A stretch of DNA of 64,000 nucleotides from Candidatus Fraserbacteria bacterium (GTDB lineage Bacteria > Bipolaricaulota > Bipolaricaulia > RBG-16-55-9 > JANLFV01), in contig JBBIJD010000001.1 of NCBI GenBank assembly GCA_037446135.1, positions 27,156 through 91,155 of the forward strand. Direction: 5' to 3'. The translations under genes and the position numbers were made by a program. Positions 1-64,000 of the stretch are shown piece after piece. Position 1 is the first letter of the stretch. Each line of letters begins with the position of its first letter. Below the pieces are notes generated by a model. It had not been told where the DNA came from. It saw only the letters and a list, made by a program, of their open reading frames with translations, and made no database searches.

Positions 1-1553
1 CTGGCTCATCTCGGCGAAGATCCGGTTCATCCGCTCGAGCGAAGCCTCATTGCAGGGCATCACCTGGGTCCGGATGAAGTCGTGCCGCAAGTCGGTCATG
101 AGCATCCCCCAGGCGGAGAATTGCCCCGGGGCGCGAGGGATGACGACCTTCTTCAGGTTCAATTCTCGCGCGAGCAAGGGGGCATGGAGCCCCCCGGCCC
201 CGCCGTAGGCGATCATCGTGAAGTCACGAGGATCGTAACCCCGCTCGATGCTCACCCGCTCGAGTGCCCCGCGCATGTTGGCGTTGGCCACGCGGATGAT
301 CCCGTGGGCCGCCCGGACCGTCTCGATCCCGAAGTAGCGGGCGATCTTCTCCATCGCCTCTTCGGCCCTCTTCACCTCGAGCTTGACCTCCCCGCCGAGG
401 AAGTAGTCCGGATTGAGCCGCCCGGCCAGGAGATTGGCATCGGTGACCGTCGGCTCGGTCCCACCGCGACCGTAGCAGGCCGGGCCGGGATCAGCCCCGG
501 CGCTCTGGGGCCCGACATTCAAGGCCCCGCCCTTATCGATCCAGCCGATCGACCCCCCGCCGGCCCCGACCTCGACGATATCCACGACCGGGATCTTGAC
601 GGGGTAGCCGGCGAAGGTGGCCGTCTTCTCGATGTGATAATCCGTCTTGATCTGGAGCCGTCCATGCTCGATGAGCGAGACCTTGGCCGTCGTCCCCCCC
701 ATGTCGAAGGCGATGATGTTCTCCTCATTGATGGCCCTCCCGATCATGATCGCCCCGATCACTCCCCCGATCGGACCGGACTCGACGAGATGGATCGGGA
801 CCGCCTGGGCCTGGGCGAAGGTAGTTGTCCCCCCATTCGACTGCATCGCATACTTCACTGAGGTCAGCCCCAGCCGTTGGAGATCCTCCTCCAGAGAGCG
901 GAGGTAGCGGACGGTCGCGGGCTTGACATAAGCGTTGAGGACCGCGGTGTTCGTCCGCTCATACTCCCGCCACTCCTGGATGATCTCGTGGGAGAGGGTG
1001 ACCTGGGCCTCGGGATAAAGCTCTTCGATCAATTCTTTGACACGCCGCTCATGGGCCGGGTTAGCGTAGGAGTGGATAAAGCAGACGGCGATCGACTCGA
1101 TCCCCGCCTCCTTGCACTTCTCGATCGCCTCGCGGACCTCCTCCTCGTCCAGCTCTTGGAGGACCTCGCCCTTATAGTTGAGCCGCTCCGTCACCTCGAA
1201 GCGGTAGCGCCGGGGGACGAAGGGCCTCGGCTTCCTGTAGAAGAGGTTATACATATCGGGCCGATTGGCCCGCTGGATCTCCAGGACATCCCGGAAGCCC
1301 TTGGTGGTGATGAGCGCGGTCTTGGCCCCCTTCCGCTCGGTGATCGCGTTGATCACTACCGTAGTCCCATGGACGAATTGGTTGATCTCGCCCGGATCGA
1401 GGCCGCTCTTCTCGATGGTCTTGATCACCCCTCGAGCGAAGTTCTCCGGGGTCGTATGGTCCTTCTCGAGGAGGACCTCGCCGGTCCCCTCATCGAGCAC
1501 GACAAGATCAGTGAATGTACCCCCGATGTCGATCGCCAGCCTCTTGGCCATCG
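1..1553 (-). CDS. hyuA: Hydantoinase/oxoprolinase family protein, HyuA-like N-terminal part (partial; C-terminus runs off the window start)
   Basis: Manual reverse-strand translation from the ATG at 1553 gives MAKRLAIDIGGTFTDLVVLDEG...FIRTQVMPCNEASLERMNRIFAEMSQ, open to nt 1. The DIGGTFTD motif and overall pattern are typical of N-methylhydantoinase A/oxoprolinase. Strong AAGGAGG RBS 7 nt upstream. Not in the ORF track because no stop lies inside the window. Confidence 0.85.
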
Positions 1554-2113
1554 CTCAGCTCGCCTCCTTCTAAGAGCCTTGGTGTCAGGACCCAGATCAC
1601 CTTCGCCGGCTCGGCCCCCTCATTCCTGTAGGTATGCGGGACTTCGGAAGCGAAATGGATGCTGTCCCCCGGCTCGAGCCGGTAGTCCCTCCCTTGGATG
1701 GTGAGGGTGATCGAGCCCTCCAGGACATAGGCGAACTCCTCGCCCCGATGGGCGAACGGCGGAGTCCCATCATAATGGGGCGGGACCTCGACGAGGAGTG
1801 GTTCGAGGGCCTTGTTCCGGAGGGGGCCGCTTAAGGCGCTGTAGGTGATCGCGGAGCCCTCGATCTTGAACTGCCCATGGTTTTGGGAGCGGATGACGAC
1901 CGAGGGATTGTGGGCAATGGTGAAGAAGGTGGAGAGAGGGACGCCGAGGGCTGTGGCTACGGCGCTGAGTGAGGAGATAGAGAGCGAGGAGCGCCCCCGC
2001 TCGACCTGGGAGAGGAAGCTTACCGAGAGGCCGCTCCGCTCGGCCAGCCGCTGGAGGGTCCAGCCCTGCCGCTTGCGCAGTTCGCGAATCTGGCTGCCAA
2101 TATCCTTCACCAC
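1508..2113 (-). CDS. XRE-family HTH transcriptional regulator with C-terminal cupin domain
   Basis: 201 aa. N-terminal HTH_3 pattern (IRELRKRQGWTLQRLAERSGLSVSFLSQVERG). C-terminal cupin-like beta region (FAYVLEGSITLTIQGRDYRLEPGDSIHF). The 3' end overlaps the hydantoinase start by about 46 nt. Confidence 0.8.
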   Translation of the reverse strand: MVKDIGSQIRELRKRQGWTLQRLAERSGLSVSFLSQVERGRSSLSISSLSAVATALGVPLSTFFTIAHNPSVVIRSQNHGQFKIEGSAITYSALSGPLRNKALEPLLVEVPPHYDGTPPFAHRGEEFAYVLEGSITLTIQGRDYRLEPGDSIHFASEVPHTYRNEGAEPAKVIWVLTPRLLEGGELSDGQEAGDRHRGYIH

Positions 2114-2193
2114 GCCCCTCCGCGGCTTTCGAGTATACTGTAAAAATTCCCATATGTCAAGAGAGGGCTCGGCCCTAATCCCAATGGGGCAGG

Positions 2194-2222
2194 TTGACTT
2201 TTGATTTCTACCGGACTAAAAT
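2194..2222 (+). promoter_or_regulatory. Sigma70-like promoter (TTGACT-17 nt-TAAAAT) upstream of the proline dehydrogenase gene
   Basis: TTGACT at 2194-2199, 17-nt spacer, TAAAAT at 2217-2222, about 40 nt before the TTG start at 2262. Lies in the divergent intergenic region with the XRE regulator. Confidence 0.45.
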
Positions 2223-2261
2223 CGCGGGAAGATTTGGGACGCTGAAGGTGGGTGAGACGGA

Positions 2262-3188
2262 TTGATGAGATCTCTTCTCTTATACCTCTCGCGGAACGAG
2301 CGCTTAGAGGGGTTCGTCCTCCGCTCCAAGTTGGCCCGCCGGGCGGCCCGGCGATTCATCGCTGGGGAGACGATGGACGAGGCCTTGAAGGTCGTCCAGG
2401 GGCTGAATGAGCGGGGCTTGCTCGCCACGATCGACCACCTTGGAGAGAATGTCACGAGGGCGGAGGAGGCCCGCGCCGCCGCCGCTGAGTATCTAGAGCT
2501 CCTCCCGAAGATCGCCGCGCTCGGCCTCCAGTCCCACGCCTCTCTCAAGCTGACTCAGATGGGGCTGGATCTCGGGCTGGAGTTCTGTCAGGGGAACCTC
2601 GAGCAGATCGTGGCCCGGGCCAAGGAGTTGGGCAACTTCGTCCGGATCGATATGGAAGGCTCGGCCTATACTGATCGGACCCTCGCCCTCTTCTCCAGGT
2701 TGAGGGAGAAGTATGATAATTTGGGGATCGTCCTCCAGGCCAACCTCCGCCGGACGGAACGGGACCTCGCGAGGCTGATCGAGCTGGGAGCGAATGTCCG
2801 CCTCTGCAAGGGGGCCTATAAGGAGCCGGCGAAGATCGCGTTCCCCAAGAAGCGCGAAGTTGACGCCAACTATATCAAGCTGATGGAGATGCTCCTGAGC
2901 CGGGAGGCTCGGGCCAAGGGGGCCTACGCCGCGATCGCGACCCATGACGAGCGGATGATCGCCAAGGCCAAGGAGTTGGCGGCCCGGGAGGGCTTGGGCC
3001 GGGAGGAGTTCGAGTTCCAGATGCTCCTCGGGATCAGAAGGCGGCTGGCGGAGGAGTTGGCCGATGAAGGCTACCGCGTCCGGATCTATGTCTCCTACGG
3101 GACAGCCTGGTATCCCTTCTACATGCGGCGGCTCGCCGAGCGGCCGGCCAATCTCTTGTTCCTCTTGAGGAATGTCTTCAGGCGCTAA
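2262..3188 (+). CDS. Proline dehydrogenase (monofunctional ProDH)
   Basis: 308 aa. TIM-barrel ProDH family pattern (LATIDHLGENV, RIDMEGSAYTDRTL, YVSYGTAWYPFYMRRLAERPANLLF). Confidence 0.85.
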   Translation: MMRSLLLYLSRNERLEGFVLRSKLARRAARRFIAGETMDEALKVVQGLNERGLLATIDHLGENVTRAEEARAAAAEYLELLPKIAALGLQSHASLKLTQMGLDLGLEFCQGNLEQIVARAKELGNFVRIDMEGSAYTDRTLALFSRLREKYDNLGIVLQANLRRTERDLARLIELGANVRLCKGAYKEPAKIAFPKKREVDANYIKLMEMLLSREARAKGAYAAIATHDERMIAKAKELAAREGLGREEFEFQMLLGIRRRLAEELADEGYRVRIYVSYGTAWYPFYMRRLAERPANLLFLLRNVFRR

Positions 3189-4044
3189 CGCTAATATCTT
3201 CCGGCGCGGGGCGGCCCTCCCCAGGCCGATCCTGAACATCGCCCATCGCGGGGCCGCCTCCCTTGCCCCGGAGAATACCCTCGCCGCGGCCCGAAAGGCC
3301 CATGAACTGGGAGCCGACCTCTGGGAATGCGATGTCCGGTTCACTAAAGATGGGCTCCCGATCCTGATGCACGACGCTACCCTCCGGCGGACGACCGATG
3401 TTTATAGAAGATTCCCGACCCGCGGGCCCTGGTGGGTCCACCTCTTCACGCTCGAGGAGATCGACCGGCTCGATGCCAGCTCCTGGTTCAACGAGGTCGA
3501 CCCCTTCGGGCAGATCCGAGCCGGGGCGGTCTCACCCGAGGAGCGGGAGGGCTATCGCGGCGAGCCGGTCCCGACCCTCAAAGAGGCCCTCCGCTTCACT
3601 AAAGAGCGCGGCTGGCGGGTCAACCTCGAGCTGAAGGCCGCGGTCCACTTGGCTCCCCGAGTGGTTGCACAAAGGGTCCTCGAAATCGTTCAGGAGATGG
3701 GAATGGCAGAGAGAGTGCTCATCTCCTCCTATAATGAGCGGGTCTTGAGGGAGGTCAAGCGGTTGGACCGCGAGATCGCCATCGCCCCCTTGGTCGCTCT
3801 CCGTCCTCAAGATCCCGTCGGGTATCTCGAGCGGCTCGAAGCCGAGGCCTATCATCCCAGCCTCTGGGCCTTCAACGCCGAGGACGCGCGCGAGCTGCGC
3901 CGGTTGGGGTTCGGCGTGAACCTCTGGACCTGCGACGCTCTGGATCGCTTGCGCGAGCTCGCCGCTGGAGGCCTAGTGAGCGGGATCTTCACCAACTTCC
4001 CCCAACGGCTCGGGCCGATCCTGGAGGAGTTCTTTAGGCCCTAG
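3172..4044 (+). CDS. Glycerophosphodiester phosphodiesterase (GDPD family)
   Basis: 290 aa. N-terminal IAHRGAASLAPENTLAAARKAHELGADLWECDVRFTKDGLPILMHD is the canonical GDPD catalytic region. Confidence 0.85.
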   Translation: MSSGANANIFRRGAALPRPILNIAHRGAASLAPENTLAAARKAHELGADLWECDVRFTKDGLPILMHDATLRRTTDVYRRFPTRGPWWVHLFTLEEIDRLDASSWFNEVDPFGQIRAGAVSPEEREGYRGEPVPTLKEALRFTKERGWRVNLELKAAVHLAPRVVAQRVLEIVQEMGMAERVLISSYNERVLREVKRLDREIAIAPLVALRPQDPVGYLERLEAEAYHPSLWAFNAEDARELRRLGFGVNLWTCDALDRLRELAAGGLVSGIFTNFPQRLGPILEEFFRP

Positions 4045-6044
4045 TGAGCGGGCTCGCGGAACTCAAGGAGCCCCATCTTCTCCAGGAGCTCGAAGTGCCG
4101 GACCAGCCACTTCCCTGCACGCTCGCCGGCCTCGAGCTCCACCAGATCGATGATCTCGGCCAGGGTCCGCCTCCCATCGGCCCAGTAGAGCGCGAGTGTC
4201 GGGAGGATCGCGGGCTTCTCCTTGAAGTCCTTGCGGAGGCGATGCCAAGCCTCCCGGTCTTCCCAAGTGAGCCTCCTCAGATAGGGCTGGAGCTGAGCGA
4301 TCGGGCCGCGATAGCGCCTTACGGGGATGAGCTCCTCCGCTCGCTCTGCCCAAGGTTCGGACTCGCGCTTTAGCTCTTCGGGGAGCTTGACCTTGGTCTG
4401 ACGGGCGATCAACTCCCTGGCCCGGGCCAGCTCATGGCCGGAGAATTCCAGGATTTCCCGCCGCTCATCGGAGAGATCGAACTCCGACTTACGCGGGACG
4501 AGCTTCAGGATCGAGTCCAAGGCCTTCGCCCCCCGGTCGGCCAGGTAGTCCCCCTCCCGAGCCAGCCTCGCGGCAAGCCGCCGGACTTCTTCGGCCTTTC
4601 CCGCCGCCAGGGCCTCCGGCAGTCTCTCCTGAATCAGCTTGAGCAGCTCGGCCTTGGCCTGGGCCACCACCTCCGCAGCCAGCCAGCGAGCCTCTCCCTC
4701 CCCAGCATTGGCGACAAGGTAAGCGGAGGAGGCGGCCAAGCTCCCCACAAGATGGAGCATCTTCGGGCTCACCTTGTCCGGGGTGTCTAGGCTGGTATGG
4801 TAGAACCGGTCAGGCCACTGGATGAGCATCACCGTCGGGACACCGACCGTGGGATCGGAGAGGACATAGTGGTCGCTCCCGCCGGAGAAGGGGACATCGG
4901 CGTAGCGGAAGGGGGCATAGCCACCGCGGCTGCTGAAGCCCTTCAGCTCGTGGGTGAACTCCTCCCTTACCCTCCGGACCAAAGGCTCGATGAACCCCGG
5001 AGAGGCCCCGGGGAGCCGGTCGATCAAGAGGCTGCTCCCACATCGATCTTGGTCCTCTCCGACCATGTCCAGGTTGAGCCCCGCGATCATCCTGGGGATG
5101 GCCTCCTCATGGGAGGCGAGGTAGGCGATCGTCCCGGTCATCTCCGGGACGAGGAGGAAGCGGATCCCTCGCTTAGGCTTGCCCAATTTGCCTTGTGTGA
5201 TCAGCGCTTGCAATGCCCGGGCGGCCTCGAGCAGCGCCGCCGCGCCGGAGGCATTATCGTTCGCGCTCGGCTTGGGATGACAGAGGTGGGCTAAGATCAA
5301 AACCTCCTCCGGACCTTCACCAGGGATGAGGGCAGAGACGACCTCCAGTTTCCCGTCCCAGGAGCGGCTCTCGACTTGTGCCCTTATCTTGAGCCGCTTC
5401 CCCTCCTTGAAGAGCCGGCGGAGCCTCTCCCCCTCCCGCGGGGTGAGGACGAACCCGAAGCACTTCCGTTCGTCACCGCTCCACCAGAAGGAGGCATACT
5501 GCCTAGCATCGGGGAGGTCCAGCCTCTGCCGGATGGGGAGCTCGCGCAGCCCATCGAAGGCGATCCCCACGGCCCCGCCCCGTTCGACCGCCAGGTCGTA
5601 GACCCTCTGGAGGTCCCCCTTAGTGAGGATGGCCTTCCCTTGAAGGTCGAGGCCCTCGTATTCTTCTGCTTCCTCGCCGTCCTCGAGGAGGACTAGCTCG
5701 GCCTCTAAGTCCGCCGGTCCGCTCCGCTGGATTAGCGCGAGCGGACATTCCTGGAAGTCCGCCAGCTTCCGCTCCTCCGGCTCGATCAAGAAGAGCCTCG
5801 CCCCTTCGGCCTCCCATTCCTGGAACATCGGCAGCGCCCAGTATCTCTCCCTCGGGTCTGCAGGGAAGGCGAGGAGCTGGACCCCCAGGCCCGCCTCTTC
5901 CAACTCTGCGGCCGCGAGCTCCGCCGCGGCGCGGAAGCCCGGGCTCGCCTGGATCCGGTGGTATCTTGTGATCGTAGCTACCAAGTCCAGGGCCCGCTCG
6001 CCCGAGAGCTCGTCACGGATCGGCTCGATGATCGACTTGAGCAT
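4041..6044 (-). CDS. M28-like peptidase-domain protein (DUF4910/aminopeptidase-like family) with C-terminal helical/winged-helix-like region
   Basis: 667 aa. HLCHPKPSANDNASGAAALLEAARAL and later GGSDHYVLSD resemble the M28 zinc-peptidase fold. Long C-terminal extension. Confidence 0.6.
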   Translation of the reverse strand: MLKSIIEPIRDELSGERALDLVATITRYHRIQASPGFRAAAELAAAELEEAGLGVQLLAFPADPRERYWALPMFQEWEAEGARLFLIEPEERKLADFQECPLALIQRSGPADLEAELVLLEDGEEAEEYEGLDLQGKAILTKGDLQRVYDLAVERGGAVGIAFDGLRELPIRQRLDLPDARQYASFWWSGDERKCFGFVLTPREGERLRRLFKEGKRLKIRAQVESRSWDGKLEVVSALIPGEGPEEVLILAHLCHPKPSANDNASGAAALLEAARALQALITQGKLGKPKRGIRFLLVPEMTGTIAYLASHEEAIPRMIAGLNLDMVGEDQDRCGSSLLIDRLPGASPGFIEPLVRRVREEFTHELKGFSSRGGYAPFRYADVPFSGGSDHYVLSDPTVGVPTVMLIQWPDRFYHTSLDTPDKVSPKMLHLVGSLAASSAYLVANAGEGEARWLAAEVVAQAKAELLKLIQERLPEALAAGKAEEVRRLAARLAREGDYLADRGAKALDSILKLVPRKSEFDLSDERREILEFSGHELARARELIARQTKVKLPEELKRESEPWAERAEELIPVRRYRGPIAQLQPYLRRLTWEDREAWHRLRKDFKEKPAILPTLALYWADGRRTLAEIIDLVELEAGERAGKWLVRHFELLEKMGLLEFREPAH

Positions 6045-6143
6045 GGCCTAAGCATAGACCGGGGAGCTGGCGGAGGCAAACCAATGGATGCTTGCGCTCG
6101 TCGTTCTTGCCCGAGGGCTGCCCCCCTTGTGAAGGAGAGGGCG

Positions 6144-6420
6144 CTACCGCAGTGCCAACTCAGGGAAGAGCGGCTCCATGTCGATGGTCAGGACCCGTTC
6201 GAGGATCAAGGCCCGCTGCTCCTGGTCCCGCAGCTCCCGGATCAGGCGGTCGAGCTCCTCCAAGGGGAGGCTCTCGAGCCGCTCGACCTCCAGCCCGCGC
6301 TCGACTGCCAGGTATTGGAGGAGGCCGCGGCGGGGGATCCTCCCTCGGCGGAGGAGTTGATAAAGGCGGGAGAGGCGGTCTTCCAGCTCCAATTCCCCGA
6401 GCTCGGTGTCAGTGGACACC
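6144..6420 (-). CDS. Possible small helical protein (~91 aa), GTG start overlapping the stop of the zinc-ribbon gene
   Basis: VSTDTELGELELEDRLSRLYQLLRRGRIPRRGLLQYLAVERGLEVERLESLPLEELDRLIRELRDQEQRALILERVL has protein-like composition, unlike the Arg/Pro/Gly-rich opposite-strand ORFs. A GTG start overlaps the upstream stop, suggesting translational coupling. Confidence 0.3.
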
Positions 6421-6648
6421 TTGGGCCTCCCGCTCCAGGAATTGTTCGACCTCCGCTGTCGCCTTCTCCAGGAAGGGGGCGAGGATCGAGCGATGGCCGC
6501 AGTAGGGGCAGCGCCCGCGGTAGAGGAGGGCGTCATACTCCTGGTAGCACTTGACGCAACTCCGGCTCCGGTAGGCCTGGAGGGAATCCCTGCCGTAGAG
6601 GAGCTTGAAGGCCTCTTCCCAATCCCGCGTTCGCCTCAATTCGATCAT
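6409..6648 (-). CDS. Small zinc-ribbon protein (79 aa), function unknown
   Basis: MIELRRTRDW...CVKCYQEY...CPYCGH... has two CxxC pairs. GAGGTGA RBS upstream of the ATG. The long N-terminal extension in the ORF track (to 7299) is low-complexity and antisense to the Crp-family gene. Confidence 0.5.
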   Translation of the reverse strand: MIELRRTRDWEEAFKLLYGRDSLQAYRSRSCVKCYQEYDALLYRGRCPYCGHRSILAPFLEKATAEVEQFLEREAQGVH

Positions 6649-6798
6649 CTGATCACCTCGACCGGTTTTACCCCCCAGGGCGGCGAGAGGAGACCCCGAT
6701 CTTCCCTCAGCGAGGGGAAATTGAGGTCGATCGGAGAGAAAGGCTGCTCCAGGCTCCAGCTTGAACCTCCCGGTTTTGGCCCATAAAATAGCAAGAGC

Positions 6799-7524
6799 AT
6801 GATGCGCGAGCTTATTCCTTTCTTCTCTTTCATCTTCGAGGGCCTCCCCGAGGAGGCCCTGGCGGAGCTCAGCGAGGAGGCTCTCCTCGTCGGGTATAAC
6901 GAGGGCGACCTCGTCGTCCAGGAGGGGAGCCCCTTCTCCGGGGTCTATATCATCTACAGCGGGCTGGTCCTGATCGGGAAATACTCCTCCTCCAGGAAGC
7001 GCCGGATCCTCCGGTTCCTCGCCCCGCGCGAGTTCTTCGGCCTGGAGGCCCTCTTCATGAAGGATCAGGAGACGAATATCCAGTTCGCCCGGGCCCTCCT
7101 CGACTCGGAATTGGTCTTCATCCGCGCTGAGCCGCTTCTGGAATTCCTCCAGCGCTACCCACTGGCGATGCTCACTCTCTGCCGCTGGTTCGCCCGCGAG
7201 GTGGCGATGCTCGAATTCAAGCTCACCAGGGACGCGACCGAGGGGAGCCTCCACAACCTGGCGATGTTGCTCCTCGCCCTCTCCAATAAGTATGGCCATG
7301 AGACCCCCGCAGGGACGATCATCAACCTCGAGCTCCCGCGGGCGCTGATGGCGGAGATGGTGGGGATCTCGGAGGAGACCCTGCTCAAGCTCCTGAAGCG
7401 GCTCAGGGACCAGCAGATCATCTCGGTCCAGGACTCCAAGATCACCATCATCAATAAGGAGAAACTCGATAGCCTCGCCTTGACCGCCGACTTCTACTTG
7501 ACGATCCTAGAAGAGACACTTTAA
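6799..7524 (+). CDS. Crp/Fnr-family transcriptional regulator (cNMP-binding + HTH)
   Basis: 241 aa. N-terminal cNMP-binding beta-roll pattern (GDLVVQEGSPFSGVYIIYSGLV). C-terminal HTH (LPRALMAEMVGISEETLLKLLKRLRDQQII). Confidence 0.85.
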   Translation: MMRELIPFFSFIFEGLPEEALAELSEEALLVGYNEGDLVVQEGSPFSGVYIIYSGLVLIGKYSSSRKRRILRFLAPREFFGLEALFMKDQETNIQFARALLDSELVFIRAEPLLEFLQRYPLAMLTLCRWFAREVAMLEFKLTRDATEGSLHNLAMLLLALSNKYGHETPAGTIINLELPRALMAEMVGISEETLLKLLKRLRDQQIISVQDSKITIINKEKLDSLALTADFYLTILEETL

Positions 7525-7663
7525 CCCCGAACCACCCTGAAAAGTCCACCCAATTCGCTGGCCTTTTCAGTCGCCCGAGCGCGAAAAATAAGGCCGCTTA
7601 TATGATCCCAGTCGCGGCAAGAGCCCTATCCCTTCCTTAACCTGATAGTGAGGTGGTGCAGAG

Positions 7664-8980
7664 ATGATAGAGGTTCAAGAGTCCAAGGCCTCGGAGGCTA
7701 CGATAGTCGAGGCCGTGCCAGCGGCAAGCGTCAACCCCTATGAGATGGTCCTCACCCAGTTGAGGCTGGTGGCCGCGCGGCTCGAGCTGGAGCCGGGGCT
7801 CCTCGCGATCCTCTCCCATCCGGAGCGGGTCCTGGAGGTCTCCCTCCCAGTGAAGATGGATGATGGCCGGATCGAGGTCTTCACCGGCTATCGTGTCCAG
7901 CATAGCAGCGTCCGCGGCCCGTGCAAAGGGGGGATCCGCTACCATCCCGCCGTGACCCTCGATGAGGTGAAGGCCCTCGCCACCTGGATGACCCTGAAGT
8001 GCGCCGTGGTCAACCTCCCCTATGGCGGGGCTAAGGGCGGGATCAGATGCGATCCGACCCGGCTCTCATTGGGCGAGTTGGAGCGATTGACCCGCCGGTA
8101 TGCGGTGATGATCCGGCCGATCATCGGCCCGCAGAAGGACATCCCCGCCCCAGATGTGAATACCAACGCTGTAGTCATGGACTGGATCATGGACACCCTC
8201 TCCGTCTTCAGCGACTACTATACCGATGAGGTCGTCACGGGGAAGTCGATCGAGCTCGGCGGGGCCCAAGGTCGGCGGGAGGCGACCGGCCGAGGGGTGA
8301 TGGTCGTGACCAAGGAGATCCTCAAGCGGCTGAACCGCGACATCACCAAGACCACCGTCGCGGTCCAGGGCTACGGGAATGTCGGCTCCGTCTCGGCTAC
8401 ATTGCTCGCCCGCGAGGGCTGCCGCGTCGTGGGGGTGAGCGATATCTCCACCGGGCTCTATAACCCCAATGGATTGAATATCGCCGAGATCAACGAGTAT
8501 GTGGCCCAATCCCCCGGCCATCTCCTCAAGGGCTACTCCGCCCCGGGGGTCGAGGAGATCACCAACCAGGAGCTCCTGGCCCTCGATGTCGATGTGCTCG
8601 TCCCGGCGGCCCTCGAGGCGCAGATCACCGCTGAGAATGCCGGCTCAGTCCGGGCCAAGATCATCGTCGAAGGGGCCAACGGGCCGACGACCCCGGAGGC
8701 CGATGTGATCCTAGCGGAGAAGGGGGTCTACATCGTGCCGGACATCCTGGCGAACGCCGGCGGAGTGGTCGTCTCCTACTTCGAGTGGGTTCAGGACCTC
8801 CAGTCCTTCTTCTGGGACGAGGAGGAGACGAACCAGAAGCTCGCGAAGATCATGCAGCAGAGCTTCGCCGAGGTCTGGACCCTGGCCCATCTTGAGGGGG
8901 TCTCGCTCCGGATGGCGGCCCTGATGCTCGGCGTCCGGCGGGTGGCCCAGGCGATCAAGAAGCGGGGGATCTTCCCCTAA
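7664..8980 (+). CDS. gdhA: Glutamate dehydrogenase (Glu/Leu/Phe/Val dehydrogenase family), paralog 1
   Basis: 438 aa. Catalytic Lys motif GPCKGGIRYHP, NLPYGGAKGG, and NAD(P) Rossmann GYGNVGS. Confidence 0.95.
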   Translation: MIEVQESKASEATIVEAVPAASVNPYEMVLTQLRLVAARLELEPGLLAILSHPERVLEVSLPVKMDDGRIEVFTGYRVQHSSVRGPCKGGIRYHPAVTLDEVKALATWMTLKCAVVNLPYGGAKGGIRCDPTRLSLGELERLTRRYAVMIRPIIGPQKDIPAPDVNTNAVVMDWIMDTLSVFSDYYTDEVVTGKSIELGGAQGRREATGRGVMVVTKEILKRLNRDITKTTVAVQGYGNVGSVSATLLAREGCRVVGVSDISTGLYNPNGLNIAEINEYVAQSPGHLLKGYSAPGVEEITNQELLALDVDVLVPAALEAQITAENAGSVRAKIIVEGANGPTTPEADVILAEKGVYIVPDILANAGGVVVSYFEWVQDLQSFFWDEEETNQKLAKIMQQSFAEVWTLAHLEGVSLRMAALMLGVRRVAQAIKKRGIFP

Positions 8981-9042
8981 AGGCGGACCCCGCAAACCAA
9001 GCAGGGGGTGGATCGTGAGGAACGATCCTCCAAGGAGGGCGA

Positions 9043-9549
9043 ATGAACAGCTATGTCCCGAGCGGCCTCTTGGGCTTGAGCCTGGATGTGGTCCGGACCT
9101 TCACCTCCGCGCTCGCCTTCTGTGCCAAGAAGCTGCGGAAGCCCCCGGAAGAGGTCCTCGAGCTCCTCGCTCGGGGTGATACCTGGGTCCACAGCACCTT
9201 CCGGTATGCCCTGGTCAATCAGATCTGCCAATACCTGAGCCGGCTGGGGACGGTGGTCCGGAGCGTCTACATCTACGGCAGTTGCATGGAAGACCGGGCT
9301 CGGCCCTGCTCCGATGTCGACATCATCATCTGGGTCAATGAGAAGAGCGATGCGCTCGCACTCCTCTTGGAGCGGCTGAACTCCCTCATCTCCAACTACT
9401 ACCGGGCCCTCATGGGGGATAAGGCCGAAGGGGTAGGCCGGATGCTCGACATCCACCTCGTCGATGACCGTGAGGTCGAGGCCCGCGAGGGTTACGGCGC
9501 CGTCCTCGGCTCGCCCTATACCAGCCCGGTCCGGATCTGGAGCCGCTAA
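9043..9549 (+). CDS. Nucleotidyltransferase-domain protein (minimal NTase fold)
   Basis: 168 aa. YIYGSCMEDRARPCSDVDIIIWV fits the GS...D.D nucleotidyltransferase signature. Confidence 0.55.
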   Translation: MNSYVPSGLLGLSLDVVRTFTSALAFCAKKLRKPPEEVLELLARGDTWVHSTFRYALVNQICQYLSRLGTVVRSVYIYGSCMEDRARPCSDVDIIIWVNEKSDALALLLERLNSLISNYYRALMGDKAEGVGRMLDIHLVDDREVEAREGYGAVLGSPYTSPVRIWSR

Positions 9550-10430
9550 GGGGTCAGTTCGAGGAATTCGATCCTGTCCAGGTCCTCCAGGTCGATGAGG
9601 GCCAGATTCAGGATGTCCCGCTCGAATTGGCTCCCGGGGTTGAGGCAGATCGTCCGGCCGAGCTGGGTCCGCCACTGGCCGGAGAGCTTGTAAGAGAGAT
9701 GGACATGGCCATGGAGGGTGAGTGGCGGCTGCTCGGATTTGATGAACCTCCTGATCGCGGTGCTCCCGACATGGGGGTCGAGCTCCAAGCCCTGGTAGCG
9801 GCTCTTTCCGACCTCGATCAGGTCGAGCTCCGTTCCGTAGGGCGGGGCATGGAAGAGATAGATCGTCTCTTTCGGATCGGAGAGCCGCTTCAGCTCTAAA
9901 AGGTCTTCGGCGATCGTGGTCCTCTCGGTGAAGGGGACCGTCCGGACTCCGGTCTCGGCGATATCGAGGATCGGGTCCTGCCAGAGCGGGGCGAGCCGCC
10001 CACGGTCCTCATACTTCTCCCAGTCCTTGAGGAAGAATGGCGAAGGGGGGATGAAGGGGTAGCCGGCGATCTTGTATGGGCCGAGCCGGTAGACCCGTCC
10101 GTGCAACAGCTTGATCGTCCCTGCTGCCTCCGCCGCTTCGAGCAATTCGAGGTTCACTCGGCGATCGTCGTTGCCCATCATGATGTATAGTTCGACCGCA
10201 GCCTTCTGGCGGAACGCGGTTAAGGCGGAGATCAAGTAGTCCTGGAGGAAGGCCCGCTGCCGCTCGATTCCGGGGATGGGTTCACCGGGCTTCCAATTAT
10301 AAATCCCCTTGGGTGTGATGTCCCCCCCGATGATCACGGCCTGGCAGGCTCGAGCGGCGAGGTCCAGGAGCAGGTCATAGAGCTTCCTGTTGCCATGTAA
10401 GTCTGTGGCGTAGGCCACTATATAAGCCAT
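9546..10430 (-). CDS. Metallophosphoesterase (calcineurin-like phosphoesterase)
   Basis: 294 aa. DLHGN, GGDIT, GNDD, HAPP and GHVH motifs in canonical order. Confidence 0.85.
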   Translation of the reverse strand: MAYIVAYATDLHGNRKLYDLLLDLAARACQAVIIGGDITPKGIYNWKPGEPIPGIERQRAFLQDYLISALTAFRQKAAVELYIMMGNDDRRVNLELLEAAEAAGTIKLLHGRVYRLGPYKIAGYPFIPPSPFFLKDWEKYEDRGRLAPLWQDPILDIAETGVRTVPFTERTTIAEDLLELKRLSDPKETIYLFHAPPYGTELDLIEVGKSRYQGLELDPHVGSTAIRRFIKSEQPPLTLHGHVHLSYKLSGQWRTQLGRTICLNPGSQFERDILNLALIDLEDLDRIEFLELTP

Positions 10431-10539
10431 CGCCTCTGGGTCCCTTCGGCAGGCGGAGTCAGGAGAGGAGGGAGGGGGAGGCCCAAGGCCCGGGGTTGGT
10501 TAGGCCTTGGGCCTCAGTTGAAAGAAAGGGGGTTAGCTT

Positions 10540-11802
10540 TCAGACCCAGCCGCGGAGCTTCATCGCCTCCGCCACCCGCTGGACGGCCACGAGATAGGCC
10601 GCCAGCCGCATGTGGACCCGCTTCTTCTCGAACATCCCGATGACCTCCTGGAAGGCCTTGGTCATCTTCTGGTCGAGACGCTGGTGGACTTCCTCGAGGG
10701 GCCAGTAATCGCCTGTGACATTCTGGACCCACTCGAAGTAGCTGACAGTCACCCCGCCGGCATTACATAAGAAGTCGGGGATCACGAAGACACCCTTCTC
10801 GTGGAGGATCTCATCGGCCTCCGGGGTCGTCGGCCCGTTGGCCGCCTCGGCGATGATCTTGGCCTTGATCCTCCCGGCATTCTCCTTGGTGATCACATTC
10901 TCCAAGGCCGAGGGCCAGAGGACAGTGACATCCAGCTCGAGGAGCTCCTCGTTCGTGATCCTCTCGGAGTTGGGGAAGTCGGCGACCGTCCCCGTCTCCT
11001 TCTTGTGCTCGAGCAGGCGGTAGGGGTCGAGCCCCCGCTCGGAGTAGACCCCACCTTGGGAGTCGCTGACCGCCACGATCTTCGAGCCGAAGATCTTCTT
11101 GGAGAGGATCGCGGCGAAGCTACCCGCGTTCCCGTAGCCTTGGACCGCGACCGTAGCCTTCGCGAGGTCAATTCCCAGGTATTTAGCCGCCTCGCGGACG
11201 CAGTAGATCCCGCCCCGGGCGGTAGCATCATCTCGTCCGAGCGAGCCACCCAGCGGGACCGGCTTCCCGGTGATCACTCCCGGCGCGTTATATCCTCGGA
11301 GCTTGGAGAATTCATCCATCATCCAGGCCATGATCTGAGGGGTGGTGTAGACATCGGGTGCGGGGATATCCTTCTCCGGGCCGATGAACTCCCCCAAGGC
11401 GCGGATATAGCCCCGAGCGAGCTGCTCCAGCTCTCGCTCGGACATCTCCTTGGGGTTGCAGACCACCCCGCCCTTACCCCCCCCATAAGGGAGGTCGACG
11501 ATCGCGGTCTTCCAGGTCATCCAAGCGGCCAAGGCCCGGACCGTATCTATAGTCTCCTGGGGGTGGAACCTGATCCCACCCTTCGTCGGGCCGCGAGCAT
11601 CGTTATATTGGACGCGGAAGCCCTTGAAGACCTCGACCCGCCCATCGTCCATCCGGACGGGGATCAGGACATGGAGCTCGCGCATCGGCTCGCGGAGCAT
11701 CGCGTGGGTCGGCTCATCCAATCCGAGGATCTCTGCCGCCTCATCGAGCTGCTTCTGAGCGATCTTAAACGGATTCAGTTCCTCTACCAATACCTTCGCC
11801 AT
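10540..11802 (-). CDS. gdhA: Glutamate dehydrogenase, paralog 2
   Basis: 420 aa. [28 protein letters not shown]. About half the residues match paralog 1 by eye. Confidence 0.95.
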
Positions 11803-11978
11803 CTAATCCTCCTGAGATCTCACTTGGGCGGCCTTTGGCCCTTGCTCAAGGGTAAGTATACCATGGCTAGGTGGAGGGGTAGAATGCTCCAGCTCAGCCG
11901 GCGGCCTGACTCAGGTCAGGAATCGGTTTGGAGAAAAGTTGGGTATAGGGTTATAATCCAGGTCCGAAGGGTTAGACC

Positions 11979-12746
11979 ATGAGAGTCTGTGTCCTCGGCA
12001 GCGGGAGCGGTGGAAACTCGACCCTCATCGAGTGTGGAGGGACAGCAATCCTCATCGATGCCGGGTTGAGCTGCCTCCGGGTCCGGCAGGAATTGAGGGC
12101 ACTCGGGCTCGCCCCTCATCAGAAGGTCGCGGCCATCTTCATCACTCACGAGCATGCCGACCACTGCTGTGAGGCCGGCTCGCTCGCCCGGCGATTCGGC
12201 TGCCCGATCTACGGGACGCGGGGGACGCTGGAGGCGCTGCGGTGGTGCCTCAGCGGGCAGGAGGAGTTGCGCCACTTCGCCCTAGGGGAAGAGCTGGAGA
12301 TCGGTCCTTTTCGGATCACATCTTTCCCCATCTTCCACGATGCCGCCGAGCCTTGTGGCTATCTGGTCAGCGATGGGAAGAGCTCGGTCGGACTGGCCAC
12401 TGATCTGGGGGTGATGAGCCGGGCCGCGCTGGAGGCCCTCGCCGCCTGTGAGGTCGTGGTCCTCGAAGCGAACCACGACCTGGAGATGCTCCGCAATGGG
12501 CCCTATCCTTGGGATTTGAAGCAGCGGATCCGGAGCGAGGTCGGCCACCTCTCGAATGAGGCCTGTGGGGAGGCCCTGGCCGAGCTGGCCTCCAAAGGGC
12601 GGCTCCGGGCCGCCTTCCTCGCCCACCTCTCCCGGACGAACAACCGCCCGGAATTGGCCCTCCAGACGGTCCAGAGCTACCTGGACGGGCGGGCCGAGCT
12701 CCTCCTCACCTGGCAGGACAAGAGGAGCGAGTTGCTGATACTATGA
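11979..12746 (+). CDS. MBL-fold metallo-hydrolase (metallo-beta-lactamase superfamily)
   Basis: 255 aa. ITHEHADH zinc-binding motif and downstream His/Asp ligands. Confidence 0.85.
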   Translation: MRVCVLGSGSGGNSTLIECGGTAILIDAGLSCLRVRQELRALGLAPHQKVAAIFITHEHADHCCEAGSLARRFGCPIYGTRGTLEALRWCLSGQEELRHFALGEELEIGPFRITSFPIFHDAAEPCGYLVSDGKSSVGLATDLGVMSRAALEALAACEVVVLEANHDLEMLRNGPYPWDLKQRIRSEVGHLSNEACGEALAELASKGRLRAAFLAHLSRTNNRPELALQTVQSYLDGRAELLLTWQDKRSELLIL

Positions 12747-12796
12747 CCCTCGCCCTTAGAGGGGGTGGGGCGAGGGTGATCCTAAAGGAGGGATCG

Positions 12797-13747
12797 ATGA
12801 AGCTGGAGAAGGTGGCCGAACTGATGGAGCGACACGGTATCCCCGGCCGGGATGCCTTTGACCTCCCGACCTCAGAGAAGCGGTTCCCTGACGGGGCCTG
12901 GTATCGGATGGAGATCTCGGGGGTCGAGCGGCCCCAGGTCCTGGAGGCGGTCATCTCTGAGATGGAAAAGAGAAAAGTCCCGATCCATCGGGTGATCTCG
13001 GTCGTGATGGGCGCGACACTCCTCGACAAAGGGGAGCTCCGGGCCTTCGCCCAGATGGCGGCTGAGGCGCAATTGGAGGTAATTCTAACCCCCGGCCCGC
13101 GGGCCGCCTGGGATATCGGAAGGCAGCCGCTCACTCCGGAGGGGATCATTTCCGGCCTGAGGTTCCGCGGCTCGGAGGGCCTAAAACAGGTGATCGCCGA
13201 CATCATGCGGGGGATCGACCTCGGCTTCCGCGGCTTCCTGGTGATCGATGAGGGGCTCCTCTGGCTCTTGAATGAGATGAAGAAGTCCGGCGAGATTCCC
13301 AAGGATGTGACCTTCAAGGTCTCGATCTACGCCGGGCACGCCAACCCTGCGGGGGGGAGGCTCCTCGAATCTTTAGGGGCGGGCTCCTTCAACCCCGTGG
13401 CCGACCTGAGCTTGCCCCAGTTCGCCGCGATCAGGAAGGCCATCTCCATCCCCCTGGATGTGCACATCATGCTCACCGAATCCTTTGGGGGCTATACCCG
13501 GATCTACGACGGCCCGGAGCTCGCAAGGGTGACCGCACCGTGTTACTTCAAGATCGAGCCCGGCCCGGCCTGTGCCGTCGGGCCACAAGCTTTATATAAG
13601 CCCTGGGTGAGCGCCGGGCTGCTCGCTGACTGGGCAAGGGAGAAGGTGAAGTATGCCCAGATCATCCACGAGACGATCCAGGAGAACTTCCCCCAGGCCA
13701 CCCTCTCTAAGCAGGGCCCGGCAGACCTGGCGATCCCCAGGCCATGA
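12797..13747 (+). CDS. Conserved hypothetical protein (function not recognised)
   Basis: Start set at MKLEKVAELM, which has the AAGGAGGG RBS 4 nt upstream. The in-frame ORF-track start at 12743 lacks an RBS. Composition is protein-like throughout. Confidence 0.6.
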   Translation: MKLEKVAELMERHGIPGRDAFDLPTSEKRFPDGAWYRMEISGVERPQVLEAVISEMEKRKVPIHRVISVVMGATLLDKGELRAFAQMAAEAQLEVILTPGPRAAWDIGRQPLTPEGIISGLRFRGSEGLKQVIADIMRGIDLGFRGFLVIDEGLLWLLNEMKKSGEIPKDVTFKVSIYAGHANPAGGRLLESLGAGSFNPVADLSLPQFAAIRKAISIPLDVHIMLTESFGGYTRIYDGPELARVTAPCYFKIEPGPACAVGPQALYKPWVSAGLLADWAREKVKYAQIIHETIQENFPQATLSKQGPADLAIPRP

Positions 13748-13847
13748 CATGAGATTTGCCTCTCAAGCGGGCGGAGCACTTCATGGCATGGAGGCAATGC
13801 CGGCTTGGGTCGAGGACCGAGACTAGTAGGAAGAGGTGGTGAGAGGA

Positions 13848-13925
13848 GGGGTCGAGCAGCCTCTTGATCTGGGGGTGAGAGGTAAAGCGTGTGGATCGAG
13901 AAGCGTGCTCGACCCCCGGTTTTAA
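13848..13925. terminator. Possible bidirectional terminator: long GC-rich inverted repeat (GGGGTCGAGCA...TGCTCGACCCC) followed by GGTTTTAATT
   Basis: Perfect 11-bp arms at 13848-13858 and 13907-13917 between convergent genes, with an A/T-rich flank. The loop is unusually long (~48 nt), so confidence is modest. Confidence 0.35.
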
Positions 13926-13975
13926 TTATACCAAAAAGAGGGGATTCTTGACAGTGGTGCTGATAAACCTCATCA

Positions 13976-14851
13976 CTAGGGACTTTCTCGGAAGGCAAAC
14001 CCCATCTGGGCGGTATTGAAGGCCACGCCGTGGTTCCCGAACCGGTCGAGGGCGATCACCCCGGCGAATGAGCCGGTCTTCCGGGCTAAGAGTGCGATCC
14101 CCCGTTCCGCCGCCTCTTGGGGGTGGGCCCCCTCCTCGATATAGCGGACGACCTCACGGGCCAGACAGACTCGGATGATATCCTCCCCAGCACCGGTGGC
14201 CGAGGCCCCGCCGTATTCGTTGCAGTAGGTCCCGGCCCCGATGAGCGGGGTGTCCCCGACCCTCCCAGGGAACATGGTGTAGCGCCCGCCGGTAGAGGTC
14301 CCGGCCGCGAGCGCCCTGTCGTTTAAGGCCACGGCCCCGACCGTCCCGGTCGGTTGGAGCTTGAACCGCTCCCGGAGCTTGGCGAGCTGCTGGCGGTAGC
14401 TGAGCCCGGAGAGCTCCTCCTGGAGCCGGGCGAGCCGCTCTAAGGCCCCTTTGCTCCGCAGATCCTCCTGCTTGAAGCCGAACTCTTCGGCGAAGCGGAG
14501 GGCCCCCTCCCCGGAGAGGAGGACATGCGGCGATTCCTTCATCACCAGGAGGGCCACGGAGATGGCGTGCCTGATCCCCGGGAGGGAGGCGACCCCGCCG
14601 CATTCCAGGCGAGAGTTCATGATCGAGGCATCCAAGCGGACGACCCCATCGAGCTGGATCGCCCCGCCAAAGCCGGCATTGAACCACTCCGAGTCCTCGA
14701 GGATGTTGATCGCCCGCTCGACGGCCCGCTCTGGCCCCATCTCCAGGGCCGCGAGGCCTTCGCGGGCCGCCTCCTCTAGGATCGGCTTTCGCTTCTCCTG
14801 GACCTCGGGCGGGACCGTCCCCGCCCCGCCGTGGACGATGATCTTCCTCAA
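13976..14851 (-). CDS. Isoaspartyl peptidase / L-asparaginase (Ntn-hydrolase, asparaginase-2 family)
   Basis: 291 aa. GTVGAVALD Thr-nucleophile motif and HGGAG start. Confidence 0.9.
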   Translation of the reverse strand: MRKIIVHGGAGTVPPEVQEKRKPILEEAAREGLAALEMGPERAVERAINILEDSEWFNAGFGGAIQLDGVVRLDASIMNSRLECGGVASLPGIRHAISVALLVMKESPHVLLSGEGALRFAEEFGFKQEDLRSKGALERLARLQEELSGLSYRQQLAKLRERFKLQPTGTVGAVALNDRALAAGTSTGGRYTMFPGRVGDTPLIGAGTYCNEYGGASATGAGEDIIRVCLAREVVRYIEEGAHPQEAAERGIALLARKTGSFAGVIALDRFGNHGVAFNTAQMGFAFRESP

Positions 14852-14945
14852 CTTGGCCTCCTTGAAGGTGATCTTGACTTGGCGGATTATAGCCCTGGAA
14901 GGGGGCTTTGCAAAGGGCCCCGGCCCCTTCTATACTCCTCCCAGG

Positions 14946-15503
14946 ATGGAGATCAATCTGCCGAACCAGCTTACCCTGCTCCGGATCGCCATCATCCCCA
15001 TCTTGATGGTCTTCATCCTCATTCCTCCGGCCTGGGGGAAGATCGTGGCGATCTTCATCTTCGCCATCGCGGCCCTCTCCGATGCCGTCGACGGCTACAT
15101 CGCCCGGAACTGGCGCCAGGTGACGGACTTCGGGAAGTTCGCCGACCCCATCGCGGACAAGCTCTTGATCGCCTCCGCCTTAATCTGCTTCCTCCAGCTC
15201 GGGGAGTTCGGGAGCTGGGGGGCGGCGATCGTCATGACGATCCTCGCCCGGGAGTTCCTCGTCACCGGGTTGAGGATCTTGGCCGTCTCCCAAGACTTAG
15301 TGATCCGGGCCTCCACCTTGGGGAAGCTCAAGACCCTCGCCCAGATCGGGCTGGTCTTCGTCATTTTAGGGAAGAGCTACTTCGACTGGGGCGAGGCCGG
15401 AGAGATCGCAAAAGCGCTGTTTATCGGGCTGGCGCTTTTCTTGGCCCTCGTCTCTGGGGCCGACTATTTCTATCGCAGCCGGAGGCTCTTCCGTCGGCTC
15501 TAG
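14946..15503 (+). CDS. pgsA: CDP-diacylglycerol--glycerol-3-phosphate 3-phosphatidyltransferase
   Basis: Start at MEINLPNQLTLLRIAI. CDP-alcohol phosphotransferase motif DAVDGYIARNW...G...DPIADK. The N-terminal extension in the ORF track is low-complexity and antisense to the asparaginase gene. Confidence 0.9.
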   Translation: MEINLPNQLTLLRIAIIPILMVFILIPPAWGKIVAIFIFAIAALSDAVDGYIARNWRQVTDFGKFADPIADKLLIASALICFLQLGEFGSWGAAIVMTILAREFLVTGLRILAVSQDLVIRASTLGKLKTLAQIGLVFVILGKSYFDWGEAGEIAKALFIGLALFLALVSGADYFYRSRRLFRRL

Positions 15504-18280
15504 CCCCGGACGGAAATGGTCCTAGTCGCTGAGCTGGTATAGCCATCGTTATCGGTGACAGTCAGTGTCACGGGGTAGTCCCCGGCCTTGGGGAAGACCC
15601 ACTTGACGACCTTCCCCTCGGCGTCGGTGGCCTTATCTCCGGTGAAGTCCCATTCATACCTCACGATGTAGCCATCGGGATCGAATGAGGGCGAGCCGTC
15701 GAAGGTCACCTCCTCTCCGGCCTTCGGCTCCGCTGGGGCATAGGTGAAGTCCGCAAAGGGTGGCTGGAAGGTGACGACGATCGGGCGGGGCCGCTCGGCC
15801 GCCCCGAACTCCACTCGGAGGACCTCCCCAGGCTGGAGGAAAAGCTCGAGCCTCGTCGGGGTCGTCGGCTCATAGCGGGCCGGGAGGGTCGCAGGATCGA
15901 GGGAGAGGGAATACCTCCCGGGCAAGAGGGCGGTGAAGACGAACTCGCCCTGCGAGTCAGTGTAGGTGTCCACCAACTCGGCATCGCTCAGGATCAGTCT
16001 TACCCTCGGAAGGCCGGGCTCGCCTTCCTCTCGCCGGCCGTCCCGATTGAGGTCCTTGAAGACCACTCCCAAGATCGCCGCGGCCCTCGCTAGAGGGATG
16101 TCGAGCTTGAGGACCTCTCCCGCCTCCAGTTCGAGCTCGATCGGGAGGGCCACGGCCGGGGCCAGCTCAGCCGGGACCCGGCGGATCGTGAGGAGATACC
16201 TTCCGGGCCAGAGCGGCGGGAAGCGGTAGAACCCGGTCTTCTCCCCGTCGGAGCGGACTGTCACTTCACCGATCTGGAGGAAGACTCCGCTCACACCCGG
16301 CTCGCCGGGATCACGGGCCGAATTGCCGTCCTCATCGATGAAGATGTAGCCCTCGACCCGGGCCTTAGTGAGGATGAACGGGAGGGGGAGGTTGAACCTC
16401 AGGAGGCCTTCCAGGGCCACTCCTAGCTCCGCGGCCCCACTTACTATCGGGAGCGAGGCCCTCGTCTCGATCGCCCCTTCCCAGGCCTGGGACTCGACCG
16501 CCAGCCAGAGGGCGAGCTCGAGTCCCTCCTCGCTCCAGGCCCCGCGCAAGGCCGCGGCCAGGGCCCCCACCCGCAAGGTGAGCCCCGTCTCCAAGCCGAA
16601 GGAGGTGTCAGTGACCATCCCAGAGATGAGGTCATCGGTGAGAGCCTCGCTGAGCCGGAGGGAGAGGAGGGCCCCTCCCCCCGGCCTCAGGCTGAGCAGT
16701 TGCTCATACTGGGAGTATTGATAATCCGTCCCGGTGACGCGATCGCTCTCCCTGGTAGTGCTGGCAGTGAAAGCCAGTGTCGCCTGGCCGATGGGCTGGC
16801 TGAGGCTGGAATAGGCCGTCCTTTCCACCCGATTGACCTCGGGGGAGAGGCCCTCGCTGAACTGCTCCTCGAATTCGGCCCGGAGGCGGAGCGTGGGGAG
16901 CTCCCGCCCGAATGTATGGTAGCCGCTGAAGGAGCTGCGGATGGTGGTGATCCCCGAGACCGTCGGCCTCTGACTCAGGTTCTCCTCGCTTAAGCCAAGT
17001 GAGAGGGTGAGCAAAGGGAGGCTCGGGGAAGAGGTCCGGTAGGCCAGCTCACCGCTGACCCGATCCCCGAGGGTCGGGCCGCGGAGGGCCAGACCGAGCC
17101 GGAGGAGCGAGTCGCCGAAGTAGAACCCCAGGTGGCTGCTGAGAGCCCCGTCAATCCCCTCGGCTGTGCCACTTGCCTCCGCGGTGAGGGTGAGATCCAG
17201 GGCCCCGGCCTGGGCGATGGTGAGCCGGAGGTCATGCCGCTCCGGCGGGCCGGGATAATCCAGAAGATCGAGCTCGAGCCGCTTCAGTCCTGCCTCCGGA
17301 AGGCCGAGGTAGTTGAGCCGCAAGCTGTCGGCGGCCCGCTCGAGGAAGAAGGAGTCCCTAGCGGTGCCCCAGCCGAACAGGAGCCCCGGCTCGAGCCCCG
17401 CGAAGAGGTCGGCGAGATGGAGTTCGAGCCGGAGGGAGCTCTCTTTGCTGATCCGCCCACCGGCGAAGAGGTCGAGTGAGAGGGCCCGCTCTTCAGTGAG
17501 CAGGGGGCTCTCGAGCCGGAACTCGAGCGTCGCCGGTAGCTCGGCGTAGAGTGCCCCGCCGACCGCTTGGGGCGGTGGCGGGAGGAGGCTGATCCAGGCC
17601 GTGGCCTCGGCCTTCACCTCCGGCTTAGTGAGTGAGCTGGCCTTGAGTGTGACCCTGAGCCTCCCTATCGTGGCGGTCGGGAGGACCGTGGCGAGGACCC
17701 CGGCCCTCCGGGCCTCCCCGGGGAGGAGGTCGAGCTGGCCCTCCTCCAGCTCGGCGACGATCTCCGGTGAGCTGGTGACCTCCAGCTTGAAGGAGTCGGG
17801 GAGATTCCCGCGGTTGAGGACCACAAACTCCAGTCGGACCCGCGTGCCGGGATCGGCCTGGACCTCCGGCGGAGGGAAGACCTCGACCGCTGCTTGAGGG
17901 AGGACGATGATGATCGCAGTCGCAGAGGCAGTGATCGAGGGACTGCTCTCGGCTGTGGCCTTAAGCTGGAGGAGGTTCTCGCCCGCCTCGGCCTGAGCGG
18001 TCACGAAGACGGTGATGAAGAGTGCTTGCTCCTCATCGGTTTCCAGCTCGACCGCCGTGGGCGGGGAGACGGGCTCAAGCCCAGGAGAGGGGGAAAGCTC
18101 GAGGAGGAAGCGGTCCGCCGCGCCGCGGTTCCGGATGGAGAAGACATGGGTGACGAATTCCCCTGGTAGGGCCTGCTTCGGCGGGGAGACAGCTTCGAGC
18201 TCCACCTGGGCGAACGCGGCCGCCTGATAGAGCAGGAATAGTGATAAGATGAGGATCAGCCGGCGCATCGCGGGTCGCAC
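15500..18280 (-). CDS. Large secreted/cell-surface multi-domain protein: DUF11/CARDB-like N-terminal repeats, central beta-rich region, two Cna-B/SdrD-B-type Ig-like domains and C-terminal PKD domain
   Basis: 926 aa. Signal peptide MRRLILILSLFLLYQAAAFAQ. C-terminal PKD signature (VTFDGSPSFDPDGYIVRYEWDFGD...YPVTLTVTDNDG). Two carboxypeptidase-regulatory/SdrD-B-like repeats (YIFIDEDGNSARDPGEPGVSGV...; VFKDLNRDGRREEGEPGLPRVRL...). Middle ~350 aa has alternating hydrophobic periodicity compatible with a beta-barrel or beta-sandwich array. Confidence 0.75.
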   Translation of the reverse strand: MRPAMRRLILILSLFLLYQAAAFAQVELEAVSPPKQALPGEFVTHVFSIRNRGAADRFLLELSPSPGLEPVSPPTAVELETDEEQALFITVFVTAQAEAGENLLQLKATAESSPSITASATAIIIVLPQAAVEVFPPPEVQADPGTRVRLEFVVLNRGNLPDSFKLEVTSSPEIVAELEEGQLDLLPGEARRAGVLATVLPTATIGRLRVTLKASSLTKPEVKAEATAWISLLPPPPQAVGGALYAELPATLEFRLESPLLTEERALSLDLFAGGRISKESSLRLELHLADLFAGLEPGLLFGWGTARDSFFLERAADSLRLNYLGLPEAGLKRLELDLLDYPGPPERHDLRLTIAQAGALDLTLTAEASGTAEGIDGALSSHLGFYFGDSLLRLGLALRGPTLGDRVSGELAYRTSSPSLPLLTLSLGLSEENLSQRPTVSGITTIRSSFSGYHTFGRELPTLRLRAEFEEQFSEGLSPEVNRVERTAYSSLSQPIGQATLAFTASTTRESDRVTGTDYQYSQYEQLLSLRPGGGALLSLRLSEALTDDLISGMVTDTSFGLETGLTLRVGALAAALRGAWSEEGLELALWLAVESQAWEGAIETRASLPIVSGAAELGVALEGLLRFNLPLPFILTKARVEGYIFIDEDGNSARDPGEPGVSGVFLQIGEVTVRSDGEKTGFYRFPPLWPGRYLLTIRRVPAELAPAVALPIELELEAGEVLKLDIPLARAAAILGVVFKDLNRDGRREEGEPGLPRVRLILSDAELVDTYTDSQGEFVFTALLPGRYSLSLDPATLPARYEPTTPTRLELFLQPGEVLRVEFGAAERPRPIVVTFQPPFADFTYAPAEPKAGEEVTFDGSPSFDPDGYIVRYEWDFTGDKATDAEGKVVKWVFPKAGDYPVTLTVTDNDGYTSSATRTISVRG

Positions 18281-18357
18281 TCTCCTGGCCGATTCTAGGC
18301 GGACTTAATGGCCGGGAAGAAGGGACTGTAGGATCTGGCTCGGCTTCTTTCGGTCAG

Positions 18358-19371
18358 CTAGCCCCGGGACAGGAGTCCCCGGAGGAGGGCCACATCCTCG
18401 CCGTCGGCATCCCCGTCGTTATCGAAATCGAAGGCCGGCCAATTGTTCTGGACCCCAGCGGTGGTGAGGTTCGCCTCCAGGAGGTCCGGGTCAGCGGCGG
18501 TAAAGGCCCCATCGCCGTCCACATCCTCGTAGAAGCCGTCCCCATCGAGGTCCTGTGGCGGATTCGCCGCTCCTCCGATCGGGATGAGCTTGAGCTCAGG
18601 GACATCGAAAATGAGCTGCCCCGCGGGGAGATAATCGGGACTCCCGAAGTCGAGGACCGCCAGGGCATAGTATCGGCCCGGTGCGGGGCGAGGTGAGGAG
18701 CCCCGAGCTCGGGCCTCCCGGACCGCCCCGGGGAGGATCGGGAACTGGGCCACCTCGATCCGCTCCACTAGTTCGCCCCGAGCATCTAGGACTTGGACCT
18801 CCCCGCTCACCCGGAGGTGGATATCCCCGGTGTTCTCGAAGCCGATGAGGAAAGTGAGCGGGTTGAGCCCGAGCCGCTGGACCCCGGTGATCCGGCCGGC
18901 TCTCGTGCCGGTCCAAGGTGGGGTCTCATAGACCTTGATCCCGAACCGGGGGACCACCATTACCGTCGTCCCGCCCCGCTCTTGCGGCCGGGGCCGCCCC
19001 TCGACCATGATCATCCCCCAATAGGTCCCCTGGACATCGGGCGGGACAGTGATGGTGAACCGGACCTCGCGGGCCTCATCGGGCTTAAGGGAGAAGCTCG
19101 TGGGGGTCACGGTGATCCAGGCGGTATTCGAGCGAGGGAGGCTCCCCGGCTCATAGAAGCGGTGATTCCCCTCGACATCCCGGTCCCAGTCGACGAGGTA
19201 GACCTTGATGTCGTCGGTGATCTGTTCATCGTTGTGGACGAGGAAGGAGAAGGTCCCGCTCCCACCGGCCGGGACCTGGAGGTCGAACTCGATCTGGGAG
19301 ACCTCCAGGGCTGAGGAGGTCAGGAGCACCGCCGCAAGGGTCAAGAGGAGAATAAAGCTCTTCCTCAGCAT
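18358..19371 (-). CDS. Secreted protein with an N-terminal Ig-like domain resembling pilus-chaperone (PapD-like)/DUF916-type domains and a C-terminal dockerin-like Ca-binding repeat pair
   Basis: 337 aa. Signal peptide MLRKSFILLLTLAAVLLTSSA. LEVSQIEFDLQVPAGGSGTFSFLVHNDEQITDDIKVYLVDW parallels the chaperone pattern (RIxY...KSVSLTVxN...PYLVQSW). The C-terminus has two dockerin-type repeats: DLDGDGFYEDVDGDG...DPDLLEANL and DFDNDGDADGEDVALLRGLL. Confidence 0.6.
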   Translation of the reverse strand: MLRKSFILLLTLAAVLLTSSALEVSQIEFDLQVPAGGSGTFSFLVHNDEQITDDIKVYLVDWDRDVEGNHRFYEPGSLPRSNTAWITVTPTSFSLKPDEAREVRFTITVPPDVQGTYWGMIMVEGRPRPQERGGTTVMVVPRFGIKVYETPPWTGTRAGRITGVQRLGLNPLTFLIGFENTGDIHLRVSGEVQVLDARGELVERIEVAQFPILPGAVREARARGSSPRPAPGRYYALAVLDFGSPDYLPAGQLIFDVPELKLIPIGGAANPPQDLDGDGFYEDVDGDGAFTAADPDLLEANLTTAGVQNNWPAFDFDNDGDADGEDVALLRGLLSRG

Positions 19372-19389
19372 CTTCTTAGCTCAGGGGCT

Positions 19390-19418
19390 GGGGAGGGCCT
19401 CTCCCTGCGGCCCTCCCC
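19390..19418 (-). other. Intercistronic stable hairpin (10-bp GC stem GGGGAGGGCC/GGCCCTCCCC) between small-subunit gene A and the downstream chaperone-like gene
   Basis: Perfect inverted repeat seen directly. No T-tract follows on the coding (minus) strand, so it is more likely an mRNA stability or attenuation element than a full terminator. Confidence 0.5.
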
Positions 19419-19436
19419 AGCATTCTACTCCAAGGC

Positions 19437-19958
19437 CTAGGCGCTCGTCAGGGTGTAGACGATCTGGAGGGTATAGCTCCCCGGTGGGTCCTCTTCCCAG
19501 GCGAGGAGGACCCTGAAATGGGTATTCACGAGGATATTATTCCCTCTATTCCCCGCGGCCACCTGGACTTCGTTGATGGTCATCCCGGTATAGTCGGGCT
19601 GGGTCGCGGTCACTCGCGGGTCGGTGGAGGAGGACTTCCACTCCAGATCTTCACAGGGCTTATTCGGGTCCGGCCAAGTCCCAGTGTAAGTCCAAGTCGG
19701 GGCTGTGGCCCAGACATTGACCTGCCAGTTGACATTGCTCCTGACTTTGAGCGTCTGGGCGGGAGAGATCTCCTTATAGCCCCTCTCGTAGTCGTCTGCC
19801 GTCAGGTCCCCGAAGTCGACGAGATTGGGGTCCACCGTCAAGCGGAGAGCCGCTAGCGCGGTCGCTTGAACAGTCGTATTTTGGCTTGTCTGGGCCAAGC
19901 CCGCAAGGCCGAGGAGCAGAACCAAACCTGCTGCCAGAAGCCATCTCAATCTTGCCAT
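19437..19958 (-). CDS. Small secreted beta-rich protein, paralog A of a three-member family (pilin/SCPU-like or WxL-like C-terminal strand)
   Basis: 173 aa. Signal peptide MARLRWLLAAGLVLLLGLAGLAQT. Thr/Ser/Asn-rich. C-terminus PGSYTLQIVYTLTSA matches paralogs B (PGDYSITLEYTATSL) and C (PGDYHVTLTYTITTD). Confidence 0.8.
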   Translation of the reverse strand: MARLRWLLAAGLVLLLGLAGLAQTSQNTTVQATALAALRLTVDPNLVDFGDLTADDYERGYKEISPAQTLKVRSNVNWQVNVWATAPTWTYTGTWPDPNKPCEDLEWKSSSTDPRVTATQPDYTGMTINEVQVAAGNRGNNILVNTHFRVLLAWEEDPPGSYTLQIVYTLTSA

Positions 19959-19984
19959 TCTAGCCTCCTAAATGTGAATCTTTG

Positions 19985-20060
19985 GTGGCTTCGGCAGCCT
20001 GGCAGTCCGTGGAGGACCCACGGCTTTGCGCCCCCATGTCGCCATGGGTTCGCCTTTTCG
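19985..20060 (-). promoter_or_regulatory. GEMM-like (c-di-GMP-I class) riboswitch motif in the 5' UTR of paralog A
   Basis: RNA sense: AAGGCGAACCC-[CCCAUG GCGA CAUGGG]-GGCGCAAAGCC-[CCGUGG guccu CCACGG]...GGCUGCCGAAGCC. Shows the GEMM hallmarks GGCAAACC and GGRCGCAAAGCY around a P1 hairpin with a GNRA tetraloop, then P2. The same architecture occurs twice upstream of paralog C with compensatory changes in the P1 stem. Confidence 0.7.
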
Positions 20061-20075
20061 GTCCACTTAAACAAT

Positions 20076-20110
20076 ATTATACAAAGGCTGAGCCGAAGGT
20101 CGTCTGTAAT
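20076..20110 (-). promoter_or_regulatory. Candidate promoter (-10 TATAAT on minus strand) driving the riboswitch-paralog A transcript
   Basis: Minus-strand TATAAT (plus 20076-20081 ATTATA) lies immediately upstream of the riboswitch. The -35 is weak. Confidence 0.4.
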
Positions 20111-20137
20111 GTGGATCACATTCCCCGGCCGGGGGCT

Positions 20138-20190
20138 TGACACCCATAAAATAAAGAGAGGCCCCGGGCTCGAGTCATGAGCCCGGGGCC
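20138..20190 (-). terminator. Rho-independent terminator after paralog B (perfect 10-bp GC stem plus T-tract on the minus strand)
   Basis: GGCCCCGGGC...GCCCGGGGCC stem at 20160-20190. On the minus strand it is followed by CTCTCTTTATTTTATGGG. Sits 20 nt after the stop of 20212..20754. Confidence 0.75.
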
Positions 20191-20211
20191 CCGAAATGAG
20201 CGACTAACCGG

Positions 20212-20754
20212 TTACAGAGAGGTTGCGGTGTATTCCAGGGTGATGCTGTAATCTCCGGGGATGTCCTGTTCGTCCGAGGTATACTTGTAGGCCATATGGA
20301 AGTAGGCCGCGCCCGGCTTCTCCCCGGTCCCGGCCTTCATCATCTGATTGAATCCCGGGAAGCTGACATAGCTCCCCTGGTAGCCGCTGACATTCCCCTC
20401 GACTTTGGCGACCTTCCAGGCGAAGTCAGCGAGGATGTCCCCTTCAAAGCCCGGAGGGGTGGTAGCCTCGACGGCCTGGACGGCCAGGACATAGCCGTTA
20501 TGGCAGTTGGTCCTGAGGGAGACGATGTTCCCTTCGGTGTCCTCTAGGATCTGATCCGGCCCGGTGATCGTCCCCAGGAAGACATCCTGGTGGACATTGA
20601 GGGTGATCCAACAGTTGGCATTCCAGTAGACCGTGGTCTTCCCGCCGTCCCCGGCCCCGAGGGAGATCGTCCCCCAGAGGGCCGCGATCGCTAATGCCGC
20701 GAGGGTCGCTACCTTCAGGGTCTTTCCTATTCTCTTCATCGGTGTTACCTCCAT
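20212..20754 (-). CDS. Small secreted beta-rich protein, paralog B
   Basis: 180 aa. Signal peptide (MKRIGKTLKVATLAALAIAALWG). C-terminal PGDYSITLEYTATSL. No riboswitch upstream; instead an 11-bp-periodic TGGAAr repeat array. Confidence 0.8.
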   Translation of the reverse strand: MEVTPMKRIGKTLKVATLAALAIAALWGTISLGAGDGGKTTVYWNANCWITLNVHQDVFLGTITGPDQILEDTEGNIVSLRTNCHNGYVLAVQAVEATTPPGFEGDILADFAWKVAKVEGNVSGYQGSYVSFPGFNQMMKAGTGEKPGAAYFHMAYKYTSDEQDIPGDYSITLEYTATSL

Positions 20755-20825
20755 CTTCTCTTCCTAGGTCAGGTTTCTGACCTTTCGTCTCGCCTCGGAG
20801 TTTAAGTCACCCCCGCTGGAGGGTC

Positions 20826-20878
20826 GATGGAAGCGGGCTGAAAAGTCGGAGGAAAGCGGCTGGAAATTCCATGGAAAT
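20826..20878. promoter_or_regulatory. Array of five direct repeats (T/A)G(G/A)AA(A/G) at exact 11-bp spacing; candidate OmpR-family response-regulator binding site upstream of paralog B
   Basis: GATGGAAG cgg GCTGAAAAG tcg GAGGAAAG cgg CTGGAAAT tcc ATGGAAAT. Repeat cores start at 20828, 20839, 20850, 20861 and 20872. A related 4-repeat array lies at 22182-22220. Confidence 0.55.
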
Positions 20879-20895
20879 CCCAGAGACTGGAGCTA

Positions 20896-22158
20896 TTAGG
20901 GCTTCTTAGCAGGGAGGGCCCTGGCCCCTCCGAGCCGCTTTGCCCGGTAGAGGGCCCGGTCGGCCTGCTCGATCAGCTCGTCCGGCGAGGCCCCGTCCTC
21001 GGGGAAGCCGGCCACTCCGGCGCTGAAGCTGGCCCTGAAGGGCTCGGATTGCTCAGGGGCTTGGAACCGCTGCTCATGGAACTCCCCTTGGAGCCTGGTC
21101 AGGGCCGCCACGGCCCGGGGCTTGATGGTCTCGGGGAGGATGAGGGCGAACTCATCCCCGCCGTAGCGGGCGGGTAGGTCGCTCTTCCGTCCCTTGGACT
21201 TGATGAGCTCGGCCAGGGCCTTCAGGACGGAGTCGCCCATCCGATGGCCATAGCGGTCGTTGATCGCCTTGAACCGGTCGAGGTCGAGGAGGGCCAGGGA
21301 GAAGACCCTTCCATACCTTCTGCTCCGCTCGAGGGTGCAGCGGAGCTTCTCCTGGAAGGCCCGGTGGTTGTAGAGCCCGGTCAGGCCATCGAGGTCCGCC
21401 AGCTCGGTGAGCACCCGGTTCCGCTCGAGCCGGGCGGCGATCCGGGCGATCAGCTCCTCAGGGTAGAACGGCTTAGTGATGTAGTCGTCCGCCCCGGCCT
21501 CCAGGCCCCGGACCTTGGTCGCCACATCGCCCCTCCCGGTGAGGAAGAAGATCGGGAGCTTCTGGAACTCCACCTCCCGGCGGAGGGAGGCGCAGAGCTC
21601 CAGTCCGGTCAGCTTCGGCATCTCGATGTCCAGGAGCAAGAGGTCCGGCTTGAACTCCCTCAGGGTTGAGAGCGCCTCCGTCGGGTCTTGCAAGGCCTTG
21701 GTGGCGAACCCCGCTTGGCGGAGATGCCCCCCGACGAGCTCCAAGAGGTGAGGATCATCATCGACGATCGCGATCCTCAAGCGGTCGCCTCCTCCCTTTG
21801 GCTCTTGCTCAAGCTCGAACTTGAGCCCAAGCGCCGCTTCGGCCCGCTGGAGCTCCTCCTCCAGCTCGCGAAGGAGGGCCCGGAGCCTTCCCAGTTCCGG
21901 GGCGGCCAGCGGCCTGTTCTGAAGCTGGAGGGCCTCTTCCATCTCCTGAGCCAGCTCGGAGAGCCGAGGGTAGCCGTAGGAGCCGCCGCTCCCCTTGAGC
22001 CGATGGGCCCGCTCCAAGAGGGCCGCCATGGGGGCTTCAGCCTGAGGATCGGCCTCGAGGTCATTGAGCAACTGTCCGAAGAGGTTGAGGGCCCCGCGGA
22101 CCTCCTCGAGGTAGAGCCTTCGCAAGCCCTCCAATCCTTCTTCCATAGGTTCCACCAT
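20896..22158 (-). CDS. Hpt-REC-GGDEF signalling protein (diguanylate cyclase with receiver and N-terminal histidine phosphotransfer domain)
   Basis: 420 aa. Hpt HxxKG motif (ERAHRLKGSGGSYG). REC (IAIVDDDP...LLLDIEMP...DDYITKPF). GGDEF with intact active site RYGGDEF and a putative I-site (RRYGRV...). Confidence 0.9.
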   Translation of the reverse strand: MVEPMEEGLEGLRRLYLEEVRGALNLFGQLLNDLEADPQAEAPMAALLERAHRLKGSGGSYGYPRLSELAQEMEEALQLQNRPLAAPELGRLRALLRELEEELQRAEAALGLKFELEQEPKGGGDRLRIAIVDDDPHLLELVGGHLRQAGFATKALQDPTEALSTLREFKPDLLLLDIEMPKLTGLELCASLRREVEFQKLPIFFLTGRGDVATKVRGLEAGADDYITKPFYPEELIARIAARLERNRVLTELADLDGLTGLYNHRAFQEKLRCTLERSRRYGRVFSLALLDLDRFKAINDRYGHRMGDSVLKALAELIKSKGRKSDLPARYGGDEFALILPETIKPRAVAALTRLQGEFHEQRFQAPEQSEPFRASFSAGVAGFPEDGASPDELIEQADRALYRAKRLGGARALPAKKP

Positions 22159-22181
22159 TGGGAAGGATAAGGCCCTCAGGC

Positions 22182-22220
22182 TGGAATATCGATGGAAGTG
22201 GGCTGGAAATCTGATGGAAG
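22182..22220. promoter_or_regulatory. Four TGGAA(T/G/A) direct repeats at 11-bp spacing upstream of the Hpt-REC-GGDEF gene
   Basis: cTGGAAT atc gATGGAAG tgg gcTGGAAAT ctg ATGGAAG. TGGAA cores at 22182, 22193, 22204 and 22215, located 25-65 nt upstream of the GGDEF start codon and just after the RR stop. Confidence 0.5.
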
Positions 22221-22227
22221 CGGGGGG

Positions 22228-22905
22228 CTACCCCGCCAACTTATACCCGAACCCGCGGACGGTGAGGATCAGTTCGGGGTTCTGCGGGTCCCGCTCGATC
22301 CGCTTGCGGAGGAGGTAAATGTATTTTTGCACATCGCCGGGGCGGGCGAAGCTGCTCCCCGGCCAGAGATGGTCGATGATCTCCCGATCGGAGAAGACCC
22401 TCCCCCGCTCTGAAGCTAAGAGGAGCAGGAGCTCATACTCCTTGGGGGAGAGGCTCACCACCTCTCCTCGGACCTGGACGGTCTTGCTCTTATCGTCGAT
22501 GGTGAGCGGCCCGACCTCAATGAGCGCCTCTTTCGGGGCCGCCCCGGCCCGCCGGAGGACCGCCTCGATCCGGAGGGCCACCTCCATGAGGTCGAACGGC
22601 TTCCTGATATAGTCGTCGGCCCCGAGGGTGAACCCCTGGATCGTATCTATCGGCGAGTCCCGGGCGGTGAGCATCAGCACTGGGGTGGAGCTGCCTTCCC
22701 GGATCCGCCGGAGCACCTCCCAGCCATCCATCCCCGGGAGCATCACATCGAGGAGGACCAGGTCCGGCCGCTCCTTAGCGAAGGCCTCCAGGGCCTTTGG
22801 GCCGTCCTCGGCGGTGAGGACCTCATACCCGCGGGAGCTGAGGAAGGCTCGGAGGAGCCTCAAGATATCAGGGTCGTCATCGACGAGGAGGATCTTCTTA
22901 GCCAT
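22228..22905 (-). CDS. OmpR-family response regulator (REC + winged-helix)
   Basis: 225 aa. KILLVDDDP...LVLLDVMLPGMDGW...DDYIRKPF, plus trans_reg_C (LSPKEYELLLLLASERGRVFSDREIIDHLW...TVRGFGYKLA). About 60% identity by eye to the second RR at 39014. Confidence 0.95.
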   Translation of the reverse strand: MAKKILLVDDDPDILRLLRAFLSSRGYEVLTAEDGPKALEAFAKERPDLVLLDVMLPGMDGWEVLRRIREGSSTPVLMLTARDSPIDTIQGFTLGADDYIRKPFDLMEVALRIEAVLRRAGAAPKEALIEVGPLTIDDKSKTVQVRGEVVSLSPKEYELLLLLASERGRVFSDREIIDHLWPGSSFARPGDVQKYIYLLRKRIERDPQNPELILTVRGFGYKLAG

Positions 22906-25075
22906 CCTGATCAGTCAGTCCTCCGTCCAGCCCGAGCTTGAGCCAGCTCTTGGAGAGCGGGAGCCTGACGGTGAACTTCGTCCCCGCATTCGGCTTGCTC
23001 TCGACCCTGATCTCCCCGCCGTGACGGTCGATCGTGGCCTTGACGATCGCCAGCCCCAGGCCGGTCCCCGTGGCCTCCCGGACATAGGGGTTGGTGGAGC
23101 GGAAGAACCTGGTGAAGAGCCGGCCGAGCTCCTCCGCGTCCATCCCGATCCCGGTATCCGTGACCTCGACGATCGCCTCCCCGGCCACGGTGTCGGCCCG
23201 GGCCCGGAGGCTCACCTTCCCCTCCTTGGTGTATTTGATGGCATTGGAGAGGAGGTTGGCGAAGGCCCGAGCGAGGTAGTCGGCATCACCTTTGACCTGG
23301 AGCCCTTCCTCCAGCTCGACCTCCAGGGCCAATCCCTTCTCCCGGGCATTGACGGCGAAAGTGGCGGCCACATCCCTCAAGATTTCGTCGAGCGCGAGGT
23401 CCCTTAGCTCGATCTTCCGCTCCCCCGACTCGAGCCGCTCGATGTCCAGGAGGTCGTTGACCAGTTTGGTCAGGCGGTCGGCGTTCCGGGAGATAACCTG
23501 GAGGAACTCCTCCTGGGCCGGATTGAGGGGGCCGGTCTCCCCGGCCAAGAGGAGGTCGGCATACCCTTTGATCGAGGTGAGCGGGGTCCGAAGCTCATGG
23601 GAGACGGTGGCGAGGAACTCGGCCTTCAGTTGCTCCAGTCGCTTCTGAGCGGTGATATCCCGCATCATCCCTTGATAGCCCACCAGCCGCCCCGCGCTGT
23701 CCTTGATGGCCACACTGATCTCGTGGACCGTCCTCATTGAGCCGTCCTTGTGCTTATACGCTAGTTCCATGTCTACATAGCCGTCCCGCGCCAGTCGCCG
23801 GTGGAACTCCTCCCGCTGGGCCGGGTCGGCATAATTCTCGCAGAGGTCCATCCGGATCAGCTCCTCTTCCCTGTAGCCGAGAAGCTTCCTCACCGCCGGG
23901 TTGACATCGACGAGTCGGCCTTGAGAATCGCAGACATAGATCACATCGGCGCTATTCTCGAAGAGGTTGCGGTAGCGCTCCCCTGAGCGGCGGAGTTCCT
24001 CCTCAGCTTGCTCGCGTCTAGCAAGCATCTCATTGATCGAGCGAGCCAGGCTCGCCAGCTCATCGCCCCCTTTGGAGGGGAGGCGGGCCGAGAGGTCGCC
24101 GCTCGCCGTGACCCGGCGGACAGCCCGCTCGAGTCGGGCCAGCTTAGCCAGGACACCCCTCTCGAGCAGGAGGAGGGCGGTGGCCGTGAAGACCAGGCCG
24201 ATGGTAGAGAGGGCCAACATGAAGTAGTTCAAGCTCGCCAGCCCTTGGCTGTAGATGGTCCGCGGGAGGTCCACCCTCAAGATGAGGGCCGGCTGGCCGT
24301 AGATATCTCGGAGCAGGGCATAGCCGGCGACCCGCTCCCGGTCGAGCCGCTGGACAGGGAGCGTCGTCGCCCCTGTCCCCGCTAAGAGGGCCGTGCGGGC
24401 CGCGGCGAAGGCCGGGTCTTCTAGGGCTAGTCCTGGCTCATCAACTCGCCGGAATGCTAGTGAGAGGTCCGTCAACTCCGCCAGTTGAGCGACCTTAGCA
24501 GCATCGAGGTAGCGGCCCATGATGAGCGAGCCCCGGCTCGGGCCGGTCTTCTCGCTGGTGAGGATCGGCCTGGCGGCCAAGAGGAGTGGCCCCTCCGCTA
24601 GAAGGAGGAGCCCAGTCAGCCCCTCTTTGGGAGGCTCCTCGCGGGGCCGGAGGAGCGGGCTCTCAGGGGTGAGACTGTTCAAGAGGCCCTCTGGGACTGG
24701 CACCTCCCTTCTCTCCTGGAGGTCGAAGGCCTTGGCGAAGACGATCCTCCCCGAGGAGTGGACGAAGACCATCAAGTTCAAGCCGAGCTCGCTGAAGGTC
24801 TGATCGACGAGGTTGGAGCGGATATACTCCGGATTGGCGTCCTCGATGAAGGCATAGGTATCGTCCCAACCGGCCCAATCGCCGACGAGGGCGCTCAGCT
24901 TGGCCTGGTCATCGGCTAGCGCGTTCAGGGTTCGCTCGACCTCCCTTCGGGTGGCCTGCTCTTCCAGGGCCAGGAAGCCCCCGAGGAAGAGCGACCGGAG
25001 GACGAGATACATGATGGCTACTGAGCAGAGGAGCACTGAGCCGATAGTGATCAGCGTCTTCTTCCGTAGGGTCAT
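22898..25075 (-). CDS. Sensor histidine kinase with extracytoplasmic sensor domain, HAMP, PAS, HisKA and HATPase_c
   Basis: 725 aa. N-terminal TM segment, ~270-aa periplasmic region, a second TM, HAMP-like linker, PAS (DVIYVCDSQGRLVDVNPAV), H-box (ATVSHELRTPLTSI), and N/G boxes (LSNAIKYT, DTGIGM, GTGLGLAIV). Confidence 0.9.
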   Translation of the reverse strand: MTLRKKTLITIGSVLLCSVAIMYLVLRSLFLGGFLALEEQATRREVERTLNALADDQAKLSALVGDWAGWDDTYAFIEDANPEYIRSNLVDQTFSELGLNLMVFVHSSGRIVFAKAFDLQERREVPVPEGLLNSLTPESPLLRPREEPPKEGLTGLLLLAEGPLLLAARPILTSEKTGPSRGSLIMGRYLDAAKVAQLAELTDLSLAFRRVDEPGLALEDPAFAAARTALLAGTGATTLPVQRLDRERVAGYALLRDIYGQPALILRVDLPRTIYSQGLASLNYFMLALSTIGLVFTATALLLLERGVLAKLARLERAVRRVTASGDLSARLPSKGGDELASLARSINEMLARREQAEEELRRSGERYRNLFENSADVIYVCDSQGRLVDVNPAVRKLLGYREEELIRMDLCENYADPAQREEFHRRLARDGYVDMELAYKHKDGSMRTVHEISVAIKDSAGRLVGYQGMMRDITAQKRLEQLKAEFLATVSHELRTPLTSIKGYADLLLAGETGPLNPAQEEFLQVISRNADRLTKLVNDLLDIERLESGERKIELRDLALDEILRDVAATFAVNAREKGLALEVELEEGLQVKGDADYLARAFANLLSNAIKYTKEGKVSLRARADTVAGEAIVEVTDTGIGMDAEELGRLFTRFFRSTNPYVREATGTGLGLAIVKATIDRHGGEIRVESKPNAGTKFTVRLPLSKSWLKLGLDGGLTDQDG

Positions 25076-25187
25076 CTATCTGCTTCTGGCCTCTCGGCCT
25101 GTATCGAGAAGGAATAATAAACCAATAAAGCCGGCCATTCAAGGCCGGCTATCCAACTCTGCTCTTACTCCTGGGCAAGCAGGGCTC

Positions 25188-25709
25188 TCAATCGGTGGTG
25201 ATGGTGTAGGTCAGGGTCACATGGTAGTCTCCCGGCCTATGATGCTCGCGGTCGAAGAGGATGAGGTAGTCCACCTCCACCTTTTGGCGCCCGCTCGGGC
25301 CATGAGCGATGACCTGATCGGAGTTGCTGACCGGGCGATAGGACTCGCTCCCCACGCGGAGCTGGAAGTCGCTGAGCGGCTTGGTGTAGCGGCCGTCATA
25401 GCTCCTTCCGAGGTCGGGCTCGGCGGCCCGGACCGCCAGCCTCCAGTGGACATTGCTGGCGGCGATGAGGGTGAGCGCCCTAGGGATCTCGCGGTAGCCC
25501 CGCTCCAGGTCCGCTTCGCTCGGCTGAGGGAGCACAAATGTCGTCGTGACGGCCTGGTCGGTCTGGCCCTCGAGTGAGAGGCGGGCGAAAGGGAGGACAG
25601 TCCAAGAGATCGTCGTCCTAGCGGAGTCACCTGTCCCTAGAGCCTGGGCACTGAGGAATAACGAGAGACCGAGAAGAAGCAAGCCGGAGATGACCGCTCT
25701 TCTTGCCAT
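25188..25709 (-). CDS. Small secreted beta-rich protein, paralog C
   Basis: 173 aa. Signal peptide MARRAVISGLLLLGLSLFLSAQA. C-terminal PGDYHVTLTYTITTD. Preceded by tandem GEMM-like riboswitch motifs. Confidence 0.8.
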   Translation of the reverse strand: MARRAVISGLLLLGLSLFLSAQALGTGDSARTTISWTVLPFARLSLEGQTDQAVTTTFVLPQPSEADLERGYREIPRALTLIAASNVHWRLAVRAAEPDLGRSYDGRYTKPLSDFQLRVGSESYRPVSNSDQVIAHGPSGRQKVEVDYLILFDREHHRPGDYHVTLTYTITTD

Positions 25710-25710
25710 C

Positions 25711-25790
25711 CTTCGGCAGCCCGGCGATCCCCGAGGGACCCGTAGCTTTGCGCCCCCACCTTGCGATGGGTTTGCCCTTATCGGGATGCG
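25711..25790 (-). promoter_or_regulatory. GEMM-like (c-di-GMP-I class) riboswitch motif, gene-proximal copy of a tandem pair
   Basis: RNA sense: AAGGGCAAACCC-[AUC GCAA GGU]-GGGGGCGCAAAGCUACGGG...GGGCUGCCGAAGG-AUG. The P1 stem CCCAUC/GGUGGG differs from the other copies (CCCGCC/GGCGGG and CCCAUG/CAUGGG) by compensatory changes, and all three loops are GNRA-type (GCAA, GAGA, GCGA). Confidence 0.7.
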
Positions 25791-25801
25791 TCCCTTCCTC
25801 G

Positions 25802-25905
25802 CCCTTCGGCAGCCCGGCTGCCCTTCACCTCCTTCCCCAATCAGCCAGTGTTAGGGCCCGTGGCTTTGCGCCCCCGCCTCTCGGCGGGTTTGCCCTTATC
25901 GGAGC
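25802..25905 (-). promoter_or_regulatory. GEMM-like (c-di-GMP-I class) riboswitch motif, distal copy of the tandem pair
   Basis: RNA sense: CCGAUAAGGGCAAACCC-[GCC GAGA GGC]-GGGGGCGCAAAGCCACGGGCCC...GGGCAGCCGGGCUGCCGAAGGG. Lies immediately downstream of the promoter at 25916-25945. Confidence 0.7.
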
Positions 25906-25915
25906 TCAGCGAAGG

Positions 25916-25945
25916 TATTATACACCGAGTGAGCGGGCTTGACAA
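25916..25945 (-). promoter_or_regulatory. Near-consensus sigma70 promoter (minus strand TTGTCA-17 nt-TATAAT) for the tandem riboswitch-paralog C transcript
   Basis: Minus-strand reading: ggcTTGTCAagcccgctcactcggtgTATAATacc. Overlaps the 3' end of the HD-GYP gene. Confidence 0.6.
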
Positions 25946-27471
25946 GCCCCTTCGGGCGGGGAAGGTCCTTTCGGGCTCAGATCCAGATTGTATCCCCTCT
26001 CGAAGAGCCGGAGGCAGGCCTCGCCAGCTTGGGGGTCGTAGAGCCGCCCCTTGTGCTTGGCGATCTCTCCCAAGGCCTCCTCGATGGCATGGGCCGGGCG
26101 GTAGGGCCGGTGAGAGGCCACCGCCTCCACCACATCGGCCACCGCTAGAATTCGGGCCTCGAGCATGATCTCTTCCCCCTTGAGCCCCCGGGGGTAGCCC
26201 GAGCCGTCGAGCCGCTCGTGGTGCTGGAGGACGATCTCAGCCACCGGCCAGGGGAAGTCGATCTGCCTCAAGACCTCATAGCCGGCCTGGGGATGGACCC
26301 GCACCAGCCCCAACTCGGCCGGATTGAGCCTCCCCGGCTTGCTCAGGATCTCCGCGGGGATATAGATCTTCCCGATGTCGTGGACCTGAGCGGCCATCCT
26401 GAGCCCGGCGATCCGGTCCTGAGGGAGGCCCATCTCCTGGGCGATCGCGCAGGCCAGCTCCGCCACCCGCCGCTGGTGCCCCGCGGTGTAGGGGTCCCGG
26501 ACCTCGACGGTGGTGGCGAGGACATCGACCATCTGCTCCAGGAGCCGCTCCAGCCGCTCATGACTCTCCCGGAGGGCCTCAAACAGCCGGAGGTTCTCCA
26601 AGGCCACAGCGGTGGCATTGGCCAAAGCCTCGAGGAGCTGGCAGTCCTCGGAGGTGAAGGCATTCAACTCCTGGCTCTCGGCGTTGAGGGCCCCGAGGAC
26701 CCGCTCCCCCGCCTTCAAGGGGACGCAGAGCTCAGAGCGGTTGGCGAACCGCCCCCCGACGAACCGTGGGTCCTTGGTCACATCCGGGAGGAGGATCATC
26801 TCCCCAGAGCGGGCCACGGCGGGGATGATCCCCCGCTCGCTAGCGAGGGGGAACTCCTCCGGGCCGGGGGGCCGTCCAAGAGTGTGGGCGACACAGATGA
26901 GCCGCTCGGCCTTCTCGTCCACTAGGAAGAGGCCGCAGTCCTCGAGCCCGAGGACCTCCCGGGCCGCCTCCACCGCCGCTTGGGCGATCTCCTCCTCGCT
27001 CCGGGAGAGGATCAACCTTCGGCCCAGGGCGTAGATCCCGGCCAGGCCCCGCTCGAGCCGCTTCCGCTCGGTGATGTCCCTCAGGATCGTCTGGAGGCCG
27101 ACGACCTTCCCCGCCTGCCTGATCGGGTTGCTCCGGTAGTCCGCGATCCTCGGCCCCTTGGGGGTGGTGAGCTCGATCTCCCCTTGGATCGGCTCCCCTC
27201 GGCTTATCCGGGCGAGCTCCTCGAGCAGCCGGGGATGGTAGCGCTCGGGGACGAACTCGAGCATATTCTTCCCGACCAGGTCCTCCTTGCGGAAGCCATA
27301 TTCTGCAGCGGCCCGGTTCACGGCCGTCACATTCCCTTCAAGGTCGAAGGTGACAATGACATCCCTAGCGTCCTCGAAGAGCTCGCGATAGGCCCCTTCC
27401 GCCCGCTCAAGCTCAGCCACCCGCAGCCGGAGCTGCTCGAGCTCTAACCCCTCTCGTGCCTCCGGTCTCAA
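25918..27471 (-). CDS. PAS-GAF-HD-GYP protein (c-di-GMP phosphodiesterase, HD-GYP class)
   Basis: 517 aa. HD motif (VHDIGKI) and HHERLDGSGYP (the GYP signature). N-terminal PAS and GAF regions. Confidence 0.9.
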   Translation of the reverse strand: MRPEAREGLELEQLRLRVAELERAEGAYRELFEDARDVIVTFDLEGNVTAVNRAAAEYGFRKEDLVGKNMLEFVPERYHPRLLEELARISRGEPIQGEIELTTPKGPRIADYRSNPIRQAGKVVGLQTILRDITERKRLERGLAGIYALGRRLILSRSEEEIAQAAVEAAREVLGLEDCGLFLVDEKAERLICVAHTLGRPPGPEEFPLASERGIIPAVARSGEMILLPDVTKDPRFVGGRFANRSELCVPLKAGERVLGALNAESQELNAFTSEDCQLLEALANATAVALENLRLFEALRESHERLERLLEQMVDVLATTVEVRDPYTAGHQRRVAELACAIAQEMGLPQDRIAGLRMAAQVHDIGKIYIPAEILSKPGRLNPAELGLVRVHPQAGYEVLRQIDFPWPVAEIVLQHHERLDGSGYPRGLKGEEIMLEARILAVADVVEAVASHRPYRPAHAIEEALGEIAKHKGRLYDPQAGEACLRLFERGYNLDLSPKGPSPPEGACQARSLGV

Positions 27472-27702
27472 ATCTCCCCTCCCTCTATGGTATTTCAGTC
27501 CAGTTTATCAGATCGAGGGTCAAAGGTCAATCGACCAGCCGGAGGGACAAAAGGGAATCAGACGAGGCCCTCAGGCCAGGCCGGGGTGGGGCTCGGGCTC
27601 AGTCAGTTCAGTCAGCCGGCCTCGCCCTTCAATTTATCCACCCCCGGCCCAAGAGCAGCAGTCCCGGCACCCCGCCGGCAGGGGCTACCTCTATCTGCCC
27701 TT

Positions 27703-28371
27703 TTAAGGGCTGGGACTGGGACAAGGGACGAAGCAGGCCGCCCCGCCGAAGCTCACCATCCCGCCGATCGAGATCTCGAGGGCCGAGAGGGCCCCATTCC
27801 CGTCACAGACGCCGTCGTAAGCCCCGTCCCCGTCGACATCGAGCCAGCAGAGCGAGTTCGGCATCACCTCATACTTCAGCTCGGCGAAGATCGAGAACGG
27901 CCCGGTGGTGACCCGGAAGCCCGCCAGCTCATGGAGAGAGAGGAGCATCCCCGGACCGTAGGGGTTCCCCAGAGCGGTGAATGCCTCATAGGGGAAGGTG
28001 CCGATTCCTCCGCCGAGATAGAATCTTGCCATCCCCCGGTTGAGGAAGAGCAAGAGGCTGCTCTCGACGGAGGTGAGGTCGGCCCGGAGTAGGGCCGCGC
28101 TCAAGTAGAAGGCCACTCCCAGCCTAGCGGCCAGATCGAGGGTCAGCGGAGCCTCGGCGTAGAGGTGGATGAAAGTGAGGGCCGTAGTGAGCGTGAGTGG
28201 CGGCATGGTGATCAGCGGGAGAGAGAGGGCCAGCCCGAAGGCCGGAGAGGGGGCCGACGGGGGGGTCGCGGGCTGAGTCTGGGCCAACCCCACAAGGCTG
28301 CCGACCAGTAAAAGGACCAGCACCAGGAGCGCAGTTAAAGCCAGCTTCATCTTCTTGAACCTCCCTTCCAA
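27703..28371 (-). CDS. Secreted hypothetical protein with Ca-binding DxDxDG-type motif
   Basis: 222 aa in the track. The true start may be the internal Met of MKLALTALLVLVLLLVGSLVGLAQT (signal peptide). DVDGDGAYDGVCDGNG near the C-terminus is a thrombospondin-3/dockerin-like calcium loop. Confidence 0.5.
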   Translation of the reverse strand: MEGRFKKMKLALTALLVLVLLLVGSLVGLAQTQPATPPSAPSPAFGLALSLPLITMPPLTLTTALTFIHLYAEAPLTLDLAARLGVAFYLSAALLRADLTSVESSLLLFLNRGMARFYLGGGIGTFPYEAFTALGNPYGPGMLLSLHELAGFRVTTGPFSIFAELKYEVMPNSLCWLDVDGDGAYDGVCDGNGALSALEISIGGMVSFGGAACFVPCPSPSP

Positions 28372-28475
28372 TTCCAGCTCCTTATAGCCCCCCCGCCGGA
28401 GGGCTGGAAGGAAGGTGGTTTCGGATGCAGGTGATCTCTGTCAGTGAGCTAGGTCACTCGAGGCTCTCGAGCAAG

Positions 28476-29783
28476 TCAGAGGAGCCGCTGGAGGGCCTCC
28501 GCTAGGGTCGGGCGGCCGATCTCTTGGAGCTCATAGCGGACGCGGACGGCCGGGGCCTCAAATTCGATGAGCCGGCGGAGGTCGATCGGGGTTCCGATGA
28601 TCACCACCTCCGGTGAGGCCCGGCGGATCGTCTCCTCTAGCTCCTTGATCTGCTCTTTCCCGTAACCCATCGCCGGGAGGACCTGCTCCGCTTGGGGATA
28701 CTTCGTGAGGGTCTCGGCGAGCGAGCCGACCGCGAATGGCCGGGGATCAATCAACTCCCGCGCCCCGAATCGCTCCGCGGCCAGCCGCCCGGCGCCGAAG
28801 CTCATCCCGCCATGAGTGAGCGTCGGCCCATCCTCGATGACCAAGGCCCGCTTCCCTCGGATCAGCTCGGGCGCCTCGACCGAGATCGGCGAGGCCGCCT
28901 CGATGATCATCGCCCCAGGATTGACTTTCCGGACATTCTCCCGGACCCGCTGGACCTGCTCTTCAGCGGCGGTATCGACCTTATTGATCACCACCACATC
29001 CGCCGCGCGGATGTTGACCGAGCCGGGCCAAAAGGTCAGCTCATGGCCAGCACGGAGGGGATCAGCGACGGTGATCCACAGGTCCGGGCTGTAGAAGGGG
29101 AAGTCATTGTTTCCCCCATCCCAGAGGATGATATCCGCCTCGCGCTCCGCTTCGCGGAGGATCCGTTCGTAATCGACCCCGGCGAAGACGACATTCCCAT
29201 GATCGAGGTGGGGCTCATATTCTTCCCGCTCCTCGATCGTGCAGTTATGCCGGTCCAGGTCGGCATAGCTGGCGAACCGCTGGACCGCCTGCTTCGCTAG
29301 GTCCCCGTAGGGCATGGGATGGCGGACGATCGCCAGCCTCTTCCCTTTGGCACGGAGGAGCTCGCTCACCCTCCGGGTGGTCTGGCTCTTCCCGCAGCCG
29401 GTCCGAACGGCCGTGATCGCCACTACCGGCTTTTTGGCCTTGAGCATCGTCGAGTCTGGGCCGAGCAGGAGGAAGTCGGCCCCCGCGGCCTGGGCGATGG
29501 CCGCTCGCTCCATCACATGCTGGTGGGAGACATCGCTGTAGGCGAAGACGACCTGCTGGACCTTCTGCTCTTTGATCAATTCCGGGAGGCGCTCCTCCGG
29601 CTCGATCGGGATCCCCTCAGGGTAGAGCGGGCCCGCCAGCTCCGGAGGATACCTCCTCCCGGAGATGTTGGGGATCTGGGTCGCAGTGAAGGCCACGACC
29701 CTATAATCGGGGTTCTCGCGGAAATAGACATTGAAGTTGTGGAAGTCTCTCCCGGCTGCGCCCATGATGATCGCGCGCTTCAC
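28476..29783 (-). CDS. P-loop NTPase-domain protein resembling the cyclic 2,3-diphosphoglycerate synthetase (cPGS) family
   Basis: 435 aa. Walker A-like TGCGKS. Overall length and pattern recall archaeal cPGS-like proteins. Assignment is from memory and needs an HMM search. Confidence 0.5.
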   Translation of the reverse strand: MKRAIIMGAAGRDFHNFNVYFRENPDYRVVAFTATQIPNISGRRYPPELAGPLYPEGIPIEPEERLPELIKEQKVQQVVFAYSDVSHQHVMERAAIAQAAGADFLLLGPDSTMLKAKKPVVAITAVRTGCGKSQTTRRVSELLRAKGKRLAIVRHPMPYGDLAKQAVQRFASYADLDRHNCTIEEREEYEPHLDHGNVVFAGVDYERILREAEREADIILWDGGNNDFPFYSPDLWITVADPLRAGHELTFWPGSVNIRAADVVVINKVDTAAEEQVQRVRENVRKVNPGAMIIEAASPISVEAPELIRGKRALVIEDGPTLTHGGMSFGAGRLAAERFGARELIDPRPFAVGSLAETLTKYPQAEQVLPAMGYGKEQIKELEETIRRASPEVVIIGTPIDLRRLIEFEAPAVRVRYELQEIGRPTLAEALQRLL

Positions 29784-29972
29784 TTAAGGACCACGCTCCT
29801 TGCTTGGCTTGCCCGGCCTGGCTCGGGCTTGGCTAGCGCCCGAGATGATAGGGGAAGCACAAAGGCCGGTCAAGCCGAGCTGAGCTAAGCTAAGCGAGCC
29901 AGGCAGTCGGTCCGTCCGACCCTTGTGAGGCCCACTGTGGGCCTATATACTTAGGGAGAGCGAGGTGGAGGA

Positions 29973-30527
29973 TTGAACAAGAGCAAGCGCGGCCTCTTTC
30001 TCGGGCGATTCCAGCCCTACCATAACGGCCACCATGCGGTCATAGAGAAGATTGCTAAGGAGGTCGATGAGCTGATCATCGGGATCGGGAGCGCCCAGTG
30101 GAGCCACTCCTTCGATAACCCCTTCACCGCCGGTGAGCGGGTCTTGATGGTCCGCCGGGCGATCAAGCACCTCCCGATCGTCACTTATGTCCTGCCGATC
30201 GAGGACATCCAGCGGAACTCCCTCTATGTGGCCCACATCAAGACGATCTGTCCGCCATTCTCGGTGGTCTATTCCAATAATCCCCTGATCCGGCGGCTCT
30301 TCGAGGAGGAGGGGATCGAGGTTCGCCGGACAGAGATGGTCGAACGGGAGCTCTATTGGGGTGTGGAGATCCGGCGGAGGATGGTCAACGGCGAGCCCTG
30401 GGAGGAGTTAGTCCCCCCCGCGGTCGTGGAGGTCATCTCTGAGATCGACGGGCTGGCGCGGCTCCGGCAGGTGACCTCGACTGACACGACCGTTCCCCAG
30501 GACCTCCGGGATAAGGGGTCGAGCTAG
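29973..30527 (+). CDS. nadM: Nicotinamide-nucleotide adenylyltransferase, archaeal type (NadM family)
   Basis: 184 aa. TTG start with [23 protein letters not shown] is the (H/T)xGH nucleotidyltransferase motif in its archaeal NMNAT context. Confidence 0.85.
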
Positions 30528-30537
30528 CTCAGTCAGG

Positions 30538-31038
30538 ATGGGCTTGGAAGAGAAGGTCGGGGCGCTCCTGCGGGCGAGGGGGCTCACTCTCGCGACGGCC
30601 GAGTCCTGCACCGGCGGACTATTGGGCCACATGATCACGAATGTCCCTGGCAGTTCGGACTATTTCTTAGGAGGTGTAGTGGCCTACTCCAATGCCGCCA
30701 AGGAGCGCCTCCTCGGGGTCCGAGCCGAGACCCTGGCGAAAGAGGGGGCCGTGAGCGCGGCCGTGGCACTGGAGATGGCCCGCGGGGCTCGAAGGCTCTT
30801 CGACTCGGACCTGGCCCTCGCGACCACCGGGATCGCCGGGCCGGGTGGCGGGACGGAGGAGAAGCCGGTCGGCCTGGTCTATATCGCCCTGGTCGCCCCG
30901 ACTCGAGAATTGTGCGAGCGCCATATCTGGCAGGGCGAGCGGGTGGAGAACAAGCGCCGCACAGCGGAGCGGGCCCTGAAGCTCCTCTTAGAGCATTTGA
31001 ATCCTAGCTTGGGTGAGCCTGAGCCAAGGGTAAGATGA
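30538..31038 (+). CDS. pncC: NMN amidohydrolase (CinA C-terminal domain, PncC)
   Basis: 166 aa. [38 protein letters not shown] is the CinA/PncC signature. Confidence 0.9.
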
Positions 31039-31802
31039 TTTTGAACCTGCCTCATAACGGGAATGAGAAGCTGAGTGAGCTTGAGCGGCGGATCTCCCAG
31101 CATGAGCCGCTCAAGACCTACTGGTATTGCTCCAATGTCAATGTGATCGACAGGATGGGGATCAACGACCATGGGCCGGTCCATATCAAGATCGTGGCCA
31201 ACCTCGCCCTGAAGATCCTGAGGCTCCTCGCCACTGCCGGGATCGAGCCGAGCGTAGTGAAGCACCACAAGCTCTCGCCCGCCGACGCTGAGGTGATCGT
31301 GGTCCTCGCGGCGGCCTTGCATGACATCGGGCACATCGTCCACCGGGAGAACCATGAGGAGTTCTCGATCGCCCTCGCACCGGGGCTGATTCATGAGCTC
31401 ATCGAGGGGCTCTATGGGCCTCGGGAGATGGCGATCCTGACCGCCGAGGTCTTGCATGCGATCTATGCCCACAAGACCGAGGTCGAGCCCCTGACAGTCG
31501 AGGCCGGGGTCCTGAAGGTCGCCGATGCACTGGACATGGAGCAAGGGCGGGCGAGGATCCCCTTCCAGATCGGGGGGATCACGATCCACTCCGTCTCGGC
31601 GATGGCCATCGACAAGGTCCGGGTCCGTCGGGGGAAGGAGAAGCCGGTCGAGATCCATATCAAGATGTCCAACTCCGCGGGGATCTTCCAATTGGATAAT
31701 CTCTTGAAGCGGAAGCTGGAGCACTCCGGGATCAAGGATCATTTCGAGATCAATGTCGAGATCGGCGCGGAGCGGAAGATTGTGGAGCAGTATCGGCTAT
31801 GA
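31035..31802 (+). CDS. HD-domain metal-dependent phosphohydrolase
   Basis: 255 aa. H...HDIGH motif ([19 protein letters not shown]). Confidence 0.65.
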
Positions 31803-32107
31803 TCGCGGAATTCAGCATCACCCCCATCGGGAGGGGCGAGAGCCTCTCCGAGGAGATCGCCAGGGTCCTGGATCTGGTGGACAAGAGCGGGCTGGACTAC
31901 CGGCTCACGCCGATGGGGACGATCATCGAGGGGGAGTGGGACGAGGTCTTCGCCCTGATCAAGCGCTGCCATGAGGCAGTGCTCGAGCGGGCGAACCGTG
32001 TCTCCACTTGGGTCCACATCGACGATCGCAAGGGCGTCCCCAAGGACCGGATCCGGCACAAGGTCAAGGCCGTGGAAGAGAGGCTCGGCCGGGAGCTCAA
32101 GAAGTGA
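31799..32107 (+). CDS. MTH1187/YkoF-family protein (DUF77)
   Basis: 102 aa. [50 protein letters not shown] is the typical ferredoxin-like MTH1187 fold signature. Confidence 0.8.
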   Translation: MIAEFSITPIGRGESLSEEIARVLDLVDKSGLDYRLTPMGTIIEGEWDEVFALIKRCHEAVLERANRVSTWVHIDDRKGVPKDRIRHKVKAVEERLGRELKK

Positions 32108-32117
32108 GCCTAGAGCA

Positions 32118-33122
32118 ATGAAGGCGATGGTCCTTCGCCGGCCGAGACCGATCGCGGACCGGCCTTTAGTGCTGGAGGAGGTCCCGCTCCCCGAGCCCGG
32201 GCCGGGGGAGATAAGGCTCCGAGTCCGGGCCTGCGGGGTCTGCCATACCGACCTACATACGGTCGAGGGGGATCTCAAGCTCCCGCGGCTCCCGCTCATC
32301 CCCGGCCACCAGATCGTCGGGGTGGTCGAGAAGCGCGGGGAAGGGGTGGAGCGCTTCAAGTTGGGCCAGCGAGTCGGGGTCCCCTGGCTCAACTGGGCCT
32401 GTGGGGAGTGCGAATTCTGTCGGAAGGGGCTGGAGAACCTCTGTCCCAATGCCAAGTTCACCGGCCTCCATGTGGACGGCGGCTATGCCGAGTATGCCAT
32501 CGTCCCGGAAGCCTTCGCTTATCCCATCCCCGAGGGCTTCTCGGACTCCCAGGCGGCCCCGCTCCTCTGCGCCGGGATCATCGGCTACCGTGCCCTCCGG
32601 TTGAGTGAGGCCAAGGCGAGGGAGCGACTCGGCCTCTTCGGCTTCGGGGCCTCGGCCCATGTGACGATCCAGGTGGCCCGCCACCTAGGGTGTGAGGTCT
32701 ATGTCTTCACTCGGACGAAAGGGCATCAAGAACTGGCACAGAAATTGGGGGCAGCATGGGTCGGCCCGCCCCAGGATGAGCCGCCTCGGCAGCTCGACGG
32801 TGCGATCATCTTCGCCCCAGCAGGTTGGCTCGTCCCGAAGGCATTGCGGGCCCTCCGGCCTGGAGGGACTCTGGCCCTCGCGGGGATCCACATGACCCCG
32901 ATCCCGGAGCTGAGCTATGAGCTCCTTTACGGCGAGCGGACGGTCCGAAGCGTGGCCAACATGACCCGAGAGGATGCGCGAGAACTCCTAGAGCTGGCGG
33001 AGAAGATCCCGATCCAGACCGAGGTCGAGGTCTATCCCCTCGCCGAGGCCAACGAGGTCCTCCTTCGGCTGAAGGAGGGGCGGATTCGCGGCGCGGCGGT
33101 CTTAGATATTGCTCCCCCATAG
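32118..33122 (+). CDS. Zinc-dependent alcohol dehydrogenase (MDR family)
   Basis: Start at MKAMVLRRP. GVCHTDLH, GHQIVGVV, CGECEFCRKGLENLC (structural Zn site), GFGASAHVTIQ. The upstream extension in the ORF track is low-complexity. Confidence 0.9.
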   Translation: MKAMVLRRPRPIADRPLVLEEVPLPEPGPGEIRLRVRACGVCHTDLHTVEGDLKLPRLPLIPGHQIVGVVEKRGEGVERFKLGQRVGVPWLNWACGECEFCRKGLENLCPNAKFTGLHVDGGYAEYAIVPEAFAYPIPEGFSDSQAAPLLCAGIIGYRALRLSEAKARERLGLFGFGASAHVTIQVARHLGCEVYVFTRTKGHQELAQKLGAAWVGPPQDEPPRQLDGAIIFAPAGWLVPKALRALRPGGTLALAGIHMTPIPELSYELLYGERTVRSVANMTREDARELLELAEKIPIQTEVEVYPLAEANEVLLRLKEGRIRGAAVLDIAPP

Positions 33123-33174
33123 GCCTCCGACTATAATGGGGAAGACCCTGCGCGATCGGGAGGTAGAAGAGAAG

Positions 33175-34242
33175 ATGGAAGCCAAGCTTACGCGGAGGTC
33201 CTTCCTCAAATTCGCCGGTCTCGCCGCCCTGGGATTGCTCACCTCACCAAGGCTCCCCCGGGCTAAGACTGAGAAGCCACTCCAGCTCAGCTATCCCCTC
33301 TCGCTCGAGGCCATCCCCCTCAAGTTCGCTGAGAAGGAGGGGCTCTTCCGGGCCGAGGGGTTGGAGGTGGAGATCCTCTCCCTCCCCGAGGATCTGGCCC
33401 GCCGGGATGCCTTCATCTCGGGGAGGCTCGACGGCCTGATCTGCGACCTCTCCACGGTCGTCTTCGGGGTGGCCAACGCCGGGGCTGAGATCGCTATCAC
33501 CTCCACGGCCTTCGAGCAGCTCCCAGGGGGCCGGACCCTGGTCCTTTTAGGGAGTGGGCCATTCGGGATCAGGAGCCTGGAAGACCTCTTCAGTCGCGTC
33601 AGCGGCAGATCATTTGAGTCGATCATGATCCTGATGAGATCGGACATGCACTATGCCACGGATCAACTTTTGGCCGGTCTGGGGAGGAGCTTCGACGATA
33701 AGGTCATCTACACCGAGGGCGGGGACCTAGTGAACATCTACACCCTGCTTATCGGTGGGAGCATCCTAGCGGCCGTCCTCCCTGAGCCGCTGGCCACCCT
33801 CGCCGGCCCGAAGGACACCCTCCTCCAGGAGCGGGACCGTGCGACTTACCTCTCGACCTATGAGGGGATTAAGCTCATGCCTGCTGTGATCGCCTTCCAG
33901 AGGAAGGCCCTATCAGACCGGCCGGAGCAGCTCGAGCGGTTCTATCGGGCCTACAGCCGGGCGGTGGAGGAGATCAACGCCGCGCCGCGGGAGGAGTTCC
34001 TCGACCTTGCGGCCGATATCGGGATCGAGGTCCTCAACCAGGTGCTCCCCGATCGTCAGTATACTAGAGCGGACTTGCCCGAGGGCTTCCTCGAGATCTT
34101 TGATATCCCCCGCTTCCCTCAGCCGCGACTCCTCGCGGAAGAGGAACTCCAGGCGGTGGTGGAGTGGGCTCTGGCCAAGCGGTTCATCTTCCAGAGGATC
34201 TCCTATGCCCAAGCGACGGATAATCGTTTCCTGATAGCATGA
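33175..34242 (+). CDS. ABC transporter substrate-binding protein, NitT/TauT (NMT1-like) family, Tat signal
   Basis: MEAKLTRRSFLKFAGLAALGLL twin-arginine signal. NMT1/SsuA-like periplasmic binding fold pattern. Confidence 0.8.
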   Translation: MEAKLTRRSFLKFAGLAALGLLTSPRLPRAKTEKPLQLSYPLSLEAIPLKFAEKEGLFRAEGLEVEILSLPEDLARRDAFISGRLDGLICDLSTVVFGVANAGAEIAITSTAFEQLPGGRTLVLLGSGPFGIRSLEDLFSRVSGRSFESIMILMRSDMHYATDQLLAGLGRSFDDKVIYTEGGDLVNIYTLLIGGSILAAVLPEPLATLAGPKDTLLQERDRATYLSTYEGIKLMPAVIAFQRKALSDRPEQLERFYRAYSRAVEEINAAPREEFLDLAADIGIEVLNQVLPDRQYTRADLPEGFLEIFDIPRFPQPRLLAEEELQAVVEWALAKRFIFQRISYAQATDNRFLIA

Positions 34243-34988
34243 TCGAGGTCGAGGCCCTCCATCTGGACTATCGGCTCGGGCGGGGGCGGGGGCAGCCCAT
34301 GCCGGCGATCGCCGGCCTCTCCCTCAAGGTCGGGCGGGGAGAGAGCCTGGCGATCATTGGCCCCTCCGGCTGCGGGAAGACTAGCCTCCTTTATGTTTTG
34401 GCCGGGCTTTTGCGCCCGACCTCCGGGGCGGTCCGGATCGCCGGGGAAGAGGTCCGCGGCCCGCGGCGGGATGTGGCCCTCATCCTCCAGGAGATCGGAC
34501 TATTGCCCTGGAAGACCATCTGGAGGAATGTCGTATTAGGGCTGGAGCTGAACGGCGGGCTCGATCGGGCCCATTCGGCCAAGGTAGAGGCGCTCCTTGA
34601 GGAGCTCGGGCTGGCCGAGCTGCGGGACCGCTATCCGGCCCAGCTCTCCGGTGGGCAGAAGAAGCGGGTCGGGCTGGCAAGGGCCCTGGCCGTCGAGCCG
34701 GCGGCCCTCTTGATGGACGAGCCGCTCGCCTTCCTCGATGAGCAGACGAAGGAGGAGATCCAGGACTCGATCCTCCAGCTCTGGCAGGAACGGAAGGAGC
34801 AGTTGACGATGGTCCTCGTGACCCACGACATCGAGGAGGCCGTCTTCCTCGGGCAACGGATCGCGGTCCTCACCCCCCGTCCGGCAAAGGTCAAGGCGGA
34901 ATTGGCGAACCCCGGGCTGGGCGGGCCGGATTACCGCCGGAGCCCGGAGTTCTATGAGCTGGTAAGGCGGCTACGCGAACTCCTCTAG
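34239..34988 (+). CDS. ABC transporter ATP-binding protein (NitT/TauT family)
   Basis: Walker A GPSGCGKTS, signature LSGGQKKRV, Walker B LLMDEP. Confidence 0.95.
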   Translation: MIEVEALHLDYRLGRGRGQPMPAIAGLSLKVGRGESLAIIGPSGCGKTSLLYVLAGLLRPTSGAVRIAGEEVRGPRRDVALILQEIGLLPWKTIWRNVVLGLELNGGLDRAHSAKVEALLEELGLAELRDRYPAQLSGGQKKRVGLARALAVEPAALLMDEPLAFLDEQTKEEIQDSILQLWQERKEQLTMVLVTHDIEEAVFLGQRIAVLTPRPAKVKAELANPGLGGPDYRRSPEFYELVRRLRELL

Positions 34989-35759
34989 ATGAGCCGGCAA
35001 CGGAAGCTCTTTTATTACCTTTTGGGGCTGGTGATCCTCCTAGCAGTGTGGTTCCTCGGGAGCCTGATCATGGAGCTGGTCTTCCTCCATGAGCCGGCCA
35101 AGGCAAGGGCTTTCCCCGACCCGATCCGGGCCTTCAAGGCCCTTTACAACAGTTGGAGCGAGCTGGGGAGGAACCTCCTCGCCAGTGGGCTCAGGGTCCT
35201 GCTCGGCCTCCTCATTGCCGTCCTCGTCGCCGCCCCGATCGGACTGGTCCTCGGCCATGAGGAGTTCCTCGATCGGATCTTTAGCCCCGTCATCTACATC
35301 ACCTTCCCCATCCCCAAGATCGTCTTTCTGCCTCTATTGTTCGTCCTCTTCGGGCTGAGTGAGCTCTCGATCGTCTCGATCATCGCCCTGATCGTGGCCT
35401 TCCAGACACTCCTCGCGGCAAGGGACGCCGCGAGGAATGTCCCCCCAGACTATGTCCTGAGCGTCCGGAGCGCTGGGGCCAATAAGTGGCAGGTCTATCG
35501 CCATGTGGTCATCCCCGCCTCGCTCCCCGAGGTCCTGGCCTCGGTCCGGATCTCCATCGGGATCGCGATCGCCGCCCTTTATCTCGCGGAGACGACCGGG
35601 GTCAACTCCGGGCTGGGCTACTTCCTCCAGAGCGTCCGGCGCCAGTTCAGATATGAGGACCTCTTCGCCGGGATCATGGTCATGGGCCTCCTCGGGCTCA
35701 TCCTCTATGGGCTGCTCGACCTGCTCGAACGGCTCCTCTGCCGCTGGAAGCACCTCTGA
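34989..35759 (+). CDS. ABC transporter permease (NitT/TauT family)
   Basis: 256 aa, six hydrophobic segments, EAA-like loop region. Confidence 0.9.
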   Translation: MSRQRKLFYYLLGLVILLAVWFLGSLIMELVFLHEPAKARAFPDPIRAFKALYNSWSELGRNLLASGLRVLLGLLIAVLVAAPIGLVLGHEEFLDRIFSPVIYITFPIPKIVFLPLLFVLFGLSELSIVSIIALIVAFQTLLAARDAARNVPPDYVLSVRSAGANKWQVYRHVVIPASLPEVLASVRISIGIAIAALYLAETTGVNSGLGYFLQSVRRQFRYEDLFAGIMVMGLLGLILYGLLDLLERLLCRWKHL

Positions 35760-35768
35760 TCTCGTCTT

Positions 35769-36587
35769 ATGAACATCCACTTAAAGAGGCTGCTCCTCTT
35801 GGTGAACTTCGCTAAGCCCGGGGCCGCCCAGTTGGTGGAACGGATCTCGGTCTGGGGGAAGGAGCGGGGGATCGAGGTCGCGGTCCATGGGAGCCTCGAG
35901 GAGGGCCTCGAGGCCGGGCCCGAGCTGGGGACGACGGTGGTCGTGACCCTCGGGGGGGACGGGACCTTCCTCCGCGGGGCCCACCGCTTCGCCACACAAG
36001 CGGCCCCGCTCTTGGGGATCAATCTGGGGAGCCTCGGCTTCCTCACCCAGGTCGGAGCGGAGGAGGCCCTCCAGGCCCTGGAGCGGCTCCGGCGGGGCGA
36101 GTTCCGCCTGGAGGAGAGGATGATGCTCGAGGGCCAGCTCCGCGAGGAGAGGTTCCTCGCGCTCAATGAGCTCTTCCTCGCCCCAAAGGCGGTCGGAGGG
36201 TTCACTGAGCTCGAGCTCTTTGCCAATGGAGAGCGGGTCGGCCTCTACCCCGGAGATGGGCTGATCCTCGCCACTCCGACTGGCTCGACGGCCTACTCCC
36301 TGGCCGCGGGGGGGCCGATCGTCGAGCCCCGCCTGGAGATGATCATCGTCACCCCGGTCGCACCGCATCGGCTCGGGCTCCGGACGGCCATCTTCCCCCC
36401 CGAGGCGGAACTCCGGGTCTTAGCCCACCAACCCGCGACCCTGCTCGTCGATGGTGACTCCTCCGGGGAGCTCCTCCCTGGGGAGGAGCTCTTGGTCCGG
36501 CGCTCCCCCTCTCGGATTAGACTGGTCGTGGCTGACTCCCCGGGCTTCTTCTTCCTATTGGAGCGGAAACTCAACTGGGGCGGCTAG
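35769..36587 (+). CDS. nadK: NAD kinase
   Basis: GGDGT motif (VTLGGDGTFLRGA), NE/DG region and C-terminal beta domain. Confidence 0.9.
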   Translation: MNIHLKRLLLLVNFAKPGAAQLVERISVWGKERGIEVAVHGSLEEGLEAGPELGTTVVVTLGGDGTFLRGAHRFATQAAPLLGINLGSLGFLTQVGAEEALQALERLRRGEFRLEERMMLEGQLREERFLALNELFLAPKAVGGFTELELFANGERVGLYPGDGLILATPTGSTAYSLAAGGPIVEPRLEMIIVTPVAPHRLGLRTAIFPPEAELRVLAHQPATLLVDGDSSGELLPGEELLVRRSPSRIRLVVADSPGFFFLLERKLNWGG

Positions 36588-37495
36588 AACTCCAACCTGA
36601 GCTGGAAGGTCTGGCTCCCTAGGCCGATCGGGGTGAGGACCGAGGCCGCGGAGAGCTCCAAGTCCCCGATGGTCGCGCCGATCCTGAATTCCCCCAGCCC
36701 GGTCGTGAATGAGGCCTCACTCACCAGGCTCAGCTCACCGGTGGAGGCGCTCAGCCGGATGATCTCCCTTGTGACCCCTTGGGGTCCGACCGCGATCCCG
36801 CTGGTGATGGAGATTGGCCCGAGCTCGAATTCGACCCCCAACCGCTCCTCAGTGATGACAAACCCTTCGGGGTTAACCTCCGTCTCGCTCCTGAGAGGCC
36901 CGGTGGTGAGTGTGAGGGTGATCTGATCGACATAGAAGTTGAGGTCTTTGTCCAGGGTGAGCCTGCTCCGGCCTCCGAGGAGGACCCCCGGGGCGAGGCG
37001 GAGATCCTCCAATTTGAGGACCAAATTCAATTCCTGGCCCTCGGGGAGTGGGGGGCCACCGAGCTTCTCCAGCATCAGGCCGATGAGGGCGGCGAAGAAG
37101 TCGAGCCTCGCCTCGAGCGCGGCGATGTTTCCAAATCCCAGGGAGAGCTCCGCTTCGGGTGAGCTCTCGCCCCAGCTCCAGAGGTCGAACGAGAGGCCGA
37201 GGCCCCAGAAGAGGGCATTCAGCTCGGTCGGCGGCCGGGGCTGGCCGAGGTCTGCCGCCCTTGTGAGGAAGGCCTCGATCTCCTTCACGGTCAGCAGCGT
37301 GGCCTGGAGGCTCAGGCCCTCTTTAGTTAGGTCGCTGATGAGCGGCCCGGTCGAGGGGACCTCGCTGCAGAGCGCGAGGTAGTTCAAGGAAGGACAGGGG
37401 AGGCCGAGGCTCAGCTCGCCGCGAGTCGAGCAGAATAAGAGTAGCAATAGGAGAAACAATCCGAACCCTCTCATGACGGAGCCCCCTCTTGCCAC
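36584..37495 (-). CDS. Secreted hypothetical protein
   Basis: 303 aa in the track. The internal Met of MRGFGLFLLLLLLFCST is probably the true start (signal peptide). No recognisable domain. Confidence 0.45.
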   Translation of the reverse strand: MARGGSVMRGFGLFLLLLLLFCSTRGELSLGLPCPSLNYLALCSEVPSTGPLISDLTKEGLSLQATLLTVKEIEAFLTRAADLGQPRPPTELNALFWGLGLSFDLWSWGESSPEAELSLGFGNIAALEARLDFFAALIGLMLEKLGGPPLPEGQELNLVLKLEDLRLAPGVLLGGRSRLTLDKDLNFYVDQITLTLTTGPLRSETEVNPEGFVITEERLGVEFELGPISITSGIAVGPQGVTREIIRLSASTGELSLVSEASFTTGLGEFRIGATIGDLELSAASVLTPIGLGSQTFQLRLEF

Positions 37496-37578
37496 TTTAG
37501 CACAATTGTAAGGGCCACAATTGGGGCTGTCAAGGGGCTTTGCCGGAGGGGCGCTATCTCTGTTAAACTTGAAAGAAG

Positions 37579-39033
37579 ATGAAGCGGCGGGGGTTCAGCC
37601 TGAGGTATAAGTTCGTCCTGACCTTGGTGGCCTTCACTTTCCTCCTCTCCGCCTCCTTCGGGGCCATCTCCCTCAAGCGGCTCTCCAGCGAGCTGGAGAG
37701 CCAGCTCCTCAAGGATGGGAGGGAGCTGGTGAACACCCTGGCTGAGCGGTTCGCCGACACTACGATCCCCTTCCTCACCTGGGCAGAGAACCTCCGCTTC
37801 CTCGCGGAGACCCTCGCGGTCTCGGGCGATGTGCTCTTCATCCAGGTCACGGTCGGCGGGCAGACCTACACCGCCCCAAGGCCGGGGCTGGAGGAGGTCC
37901 CCCCGCTCGAGGTGGGCCTCGCCACTGAGGGGGCGGCCAGGCGGAAGCTGGCCGATGGGGTGAGCTACCTCGATGTCTGGGAGAGCCTCCCTTCGCGGCT
38001 GGTGATGACTGATGAGGGGATCAAACCGGCCCGGGGCTATGTGCGGGTCGGGCTCTCGTTCGCCCGGGTCCGGAGCGAGATCCGCCAAGAGCTGGGGGTC
38101 ATCGCCCTCGTCTCGCTTTGCTATCTCTTGATCGGGATCCTCGTGGCCTTCATCTTCTACGAGATGATCCTCGGGCCGGTCGAGGAGCTATCCGCCTCAG
38201 TGAGGCGGTTCCGGGTCGATCGGCAGGCCCGGGCACCCGTCAAGGGGAGCGATGAGCTGGCCCTCCTCGCGGAGGAGTTCAACAAGATGGCCGAGGCGAT
38301 CGCCGAGCGGGACGCGCGGCTCAGCGAAGCCAACCGGGTGAAGTCCGAATTCCTGGCGATAATGGGGCACGAGCTTTTGACTCCGCTCCACGCGATCCGG
38401 GGGTTCTCCCAGCTCCTCCTTGAGGGGATCGAGGGGCCTCTGACCGCCAAGCAAAGGGAGGACATCGAGGCAATCCTTTCCTCGGGGAATCATCTTCTCG
38501 AGCTGATCGAGAACATCCTGAGGTTCTCCAAGCTCGAGGCGGGTGAGGAGCGGCTCCACCTTGAGGAGGTCGAGTCGACCGGGCTAGTGGCCGAGGTGGT
38601 CCAGAGCTTCGAGCGGTTCGCCCAGGAGCGCGGGCTCCGGCTGGAATCGCGGGTCGAGCCCTTCCTCCTCCAGGCCGATCGGACGAAGCTCCGCCAAGTC
38701 CTGATGAACCTGGTGAATAATGCGTTGAAGTATACCGAGCATGGGAGGATCGAGATCGAGGCCGCGATGGCGGACGGCCAGGCCTGCTTTACCGTCGCGG
38801 ACACGGGCCGGGGGATCCCACCAGAGTATCAGGCGAAGGTCTTCGAGCCCTTCACTCAGGTCGACTCTTCCGATCGGAGGGAAGCGATGGGGATCGGATT
38901 GGGGCTGGCGATCGTCAAGAAGTATGTCGAGCTCCATGGCGGGCGGGTCTGGCTGGAGAGCGAGCTAGGGAAGGGGACGAAGTTCCATTTCACCATCCCT
39001 CAGGGGGTAGGCCATGCGGATCTTGGTCGCTGA
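37579..39033 (+). CDS. Sensor histidine kinase (two TM segments, HAMP, HisKA, HATPase_c)
   Basis: 484 aa. H-box LAIMGHELLTPLHAI, N-box LVNNALKYT, G-boxes DTGRGI and GIGLGLAIV. Confidence 0.95.
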   Translation: MKRRGFSLRYKFVLTLVAFTFLLSASFGAISLKRLSSELESQLLKDGRELVNTLAERFADTTIPFLTWAENLRFLAETLAVSGDVLFIQVTVGGQTYTAPRPGLEEVPPLEVGLATEGAARRKLADGVSYLDVWESLPSRLVMTDEGIKPARGYVRVGLSFARVRSEIRQELGVIALVSLCYLLIGILVAFIFYEMILGPVEELSASVRRFRVDRQARAPVKGSDELALLAEEFNKMAEAIAERDARLSEANRVKSEFLAIMGHELLTPLHAIRGFSQLLLEGIEGPLTAKQREDIEAILSSGNHLLELIENILRFSKLEAGEERLHLEEVESTGLVAEVVQSFERFAQERGLRLESRVEPFLLQADRTKLRQVLMNLVNNALKYTEHGRIEIEAAMADGQACFTVADTGRGIPPEYQAKVFEPFTQVDSSDRREAMGIGLGLAIVKKYVELHGGRVWLESELGKGTKFHFTIPQGVGHADLGR

Positions 39034-39688
39034 GGACGATCCCTCCTCAAGGGAGCTCCTCCGCCGCTTCCTGGAGTCGAAGGGGCATGAGGTCCTCCAA
39101 GCCGCGAACGGCACGGAGGCCCTCGAGCGGTTCACGGCCAGCGGGGCCGACCTCATCCTCCTCGATGTGATGATGCCCAAGCTCGACGGTTGGACGGTCT
39201 TAAGGGAGATCCGGAAGGACTCCTCCGTCCCGGTGATCATGGTTACAGTGAAAGACGCCACAGAGGACAAGGTCCGGGGATTGGAGCTCGGAGCCGACGA
39301 CTATGTGACGAAGCCATTCGACCTCCGGGAACTGGAGGCCCGGATTGCAGCGGTGATGCGTCGGGTCGCCCCAGGCCCACTGATCGAGGTCGGGGAGCTT
39401 TCAATCGACGATGAGAAGAAGGAGGTCCGGCTCCGGGGGGAGCCGATCGAGCTCTCCCCCAAGGAGTATGATCTCCTGAGGCTGCTCGCCTCCAGGCCGG
39501 GGAAGGTCTTCTCCCACCGGGAGATCCTGGAGAAGATCTGGGCAGGGAGCGAGTTCGCCTCCTCTGAGGATGTCAAGAAATACATCTACCTACTGCGGAA
39601 TAAGATCGAGGAGGACCCGGAAGAGCCGAGGCTCATCCTGACTGTCCGCGGCTTCGGCTATAAGCTGGCGGTGGAGGCGAGGCCCTAG
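39014..39688 (+). CDS. OmpR-family response regulator
   Basis: 224 aa. RILVAEDDP...LILLDVMMPKLDGW...DDYVTKPF, plus winged-helix (LSPKEYDLLRLLASRPGKVFSHREILEKIW...TVRGFGYKLA). Paralog of the RR at 22228. Confidence 0.95.
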   Translation: MRILVAEDDPSSRELLRRFLESKGHEVLQAANGTEALERFTASGADLILLDVMMPKLDGWTVLREIRKDSSVPVIMVTVKDATEDKVRGLELGADDYVTKPFDLRELEARIAAVMRRVAPGPLIEVGELSIDDEKKEVRLRGEPIELSPKEYDLLRLLASRPGKVFSHREILEKIWAGSEFASSEDVKKYIYLLRNKIEEDPEEPRLILTVRGFGYKLAVEARP

Positions 39689-39694
39689 AATAGA

Positions 39695-40633
39695 ATGCGC
39701 CCGAATAGGCTTAGGCTGAGACTCTGGCTCAAGGAGGCGCGAGCCCCATTCCTCCTCCTCTCGCTGGTCCTCGCCCCGATCGGGCCGCTCGCCGCGAGGT
39801 GGGAGAGCGGCCGCTTCTCGGGGGGCAGGCTGCTGTGGACCGCCCTGGGGCTCCTCTTGGCCCACATCTCCGTCAATCTCTTCAATGAATACTTCGACTA
39901 TAAGAGTGGGATAGATCTTAAGACCTTGAGGACCCCCTTCAGCGGCGGGAGCGGGGTCCTCTCCAGCGGCCTCCTCCGCCCAGAGGAGGTCTATCGGCTC
40001 GGACTGGCGACACTAGCGGGGGCCTTTGGGATCGGGCTGTATCTCACGATCCTCTCCGGGCCGCTCCTCTTGAGCCTGATCTTCGCTGGGGGGATGATAA
40101 TCTATTTCTACACCACACATCTCGCCCGCTGGGGCCTCGGCGAGCTCGCCGCCGGGCTGGGGCTGGGGAGCCTCCCGGTCCTGGGGGCCTACTTCGTCCA
40201 GACCGGCCAATTCACCCCCGTTGCGGGAGTCGCTTCCCTCGCCCCGGGCTTCCTCACGGCCAACCTCCTCTTGCTGAATGAGTTTCCCGATGCCGAAGCC
40301 GACCGGCAGGGCGGCCGGGCCCATCTGGTGATCCTGCTCGGGAGAAGAAGGGCAGCCTACATCTATGTCACCCTGCTCCTTGCGACCTATCTTGCGATAG
40401 GCGTGAGCGTGGCCTTAAGGGCGATGCCCCGCTGGTGCCTGCTCGCCTTCCTCACCCTCCCGCTGGCCTGGCGGGCTGGAAGGACGGCCCTCAAGTGCTA
40501 TAACGACCTCCCCAAGCTGATCCCCGCCCTGGCGGCTAATGTCCTGACCATCCTTGGGACCGATCTTTTGCTCAGCCTGGGCTACCTCCTGGCTGGGCCG
40601 GCGCTAGCGGACGGGACCCTCATCACTAAGTGA
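39695..40633 (+). CDS. UbiA-family prenyltransferase (MenA-like)
   Basis: 312 aa, multiple TM helices, NEYFDYKSGID (NxxxDxxxD) and a second DAEAD-containing loop. Confidence 0.8.
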   Translation: MRPNRLRLRLWLKEARAPFLLLSLVLAPIGPLAARWESGRFSGGRLLWTALGLLLAHISVNLFNEYFDYKSGIDLKTLRTPFSGGSGVLSSGLLRPEEVYRLGLATLAGAFGIGLYLTILSGPLLLSLIFAGGMIIYFYTTHLARWGLGELAAGLGLGSLPVLGAYFVQTGQFTPVAGVASLAPGFLTANLLLLNEFPDAEADRQGGRAHLVILLGRRRAAYIYVTLLLATYLAIGVSVALRAMPRWCLLAFLTLPLAWRAGRTALKCYNDLPKLIPALAANVLTILGTDLLLSLGYLLAGPALADGTLITK

Positions 40634-40735
40634 TCTATGTCACCTCGTCCGCCGACGGAGTGAAGCTCGGTGACGGCCTCCGTTCCTTCCCCACCTCACC
40701 GCCTCCCGGTATAAGAGGGGTGAGGTGAGGCGAAG

Positions 40736-40846
40736 ATGGAGAGATTAGCGAGAAAGGCCCTGCTGAAGCTTCTCCTGGCCCTGTTCCTTGCCCTCCCGCT
40801 CTACGCCCTCTTCACCATCTGCCTATGGGCCATGCTCACGCCCTAG
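40736..40846 (+). CDS. Possible 36-aa hydrophobic membrane peptide
   Basis: MERLARKALLKLLLALFLALPLYALFTICLWAMLTP, preceded by a GAGGTGAGG RBS. Below the ORF-track size cutoff. Sits between the UbiA-like and GTPase genes. Confidence 0.35.
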   Translation: MERLARKALLKLLLALFLALPLYALFTICLWAMLTP

Positions 40847-40902
40847 CCTAGCTCGGCTTGACGATCGTCCTCATCGCTAGCTAGAATCCGGGCGGGTCGA
40901 AA

Positions 40903-41880
40903 ATGCCCGCGAATCTCACCCCGGAGTATCTAGCGGCCGAGGCCCGCTACCGCGCGGCCAAGACGGATCAGGAGCGCCTGGCAGCCCTCCAGGAGATGCT
41001 CTCCACCATCCCCAAGCACAAGGGGACGGAGAAGCTCCAGGCCGAGATCAAGCGGAAGATCGCTCAGCTCCGCACCGCCCCGAGGAAGCGTGGCCCGAGC
41101 CGCTCTACCCTGGACTTCATTGAGCGCGAGGGCGCCGGCCAAGTGGCCCTCGCCGGGCTCCCCAACTCCGGGAAGTCCAGCCTCCTCGCTAGGCTCACCA
41201 ACGCCCGTCCGGAGATCGCCGATTACCCCTTCTCGACGAGCAAGCCCCTCCCGGGGATGATGGAGTTCGAGGACATCCAGATCCAGTTGATCGATCTCCC
41301 CCCGCTCGCCCGGGGATACACTGAGGGCTGGGTCTATTCTCATATCCGGAATGCCGACCTGGTCTTAGCCGTCATCGATCTCGCCGCTGAGGACCCCCAA
41401 AGGGATCTCTTGGAACTGCTCGCCCTCCTGGAGGAGGAGCGGATCCGCCTGGCAGCGGAGGCGAGCCCCGGGCTCGATCAGGGGATGCTCGTGAAGGCCG
41501 GACTGCTCTGCGGGACGAAGCTCGACCTCCCAGGGGCCGAGGAGGGCCTAGCGCGCCTTAGGGCCGAAAGCCGCGGCCTCCCGCTCGTGGCTGTCTCCGC
41601 CGGGAGGGGGGAGGGGCTGGAGGAGCTGAAGCGGGCGATCTTCACTTCCTTGAGGATCATCCGCGTCTACACCAAGGAGCCAGGGAAGAAGCCAGACATG
41701 GAGCGGCCTTACACCCTCCCGCGCGGGAGCACCGTCTTGGATCTCGCGCGAGCGATCCATCAGGAGTTCGCCCAGCGACTCCGCTATGCCCTGCTTTGGG
41801 GCTCCGGGAAGTTCGAGGGCCAGCGGGTCCCACGGGACCACCCCCTCCAAGATCGGGATATCGTCGAGCTTCACATCTGA
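40903..41880 (+). CDS. GTP-binding protein with C-terminal TGS domain (Obg/DRG-related)
   Basis: 325 aa. G1 GLPNSGKSSLL, G3/G4 regions (CGTKLD), C-terminal TGS-like RVYTKEPGK...GSTVLDLARAIHQEFA. Confidence 0.75.
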   Translation: MPANLTPEYLAAEARYRAAKTDQERLAALQEMLSTIPKHKGTEKLQAEIKRKIAQLRTAPRKRGPSRSTLDFIEREGAGQVALAGLPNSGKSSLLARLTNARPEIADYPFSTSKPLPGMMEFEDIQIQLIDLPPLARGYTEGWVYSHIRNADLVLAVIDLAAEDPQRDLLELLALLEEERIRLAAEASPGLDQGMLVKAGLLCGTKLDLPGAEEGLARLRAESRGLPLVAVSAGRGEGLEELKRAIFTSLRIIRVYTKEPGKKPDMERPYTLPRGSTVLDLARAIHQEFAQRLRYALLWGSGKFEGQRVPRDHPLQDRDIVELHI

Positions 41881-41969
41881 ATCGCCAGTTGAACCCCTGT
41901 CGGGGTGGCATTATAATCCCCTCGGCCCGAGGGGCCGGTTGCAAAGCCCTCTAGAGTAAGGCAAGTGAG

Positions 41970-43691
41970 ATGGGCGAAATCTTAAGATACCTCTGGAGAT
42001 ACCGCTTCCGGATCCTTTTGGGGATCGGGGCACTCTTTATTGTCGATGGGGCCCAGCTCGTGGTCCCCTTGATCACCAGGAAGGTGGTCGACGAGCTGAC
42101 GGCCGGGCGGGGCACGGACCTCTGGCGCTATGCCCTCTATATCGTCGGGCTCGCGGTGGTGATCCTCCTCTTCCGGTTCTACTGGAGGTATTTCATCTTC
42201 GGGAGCGCGAGGAAGATCGAGTTGGACCTCCGCGAGCGGCTCTATGCCCATCTTCTGACCCTCTCGCCCCAGTTCTATAACCGGACGCGGACCGGGGACC
42301 TCATGGCCCATGCGAACAACGATGTCGATGCCGTGAGGATGGCCTGCGGGATGGGCCTTTTGGCCCTGGCCGATGCTTTAGTGATGGTCTCCTTCTCGCT
42401 CGCGGCGCTCTTGGCGATCAATACCCGGCTGACCTTATATGCCTTTATCCCGCTCCCGTTCATCACGGCGATCGCCCTCGGCTTCGGGAGGGTGATCCAT
42501 CGCCGATTCCAAGCGGTCCAGGCGGCCTTCTCGACCCTCACGGAGAGGGTCCGGGAGAATATCGCCGGGATCAAGGTCCTGAAGTCCTTCGCTCAGGAGG
42601 AGGGAGTGGCACGGGACTTCCGCCGGACCAATCAGGAGTTCGTGGAGAAGAATATGAAACTCGTCCGGGTCTGGGGCTTCTTCGACCCGGCGATCGCCTT
42701 CCTCGCTGGCCTCTCGACCGCGATCGTCCTCTGGCTCGGGGGGAGGGGTGTGATCCTGGAGGAGCTCAGTTTGGGGGACTTCGTGGCCTTCACATCTTAT
42801 TTGGGGATGCTCACCTGGCCGATGATGGCCCTCGGCTGGGTCGTCAATCTCCTTCAGAGGGGGACGGCCTCGATGGATCGGCTCATGCGGGTCCTGGCGG
42901 AGAAGCCGGAGATCACAAGCCCGGCACGCCCTAGGCCCCTCCCGGGGAGAGGGGAGATGGAATTCCGTGCCCTGACCTTCGCTTATGACGACGGCCCACC
43001 GGCCCTCCGTGGGATCGACCTCCGCATCGAACCGGGGATGGTCCTCGGGGTAGTTGGGCTCACCGGCTCGGGGAAGTCGACCCTGGTAGACCTCTTAACG
43101 CGGCGGTTCGATCCCCCGCCCGGGACGGTCTTCATCGACGGGGTCGACATCCGCGAGGCCGATCTCCGCGAGCTGCGGGGGATGATCGGGATGGTCCCCC
43201 AAGAGGTCTTCCTCTTCTCTGCTACGATCCGGGAGAACATCGCCTTCGGCCGACCGGAGGCCACTGAAGAGGAGATCATCAAGGCGGCCAAGCTGGCCGG
43301 GCTCTGGGAGGAGATAGAGGAGTTCCCCCAGGGGCTCGACACCGTCGTCGGGGAGAGAGGGCTGGCCCTCTCGGGTGGCCAGCGCCAGCGGGTGGGGATC
43401 GCAAGGGCGCTGCTGCGCGACCCGAAGATCCTGATCTTGGACGATGCCCTCTCCTCAGTCGACGCTCGGGTCGAGGAGCTGATCTTGGAGAACCTTCGGG
43501 AGGTCCTCCGGGCGCGGACCTCGATCATCATCTCCCATCGGATCTCCGCGGTCCGCTGGGCCGATAAGATCGTGGTCCTCGAGCGAGGGAGGATCATCGA
43601 GGAGGGGAGGCATGAGGAGCTGCTGGCCCTCGGCGGGCTCTACTCCCGGCTCCACCAGTTGCAACAGTTGGAGGAGGCCCAGGTGAAGTGA
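41970..43691 (+). CDS. ABC exporter, fused permease/ATPase subunit 1 (type I exporter, MsbA/YheI-like)
   Basis: 573 aa. Six-TM N-terminal domain. GLTGSGKST, LSGGQRQRV, ILILDDALS. Confidence 0.95.
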   Translation: MGEILRYLWRYRFRILLGIGALFIVDGAQLVVPLITRKVVDELTAGRGTDLWRYALYIVGLAVVILLFRFYWRYFIFGSARKIELDLRERLYAHLLTLSPQFYNRTRTGDLMAHANNDVDAVRMACGMGLLALADALVMVSFSLAALLAINTRLTLYAFIPLPFITAIALGFGRVIHRRFQAVQAAFSTLTERVRENIAGIKVLKSFAQEEGVARDFRRTNQEFVEKNMKLVRVWGFFDPAIAFLAGLSTAIVLWLGGRGVILEELSLGDFVAFTSYLGMLTWPMMALGWVVNLLQRGTASMDRLMRVLAEKPEITSPARPRPLPGRGEMEFRALTFAYDDGPPALRGIDLRIEPGMVLGVVGLTGSGKSTLVDLLTRRFDPPPGTVFIDGVDIREADLRELRGMIGMVPQEVFLFSATIRENIAFGRPEATEEEIIKAAKLAGLWEEIEEFPQGLDTVVGERGLALSGGQRQRVGIARALLRDPKILILDDALSSVDARVEELILENLREVLRARTSIIISHRISAVRWADKIVVLERGRIIEEGRHEELLALGGLYSRLHQLQQLEEAQVK

Positions 43692-43692
43692 G

Positions 43693-45528
43693 ATGAGACG
43701 CGACTACTTCTATGAGGATGAGCGGCTCGGGAAGGCCTACGATGCCCGGCTGACCCGCCGGCTCCTCCGGTATTTGAGGCCCTACCGCGGGGTGTTCTTG
43801 GCCACACTAGCCCTGGGGCTCCTCCTGATGGCCCTGGAATTGGCCATGCCCTATGTCACTAAGGTCGCGATCGATCGCTACATGGAACCCGGGGCCGCGG
43901 CAAAGTTGCCCACCGCGGCCGCCCTCCGCGGGGTCAGCTTACTGGCCTTGGTCCTCGGCGGGCTCCTCCTCTTCCGGCTCATCTTCTCCTTCGTTCAGGC
44001 CTACCTCGCGCAATACACCGGCCAGAGGGTGATGTTCGACCTCCGCCAGGAGATCCTCCAGCACCTCTTGCGGCTCCCGGCGAGCTTCTTTGACCGGAAC
44101 CCCGTCGGGCGGCTGGTGACCCGTGCCACGAACGATGTCGCCGCGATCAACGAGATGTATACCTCCGTCTTGGTCAACCTCCTCCGAGACGGGTTCCTCC
44201 TCTTCGGGACCCTCTTCGTCATGTTCCGGCTCAACGCCCGCTTGACGATGTTCATCCTGATCCTCGCCCCGGCGATCGCCCTGACGGCCTTCCTCTTCCG
44301 GATCAAGGCCCGCGCGGCCTACCGGGCCGTCCGGAGGAGACTGGCCCAGCTCAATGCCTTCCTCCAGGAGGCGATCTCCGGGATGTGGGTCATCCAGCTC
44401 TTCGGCCAGGAGGAGCGGAGCCGCCGCCAATTCGCCGAGATCAACCGGGCCAAATACGATGCGGACATGCAGCAACTCTTCGTCTACGCTATCTTCAACC
44501 CCCTGATCAGCCTGATGCAGTCCCTGGCATTGGCCCTCCTCCTCTGGTATGGCGGGGGCGGGGTGATCCGCGGGAGCTTCACCTTGGGGGCGCTGGTGGC
44601 ATTCATCTCTTATGTCCGGATGCTCTTCCAGCCACTGGTCGATCTCTCGGAGAAATATAACATCATGCAGGGGGCGATGGCCGCGGCCGAAAAGATCTTT
44701 ACGCTCCTGGACGAGCCGGAGGAGGTGAGGGCCTCGCTCCCAGCCCCGGGCGGCCCCGAGGCCGAGACCGAGGCGGGCCTCTTCCGCGGGGAGGTAGAGT
44801 TCCAGGATGTCTGGTTCGCCTACAAGGACGAAGAATGGGTCCTCAAGGGGGTCTCCTTCAAGGTCAAGCCTGGAGAGCGGGTGGCCCTCGTCGGCCCGAC
44901 CGGCTCGGGGAAGACGACGATCATCAACCTCCTCCTCCGGCTCTATGATGCTCAGCGGGGCCGGATCCTCATCGATGGCCGAGACATCCGCGAGCTCGAC
45001 CCGCGCTGGCTCCGGGCGAAGATGGCCGTGGTCCTCCAGGATGTCTTCATCTTCTCCGGGGATGTCCTGGGGAATATCCGCCTCTTCGAGGAGGGCCTCC
45101 CGGCGGAGCGGGCGATCGAGGCCGCGAAGTTCGTCCAGGCCCACCAATTCATCAACGAGCTCCCCGCCGGATACGAGACGGAGCTGGGTGAGCGGGGTGC
45201 GACCCTCTCGGTCGGCCAGCGGCAGCTTCTGGCCTTCGCGAGGGCCGTGGCCTTCAATCCGAAGATCCTGATCCTGGACGAGGCGACGGCGAATATCGAC
45301 TCCCAGACGGAGCGGCTGATCCAAGAGGCCTTAGCGAAGGTAATGGATGGGCGGACCAGCATCGCCATCGCCCACCGGCTCTCCACGATCAGGGACGCTG
45401 ATCGGATCATCGTCTTGAGCCACGGGCGGATCGTGGAGGAGGGGCGGCACGAGGAGCTGCTGGCCCGACGAGGGCTCTATGCGGCCCTCTACGAGCTCCA
45501 GGCCCGCGCGGCGCATGTGGGAGCTTGA
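43693..45528 (+). CDS. ABC exporter, fused permease/ATPase subunit 2 (heterodimer partner)
   Basis: 611 aa. GPTGSGKTT, LSVGQRQLL, ILILDEATA. The 1-nt gap to the previous gene indicates an operon. Confidence 0.95.
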   Translation: MRRDYFYEDERLGKAYDARLTRRLLRYLRPYRGVFLATLALGLLLMALELAMPYVTKVAIDRYMEPGAAAKLPTAAALRGVSLLALVLGGLLLFRLIFSFVQAYLAQYTGQRVMFDLRQEILQHLLRLPASFFDRNPVGRLVTRATNDVAAINEMYTSVLVNLLRDGFLLFGTLFVMFRLNARLTMFILILAPAIALTAFLFRIKARAAYRAVRRRLAQLNAFLQEAISGMWVIQLFGQEERSRRQFAEINRAKYDADMQQLFVYAIFNPLISLMQSLALALLLWYGGGGVIRGSFTLGALVAFISYVRMLFQPLVDLSEKYNIMQGAMAAAEKIFTLLDEPEEVRASLPAPGGPEAETEAGLFRGEVEFQDVWFAYKDEEWVLKGVSFKVKPGERVALVGPTGSGKTTIINLLLRLYDAQRGRILIDGRDIRELDPRWLRAKMAVVLQDVFIFSGDVLGNIRLFEEGLPAERAIEAAKFVQAHQFINELPAGYETELGERGATLSVGQRQLLAFARAVAFNPKILILDEATANIDSQTERLIQEALAKVMDGRTSIAIAHRLSTIRDADRIIVLSHGRIVEEGRHEELLARRGLYAALYELQARAAHVGA

Positions 45529-45565
45529 GCCTTCGAGCCCGCAGAGCTTGTGCGCTCAGCTCAGA

Positions 45566-46387
45566 TCAGGCACGATGGGCCTCCTCTAAGCGGAGCTTTC
45601 GTCGGGGCGAAAGGAAGGAAAAGAGGAGGAAGAGCCCGCAGGCGGTGAGGGCGATGCTCGTCCCCACTGGGAGATCGGCCCAAAATGAGAGCCCAAAGCC
45701 CGTGAGCCCTGAGAGGGCCCCCAAGGCCGGGGCCAAAAAGAATTGCTGCCGAAGCTCCAAAGTAAGTTGCGAAGCCGCGGAGGCGGGGAGGAAAAGAAGG
45801 GCATAGATCAGGAGCCCGCCCACGAGGCGGAGAGAGCCCACCACCGTCGCGCCGATCAAGAAGAGGAGGGCCCAGAGGATGGGTTTGGCCGGGATCCCGG
45901 CCTCCTCGGCCAGCCTCCGCTCCACGAGCGTGGCCCAGACCTCTCGCCGGAAGAGGATGAGGAAGCCTGCGGAAGCGGCCAGCACCGCTCCTAAGACGAG
46001 GACATCACTCCAGCCCACCCCGAGGAGGCTCCCCCAGAAGAGGGTCAAAGCCGGGGAGGTCAGGGCCTGGCTCGGGCTTAAGGCGATGAAGAGGAAGCCC
46101 AGAGCCATGGTGAGCGGGAAGAGGATGGCCAAGACCGCATCCGCGGGAAGACCGGTGTAGTCCGCGACCGGGCCCAAGAGCGCGGCTACAGCCAGGGCAA
46201 AGAGGAAGGAGAGCACAAGCGGCGGGAGGCCGAGCCAGAAGGCTAAAGCCGCTCCGGCGAAGGCGGCATGGGCCATGGCATAGCCCAAGGCGGAGAGCCG
46301 CAGCCGAAGGGCACAAGAGCCGAGGAGCCCCGAGGTGGCCCCGGAGAGCAGGGCGGAGAGGAGGCTCGGGAGGATCAGCGCCCACAC
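45566..46387 (-). CDS. Metal ABC transporter permease (ABC-3 family, ZnuB/MntB/TroC-like)
   Basis: 273 aa, highly hydrophobic, ABC-3 pattern. Confidence 0.85.
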   Translation of the reverse strand: MWALILPSLLSALLSGATSGLLGSCALRLRLSALGYAMAHAAFAGAALAFWLGLPPLVLSFLFALAVAALLGPVADYTGLPADAVLAILFPLTMALGFLFIALSPSQALTSPALTLFWGSLLGVGWSDVLVLGAVLAASAGFLILFRREVWATLVERRLAEEAGIPAKPILWALLFLIGATVVGSLRLVGGLLIYALLFLPASAASQLTLELRQQFFLAPALGALSGLTGFGLSFWADLPVGTSIALTACGLFLLFSFLSPRRKLRLEEAHRA

Positions 46388-47097
46388 GGCTGGACCTCCG
46401 CCCAGATCTCGGCCAAGCGGACCTTTTGGGGAAGGGGCTGAGTCTTCCCTTCTCGGACGAGGAAGGCCCGGTCGGCCCGGGCGAGGAGCTCCTCCTCGTG
46501 GACCACCGCGAGGATGGTCAGTCCTTCATCCTTCAAGTCGAGGATGGCCTGGGCCAGGTCCAGCCGGGCTTGAGGGTCCAAAGAGGCGAAGGGCTCATCG
46601 AGGAGGAGGATCTCCGCCCCTTTGGCCATGGCCCGGGCGAGGAGGGCCTTCCGTTGCTGCCCCCCGGAGAGATGGCCGATGGGCCAATCCGCCCGCTCAG
46701 CGAGGCCGAACCGCTCCAGGGCGGAAAGGGCCCTCTTGCGCTCCTCTCGGGGGAGCCTCTGCCAAGGCCGGAGCTGGCCGAATCGGCCCATGAGGACGAG
46801 GTCGAGGGTCCGGCAGGGCGCATCCGGCGGGAAGAAGAGCTCCTGGGGGAGGTAGCCGATCCTTTTGCGGACCTCGGCCCGGTGGGCCCGAACCTCGAGC
46901 CCGAAGGTCCGAGCCCGGCCACGATAGGGGACGAAGCCGAGGAGCACCTCGAGGATCGTGGTCTTCCCGGCGCCATTCGGGCCTACAAGGAGCCCAAGCT
47001 CCTGAGGGGAGAGGGAGAGCGAGGCACCCTTCAGGGCCGCTCCTCTCCCCCCAGGATAAGCCGCCCAGACCTCCTCTAGCTCGAGGATAGGCTCCAT
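46375..47097 (-). CDS. Metal ABC transporter ATP-binding protein (ZnuC/TroB-like)
   Basis: 240 aa. GPNGAGKTT, LSGGQQRKALLARA, LLLDEP. Confidence 0.9.
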   Translation of the reverse strand: MEPILELEEVWAAYPGGRGAALKGASLSLSPQELGLLVGPNGAGKTTILEVLLGFVPYRGRARTFGLEVRAHRAEVRKRIGYLPQELFFPPDAPCRTLDLVLMGRFGQLRPWQRLPREERKRALSALERFGLAERADWPIGHLSGGQQRKALLARAMAKGAEILLLDEPFASLDPQARLDLAQAILDLKDEGLTILAVVHEEELLARADRAFLVREGKTQPLPQKVRLAEIWAEVQPCGR

Positions 47098-47510
47098 GTG
47101 AAGAGCTCCTCTTCTGGCGCGGTTAAGACCTCGTCCGTAAGGCTATCCTTAGCCCCGGAAGCGAGGAGCCGCTTCAGCCACTCCTCCTGCAAGGCCACCC
47201 GCAGGGTTTGGCCATTGGCAGAGAAGACGGCCTCCGGCCTTCCGCTCGGGAGGACCCGGAGGTTCCCCTTCCCCGCGGTGCAGCCCGTGGCCACTTGGAT
47301 CCCATCGACGAGACAAGAGATCGGCGGCTCCGTCCCGGTATGGGCCTCAGCAGCGATTCCGGTGAACCCCGAAGAGCCGAGGAGCCGCAGGGCGAGGAGC
47401 CCCATTCGGAGCCCAATCGCCAGAAATGGCCCCTTGTGGCCGTGGAGCCTCACTGCTAGAGGCATAAGCCCGGCGGGGTCGATATCTGGATCGATCCGTT
47501 CCCAGCTCAT
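47076..47510 (-). CDS. FmdE-like domain protein (formylmethanofuran dehydrogenase subunit E-like)
   Basis: 144 aa. HGHKGPFLAIGLRMG...C...C pattern typical of the FmdE-like family, which commonly sits in metal-uptake operons. Confidence 0.6.
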   Translation of the reverse strand: MSWERIDPDIDPAGLMPLAVRLHGHKGPFLAIGLRMGLLALRLLGSSGFTGIAAEAHTGTEPPISCLVDGIQVATGCTAGKGNLRVLPSGRPEAVFSANGQTLRVALQEEWLKRLLASGAKDSLTDEVLTAPEEELFTWSLSSS

Positions 47511-48406
47511 GGGGCACCTACCGGCATGAGGGCCTCGACGGCGGCGAAGATGAGCTCGGCGTTCACCCGGAGCATCGAGAGCATGTCCACTGCGCCCGGG
47601 ATGGGGCCGGGGAAGTTGGTGAGGACGATGTGGACAGCACCGATGGCCTGGGCCAGGCGGCCACCGAAGGAGACGCCGGACTGGAGGTTATCGATCACCA
47701 GCTTCACCCCGGCCTCACGGCCCTTGGCCGCAAGCTCAGTGAGGTCCTTCACGGTCAGCCGCTCCTCCGGAGGATAGGTGGCGACGATCTTCAGGCCGAG
47801 CCAGCGGGCGAACCCCTCCTGCCAGGCCATCACGATGGCCGGGACCTCCTCAAGCCTGAGCCCCCTGGCCCGGCCTTGGATCTCTTGGGCTAGGGCCTCA
47901 AGGTCCGCGAGGAACTGGTCAAGCCGGGCCTGGAAGAGCTCGGCCTTCTCCGGCCAGAGCTCCTTCATCGCTCCGGCGATGGCCTTGGCCTTTTCAGAGA
48001 GGGGCTCAGGCGAATTCCACTCGCCCCCGAGCTTGATCACCTTGGCTTGGGGGTTGATGTTGGCCAAGAGCCGCTCGATCCAGGGCTCGATCCCGTGGTA
48101 GATCACGAGCTCGGCCTTGGCGAGGTAAAGGAAGTCCGAGGGCCGAAGGTCATAGTGGGCTGGGCAGAAGCCGGCGGGGATGATGGTGATCACCAGGACA
48201 TCCTCCGCGCCGATCGTCCGGGCAAGGCTCCCGAAGACCTCGGAGGTGGCGACCACCACCGGCTTCTCCTGGCCTTGGCCCTGACCGCGGCCGAGCGGAC
48301 CGCGCACGACCGCCAGTGCTAGCAGCGCGAGAATTAAGATCCTAAGCTTGAAACCCATCTCAGCCTCCTCATCTCCTAGATAGCACCATTTTAACAAAAG
48401 TGACAC
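47507..48406 (-). CDS. Metal ABC transporter substrate-binding protein (cluster A-I, ZnuA/TroA-like)
   Basis: 299 aa in the track. The internal Met of MGFKLRILILALLALAVV is the probable start (signal peptide). TroA fold pattern (VVATSEVFGSLAR, HYDLRPSD). Confidence 0.8.
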   Translation of the reverse strand: MSLLLKWCYLGDEEAEMGFKLRILILALLALAVVRGPLGRGQGQGQEKPVVVATSEVFGSLARTIGAEDVLVITIIPAGFCPAHYDLRPSDFLYLAKAELVIYHGIEPWIERLLANINPQAKVIKLGGEWNSPEPLSEKAKAIAGAMKELWPEKAELFQARLDQFLADLEALAQEIQGRARGLRLEEVPAIVMAWQEGFARWLGLKIVATYPPEERLTVKDLTELAAKGREAGVKLVIDNLQSGVSFGGRLAQAIGAVHIVLTNFPGPIPGAVDMLSMLRVNAELIFAAVEALMPVGAP

Positions 48407-48438
48407 AAAGGGTCAAGGCTGCCGAGGGGCTTGATGAC

Positions 48439-48867
48439 CTAGCGGAGCCGCTCACCCGTCGAGGTGGCTGCCAGCTTCCCGTGCTTGACTCCCTTAAGGC
48501 CGATGAGCCGGTCGGCCAGCCCCTGGACCTCGGGCCCCGGGCCGCGGACGGTCAGGACCTCTAAGCAGTTGGCCTCGTCGAGGTGGATGTGCATCGTGGA
48601 GAGAATCAAGTCGTGGTGCTCATGCTGGAGGTCGGTCAGCCGGTCAGAAAGCTCCCGCTTGTGGTGGTCGTAGAGCAAGATTATGACCCCCACGACCTCC
48701 TCGCCCGCCTCCCACTCCCGCTGGACCAGCCTGTCCCGGACCAGATCCCTTAAAGCTTCGGAGCGGTTGGCATAGCCCATCTGGGCGATCAGCTCATCGA
48801 ATCGGGCGAGGAGCTCCTCATCCATCGAGACGCCGAAACGCACTAACTCACCCATCTTTTTCATCAT
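48439..48867 (-). CDS. nikR: Nickel-responsive regulator NikR (ribbon-helix-helix + ACT-like metal-binding domain)
   Basis: [39 protein letters not shown] (RHH). [41 protein letters not shown] (high-affinity Ni site His/Cys ligands), closely matching E. coli NikR. Confidence 0.9.
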
Positions 48868-48978
48868 ACCCGAAGGGGATGCCCCCGGCGAAGGGCCGGC
48901 CAGGCCGGGCTGAGTTGGACAACCCTTCCCCTTCTCGTTAGAGTAGTTCTGTCAGTCAGTCCAGACTCCAAGATCGAG

Positions 48979-49704
48979 GTGGTAGCGATGGCTCGAGCGG
49001 GTCCGGACCAGAAGGGGCTACGTGCGCTCCTTGGGGCGATCTATCGGAAGCCGCGGAACGAGGAACTCTTCGACCGGCTCGACGAGCTGGCCGGCTATAG
49101 CCAGGAGGCGACCCGGCTCTTCCGGCAGTTCGCCTTCGGCGACCTCCCCTTCCTGGAGGCCAAGAGCCAGATCGAGGCCGTCGAGAACAGGGCCGATGAA
49201 GCCCTCCGCCGGATCAATCAGGCCCTCTCCGCAGTCTTCCGCCCCCCGCCGGAGACGAAGGCCGGGCTGAGTGAGATCGCGGAGATGATCGATAACATCG
49301 TCGATCTCGTCCAGACGGCGGTCCGGAATATCGACTCCAGCCGGCTGATGGAGGATACCGAGGGCTTCGGGGAGTTCGCGATCATCCTTCAGAAGGCCAC
49401 GGTGGAGCTGGGGAATGCCATCCGCTGCCTCCGGCGGCACCAGGCCCAGGAGGAGGAGATGCGCCGGGCCGCCCGCGCGATGATCAGCCTAGAGCACGAG
49501 TGCGATGAGCTCCTCGCCGCGGAGATGAAGGAGCTGAGCCGACGAGAGGACGAGGCCCGGGCGAGAGGGGACGCCCTGGAGTTGGCCTGGCTCAGTGTCC
49601 TCAAAGAGCGCCGGAAGAGCGTCTATACCCCCCTGGAGGACGCGCTCGATGCGGCCAAAGATATCGGGAAGGCCCTGAGGCGCTATGTCCTGATCAACCC
49701 TTAA
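48979..49704 (+). CDS. DUF47-family protein (PhoU-like, Pit accessory)
   Basis: 241 aa, helical. Conserved pairing with the downstream PiT transporter. Confidence 0.8.
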   Translation: MVAMARAGPDQKGLRALLGAIYRKPRNEELFDRLDELAGYSQEATRLFRQFAFGDLPFLEAKSQIEAVENRADEALRRINQALSAVFRPPPETKAGLSEIAEMIDNIVDLVQTAVRNIDSSRLMEDTEGFGEFAIILQKATVELGNAIRCLRRHQAQEEEMRRAARAMISLEHECDELLAAEMKELSRREDEARARGDALELAWLSVLKERRKSVYTPLEDALDAAKDIGKALRRYVLINP

Positions 49705-49714
49705 AGGGAGGGGC

Positions 49715-50704
49715 ATGCCCGAACTGGGGTTCCTCGTTGTCGTCGTCGGCCTGGCCTGGGTGTTTGACTTCTACAACGGGATGAACGACGCGGCGAACGC
49801 GATCGCCACGACCGTGGCCACGGGTGCGCTCCCGCCGCGTCTGGCCGCATTCCTTGCGGCAGCATTGAACATGGCCGGGGCCCTCTTGACGACCGAGGTG
49901 GCCAAGACCGTGGGCGAGGGGATCATCCCCCCTGGCCTGATGAGCCAAGAGCTTCTCATCGCCGCGCTCATCGGCGGGATCGCCTGGGTCGCACTGGCCA
50001 CGCACAAGGGGATCCCAGTGAGCATCACTCATGCCCTGATCGGGGGGCTCCTCGGGGCCGGGGCCCTGAGCGTCGGCCCCTCCCAGATCAAGCTGGCCGG
50101 CTTGGCCAAGGTCGGCCTGGCAATGGTCCTCTCCCCCCTTCTGGGCTTCGTCACCGCATTCATCGTCCTCCTCGGGTTCTACTGGGCCCTGGCGGACTTC
50201 AGGCCCAGGGCCGTCAATCGAGCCCTCCGGGCCGGCCAACTCCTCTCCGCCTCCTTTGTCTCCTTCAGCCACGGCTCGAACGACAGCCAGAATGCGATGG
50301 GGATCATCACTGCCGCGCTGGTCCTGACCGGGCGGCTCGAGGCCTTCTCGGTCCCGCTGTGGGTGATCCTCGGCTCGGGGTTCTTCATGGGCTTGGGAAC
50401 CCAGCTCGGGGGCTGGAAGGTGGTCGAGACCGTAGGGATGAAGATGGCCCGGCTCGAGCCGATCCACGGGTTCAGCGCCGAGGCGAGCGGCGGATTGGTC
50501 ATCCTCCTCTCGACCCTCTTCGGGGCCCCGATCAGCACGACCCATGTGATGACCTCGGCGATCGTGGGGGCCGCCGCGGGGGAGAACCTCGGGCGAGTCC
50601 GGTTCAATTGGGTGAGACGGGTCGTGGCCGCCTGGCTCTTCACCTTCTTCGGGGCCGGGGCCTGCGCTTTGGTAGCCTATCTGATCCTCAAGCTCTTCAT
50701 GTGA
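49715..50704 (+). CDS. pit: Inorganic phosphate transporter, PiT family
   Basis: 329 aa. GMNDAANAIAT and GSNDSQNAMGII duplicated PiT signature motifs. Confidence 0.95.
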   Translation: MPELGFLVVVVGLAWVFDFYNGMNDAANAIATTVATGALPPRLAAFLAAALNMAGALLTTEVAKTVGEGIIPPGLMSQELLIAALIGGIAWVALATHKGIPVSITHALIGGLLGAGALSVGPSQIKLAGLAKVGLAMVLSPLLGFVTAFIVLLGFYWALADFRPRAVNRALRAGQLLSASFVSFSHGSNDSQNAMGIITAALVLTGRLEAFSVPLWVILGSGFFMGLGTQLGGWKVVETVGMKMARLEPIHGFSAEASGGLVILLSTLFGAPISTTHVMTSAIVGAAAGENLGRVRFNWVRRVVAAWLFTFFGAGACALVAYLILKLFM

Positions 50705-50725
50705 CCGGCCGCTTCAGTCGTTCAG

Positions 50726-52189
50726 TCAGTCGGTGAGCTGCTCGGCCAGCTCGCCCTCCTGGGGGATTGGGGCCTTCTCCTCGATGACCTTCCTCTTCCA
50801 GATCCCAGTGGAGAGCAGCGCGACCGCGAGGAGGGCCGAAGCGAAGTTGCTGATCGCCATCCCGATCCAGACCCCGGTCGAGCCCAGCCCCAAGGGGAAG
50901 GCGAAGATGTAGCTCAAGGGGAGGCGGAGGGCCCAGAGCCGGACGAGCTCCATGATCATCGTCGGGACATTGTGGCCCGAGCCGCGGAAGATGGCGTTCA
51001 CCGCGGCGAAGAGCCCGAAGAAGGGCATCCCCGGGGCGAAGAGGGCGAGGAATCTCTCCCCCTCAGCGATGATGTCCTCTCTTCCGGGGATGAAGAAGGC
51101 GATCAACGGCCTTCGAGCTAACCAGATGACCACCGCCTCCGCCACGAGCAGGAGGAACATCACGGTCGTCCCCTTCTTGGCCGCCTCGCCGGCCCGTTTG
51201 GGAAGGTCCGCCCCCAGGCTCTGGCCGAGGATCGTCGTCAGGCCCACGCCGAGCCCGTCGAGGGCGATGAAGAGCAGCCCGAGGATCCGGTCCCCGATCC
51301 CGTAGGCGGCGAGGGCCACGGTGGGATTCGGAACCCGCCCGATGACCGCCATGAGGAAGACGAACCCCAGGGCCGTCCCCGACTGGCCCACCGCGGCGGG
51401 GACCCCGATCCGGAGGATCTTCCCCACCCAGGTCCACCTCGGCCGGAGCTCAGGAAGACTAAGCTTCAGCCCCCTCCGCCCGCGAAAGAGGATCGTTAGG
51501 GCCAGGATCGAGACGAGCCCCTCGGCGATCACCGTCGCCAGGGCCGCCCCGAAGATCCCCAGCTTCGGGAATGGCCCCAGGCCGAAGATCAACAGGGGAT
51601 CGAGCCCGATGTTGAGGAGGACACCTGCGCCGTTCACGAGCATCGGTGTGACGGTATCCCCGTAAGCCGCCAAGGAGAAGTAAAAGAGGAACGGGGCGAA
51701 CATGAAGGGGAGCCCGAGGAAGATCACACGGATGTAGAGCGTCGCGACATCGGAGACCTCGCCCGCCCCGACCAGGAGCGGGAGGATATGAGGCGAGAAG
51801 AAGAAGCCCGCGACCCCGACAGCGATCCCGGAGATGAAGGAGAGGGCGAAGATCTGGCTGCAGGCCAGATTGGCCTCCGCTGGGCGCTTTGCCCCGGTGT
51901 ATTGGGAGATGAGCGCGCTCCCCGCCGCCCCGCCGAACCCCCCGATGAAGGAGATCAAGAGCCAGACGACCGGCCAGGAGATCTGGATCCCCGCGACCGC
52001 TGGACCAGATTCAGCAGGGGGGAGGTGGCCGATCCAGAAGGCGTCCGCCAGGTTGTAGAGCGTCTGGAGGACCCCGGTGACCATCCCGGGCCAGCCTAAG
52101 CGGACCATCGTCCAGATGATCGGCCCATTGAGGATCTCCTCCCGCGAGAGTCTGGCCATAATGCTTGAGCCTCCTTCCAACCAAAGCAA
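50726..52189 (-). CDS. MATE-family efflux transporter
   Basis: 487 aa in the track. The internal Met of MARLSREEIL is the probable start. Twelve TM segments with a MatE duplication. Confidence 0.85.
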   Translation of the reverse strand: MLWLEGGSSIMARLSREEILNGPIIWTMVRLGWPGMVTGVLQTLYNLADAFWIGHLPPAESGPAVAGIQISWPVVWLLISFIGGFGGAAGSALISQYTGAKRPAEANLACSQIFALSFISGIAVGVAGFFFSPHILPLLVGAGEVSDVATLYIRVIFLGLPFMFAPFLFYFSLAAYGDTVTPMLVNGAGVLLNIGLDPLLIFGLGPFPKLGIFGAALATVIAEGLVSILALTILFRGRRGLKLSLPELRPRWTWVGKILRIGVPAAVGQSGTALGFVFLMAVIGRVPNPTVALAAYGIGDRILGLLFIALDGLGVGLTTILGQSLGADLPKRAGEAAKKGTTVMFLLLVAEAVVIWLARRPLIAFFIPGREDIIAEGERFLALFAPGMPFFGLFAAVNAIFRGSGHNVPTMIMELVRLWALRLPLSYIFAFPLGLGSTGVWIGMAISNFASALLAVALLSTGIWKRKVIEEKAPIPQEGELAEQLTD

Positions 52190-52438
52190 GGGGCAAAGGC
52201 AGTCCAGTCAGTGAGCCTGCCCGAGCCTGCTGAGCTGGAACCAAAAGCTTACCCCAGGGTCATGCCAGGGGCAAGTGCCTAGCCTCACTGATCTGTCGGG
52301 GCGACCCTGCCCCGGGTTCATCATGCCAAGGGCGAGAAGGAGGCCCGCTTGACAAAAGGCTTCGCACGCTCTACGAGTAGGGCTGAGATGGCCTTACCTA
52401 GGTAGTGTGAGCGAGATCGGAGGTGAAGGGAGCGGCCT

Positions 52439-52963
52439 ATGGCTATCTATCAGTTTGAGGATCGAGTCCCCCACATCGGCGCAGGGACATATATCCATCC
52501 CTCGGCGGAGGTGATCGGGGCAGTCAAGATCGGAGAGCGGTGCTGGATCGGCCCAGGGGCGCGCTTGCGGGGAGACTACGGTGAGATCCAGATCGGAGAT
52601 GAGACGGCGATCGAGGACAATTGCGTCTTGCATGCCCGTCCCGGGGAGGCCTGTCGGGTCGGGAATCATGTCACGATCGGCCACGGCGCGATCATCCATA
52701 CCGCGACGATCAAAGATTATGCGATCATCGGGATGGGCGCGGTCGTGAGCGATTGGGCCAAGGTGGGTGAGTGGGCCGTGGTCGGCGAGGGGGCGGTGGT
52801 GAAGAACTCCCAAGAGATCCCGCCGGAGCAGATCGCCGTCGGGGTCCCGGCCAAACTCTTAGAGCGGCGAATCACTCCGGAATACAAGGAGCAATGGACC
52901 CACTTCAAGGCCACCTATGTCGAGCTGGCCCGCCGATATGCTGAGGGGCTTGAGGCGCTTTAG
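52439..52963 (+). CDS. Gamma-class carbonic anhydrase family protein (left-handed beta-helix, hexapeptide repeats; PaaY/CaiE-like)
   Basis: 174 aa with hexapeptide repeats and metal-binding His residues (HARPGEACRVGNHVTIGHGAIIH). Confidence 0.9.
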   Translation: MAIYQFEDRVPHIGAGTYIHPSAEVIGAVKIGERCWIGPGARLRGDYGEIQIGDETAIEDNCVLHARPGEACRVGNHVTIGHGAIIHTATIKDYAIIGMGAVVSDWAKVGEWAVVGEGAVVKNSQEIPPEQIAVGVPAKLLERRITPEYKEQWTHFKATYVELARRYAEGLEAL

Positions 52964-54138
52964 ATGGCTCTTACGGCCATTGAGGCAGCCGTCCCACCGC
53001 CCATGCAGATCGTGGTCAGGCCGTGCTCGAGCCCCCGCCGGCGGAGCTCATAGATCAAAGTTGTTAAAATCCTTGTCCCCGATGAGCCGATCGCATGGCC
53101 TAGCGCGAGCGCCCCGCCATTGACATTGACCCGCTCCCAATCCCAGCCCAGCTCCTTCCCATCGGCCAGGGTCTGGGCGGCGAAGGCCTCATTGACCTCG
53201 ATGAGGTCGAAGAAGTCGAGCTTGACCCCTAACTTCTTCAACAACATCCTCGTGGCGAAGACCGGGCCATAGAAGAGCTCGATGGGCTCCACCCCGGCCA
53301 CGGCGTAGCCGATGATCTCCGCCAGCGGCCGCAAGCCCCGTCGCTTGGCCTCGTCTTTCGACATCACCAGGACCGCTGAGGCCCCGTCGCAGAGCCCGGG
53401 CGAGTTCCCCGCCGTGACCGTCCCGCCCTCCTGGAAGACCGGCTTGAGCTTGGCCAGCTTCTCTAGAGCCGTATCGGGCCGGATCGTCTCGTCCCGCTCA
53501 AGGAGGCCGTCCTTGAAGGGGATCGGGATGATCTCCTCCTTGAACTTCCCTTCCTCGGTGGCCCGCGCGGCCTTCATGTGCGATTCGTAGGCGAACCGGT
53601 CCTGCTCCTCCCGAGTGATCCCCGACTTCTTGGCGGTATATTCCGCCGCTACGCCCATGTGCTTGTCCTCGAAGTTGCACCACAGGCCGTCATAGACCAG
53701 CAAATCCTTCACCTGCTGGTCCCAGAGGCGGTAGCCGGCTCGCGCGCCGGGGAGGGCGTAAGGGGCGTTGGTCATCGACTCCATCCCGCCGGCGATGATC
53801 GCCTTCGCATCCCCGGCCTTGATCGCCTGGGTCGCGAGGATCACGGCCTTGGTGGCCGAGCCGCAGACCTTATTGACCGTGAAGGCCGGGACCTCCGGTG
53901 AGAGCCCCCCGCGAATTGAAGCCTGTCTGGCCGGGGCCTGGCCTGCACCGGCCTGGACCACCTGGCCGAGGATCACCTCATCCACGCCCTTGGGGTCTAG
54001 CCCATTCCGCTCGCGCAGTGCCGCGATCACCTTCGCGCCCAAATCGGTGGCCTTATACTGAGCCAGTGAGCCCTGGAATCGCCCCGTCGGGGTCCGCACC
54101 GCATCGACGATCACTACCTCAGTCATGGGGCAACTCAT
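52960..54138 (-). CDS. Acetyl-CoA C-acetyltransferase (thiolase II)
   Basis: 392 aa. Active-site Cys (VNKVCGSATKAV), NVNGGALALGHAIGSSG and GCMGGG thiolase signatures. Confidence 0.95.
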   Translation of the reverse strand: MSCPMTEVVIVDAVRTPTGRFQGSLAQYKATDLGAKVIAALRERNGLDPKGVDEVILGQVVQAGAGQAPARQASIRGGLSPEVPAFTVNKVCGSATKAVILATQAIKAGDAKAIIAGGMESMTNAPYALPGARAGYRLWDQQVKDLLVYDGLWCNFEDKHMGVAAEYTAKKSGITREEQDRFAYESHMKAARATEEGKFKEEIIPIPFKDGLLERDETIRPDTALEKLAKLKPVFQEGGTVTAGNSPGLCDGASAVLVMSKDEAKRRGLRPLAEIIGYAVAGVEPIELFYGPVFATRMLLKKLGVKLDFFDLIEVNEAFAAQTLADGKELGWDWERVNVNGGALALGHAIGSSGTRILTTLIYELRRRGLEHGLTTICMGGGTAASMAVRAI

Positions 54139-54399
54139 CCTCCCTCTCTGTTAGCTTTCCACTAGCAATAGCCTCAAAACCGCGTCAGCCAAGAAGATCG
54201 GCCCGCTCAACTGTCGCTCTGATAGCCGGCTCTCGACTACCCTAAGCGGCGCGGGCTTGCCATGGCGAGATGATAGCATAGCAGTAGCTAAAAAGGCAAG
54301 AGCTGGACTCATGGCTCTCTCGGGCTCTCGTGGCAGTTAATCTGGGCCATCGGGAACTGCCGACCAATGAGCGTGGACGATTCTAAGCATCACACAAGT

Positions 54400-54960
54400 T
54401 TCCGGCTTCTTGGGGCTTTTCCACCGCCGCCACCACAGCTTCCTCAGGTGGGACCATCCGGGTTATCTCGCCTGTGAAGCTTATTAGTCTGGGGTAACCG
54501 TCCTATCTAATGGCTTGCACATAGCCACACGCGGAGCAAGCGAAGCCGCTGAAGGCTGGCTAGAGCCACAAGACCTCTCTTCTCCTTGACCTCGTCCGCT
54601 ACGGTTGCAAACGGCAAGGCCGTTACATATTCCGGCTGCATAATCATCGCCGTCCACTTCCATAGTCCCTTGTTGTTCATACTGAACTGCCGCGGATCAT
54701 CTGTCCACCACAGCCCTTCCACCAAAGGCATTACCGCGTAATCTACGCCAACGATCTTCTTGACCCTGAATTTGAGGGCGTAGGACAGGGGAAAGAGCGC
54801 TTCCATTGCCTGTTGATACTCCAGAGAAACATTTGGGTCGAAGGTGCCATCAACCATCAGAAAGTTCATCGGTGGAACATCTACCACGGAGACTCCCCTG
54901 GCCGATGGATTGTAGAGATGCTTGAGATCAACTCTGGCCGTTTATGCTCCTCCTTAGCGA
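54400..54960 (-). pseudogene. GyrI-like small-molecule-binding domain gene, degraded: no start codon and an in-frame TAG within the conserved GLCxxxxHIGPY region
   Basis: Track ORF 54507..54887 (VDVPPMNFLMVDGTFDPNVSLEYQQAMEALFPLSYALKF...EGLWWTDD...WKWTAMIMQPEYVT) matches only the middle of ~205-aa GyrI-like proteins. The upstream in-frame sequence (...TARVDLKHLYNPSARGVS) continues the homology but hits a TAA with no start. Downstream, ...RVWLCASH*IGRLPQ shows a nonsense codon. The segment is lower in GC than its surroundings. Confidence 0.55.
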
Positions 54961-55023
54961 GTTTTGCCGCCCAACGGCTGTCAGCTCCAGCCGCAGGTTG
55001 GGCGGCCCAACGGAATGACACCT

Positions 55024-55704
55024 CTACTCACCTAATCTTCTCTGCACCGCCTCGCTCTTAAGCTCCTTTATCACATCTGCGGCTATCCAGCGGGCTGCCT
55101 TCGAATCCATTCGCCCGATCTCCTCCGCCACCGCGAGCACCGCTCTGTTCAGATCACTGCCCCTTTTCCCAATGTTCCGCAACGCCCAACTCACCGCTTT
55201 CTTCACATAGTTCCGCTCGTCTGTTGCCCCTCGCTTTATCACCGGGAATAGCCTAATGAACTCCGCGTCCGCCGCGCCTTTGTCGTGCCATGCCAGACAG
55301 GCAATCAGCGCATACGCCGCCCGCCTCACGAACTCCTCCTCCCGTTCAGACCAGTCAACAACCTTTTTCCACGCCAACGGGCTCTTCTTGAACAGGTTCA
55401 TACACACCTGGTCACAGACATCCCATGAGTTTATCCCTGCAACCCACTCCTCCATTTGCTCCTCGGTCAATTCCTCTGGCCGATCCACCATTGCGGCCAC
55501 GATCCTCGCCTCGGGTATCCCCGTTGCCCATAACCCCAGTGCAAGTTTGTGGTCTTTCCCCGCTTCTCTTGCTATCTTCCGCATATCCGGCACAGATACT
55601 CCCAACCGCTGCTCGGCTGTCATCCCATACCTGGCCATGCCTTCCACATGATCGGGTCTGGCTTTGGCCTTTAGCTTCTTGATGACTTCCTCCACAGATG
55701 CCAT
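55024..55704 (-). CDS. DNA alkylation repair protein (AlkD-like HEAT-repeat DNA glycosylase family)
   Basis: 226 aa with the PF08713-type pattern (WDVCDQVCMNLFKKSPLAWKKVVDWSEREEEFVRRAAYALIA). Third-position A/T-rich codon usage unlike the flanking genes. Confidence 0.8.
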   Translation of the reverse strand: MASVEEVIKKLKAKARPDHVEGMARYGMTAEQRLGVSVPDMRKIAREAGKDHKLALGLWATGIPEARIVAAMVDRPEELTEEQMEEWVAGINSWDVCDQVCMNLFKKSPLAWKKVVDWSEREEEFVRRAAYALIACLAWHDKGAADAEFIRLFPVIKRGATDERNYVKKAVSWALRNIGKRGSDLNRAVLAVAEEIGRMDSKAARWIAADVIKELKSEAVQRRLGE

Positions 55705-56321
55705 GTCTCGCCTCCAAGCACTCTATAGGCCGCCCAACAGTGGTTATATCGATCCGCGTAACACACTAGACATAACTTCGATTACCGTATAAGACTCCTG
55801 CGAGTGAAGCATCGCTTTGGGCCTAGCCGGCCGGTGAGCGATCAGGCGGTTGCGTCGAGGCACTGTCCTTCTCACAACGCCTTAGCAGGGCCGGTCCTAG
55901 TGCTCCACCCCCTTGCGGGGTCCACCTCTACGGATCGGCATAACACCCCTCATGACCGCCTCCGAGCGCATCGACGGGGCTTACGAACCCCCGGCCGGGC
56001 CACAGTCAAGGGCACTAAGTGAAAACCATGGTGCTCTTCACATCCTTGATGGCCATACTGAGAACTGAGAATAGCATGCCCCCCTCATGGAGGTCAAGGT
56101 GGATCGCTCAAGACCAGAAACGAAGGCCACTGGTGCTCTGTCAGCCATGCCTTGATAGGGAGCTTCCTCCCCCTGGAGGGAGGCGGGCCTATGAGGAGGT
56201 GAGAGGGATTAGAATCATCAGCACCCCCATCCCAACTTTCTCACCCCAAGAGGAACGGCCGGCCAATCTATCAAAGAAACTGTGATAGAGCACTAGTGAA
56301 GGAACTGTAATTGCGGGGAGC

Positions 56322-57620
56322 CTAAGGGGTGAGCCGGTAGAGCATCCTGGGGAAGGGGATGGCCTCACGGATGTGCTTCAGCCCACAGATCCAGGAGACG
56401 GCCCGCTCGATCCCGAGCCCGAAGCCGGAGTGGGGGACCGATCCATATCTTCGGAGGTCGAGATACCACTCATAGGGTTCGCGCGGGAGGCCGAACTTCT
56501 TCAACCGCCTCTCCAAGAGCTTCAGATCGGCGATCCGCTGGCTCCCGCCGATCAGCTCCCCATAGCCCTCGGGGACGATCAAGTCCGCGGCCAGGACAAG
56601 CTCAGGGTTCTCGGGCATCGGCTCCATGTAGAAGGCCTTCATCTCCGCCGGGAGGGCCTCGACGAAGACCGGCTTACCAAAATGCCTGCCCAGGGCCTCC
56701 TCTTCCGGGGCCCCGAAGTCCTTCCCCCAGGGGAGTTCTAACCCCTCGCTCTTCAGGATCTCCAGGGACTCGGCATAGGTGATCCGGGCGAACGGCCCCT
56801 CGACCTCAGACCGGAGGAGCTCGCGATCCCTTCCGAGCTGCTCCAGCTCCTTCCGCCGGCGGTCGAGCGCCCTCAGGACGATGTAGCGGACCAGCTCCTC
56901 CTGGAGCCACAGGTTATCGTTGTGGTCGAAGTAGGCCATCTCGGCCTCGGCCATCCAGAACTCAGTCAGGTGTTTTCTGGTCTTAGACCGCTCAGCCCGG
57001 AAGGTCGGCCCGATCCAGTAGACCCTTCCCAAGGCCATCGCTGTCGCCTCCAGATAGAGCTGGCCGCTCTGGGTGAGATAGGCCTTATCGTCGAAGTAGT
57101 TGACCTCGAAGAGGGTGGTCGTCCCCTCGACGGCCGCAGGGGTGAGGATCGGGGCCTCAGTGGCGATGAACCCGTGCTCATTGAAGAAGTCCCGAATCGC
57201 CTGGAGGACCTCGTGTCGGACGCGGAGGATCGGGACTTGAAGGGCCGAGCGGAGCCAGAGGTGGCGATGGTCCATTAAGAAGCCTACCCCATGCTCCTTC
57301 TTCCCGATGGGGTATTCTTCGGCCAGATGGACCAGCTCCAGCCCGGTGAGGGCCAGCTCATAGCCTCCGGGGGCTCGGGGCTCGGCGCGGACCACGCCGC
57401 GGACCTTGAGTGAGGACTCCTGGGTCAATCGCTCCGCGAGCTCGAAGGCCGCGTCGGGGACCTCGCCCTTGACCAGGACGCACTGGATGATCCCTGTCCC
57501 GTCCCGGACGAGGAGGAACTGGATCTTCCCGCTCGAGCGGCGATTATAGAGCCAGCCGCAGATCAGGACCTCCTGGCCGACCTTATCGGCGATCTCTTCA
57601 ATGTAAGTCTGGCCTTCCAT
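56322..57620 (-). CDS. asnS: Asparagine--tRNA ligase (short archaeal/Thermus-type AsnRS)
   Basis: 432 aa. Class II motifs: [24 protein letters not shown] (motif 2) and [27 protein letters not shown] (motif 3). N-terminal OB fold. Confidence 0.85.
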
Positions 57621-57632
57621 CGGGTTAGGAGT

Positions 57633-58436
57633 CTATTCCCCCGCGAGGGTAGAGTCAAGCGCAGCTCGCCCGGCCAGGACGGCGACCATCTCGGGATGGA
57701 GTCGTCCGTTCGAGGCGAGGACCTCGTTCCCATAGAGTGAGAAGCCCCGCCCGCGGAAGTCCGTGACTTTCCCACCGGCCTCGCGGACGATCAGCGCCCC
57801 CGCGGCGATGTCCCAGGGCTTGAGGTCCAGCTCCCAGAAGCCGTCGAACCGCCCGCAGGCGACATAGCACAAGTTAAGGGCTGCGGAGCCATCGCGGCGG
57901 ATCGCCTGGGCCCTGTAGATGAACCGCTCGAAGAGCCTCAGGTTCAAGCCGATCCTCCCCGGGTCATAAGGGAAGCCGGTGGCGAGCAGGGCTCGGGAAA
58001 GGCTATCGATCTCGGAGACCCGGATCGGGCTCCCATTGAGGCTCGCCCCTCTTCCCCTCTCAGCGAAGAAGAGCTCTTCGAGGACCGGATTATAGACCAC
58101 ACCGAGGAGCAGCTCTTCCCCTCGCGCCAGCGCGATGGAGACGGCGAAGACCGGATAGCCATGGGCGAAGTTCGTGGTCCCATCCAAGGGATCGATGAGC
58201 CAGCGATACTCCGAATCGGCTCGGTAGGAGGAGCCCTCCTCCCCGAGGAGGCCATGCTGGGGGAACTCTGAGCGGATGGCCTTAATAATTAACTCCTCCG
58301 CGGCCCGGTCGTATTCAGTCACAAGGTCGAGCCGGCTGGTCTTTAGCGAGAATCGGTGATTCGAGCCGAACCCCTCTCGCAGGAGCTGACCCGCCCGCCG
58401 CGCGACCTCGAGCGCTACCTCAGCCTCAGTTCCCAT
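57633..58436 (-). CDS. Inositol monophosphatase family protein (IMPase/FBPase-like)
   Basis: 267 aa. WLIDPLDGTTNFAHGYPVFAVSIAL (DPxDGT motif) and WDIAAG. Confidence 0.9.
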   Translation of the reverse strand: MGTEAEVALEVARRAGQLLREGFGSNHRFSLKTSRLDLVTEYDRAAEELIIKAIRSEFPQHGLLGEEGSSYRADSEYRWLIDPLDGTTNFAHGYPVFAVSIALARGEELLLGVVYNPVLEELFFAERGRGASLNGSPIRVSEIDSLSRALLATGFPYDPGRIGLNLRLFERFIYRAQAIRRDGSAALNLCYVACGRFDGFWELDLKPWDIAAGALIVREAGGKVTDFRGRGFSLYGNEVLASNGRLHPEMVAVLAGRAALDSTLAGE

Positions 58437-59188
58437 TGCCGTATCTCCTTTAGAAGCTCATGGTCGGTGAGATCGATCCGGAGCGGGGTCAGTGTGATCC
58501 AGCCCTCCTTGCTCGCCACCAGGTCCGAATCCTCACGGTGGTCCTCATCGACTATGGCCCCGGTGAGCCAATAATAAGGCTCGCCGAAGGGGTCCTCCCC
58601 GCGGAGGAAGCGGTCATCATACCGCTGGAGGCCTTGAGCGGCGAGCTTGATCCCCTTGATCCTCTCCCACGGGAGGTCGGGGATATTCACATTCAGGCAG
58701 ACCCGGGCCAGGGCAGGCCCATGCTCGAGCAGGCCCTCGAGGAGCTTGCTCGCGATCCTCGCCGCTTCGGGAAATTGAGCCTGGGCTTGGGCCTGGGCCC
58801 GGGTCGCCAAGGAGAAAGCAATCGCGGGGAACCCATCGATTGCCCCCTCGAGCGCACCTGAGACGGTCCCGGAGTAGAAGAGGTCGATCCCCAGGTTCGG
58901 GCCATTATTGATCCCTGAGACCACCCAATCGACTTCTCGCTCTACTAGAAAGAGGCCGAGCTTGACCGAGTCCGCGGGCGTCCCGCTCGTGGCGTAGCCG
59001 AAGGCTCGACCATCCTTGTAGACCCGGCGGAGCCGGAGGGGAAAGCGCTTGGTGAAGGCATGGCCGGAGCCGCTCATCTCCTTCTCTGGGGCGACGACCA
59101 AGACCTCGCCCAGCTTCGCTAGCTCCTCCGCTAGGGCCGCAAGCCCGGGGGCATCGATCCCATCATCATTCGTCAGGAGGAATCTCAT
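58415..59188 (-). CDS. surE: 5'/3'-nucleotidase SurE
   Basis: 257 aa. MRFLLTNDDGIDAPGLAALAE N-terminal DDG motif. Confidence 0.9.
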   Translation of the reverse strand: MRFLLTNDDGIDAPGLAALAEELAKLGEVLVVAPEKEMSGSGHAFTKRFPLRLRRVYKDGRAFGYATSGTPADSVKLGLFLVEREVDWVVSGINNGPNLGIDLFYSGTVSGALEGAIDGFPAIAFSLATRAQAQAQAQFPEAARIASKLLEGLLEHGPALARVCLNVNIPDLPWERIKGIKLAAQGLQRYDDRFLRGEDPFGEPYYWLTGAIVDEDHREDSDLVASKEGWITLTPLRIDLTDHELLKEIRQWELRLR

Positions 59189-59832
59189 CTGGTGATGGGC
59201 CTCCCGTGGGCTGCGGCTAAGGCCTCGGCCTTCAACATCGCCCCCGCCGCGACCAGCTCATTGGCACGCTCACAGCAGCCTCGCACGAACTCTTGATCTC
59301 GCATCGCCTGGAGATTGATCTCCACATTGAGCAAGGCCACCTCCAAGCCCGCCGCAGCCAGCGTCGCCGCAGCCCCGGCATCGCTCGAGGCGCTCTTATT
59401 CCCCTTCTCCGCCACGAGCCGGCTCAGCTCTAGGGCCCGCAGGCAGTGCTCGGCCGTCTCTAAGGGGACCGCGCAGGCCCGCTTTAAGGCCGCTTCGATC
59501 TCGTCCGGGCGGGTTGGCTCCCCCTTGGGGAGCCGATAGGCGGCCATCACCCCATCGAAGGCCGCGGCATCTTCCTCGATGAGCTGGGCCAAGCGGTCGC
59601 GCAGCTCTCTTGCCGCGGAAAGGGCCCTTTTCATCTCCTCCTCGGACTCCTCATACCCTCGCTTGCCTAAAGTGAGGCCGGCTACCATGGAGACGAGTGC
59701 AGCGGCGAGCGCACCCGCCAAGGCCGCGGCGGCCCCTCCACCGGGGGTTGGCGAGCCGGAGGAGAGCCTCTCTAGGAACTGTGCGAGCGGCTCCTGGAGC
59801 AAGCCCATCTCTCTTATCTCTCCCGCTCCCAA
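59185..59832 (-). CDS. Cyclodeaminase/cyclohydrolase family protein (FTCD C-terminal-like, formimino-THF cyclodeaminase)
   Basis: 215 aa, all-helical. GGGAAAALAGALAAALVSMVAGLT pattern typical of FTCD_C. Confidence 0.7.
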   Translation of the reverse strand: MGAGEIREMGLLQEPLAQFLERLSSGSPTPGGGAAAALAGALAAALVSMVAGLTLGKRGYEESEEEMKRALSAARELRDRLAQLIEEDAAAFDGVMAAYRLPKGEPTRPDEIEAALKRACAVPLETAEHCLRALELSRLVAEKGNKSASSDAGAAATLAAAGLEVALLNVEINLQAMRDQEFVRGCCERANELVAAGAMLKAEALAAAHGRPITR

Positions 59833-60293
59833 TAGACCCGGACGAAGTTCTCGCCCGCCTTCTGCTTGATCACGAGATTCCCGGCATGGGCGCTATTGAC
59901 GGCCCTTCCGATCCTTCGTGCGAGGTGCTGGTTGGTCGTGGCGATCTCGAGCCCCTCATCTCGCCGCTCGACCCACATGATCCGCTGGAGCGGGCGCTTA
60001 GCCCGGGCCTGCTCCTCCTGGTTCCGGACGATGTTCATGATCTCCTCCTCTTTCTCGAGGAGGTAGCTCCCGGAGAGGTAGACGAGCCCGCCGGGGGCGC
60101 GATCGACCTCCCGGCGGCAGGCCGGACAGAGCTCCCGATTCGCGCCTCTAGGCACCTCGCCTGTCGCAAGATGCCAGGCCCCGCCGCTATAGACGAGGCC
60201 GCAGCGGGTGCAGATCGTCGGCTCGGGGAACTTCCGCTCCTCACGATAGGGGCTCTTCCGCTCCGCCCCGATATCCGACCTTCGCTCCTTCAT
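59814..60293 (-). CDS. Zinc-ribbon hypothetical protein (possible NMD3-like N-terminal fold)
   Basis: 159 aa. CTRCG...CPACRRE four-Cys motif near the N-terminus. Confidence 0.4.
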   Translation of the reverse strand: MKERRSDIGAERKSPYREERKFPEPTICTRCGLVYSGGAWHLATGEVPRGANRELCPACRREVDRAPGGLVYLSGSYLLEKEEEIMNIVRNQEEQARAKRPLQRIMWVERRDEGLEIATTNQHLARRIGRAVNSAHAGNLVIKQKAGENFVRVYWERER

Positions 60294-60367
60294 AACCGAT
60301 CACCTCGCATAGTTCCAATATAGCTTCCCAGTGCCATCCGTGCAACCCTGTCGGGCCTTTTATATCC

Positions 60368-60958
60368 TTGAAAGGCATGAGGGCTCATCTCGCGGGTGGA
60401 TTAGCTTGGCTCCTCCAGCGCGGGCCGAGTGGGCGGCGGAGCCTGGCCCGCTCTACCGGCTTAGGCGAGATCGTGGTCCGCCAAGAGCTGGAGCGGCTCG
60501 GGCGGCTCGGGCTCGTGGAGTTCGCTCGGCAGGGGACAAGGCTCACCCCTCGCGGGTGGCAGGAGTTCTCACCCATCTTGGCGCGAGTGAGGGAGGTGAG
60601 AGAGCTCCAACTCCACGAGTTGGCCCTCGACCGGTTCACTTTAGGGGCACTAGTAGCCGGGGCGGCCCGGAGCCAGAGCGGCCCGAGTCAGAGGCGCGCC
60701 TCCTGGCGGCTCCGGGACCTAGCGATCCGCGAGGGCGCGAGCGGGGCGATCCTGATCGCCTACACCGCTTCCGCACTCCGGTTCAGCGATAGTGACGAGC
60801 CGGTCGAGGCTCGGAATCCCGAGGATGCCGCCCTCCTCCGTGAGAGCTTCCCCGGATTAGAGGAGGGGGACCTCCTCATCCTCGTCTCCGCCGCGGAGAA
60901 GGGGAAGGCCTACCTCGGCCTCTGGAGGATCATCCTCGAGCTGGCCGGATGGCCCTAG
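60368..60958 (+). CDS. Hypothetical protein with putative winged-helix region
   Basis: 196 aa. LARSTGLGEIVVRQELERLGRLGLVEF resembles a wHTH recognition helix plus wing. No firm family assignment. Confidence 0.35.
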   Translation: MKGMRAHLAGGLAWLLQRGPSGRRSLARSTGLGEIVVRQELERLGRLGLVEFARQGTRLTPRGWQEFSPILARVREVRELQLHELALDRFTLGALVAGAARSQSGPSQRRASWRLRDLAIREGASGAILIAYTASALRFSDSDEPVEARNPEDAALLRESFPGLEEGDLLILVSAAEKGKAYLGLWRIILELAGWP

Positions 60959-61018
60959 GCTAGGGGCCGATCATAGGCCATTGATCTCTCCGGCCGCTTC
61001 GGTTATCATACCTCTGGG

Positions 61019-62269
61019 ATGCTGCCCTTCCAGTTTGAGGAGGAGTCTCCCACGCCAGCGGCGGGAGTCCTGACTGTCTCGGAATTGAACCGCGCGGTCC
61101 GGGAGCTGCTCGATTCGGCCTTCTCCTACCTCTGGGTCGAGGGAGAGGTCTCCAACCTCAGGCGCCACTCCTCAGGCCATATCTATTTCACCCTAAAGGA
61201 CGAGGGGGCCGAAATCGATGCGGCCATCTTCGCCGCGGAGAACCGGCCGCTCGCCTCGCTCCCCGAGGCCGGCCAGAAAGTCCTGGCCTTCGGGAAGGTC
61301 ACGCTCTTCGAGCGGCGCGGGCGGTATCAATTCGTGATCTACGAGCTCCGGCCTGCTGGGATCGGGCGGCTCCAGCTCGAGTTCGACCGGCTCAAGGCCC
61401 GCTTAGAGGCCGAAGGGCTCTTCTCTCCGGAGCGGAAGCGGCCTCTTCCCCATTTCCCTCAGAGGATCGGGATCGTCACCTCCCCGGAAGGGGCGGCGAT
61501 CCGGGATATCTGCTCTATAATCTCCCAGCGCTATCCCCTCGTCGAGCTCTTCCTCTTCCCCACGAGGGTTCAGGGCGAAGGTGCAGCGGAGGAGATCGCT
61601 CTGGCGATCGAGGCGGCCAATCGGTATCGCCATAATGGGAAGGGGCTGGACCTCCTGATCGTCGGGCGGGGCGGGGGCTCACTCGAGGACCTCTGGGCCT
61701 TCAACGAAGAGGTCGTGGCAAGGGCCATCTTCAACTCAGCTATTCCGGTCATCTCCGCCGTCGGGCATGAGATCGATTTCACGATAGCCGATTTTGTGGC
61801 CGACCTCCGGGCTCCCACTCCCACCGCCGCGGCCCAATTGGCCGTCCCCGATCGGGCCGAGCTCCTGACCAGGATTAAGGAATGCTTGAGAGGGCTGCTT
61901 GCTCACCAGGAGGCCCATCTGGAGAGGAGGGAGGCCCGTCTTCGGGCCGCCTTGCGCAGTTATGCCTTCCGCTCGGTCGGGAGGCGGATCGAGGAGGGCC
62001 TCCAGGCCCTTGATGAGCTGATGGAGCGGCTCGAGCGGGCCATCGTCCGCCTCCTCCAAGGGAGGGAGGAGCGCCTCGAGGGCCTCTGCCGACGGCTCGA
62101 AGGGGCCGATCCAAGGGGGATCCTCGCCCGAGGCTATGCGATCGTCGCTCGCGCTGCGACAGGCGAGGTGGTCAAGGCCGCAGCAGAGGTAGCTCAGGGC
62201 GAGCGGCTCCGGGTCAAGCTCCATCGGGGCGAGCTCCTCTGCGAGGTCCAGCAAGTGCTAGGAGAGTAG
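61019..62269 (+). CDS. xseA: Exodeoxyribonuclease VII large subunit
   Basis: 416 aa. N-terminal OB fold (LWVEGEVSNLRRHSSGHIYFTLKD), catalytic core (IGIVTSPEGAAIRDI...GRGGGSLEDLWAFNEE) and C-terminal coiled coil. Confidence 0.9.
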   Translation: MLPFQFEEESPTPAAGVLTVSELNRAVRELLDSAFSYLWVEGEVSNLRRHSSGHIYFTLKDEGAEIDAAIFAAENRPLASLPEAGQKVLAFGKVTLFERRGRYQFVIYELRPAGIGRLQLEFDRLKARLEAEGLFSPERKRPLPHFPQRIGIVTSPEGAAIRDICSIISQRYPLVELFLFPTRVQGEGAAEEIALAIEAANRYRHNGKGLDLLIVGRGGGSLEDLWAFNEEVVARAIFNSAIPVISAVGHEIDFTIADFVADLRAPTPTAAAQLAVPDRAELLTRIKECLRGLLAHQEAHLERREARLRAALRSYAFRSVGRRIEEGLQALDELMERLERAIVRLLQGREERLEGLCRRLEGADPRGILARGYAIVARAATGEVVKAAAEVAQGERLRVKLHRGELLCEVQQVLGE

Positions 62270-62276
62270 GTAAGAG

Positions 62277-62504
62277 ATGGCCGAGCTTGAGCCGATGAGC
62301 CTCGAGGAGAAGCTGGCCCGTCTGGAGGAGATCGTCCAGGCCCTGGAGCGGGAGGAGGTCTCTTTAGAGAGGTCCTTAGCCCTCTTTGAGGAGGGGGTTG
62401 CGCTAGCCCGCGCCCTCCGCCGTGAGCTAGAAGAGGGCCGATTGAAGGTCAAGCAGATCCTCGAAGGGGCTGAATTCCCCTTCGATTGGGAGGGTGGGCC
62501 TTGA
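62277..62504 (+). CDS. xseB: Exodeoxyribonuclease VII small subunit
   Basis: 75 aa. LEEKLARLEEIVQALEREEVSLERSLALFEEGVAL is the canonical XseB pattern. An 8-nt gap after xseA. Confidence 0.9.
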   Translation: MAELEPMSLEEKLARLEEIVQALEREEVSLERSLALFEEGVALARALRRELEEGRLKVKQILEGAEFPFDWEGGP

Positions 62505-62578
62505 ACGAAGCTCGCTCTCACAATTCTTGCTCGAAGAGCGTGCGCAGCCTAGGGGTAGAGAGAAGGCAGGTGAGACTG

Positions 62579-64000
62579 ATGGATGAGGTGCGACCTACGC
62601 GGACGATCCCCCAATTCTTCAGTGAGACGGCCGCTCGTTACCCGGAGCGGACGGCCATCAAGCTCCCCCGCGATGAGAGGTATGAGGAGATCTCCTACCG
62701 CGAGCTGGACCGGCGCTCGAGCCTTCTGGCCGGGGCCCTTATCCATCGTGGGCTAGTCAGGGGCGAGAAGGTGGCCATCTTCTCCAAGCCTCGGATCGAT
62801 TGGGCCGTCGCCCTCCTGGGGGCCCTCAAGGCCGGGGCGGTCGTGGTCCCACTCGATGCCCAGCTCGGGGCCAAAGAGGCGGAGCGGATCCTCGCCCAGG
62901 CCGAGGTCCGAGCCGTCTTCGCCTCGGGTGAGTGCCTCCGGGCCGTCCGGGGGCTCCCGTTCCAAACGATCAGCTTCGATCGCGGTCCAAGCCCGAACCA
63001 TAGGCTCCTCTACCTCGAGGAGTTCCTCCAAGGAGAGGGAGGGGAGGCTCAGGGCGAGCTCGGCCCGGACGACCTAGCGGTGATCGCCTTCACTTCGGGG
63101 ACGACCGGCGATGCTAAGGGGGTGATGCTGACCCACCGGAACTTCAATGCCGACATTTCGGCTTGCCTGGAGAGGATGCCGATCGGCCCGGAGGATGTCT
63201 TCCTCTCCATCGCCCCCTGGTATCACAGCTATGGGCTGACCGTGGGATTGTTGGTCCCCTTCTGGACCGGGGCGATGACCGTCTACACCGACAACTATAA
63301 GGAGCTGCCGCGGATCATGAAGGAGACGGGGATGACGATCCTCATTGGCGTCCCAAAGCTCTACCACCTGATGTATGACCATGTTCGAGAGGGCCTCGAG
63401 AAGAGCCTCCTTGGGCGGCTGGCCTTCCGGTTCGTCCCGAGGCTGGCCGGCCGGCGAGTGAAGCGGGCGCTCGCCTCTCCCCAGCTTAGATTCTTCATCT
63501 CCGGGAGTGCGCCCCTGATGCCTGAGGTCGCCCGGGACTTCCGGAGGCTAGGGATCGGGATCATCGAGGGCTACGGCCTCACTGAGGCCGCGCCGGTCCT
63601 GGCCTTCAGCTTCCCCTTCGACAAGAAGGTCGGGACTGTCGGCCCGATCCTCTCGGGGATGGAGGTGAAGCTCCTCGACCCGAACGAGGAGGGAGTAGGA
63701 GAGATCCTCGTCCGCGGCCCGAATGTGATGCTCGGCTATTACAAGAATCCGACCCGGACTGCTGAGGTCCTCGATAAAGACGGCTGGCTCCACACCGGCG
63801 ACCTCGGGCTGATCGACCAGGATGGCTATATCTACATCAAGGGGCGACGGAAGAATGTGATCGTCCTGGAGAGCGGGAAGAATGTCTACCCCGAGGAGCT
63901 CGAATGGGAGCTCTCTCATATCCCCTACATCGAGGAGGTCCTGGTGAAGCGCGGCTACCGCCAGGGGAAGGAGGTGGTCCAGGCCTACATCTACCCTAAC
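62579..64000 (+). CDS. Long-chain-fatty-acid--CoA ligase / AMP-dependent synthetase (partial; continues past the window end)
   Basis: Manual translation from the ATG at 62579: MDEVRPTRTIPQFFSETAARYPERTAIK...IAFTSGTTGDAKGVMLTHRN (AMP-binding box I)...GYGLTEAAP...LHTGDLGLIDQDGYIYIKGRRKNVIVLESGKNVYPEELE. No stop before nt 64000. Confidence 0.9.
   Translation, partial: MDEVRPTRTIPQFFSETAARYPERTAIKLPRDERYEEISYRELDRRSSLLAGALIHRGLVRGEKVAIFSKPRIDWAVALLGALKAGAVVVPLDAQLGAKEAERILAQAEVRAVFASGECLRAVRGLPFQTISFDRGPSPNHRLLYLEEFLQGEGGEAQGELGPDDLAVIAFTSGTTGDAKGVMLTHRNFNADISACLERMPIGPEDVFLSIAPWYHSYGLTVGLLVPFWTGAMTVYTDNYKELPRIMKETGMTILIGVPKLYHLMYDHVREGLEKSLLGRLAFRFVPRLAGRRVKRALASPQLRFFISGSAPLMPEVARDFRRLGIGIIEGYGLTEAAPVLAFSFPFDKKVGTVGPILSGMEVKLLDPNEEGVGEILVRGPNVMLGYYKNPTRTAEVLDKDGWLHTGDLGLIDQDGYIYIKGRRKNVIVLESGKNVYPEELEWELSHIPYIEEVLVKRGYRQGKEVVQAYIYPN

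Follow-up and report, generated by a model that had tools for sequence, protein, structure and literature searches.

A probable decayed sedentary chromosomal integron at the asnS-thiolase locus of an uncultivated Acetothermia bacterium

What occupies the gap between a thiolase gene and asnS in an uncultivated Acetothermia bacterium? In the window (the whole 64,000-nt stretch of DNA that was analyzed), positions 54139-56321 form a low-GC patch that the sequence-only reading, an earlier inspection made without database searches, took to be an old horizontally acquired insert in decay. This proposal was right in outline, as judged from relatives, composition, and deletion scars, but it missed the type of insert, an integron (a platform for gene capture). 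The patch is very probably a decayed sedentary chromosomal integron with the 'inverted integrase' layout, meaning that intI, attI, and the cassettes share one orientation. The features of the segment described below lie on the minus strand.

Composition of the segment and its variation among relatives

Sliding-window analysis bore out the reported drop in GC content between the thiolase gene and asnS: the segment has 56.0% GC (0.560) versus 64.2% (0.642) across the remaining window, and the lowest value among all 2183-nt intervals of the 64 kb falls here (minimum 0.561 at 54101). GC3 was 0.674 (z = -2.3) in the AlkD-like gene and 0.620 (z = -3.1) in the GyrI-like part, relative to 53 other long ORFs with a mean of 0.818 and a standard deviation of 0.063. 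The shift in codon bias is real, but its description as A/T-rich was overstated, as G+C still makes up over 60% of third positions. In composition, the segment is the most deviant part of the window.

The segment is not conserved among syntenic genomes. It is missing from the closest relative (L001), where the gap between asnS and the thiolase gene is 53 bp, and another relative (L002; JANLFV010000004.1, Candidatus Acetothermia MAG A05DMB20) has other genes at the same position, in a different insert of 2.8 kb with a truncated integron integrase gene and three attC-flanked cassettes. Cassette content at this one site varies among the related genomes: AlkD-like and GyrI-like in the window, GNAT/SDR/GNAT in L002, and none in L001, with no cassette common to the window and L002. 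Only these two relatives share the asnS-thiolase synteny in the genome collection, and a metagenome scan with asnS for more strains of the genus gave a best match of 71% identity and no syntenic loci. An independent Logan assembly (SRR11582153) reproduced positions 54462-56597 at 100% identity, which makes an assembly artefact at the segment junctions unlikely.

The L002 insert is an integron with an unambiguous intI fragment. It starts with an ORF matching positions 1-67 of the integron integrase profile TIGR02249 (E = 6.5e-23), and this truncated intI forms an open frame of 136 codons. GNAT, SDR, and GNAT cassettes follow, the first two with attC sites behind them that scored 84 and 68 bits with our attC covariance model R1; this model was built from seven sites that we chose, both of these among them. 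A third attC, degraded by eye, was not detected by R1. In other loci, the model found attC sites outside its training set 3' of cassette ORFs. The window insert represents the L002 integron in a more advanced state of decay; the two have in common a promoter block, an IntI C-terminal tail, an N-terminal IntI fragment with a deletion junction, and an attI-like site.

On the thiolase side, the segment begins with a flank (54139-54338) that is common to L002 but not to L001: in blastn, the L002 alignment reaches 54338, and the L001 alignment ends at 54127. A promoter scan predicted a promoter-like site in this flank, with -35 TTGCCT at 54299-54294 and -10 TATCAT at 54275-54270. Between the flank and the array lie 172 nt (54339-54510) with no blastn match in any fetched locus and no profile or ORF signal, and these could be what is left of another cassette. 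At its end (AAC/TGCC), the array does not resemble a clean G/TT junction. A tRNA/tmRNA scan agreed with the sequence-only reading that no tRNA target lies near the segment. The sole call of that scan was a dubious 'tRNA' with a 4-base anticodon within a MATE gene.

Two cassettes and their attC sites

Cassette 1 (54975-55737, 763 nt) runs from TTGGGCGGCC through a 5' UTR and an AlkD-like ORF to an attC. The ORF (55024-55704) belongs to the DNA_alkylation family (PF08713, E = 1.3e-33, profile positions 2-196 of 213), and its product of 226 aa has a length typical for most close homologs; the earlier judgment that this gene is intact stands. The first 10-11 nt of the cassette perfectly complement the R'' flank of the attC that closes it, GGCCGCCCAAC, and its 5' end is identical to that of homologous cassettes in three unrelated metagenome contigs (L172-174). 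The catalytic residues of Bacillus cereus AlkD are Trp109, Asp113, and Trp187 (PMC8626424). Their counterparts in a profile alignment to the AlkD structure 3JXZ are W94, D98, and W173, with no variation at these positions across 28 homologs. The protein, a predicted AlkD-type DNA glycosylase with HEAT-like repeats, keeps the W/D/W catalytic triad. Its nearest solved structure is AlkF (3ZBO, E = 6e-12), with AlkD more distant (profile E = 2e-6). To our knowledge, AlkF has no glycosylase activity.

The attC of cassette 1 lies 3' of the ORF at 54967-55005 and is the best R1 match in the window (26.7 bits; E = 1.8e-4 over 189 kb and 2.2e-6 locally). It has kept R'' (GCCCAAC), the outer L'' arm (GGCTGGAGCTGACAG), and R' (GTTGGGC), and about 47 central model positions are gone, so that the site is probably not recombinogenic. 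Its length is about 39 nt, versus 66-133 nt for attC sites in other loci; a full-length site from L172 reads CCGCCCAACCTGCGGCTCAAGCCGACAG...CCGTTGGGCGG. The 64 kb contain three exact copies of the 10-mer GTTGGGCGGC, all of them within the segment and at ORF boundaries.

Cassette 2 (54511-54974) is truncated and consists of a GyrI-like/CCH (cyclopropanoid cyclopropyl hydrolase) pseudogene and the 3' half of an attC. The pseudogene (54941-54548) shows 81% identity to residues 7-134 of an intact homolog (P0123), after which homology is lost abruptly. As stated in the sequence-only reading, the gene is a pseudogene that has lost its start: judged against homolog DNA, ATG has become ACG (54941-54939). 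The other lesions are a 4-codon deletion, a 1-codon insertion, and the absence of the final ~70 codons. When 109 full-length homologs were combined in a profile, the match was confined to model positions ~7-133 (window 54935-54549), and the 3' third gave no match to this family profile in any frame. The in-frame TAG that had been placed inside a conserved block (54509-54507) lies outside the gene homology, in an attC R'-like remnant, ATTAGAT; the gene is dead by 3' truncation and not by this codon. We also rejected H-stop-IG as a trace of the MHIGPY block, given the lack of family-profile homology in the 3' third. Searches of Pfam and NCBIfam with the 126-aa GyrI ORF gave no matches, and its identity is therefore taken from homologs and our own profiles.

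The half attC (54547-54505) ends in the R'-like ATTAGAT and matches the 3' half of the L172 attC by eye. R1 gave only a weak match here (54503-54576, 8.3 bits, E = 0.38), to which the 3' half alone contributes; a single attC in the window thus passes the statistical threshold.

The family of the second gene is informative. Lin2189 has been shown to hydrolyze YTM (yatakemycin) and CC-1065 and uses E157 and E185 as catalytic residues; in the Lin2189/YtkR7 subfamily of CCH, W85, W99, F154, and Y187 form an aromatic cage (PMC5684135). The intact homolog P0123 aligns with Lin2189 (3B49) end to end (E = 9e-45), with the Trp pair, E157, E185, and Y187 conserved. The copy in the window stops near residue 134, short of a full-length CCH; it has lost the catalytic C-terminal third, with F154, E157, E185, and Y187, and is therefore a pseudogene of the CCH subfamily.

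Could the two genes simply be an ordinary AlkD-GyrI operon, brought in by homologous recombination or an unrecognised transposon, with terminators or REP-like elements as the palindromes and a chance likeness to integrase? The two genes are adjacent, in the order AlkD-like to GyrI-like, in all ten loci that were reached through three AlkD homologs; in L172-175 the spacer between them is 52 nt and contains no attC; some AlkD-like homologs stand in ordinary chromosomal contexts with neither a neighbouring CCH gene nor attC; and the statistics of the IntI fragments described below are modest. However, the pair in L172-175 is bounded by canonical attC sites (83-95 bits) with different neighbours on each side, and in L166-168, as in the window, an attC lies between the AlkD-like and GyrI-like genes, so that the two can be separate cassettes. 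L002 has a clear-cut intI fragment together with an attC array at exactly this chromosomal position, and the segment has no terminator-like T-runs, no hit in a terminator scan, and no transposase or IS ends. We consider the operon explanation improbable. In L166-168 the GyrI-like gene is frameshifted; the upstream ORFs of these loci were checked as IntI candidates and are not IntI.

Putative promoter, integrase remnants, and attI-like region in the non-coding stretch

The sequence-only reading had noted no credible ORF at 55750-56320, and we likewise found no credible ORF or tRNA in 55705-56321. This 617-nt spacer lies upstream of the intact AlkD-like gene and downstream of a promoter-like site, and it contains local hairpins (CCCC-GCAA-GGGG at ~55905, and a 14-bp stem pairing 55743-55756 with 55931-55944), as would suit a generic old islet whose 570-nt non-coding part is a structured sRNA or a riboswitch-like leader for the AlkD-like gene. 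A scan of 53900-56700 against Rfam 15 on both strands gave no usable match at E<=1; a SNORD75 match (21.3 bits, gathering score 50) inside the GyrI coding remnant was spurious. Nor did the stretch fold better than shuffled sequence, contrary to its description as structured: the folding z was -1.35 for 56110-56321 (22 of 200 shuffles folded at least as well) and -0.92 for 55705-56066 (19 of 100), all within 1.4 standard deviations of the shuffles. The 14-bp stem consists of two GTTAT/ATAAC att-type boxes. The repeated elements CAUGAGGGG/CCCCUCAUG amount to two copies in the same orientation, with 1.7 expected per window by chance and at least two in 49 of 100 shuffles; the CCCCTCATG repeat is at chance level. 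The stretch is absent in L001, and only the promoter, intI fragments, and attI are conserved in L002. These results make an RNA element very unlikely and favour the other possibility raised at the outset, a degraded gene, which is intI. In the integron reading, the supposedly structured non-coding stretch is integrase and attI debris.

A sensitive blastn search with 54339-54548, 55705-55890, 55882-56066, and 56110-56321 against all fetched loci found nothing significant. A promoter block at 56065-56128 aligns locally with L002 11319-11381, where it lies directly upstream of the truncated intI. It contains a predicted sigma-70-like promoter of consensus level that is conserved with L002 (TTGACC-18-TATTCT at 56097-56068), with the -35 element at 56097-56092 and a TG-extended -10 element at 56073-56068 in the promoter scan. 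Between the asnS stop codon and this promoter, the window has an orphan spacer (56110-56321) that measures about 20 nt at the L002 equivalent. It holds a 171-nt element (56128-56298) whose two ends are imperfect inverted repeats of 31 nt; no further copy of the element was found in the window or in 175 loci.

The sequence-only reading saw no integrase, which proved wrong: tblastn, a profile HMM, and alignment with L002 all located integrase fragments. Remnant A (55964-56056) begins with ATG and reads KDVKSTMVFT-stop-CP-stop-LWPGRGFVSPVDAL, the C-terminal tail motif of integron integrases; its 27-residue tail (56047-55964) was matched by tblastn with IntI proteins (for example P0003, E = 7.6e-4). 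An HMM that we built from 24 IntI tails and searched against 4266 six-frame chunks of 60 aa from the whole window gave a single match below E 0.1, which was remnant A (E = 0.0014). NCBIfam gave no matches for the 43-aa tail translation. The DNA of remnant A is collinear with the L002 tail and a direct-repeat box, a score reached by 9 of 500 shuffles.

Remnant B (55804-55881) comprises an N-terminal domain fragment (..ALxE-DSASTQ) followed by an N-terminus/tail deletion junction as in L002. The N-terminal piece covers about 11 residues (55881-55851), with a 31-nt local match to L002 11638-11670 (score reached by 3 of 200 shuffles). A collinear alignment of 55895-55725 with L002 11625-11897 scored 25.5 versus a shuffle mean of 13.2 (standard deviation 2.8, maximum 25.3; 0 of 300 shuffles). 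The fragments are short, and their likeness to IntI is moderately significant on these figures. Both carry stops or frameshifts, the catalytic domain is missing, and these two fragments are all that was found of the integrase gene.

Remnant B (~25 codons) lies downstream of remnant A (~30 codons), and the two are therefore not collinear with a single gene. This order is not explained by the integron reading.

Downstream of the tail, the box GGGGTGTTATGCC (55937-55949) matches the L002 box GGGGTGTTATACGG that comes after the intI tail. This box (copy A) may be one of the attI direct repeats to which integrase binds, judging from its resemblance to the direct repeats of attI1. The attI-like region proper (55732-55795) comprises GTCTTATACGG (55795-55785), TGTTACGCGG (55763-55754), and a simple site, ATATAAC-CACT-G/TTGGGC (55749-55732), with the crossover point after G55738. 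Positions 55763-55727 align with L002 11856-11893 at a score reached by 0 of 500 shuffles, and the L002 equivalent, TGTTATGTGG..ATATAAT..GTTAGCC, lies directly 5' of its first cassette. The junction coincides with the cassette start in L172-174. We regard the site as a putative attI on the strength of its homology to L002 and its resemblance to attI1, and call it attI-like only; we know of no experimentally defined attI for this integrase clade or lineage.

A functional minimal system, in which short intI-derived ORFs (N-terminal SAM-like domain plus tail) encode a DNA-binding protein that regulates or protects att sites, is the least probable explanation and hardly credible here: 24 of the top 120 proteins matching the L002 fragment carry the tail motif at 76-234 aa, about 20 of these 24 by inspection join the N-terminal domain directly to the tail with differing junctions, and L002 has its 136-codon open frame behind the conserved promoter, but the window fragments are disrupted and lack the catalytic domain, and the enrichment of short forms is biased by a query of the same architecture and by fragmentary contigs.

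Proposed decay of the integron and comparison with known systems

We propose the following history for the integron. While the element was active, circular cassettes would have been joined to it by an IntI tyrosine recombinase, through recombination between the folded attC of the cassette and attI at G/TT, and each new cassette would thereby have been placed directly downstream of the promoter. The integrase was probably deleted already in the common ancestor of the window lineage and L002, because both seem to share the deletion junction; in L001, the whole element appears to have been lost secondarily. The platform should now be unable to recombine. The AlkD-like gene would have become fixed, and its transcripts would come either from the promoter that once served intI or from read-through out of asnS. 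What had been a low-GC patch without an explanation, with a 'mystery RNA', thereby becomes an annotated element of a known kind, and a false non-coding RNA lead is removed. Three related Acetothermia/Bipolaricaulota genomes document an integron with traceable decay stages. The searched literature contained no integron report for Acetothermia and no relevant paper on GyrI-like or alkylation-repair genes as cassettes; 'integron' and 'Bipolaricaulota' were mentioned together once, in an unrelated sediment-diversity preprint.

The AlkD-like and CCH genes may form a mobile module that protects in two layers from yatakemycin/CC-1065-type natural products, which alkylate DNA. By homology, degradation of the toxin would fall to the hydrolase and excision of its adducts to the glycosylase, and in the window the glycosylase half alone would survive. 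The recurrent pairing in arrays raises the possibility that resistance to duocarmycin-family genotoxins circulates on integrons in environmental bacteria. As a tentative and rather doubtful extension from homology, AlkD-like and Lin2189-type CCH genes might travel as cassettes (one fused or two adjacent) across many uncultivated lineages and provide duocarmycin/CC-1065/yatakemycin-class resistance, with the hydrolase decaying repeatedly and the glycosylase being kept.

The closest known systems are the integrons of the inverted integron-integrase group (for example, in Treponema) and the CALIN, including cassette clusters associated with intI pseudogenes (Cury et al., 2016; PMC4889954). As in these, intI, attI, and cassettes are co-oriented; cassettes start with G/TTRRRY and end in attC with RYYYAAC...GTTRRRY; related genomes have different cassettes at one fixed site in the chromosome; and the integrase is pseudogenised. 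Unlike these, the host belongs to the phylum Acetothermia/Bipolaricaulota, and the integrase consists of two non-collinear fragments. According to Cury et al. (2016; PMC4889954), a complete integron has intI and at least one attC, and a CALIN has at least two attC without an integrase, which we took as at least two detectable attC within 4 kb. Strictly, the element falls under neither definition: it has no intact intI (a tyrosine recombinase gene with the IntI-specific domain) and one recognisable, internally deleted attC only. In the same survey, intI pseudogenes were found near only 15 of 279 CALIN (PMC4889954). The AlkD-like cassette gene, apparently fixed as the recombination machinery eroded, would be a concrete case of the CALIN proposal of Cury et al. 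(PMC4889954).

The L002 integron shares with the window the asnS/thiolase position, promoter block, apparent intI deletion junction, attI-like site, and thiolase-proximal flank; unlike the window, it has an intI with an open frame that still covers 67 N-terminal positions of the IntI profile, and it has two full-length attC sites. With regard to the cargo, the two families stand side by side as in the YtkR2/AlkD and YtkR7/Lin2189 self-resistance layers against yatakemycin and CC-1065 (PMC5684135, PMC8626424). Unlike those layers, the genes described here are integron cassettes in non-producers and lie outside any biosynthetic gene cluster; the AlkD-like protein is distant from AlkD and closer to AlkF, and the CCH half of the pair in the window is dead.

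Position and composition of the asnS–thiolase insert

The asnS product was 93% identical to those of L001 and L002 (loci of two Candidatus Acetothermia MAGs), with Bipolaricaulota as remoter matches, and only these two among the loci compared shared asnS–thiolase synteny with the window. Just 53 bp separate the asnS stop from the thiolase start in L001, so that the window has an insert of about 2.2 kb compared with that locus. The same slot in L002 (JANLFV010000004.1) is occupied by a different insert, of 2.8 kb. The asnS-side DNA of the window was 82.8% identical to L001 and 76.8% to L002; 54338–54139, which has a promoter-like site for the thiolase gene, is common to the window and L002. Because an integron platform is common to the window and L002, its loss in L001 is most likely.

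The sequence-only reading had described this segment as low in GC with shifted codon usage, which holds. Sliding-window GC was 0.53–0.59 across about 54000–56400 versus 0.62–0.69 in the flanks, and 54139–56321 (GC 0.560; remainder of the window 0.642) had the lowest GC of any 2183-nt interval in the 64 kb. GC3 was 0.674 in the AlkD-like ORF and 0.620 where the GyrI-like gene retains homology, compared with a mean of 0.818 (sd 0.063) in 53 other long ORFs, a mean lowered by some ORFs that are likely in the wrong frame (GC1 ~0.8, GC3 ~0.6). An independent Logan assembly (L081, SRR11582153) contains an exact copy of 54462–56597. Elsewhere in the window, ARAGORN called a 'tRNA-???' with the 4-base anticodon cgtc at 51313–51398 (minus), within a 487-aa MATE-like ORF (50726–52189); this is almost certainly a false positive.

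Probable integrase and attI-like remnants

The first ORF of the L002 insert matched TIGR02249 'integron integrase' at positions 1–67 (E 6.5e-23) and then jumped to the C-terminal tail GGKGVRSPVDAL; this intI ORF is thus internally deleted. It is followed by GTTAT/ATAAC boxes, the pre-cassette site ATATAAT-CAATA-GTTAGCC and three co-oriented ORFs (GNAT, SDR, GNAT). Palindromes of attC type lie after ORFs 1 and 2 (GGCTAAC...GTTAGCC and GGCCAAC...GTTAGCA; attC-model scores of 84 and 68 bits, both being in its training set); after the third there was no attC-model match, and by eye the site looks degraded. The L002 insert is an integron with the inverted-integrase layout described in PMC4889954.

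Remnants of the same elements were found on the minus strand of the non-coding stretch of the window. The promoter block (56128–56065) aligns with L002 11319–11381 and contains the sole promoter-like site of the stretch, TTGACC-18-TATTCT. An IntI tail fragment (56056–55964), reading ATG..KDVKSTMVFT*CP*LWPGRGFVSPVDAL, was likened to KDVKTTMIYTHVLNRGGxGVRSPVDAL (tblastn E 7.6e-4), and when the whole window, cut into 4266 six-frame chunks of 60 aa, was searched with a profile of 24 IntI tails, there was one match below E 0.1, at this very place (E 0.0014). The fragment's DNA aligns collinearly with the tail and GGGGTGTTAT box of L002, with a score reached by 9 of 500 shuffles. The tail lies upstream of an intI N-terminal fragment (55881–55851), which matches L002 11638–11670, coding ALKERVSASTQ (3 of 200 shuffles), and from which the collinear alignment runs on through the deletion junction and the TTATACGG box (score 25.5, shuffle mean 13.2, 0 of 300 shuffles). 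The attI-like site (55763–55727), ending ATATAAC-CACT-G|TTGGGC, aligns with the L002 pre-cassette site (0 of 500 shuffles). A structured RNA, as proposed earlier for this stretch, found no Rfam match, and folding z-scores were −1.35 and −0.92. The promoter block, the IntI fragments and the attI-like site argue that the stretch consists of the remains of an integrase gene and attI rather than of an RNA gene.

For the 212 nt beside asnS (56321–56110), no counterpart was found in the window or the fetched loci. Within it, between the integron promoter and the asnS stop, where L002 has only ~8 nt, lies a 171-nt unit (56128–56298, minus) whose ends form imperfect inverted repeats of 31 nt (CACTAGTGCTCTATCACAG.. 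/ ..CTGACAGAGCACCAGTG). The unit resembles a MITE without a clean target duplication, and a second copy was absent from the window and 175 loci.

Many database 'integrases' of 76–234 aa (including P0003, P0013, P0019, P0020, P0025, P0033, P0043, P0048 and P0081) are internally deleted IntI, in which the N-terminal SAM-like domain (often to ..VSASTQNQ) runs in frame into the C-terminal tail (..GVRSPVDAL) at a junction that differs in each. In this sample, which is biased by query, they could reflect repeated decay, genes called on fragmentary sequence or a genuine family of mini-proteins.

Two probable cassettes and their attC sites

The 10-mer GTTGGGCGGC has exactly three copies in the 64 kb, each at an ORF boundary within the low-GC segment. 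Cassette 1 (55737–54975, minus), which carries the AlkD-like gene, begins TTGGGCGGCC, which is perfectly complementary to GGCCGCCCAA(C) within the cassette's attC (inverted repeat I11), as expected of a circularising unit. A covariance model built from seven attC sites of fetched loci recovered, in several loci, attC sites that follow cassette ORFs and were outside its training set, and its best match in the window was the attC of cassette 1 (54967–55005, minus), with 26.7 bits and an E-value of 1.8e-4 over 189 kb. This attC retains R'', R' and the outer L'' arm and lacks 47 central model positions; it is thus internally deleted. The model also gave a weak match at 29855–29930 (minus; 19.5 bits, E 0.019), between two divergent genes 190 nt apart. 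The ~75-nt hairpin there has GCTCGCTTAGCTTAGCTCAGCTCGGC at its centre and lacks AAC/GTT core boxes; it is probably either spurious or a highly degenerate site.

Cassette 2 (54974–54511, minus) holds the GyrI-like gene, 81% identical to residues 7–134 of the intact homolog P0123. Its lesions are ATG to ACG at 54941–54939, the loss of four codons at one place and the gain of one codon at another, and both DNA and profile homology end abruptly at about 54548. The sequence beyond weakly resembles an attC 3' half ending ATTAGAT (8.3 bits, E 0.38). The TAG previously placed in a conserved block is at 54509–54507, in this half-attC remnant and outside the MHIGPY block; orphan sequence (54510–54339, minus) separates the remnant from the L002-shared flank. 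P0123 matched Lin2189 (PDB 3B49/5X5M), a cyclopropanoid cyclopropyl hydrolase (CCH), over its full length (E 9e-45) with E157, E185 and Y187 aligned. The window copy is missing the protein third with these residues and is therefore dead.

We propose that the ancestor of the window, L001 and L002 lineages had an integron at the asnS–thiolase position, and that the intI internal deletion predates the split of the window and L002 lineages. Cassette arrays would then have changed via differential loss or a trans-acting integrase. In the window lineage, deletions would have taken the middle of the cassette 1 attC, the 3' part of the CCH gene and half of the attC after it, so that the AlkD-like gene became fixed downstream of the former promoter, and L001 would have lost the whole element.

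The AlkD-like and CCH gene pair

The window AlkD-like protein matched PF08713 (E 1.3e-33), and a profile of 28 homologs matched AlkF (E 6e-12) and AlkD (E 2e-6). The AlkD catalytic residues Trp109, Asp113 and Trp187 (PMC8626424) align to W94/D98/W173, invariant among the AlkD-like homologs. AlkD-like and CCH genes stood side by side in 10 of 10 loci reached via three AlkD homologs; further homologs were solitary or in other contexts.

In metagenome contigs L172–175, the AlkD-like gene (80% identity) is preceded by a full-length attC with R' G|TTGGGCGGCC and the same ..GCTTGGAGGCAAGACATG leader and is followed by the GyrI-like gene and another full-length attC, with flanking neighbours varying from contig to contig. 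A DDE_3/HTH transposase gene lies directly upstream of the first attC in L172 (543–1589) and L175 (196–1242), suggesting an IS element in or beside the array. In contigs L166–168, which have the closest AlkD-like homolog (93% identity), an attC lies between the two genes, and the CCH/GyrI-like gene (L166 1400–2009, L167 1296–1905, L168 1346–1955) is frameshifted at about codon 90, splitting it into 91- and 100-aa ORFs. Breakage there as well as in the window suggests that the CCH partner decayed independently at least twice, the glycosylase staying intact. Further cassettes downstream encode DUF1801, heliorhodopsin and an ANT(2'')-like protein. The L166 heliorhodopsin gene (PF18761; 2673–3563) appears to be an integron cassette, because an attC match follows it (3487–3563, 48 bits, E 1.5e-10) and it shares a co-oriented array with the aminoglycoside-2''-adenylyltransferase-like gene (3594–4073; PF10706, E 2e-32). 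Loci L083 and L084 have identical CCH and downstream genes and differ upstream (a 152-aa unknown in one, a 4Fe-4S protein in the other, about 5100–6000); their common ~230-nt block with long GC-rich inverted repeats, just before the GyrI-like gene, marks another variable junction.

The literature searched held no integron report for Acetothermia and one unrelated co-mention of Bipolaricaulota with integron. The window segment is a known kind of element, ordinary in mechanism, and the use of the integron reading is that it corrects the annotation and draws attention to the AlkD+CCH cassette pair. This pairing parallels YtkR2 and YtkR7 of the yatakemycin cluster, which suggests that the two genes may form a mobile anti-genotoxin module.
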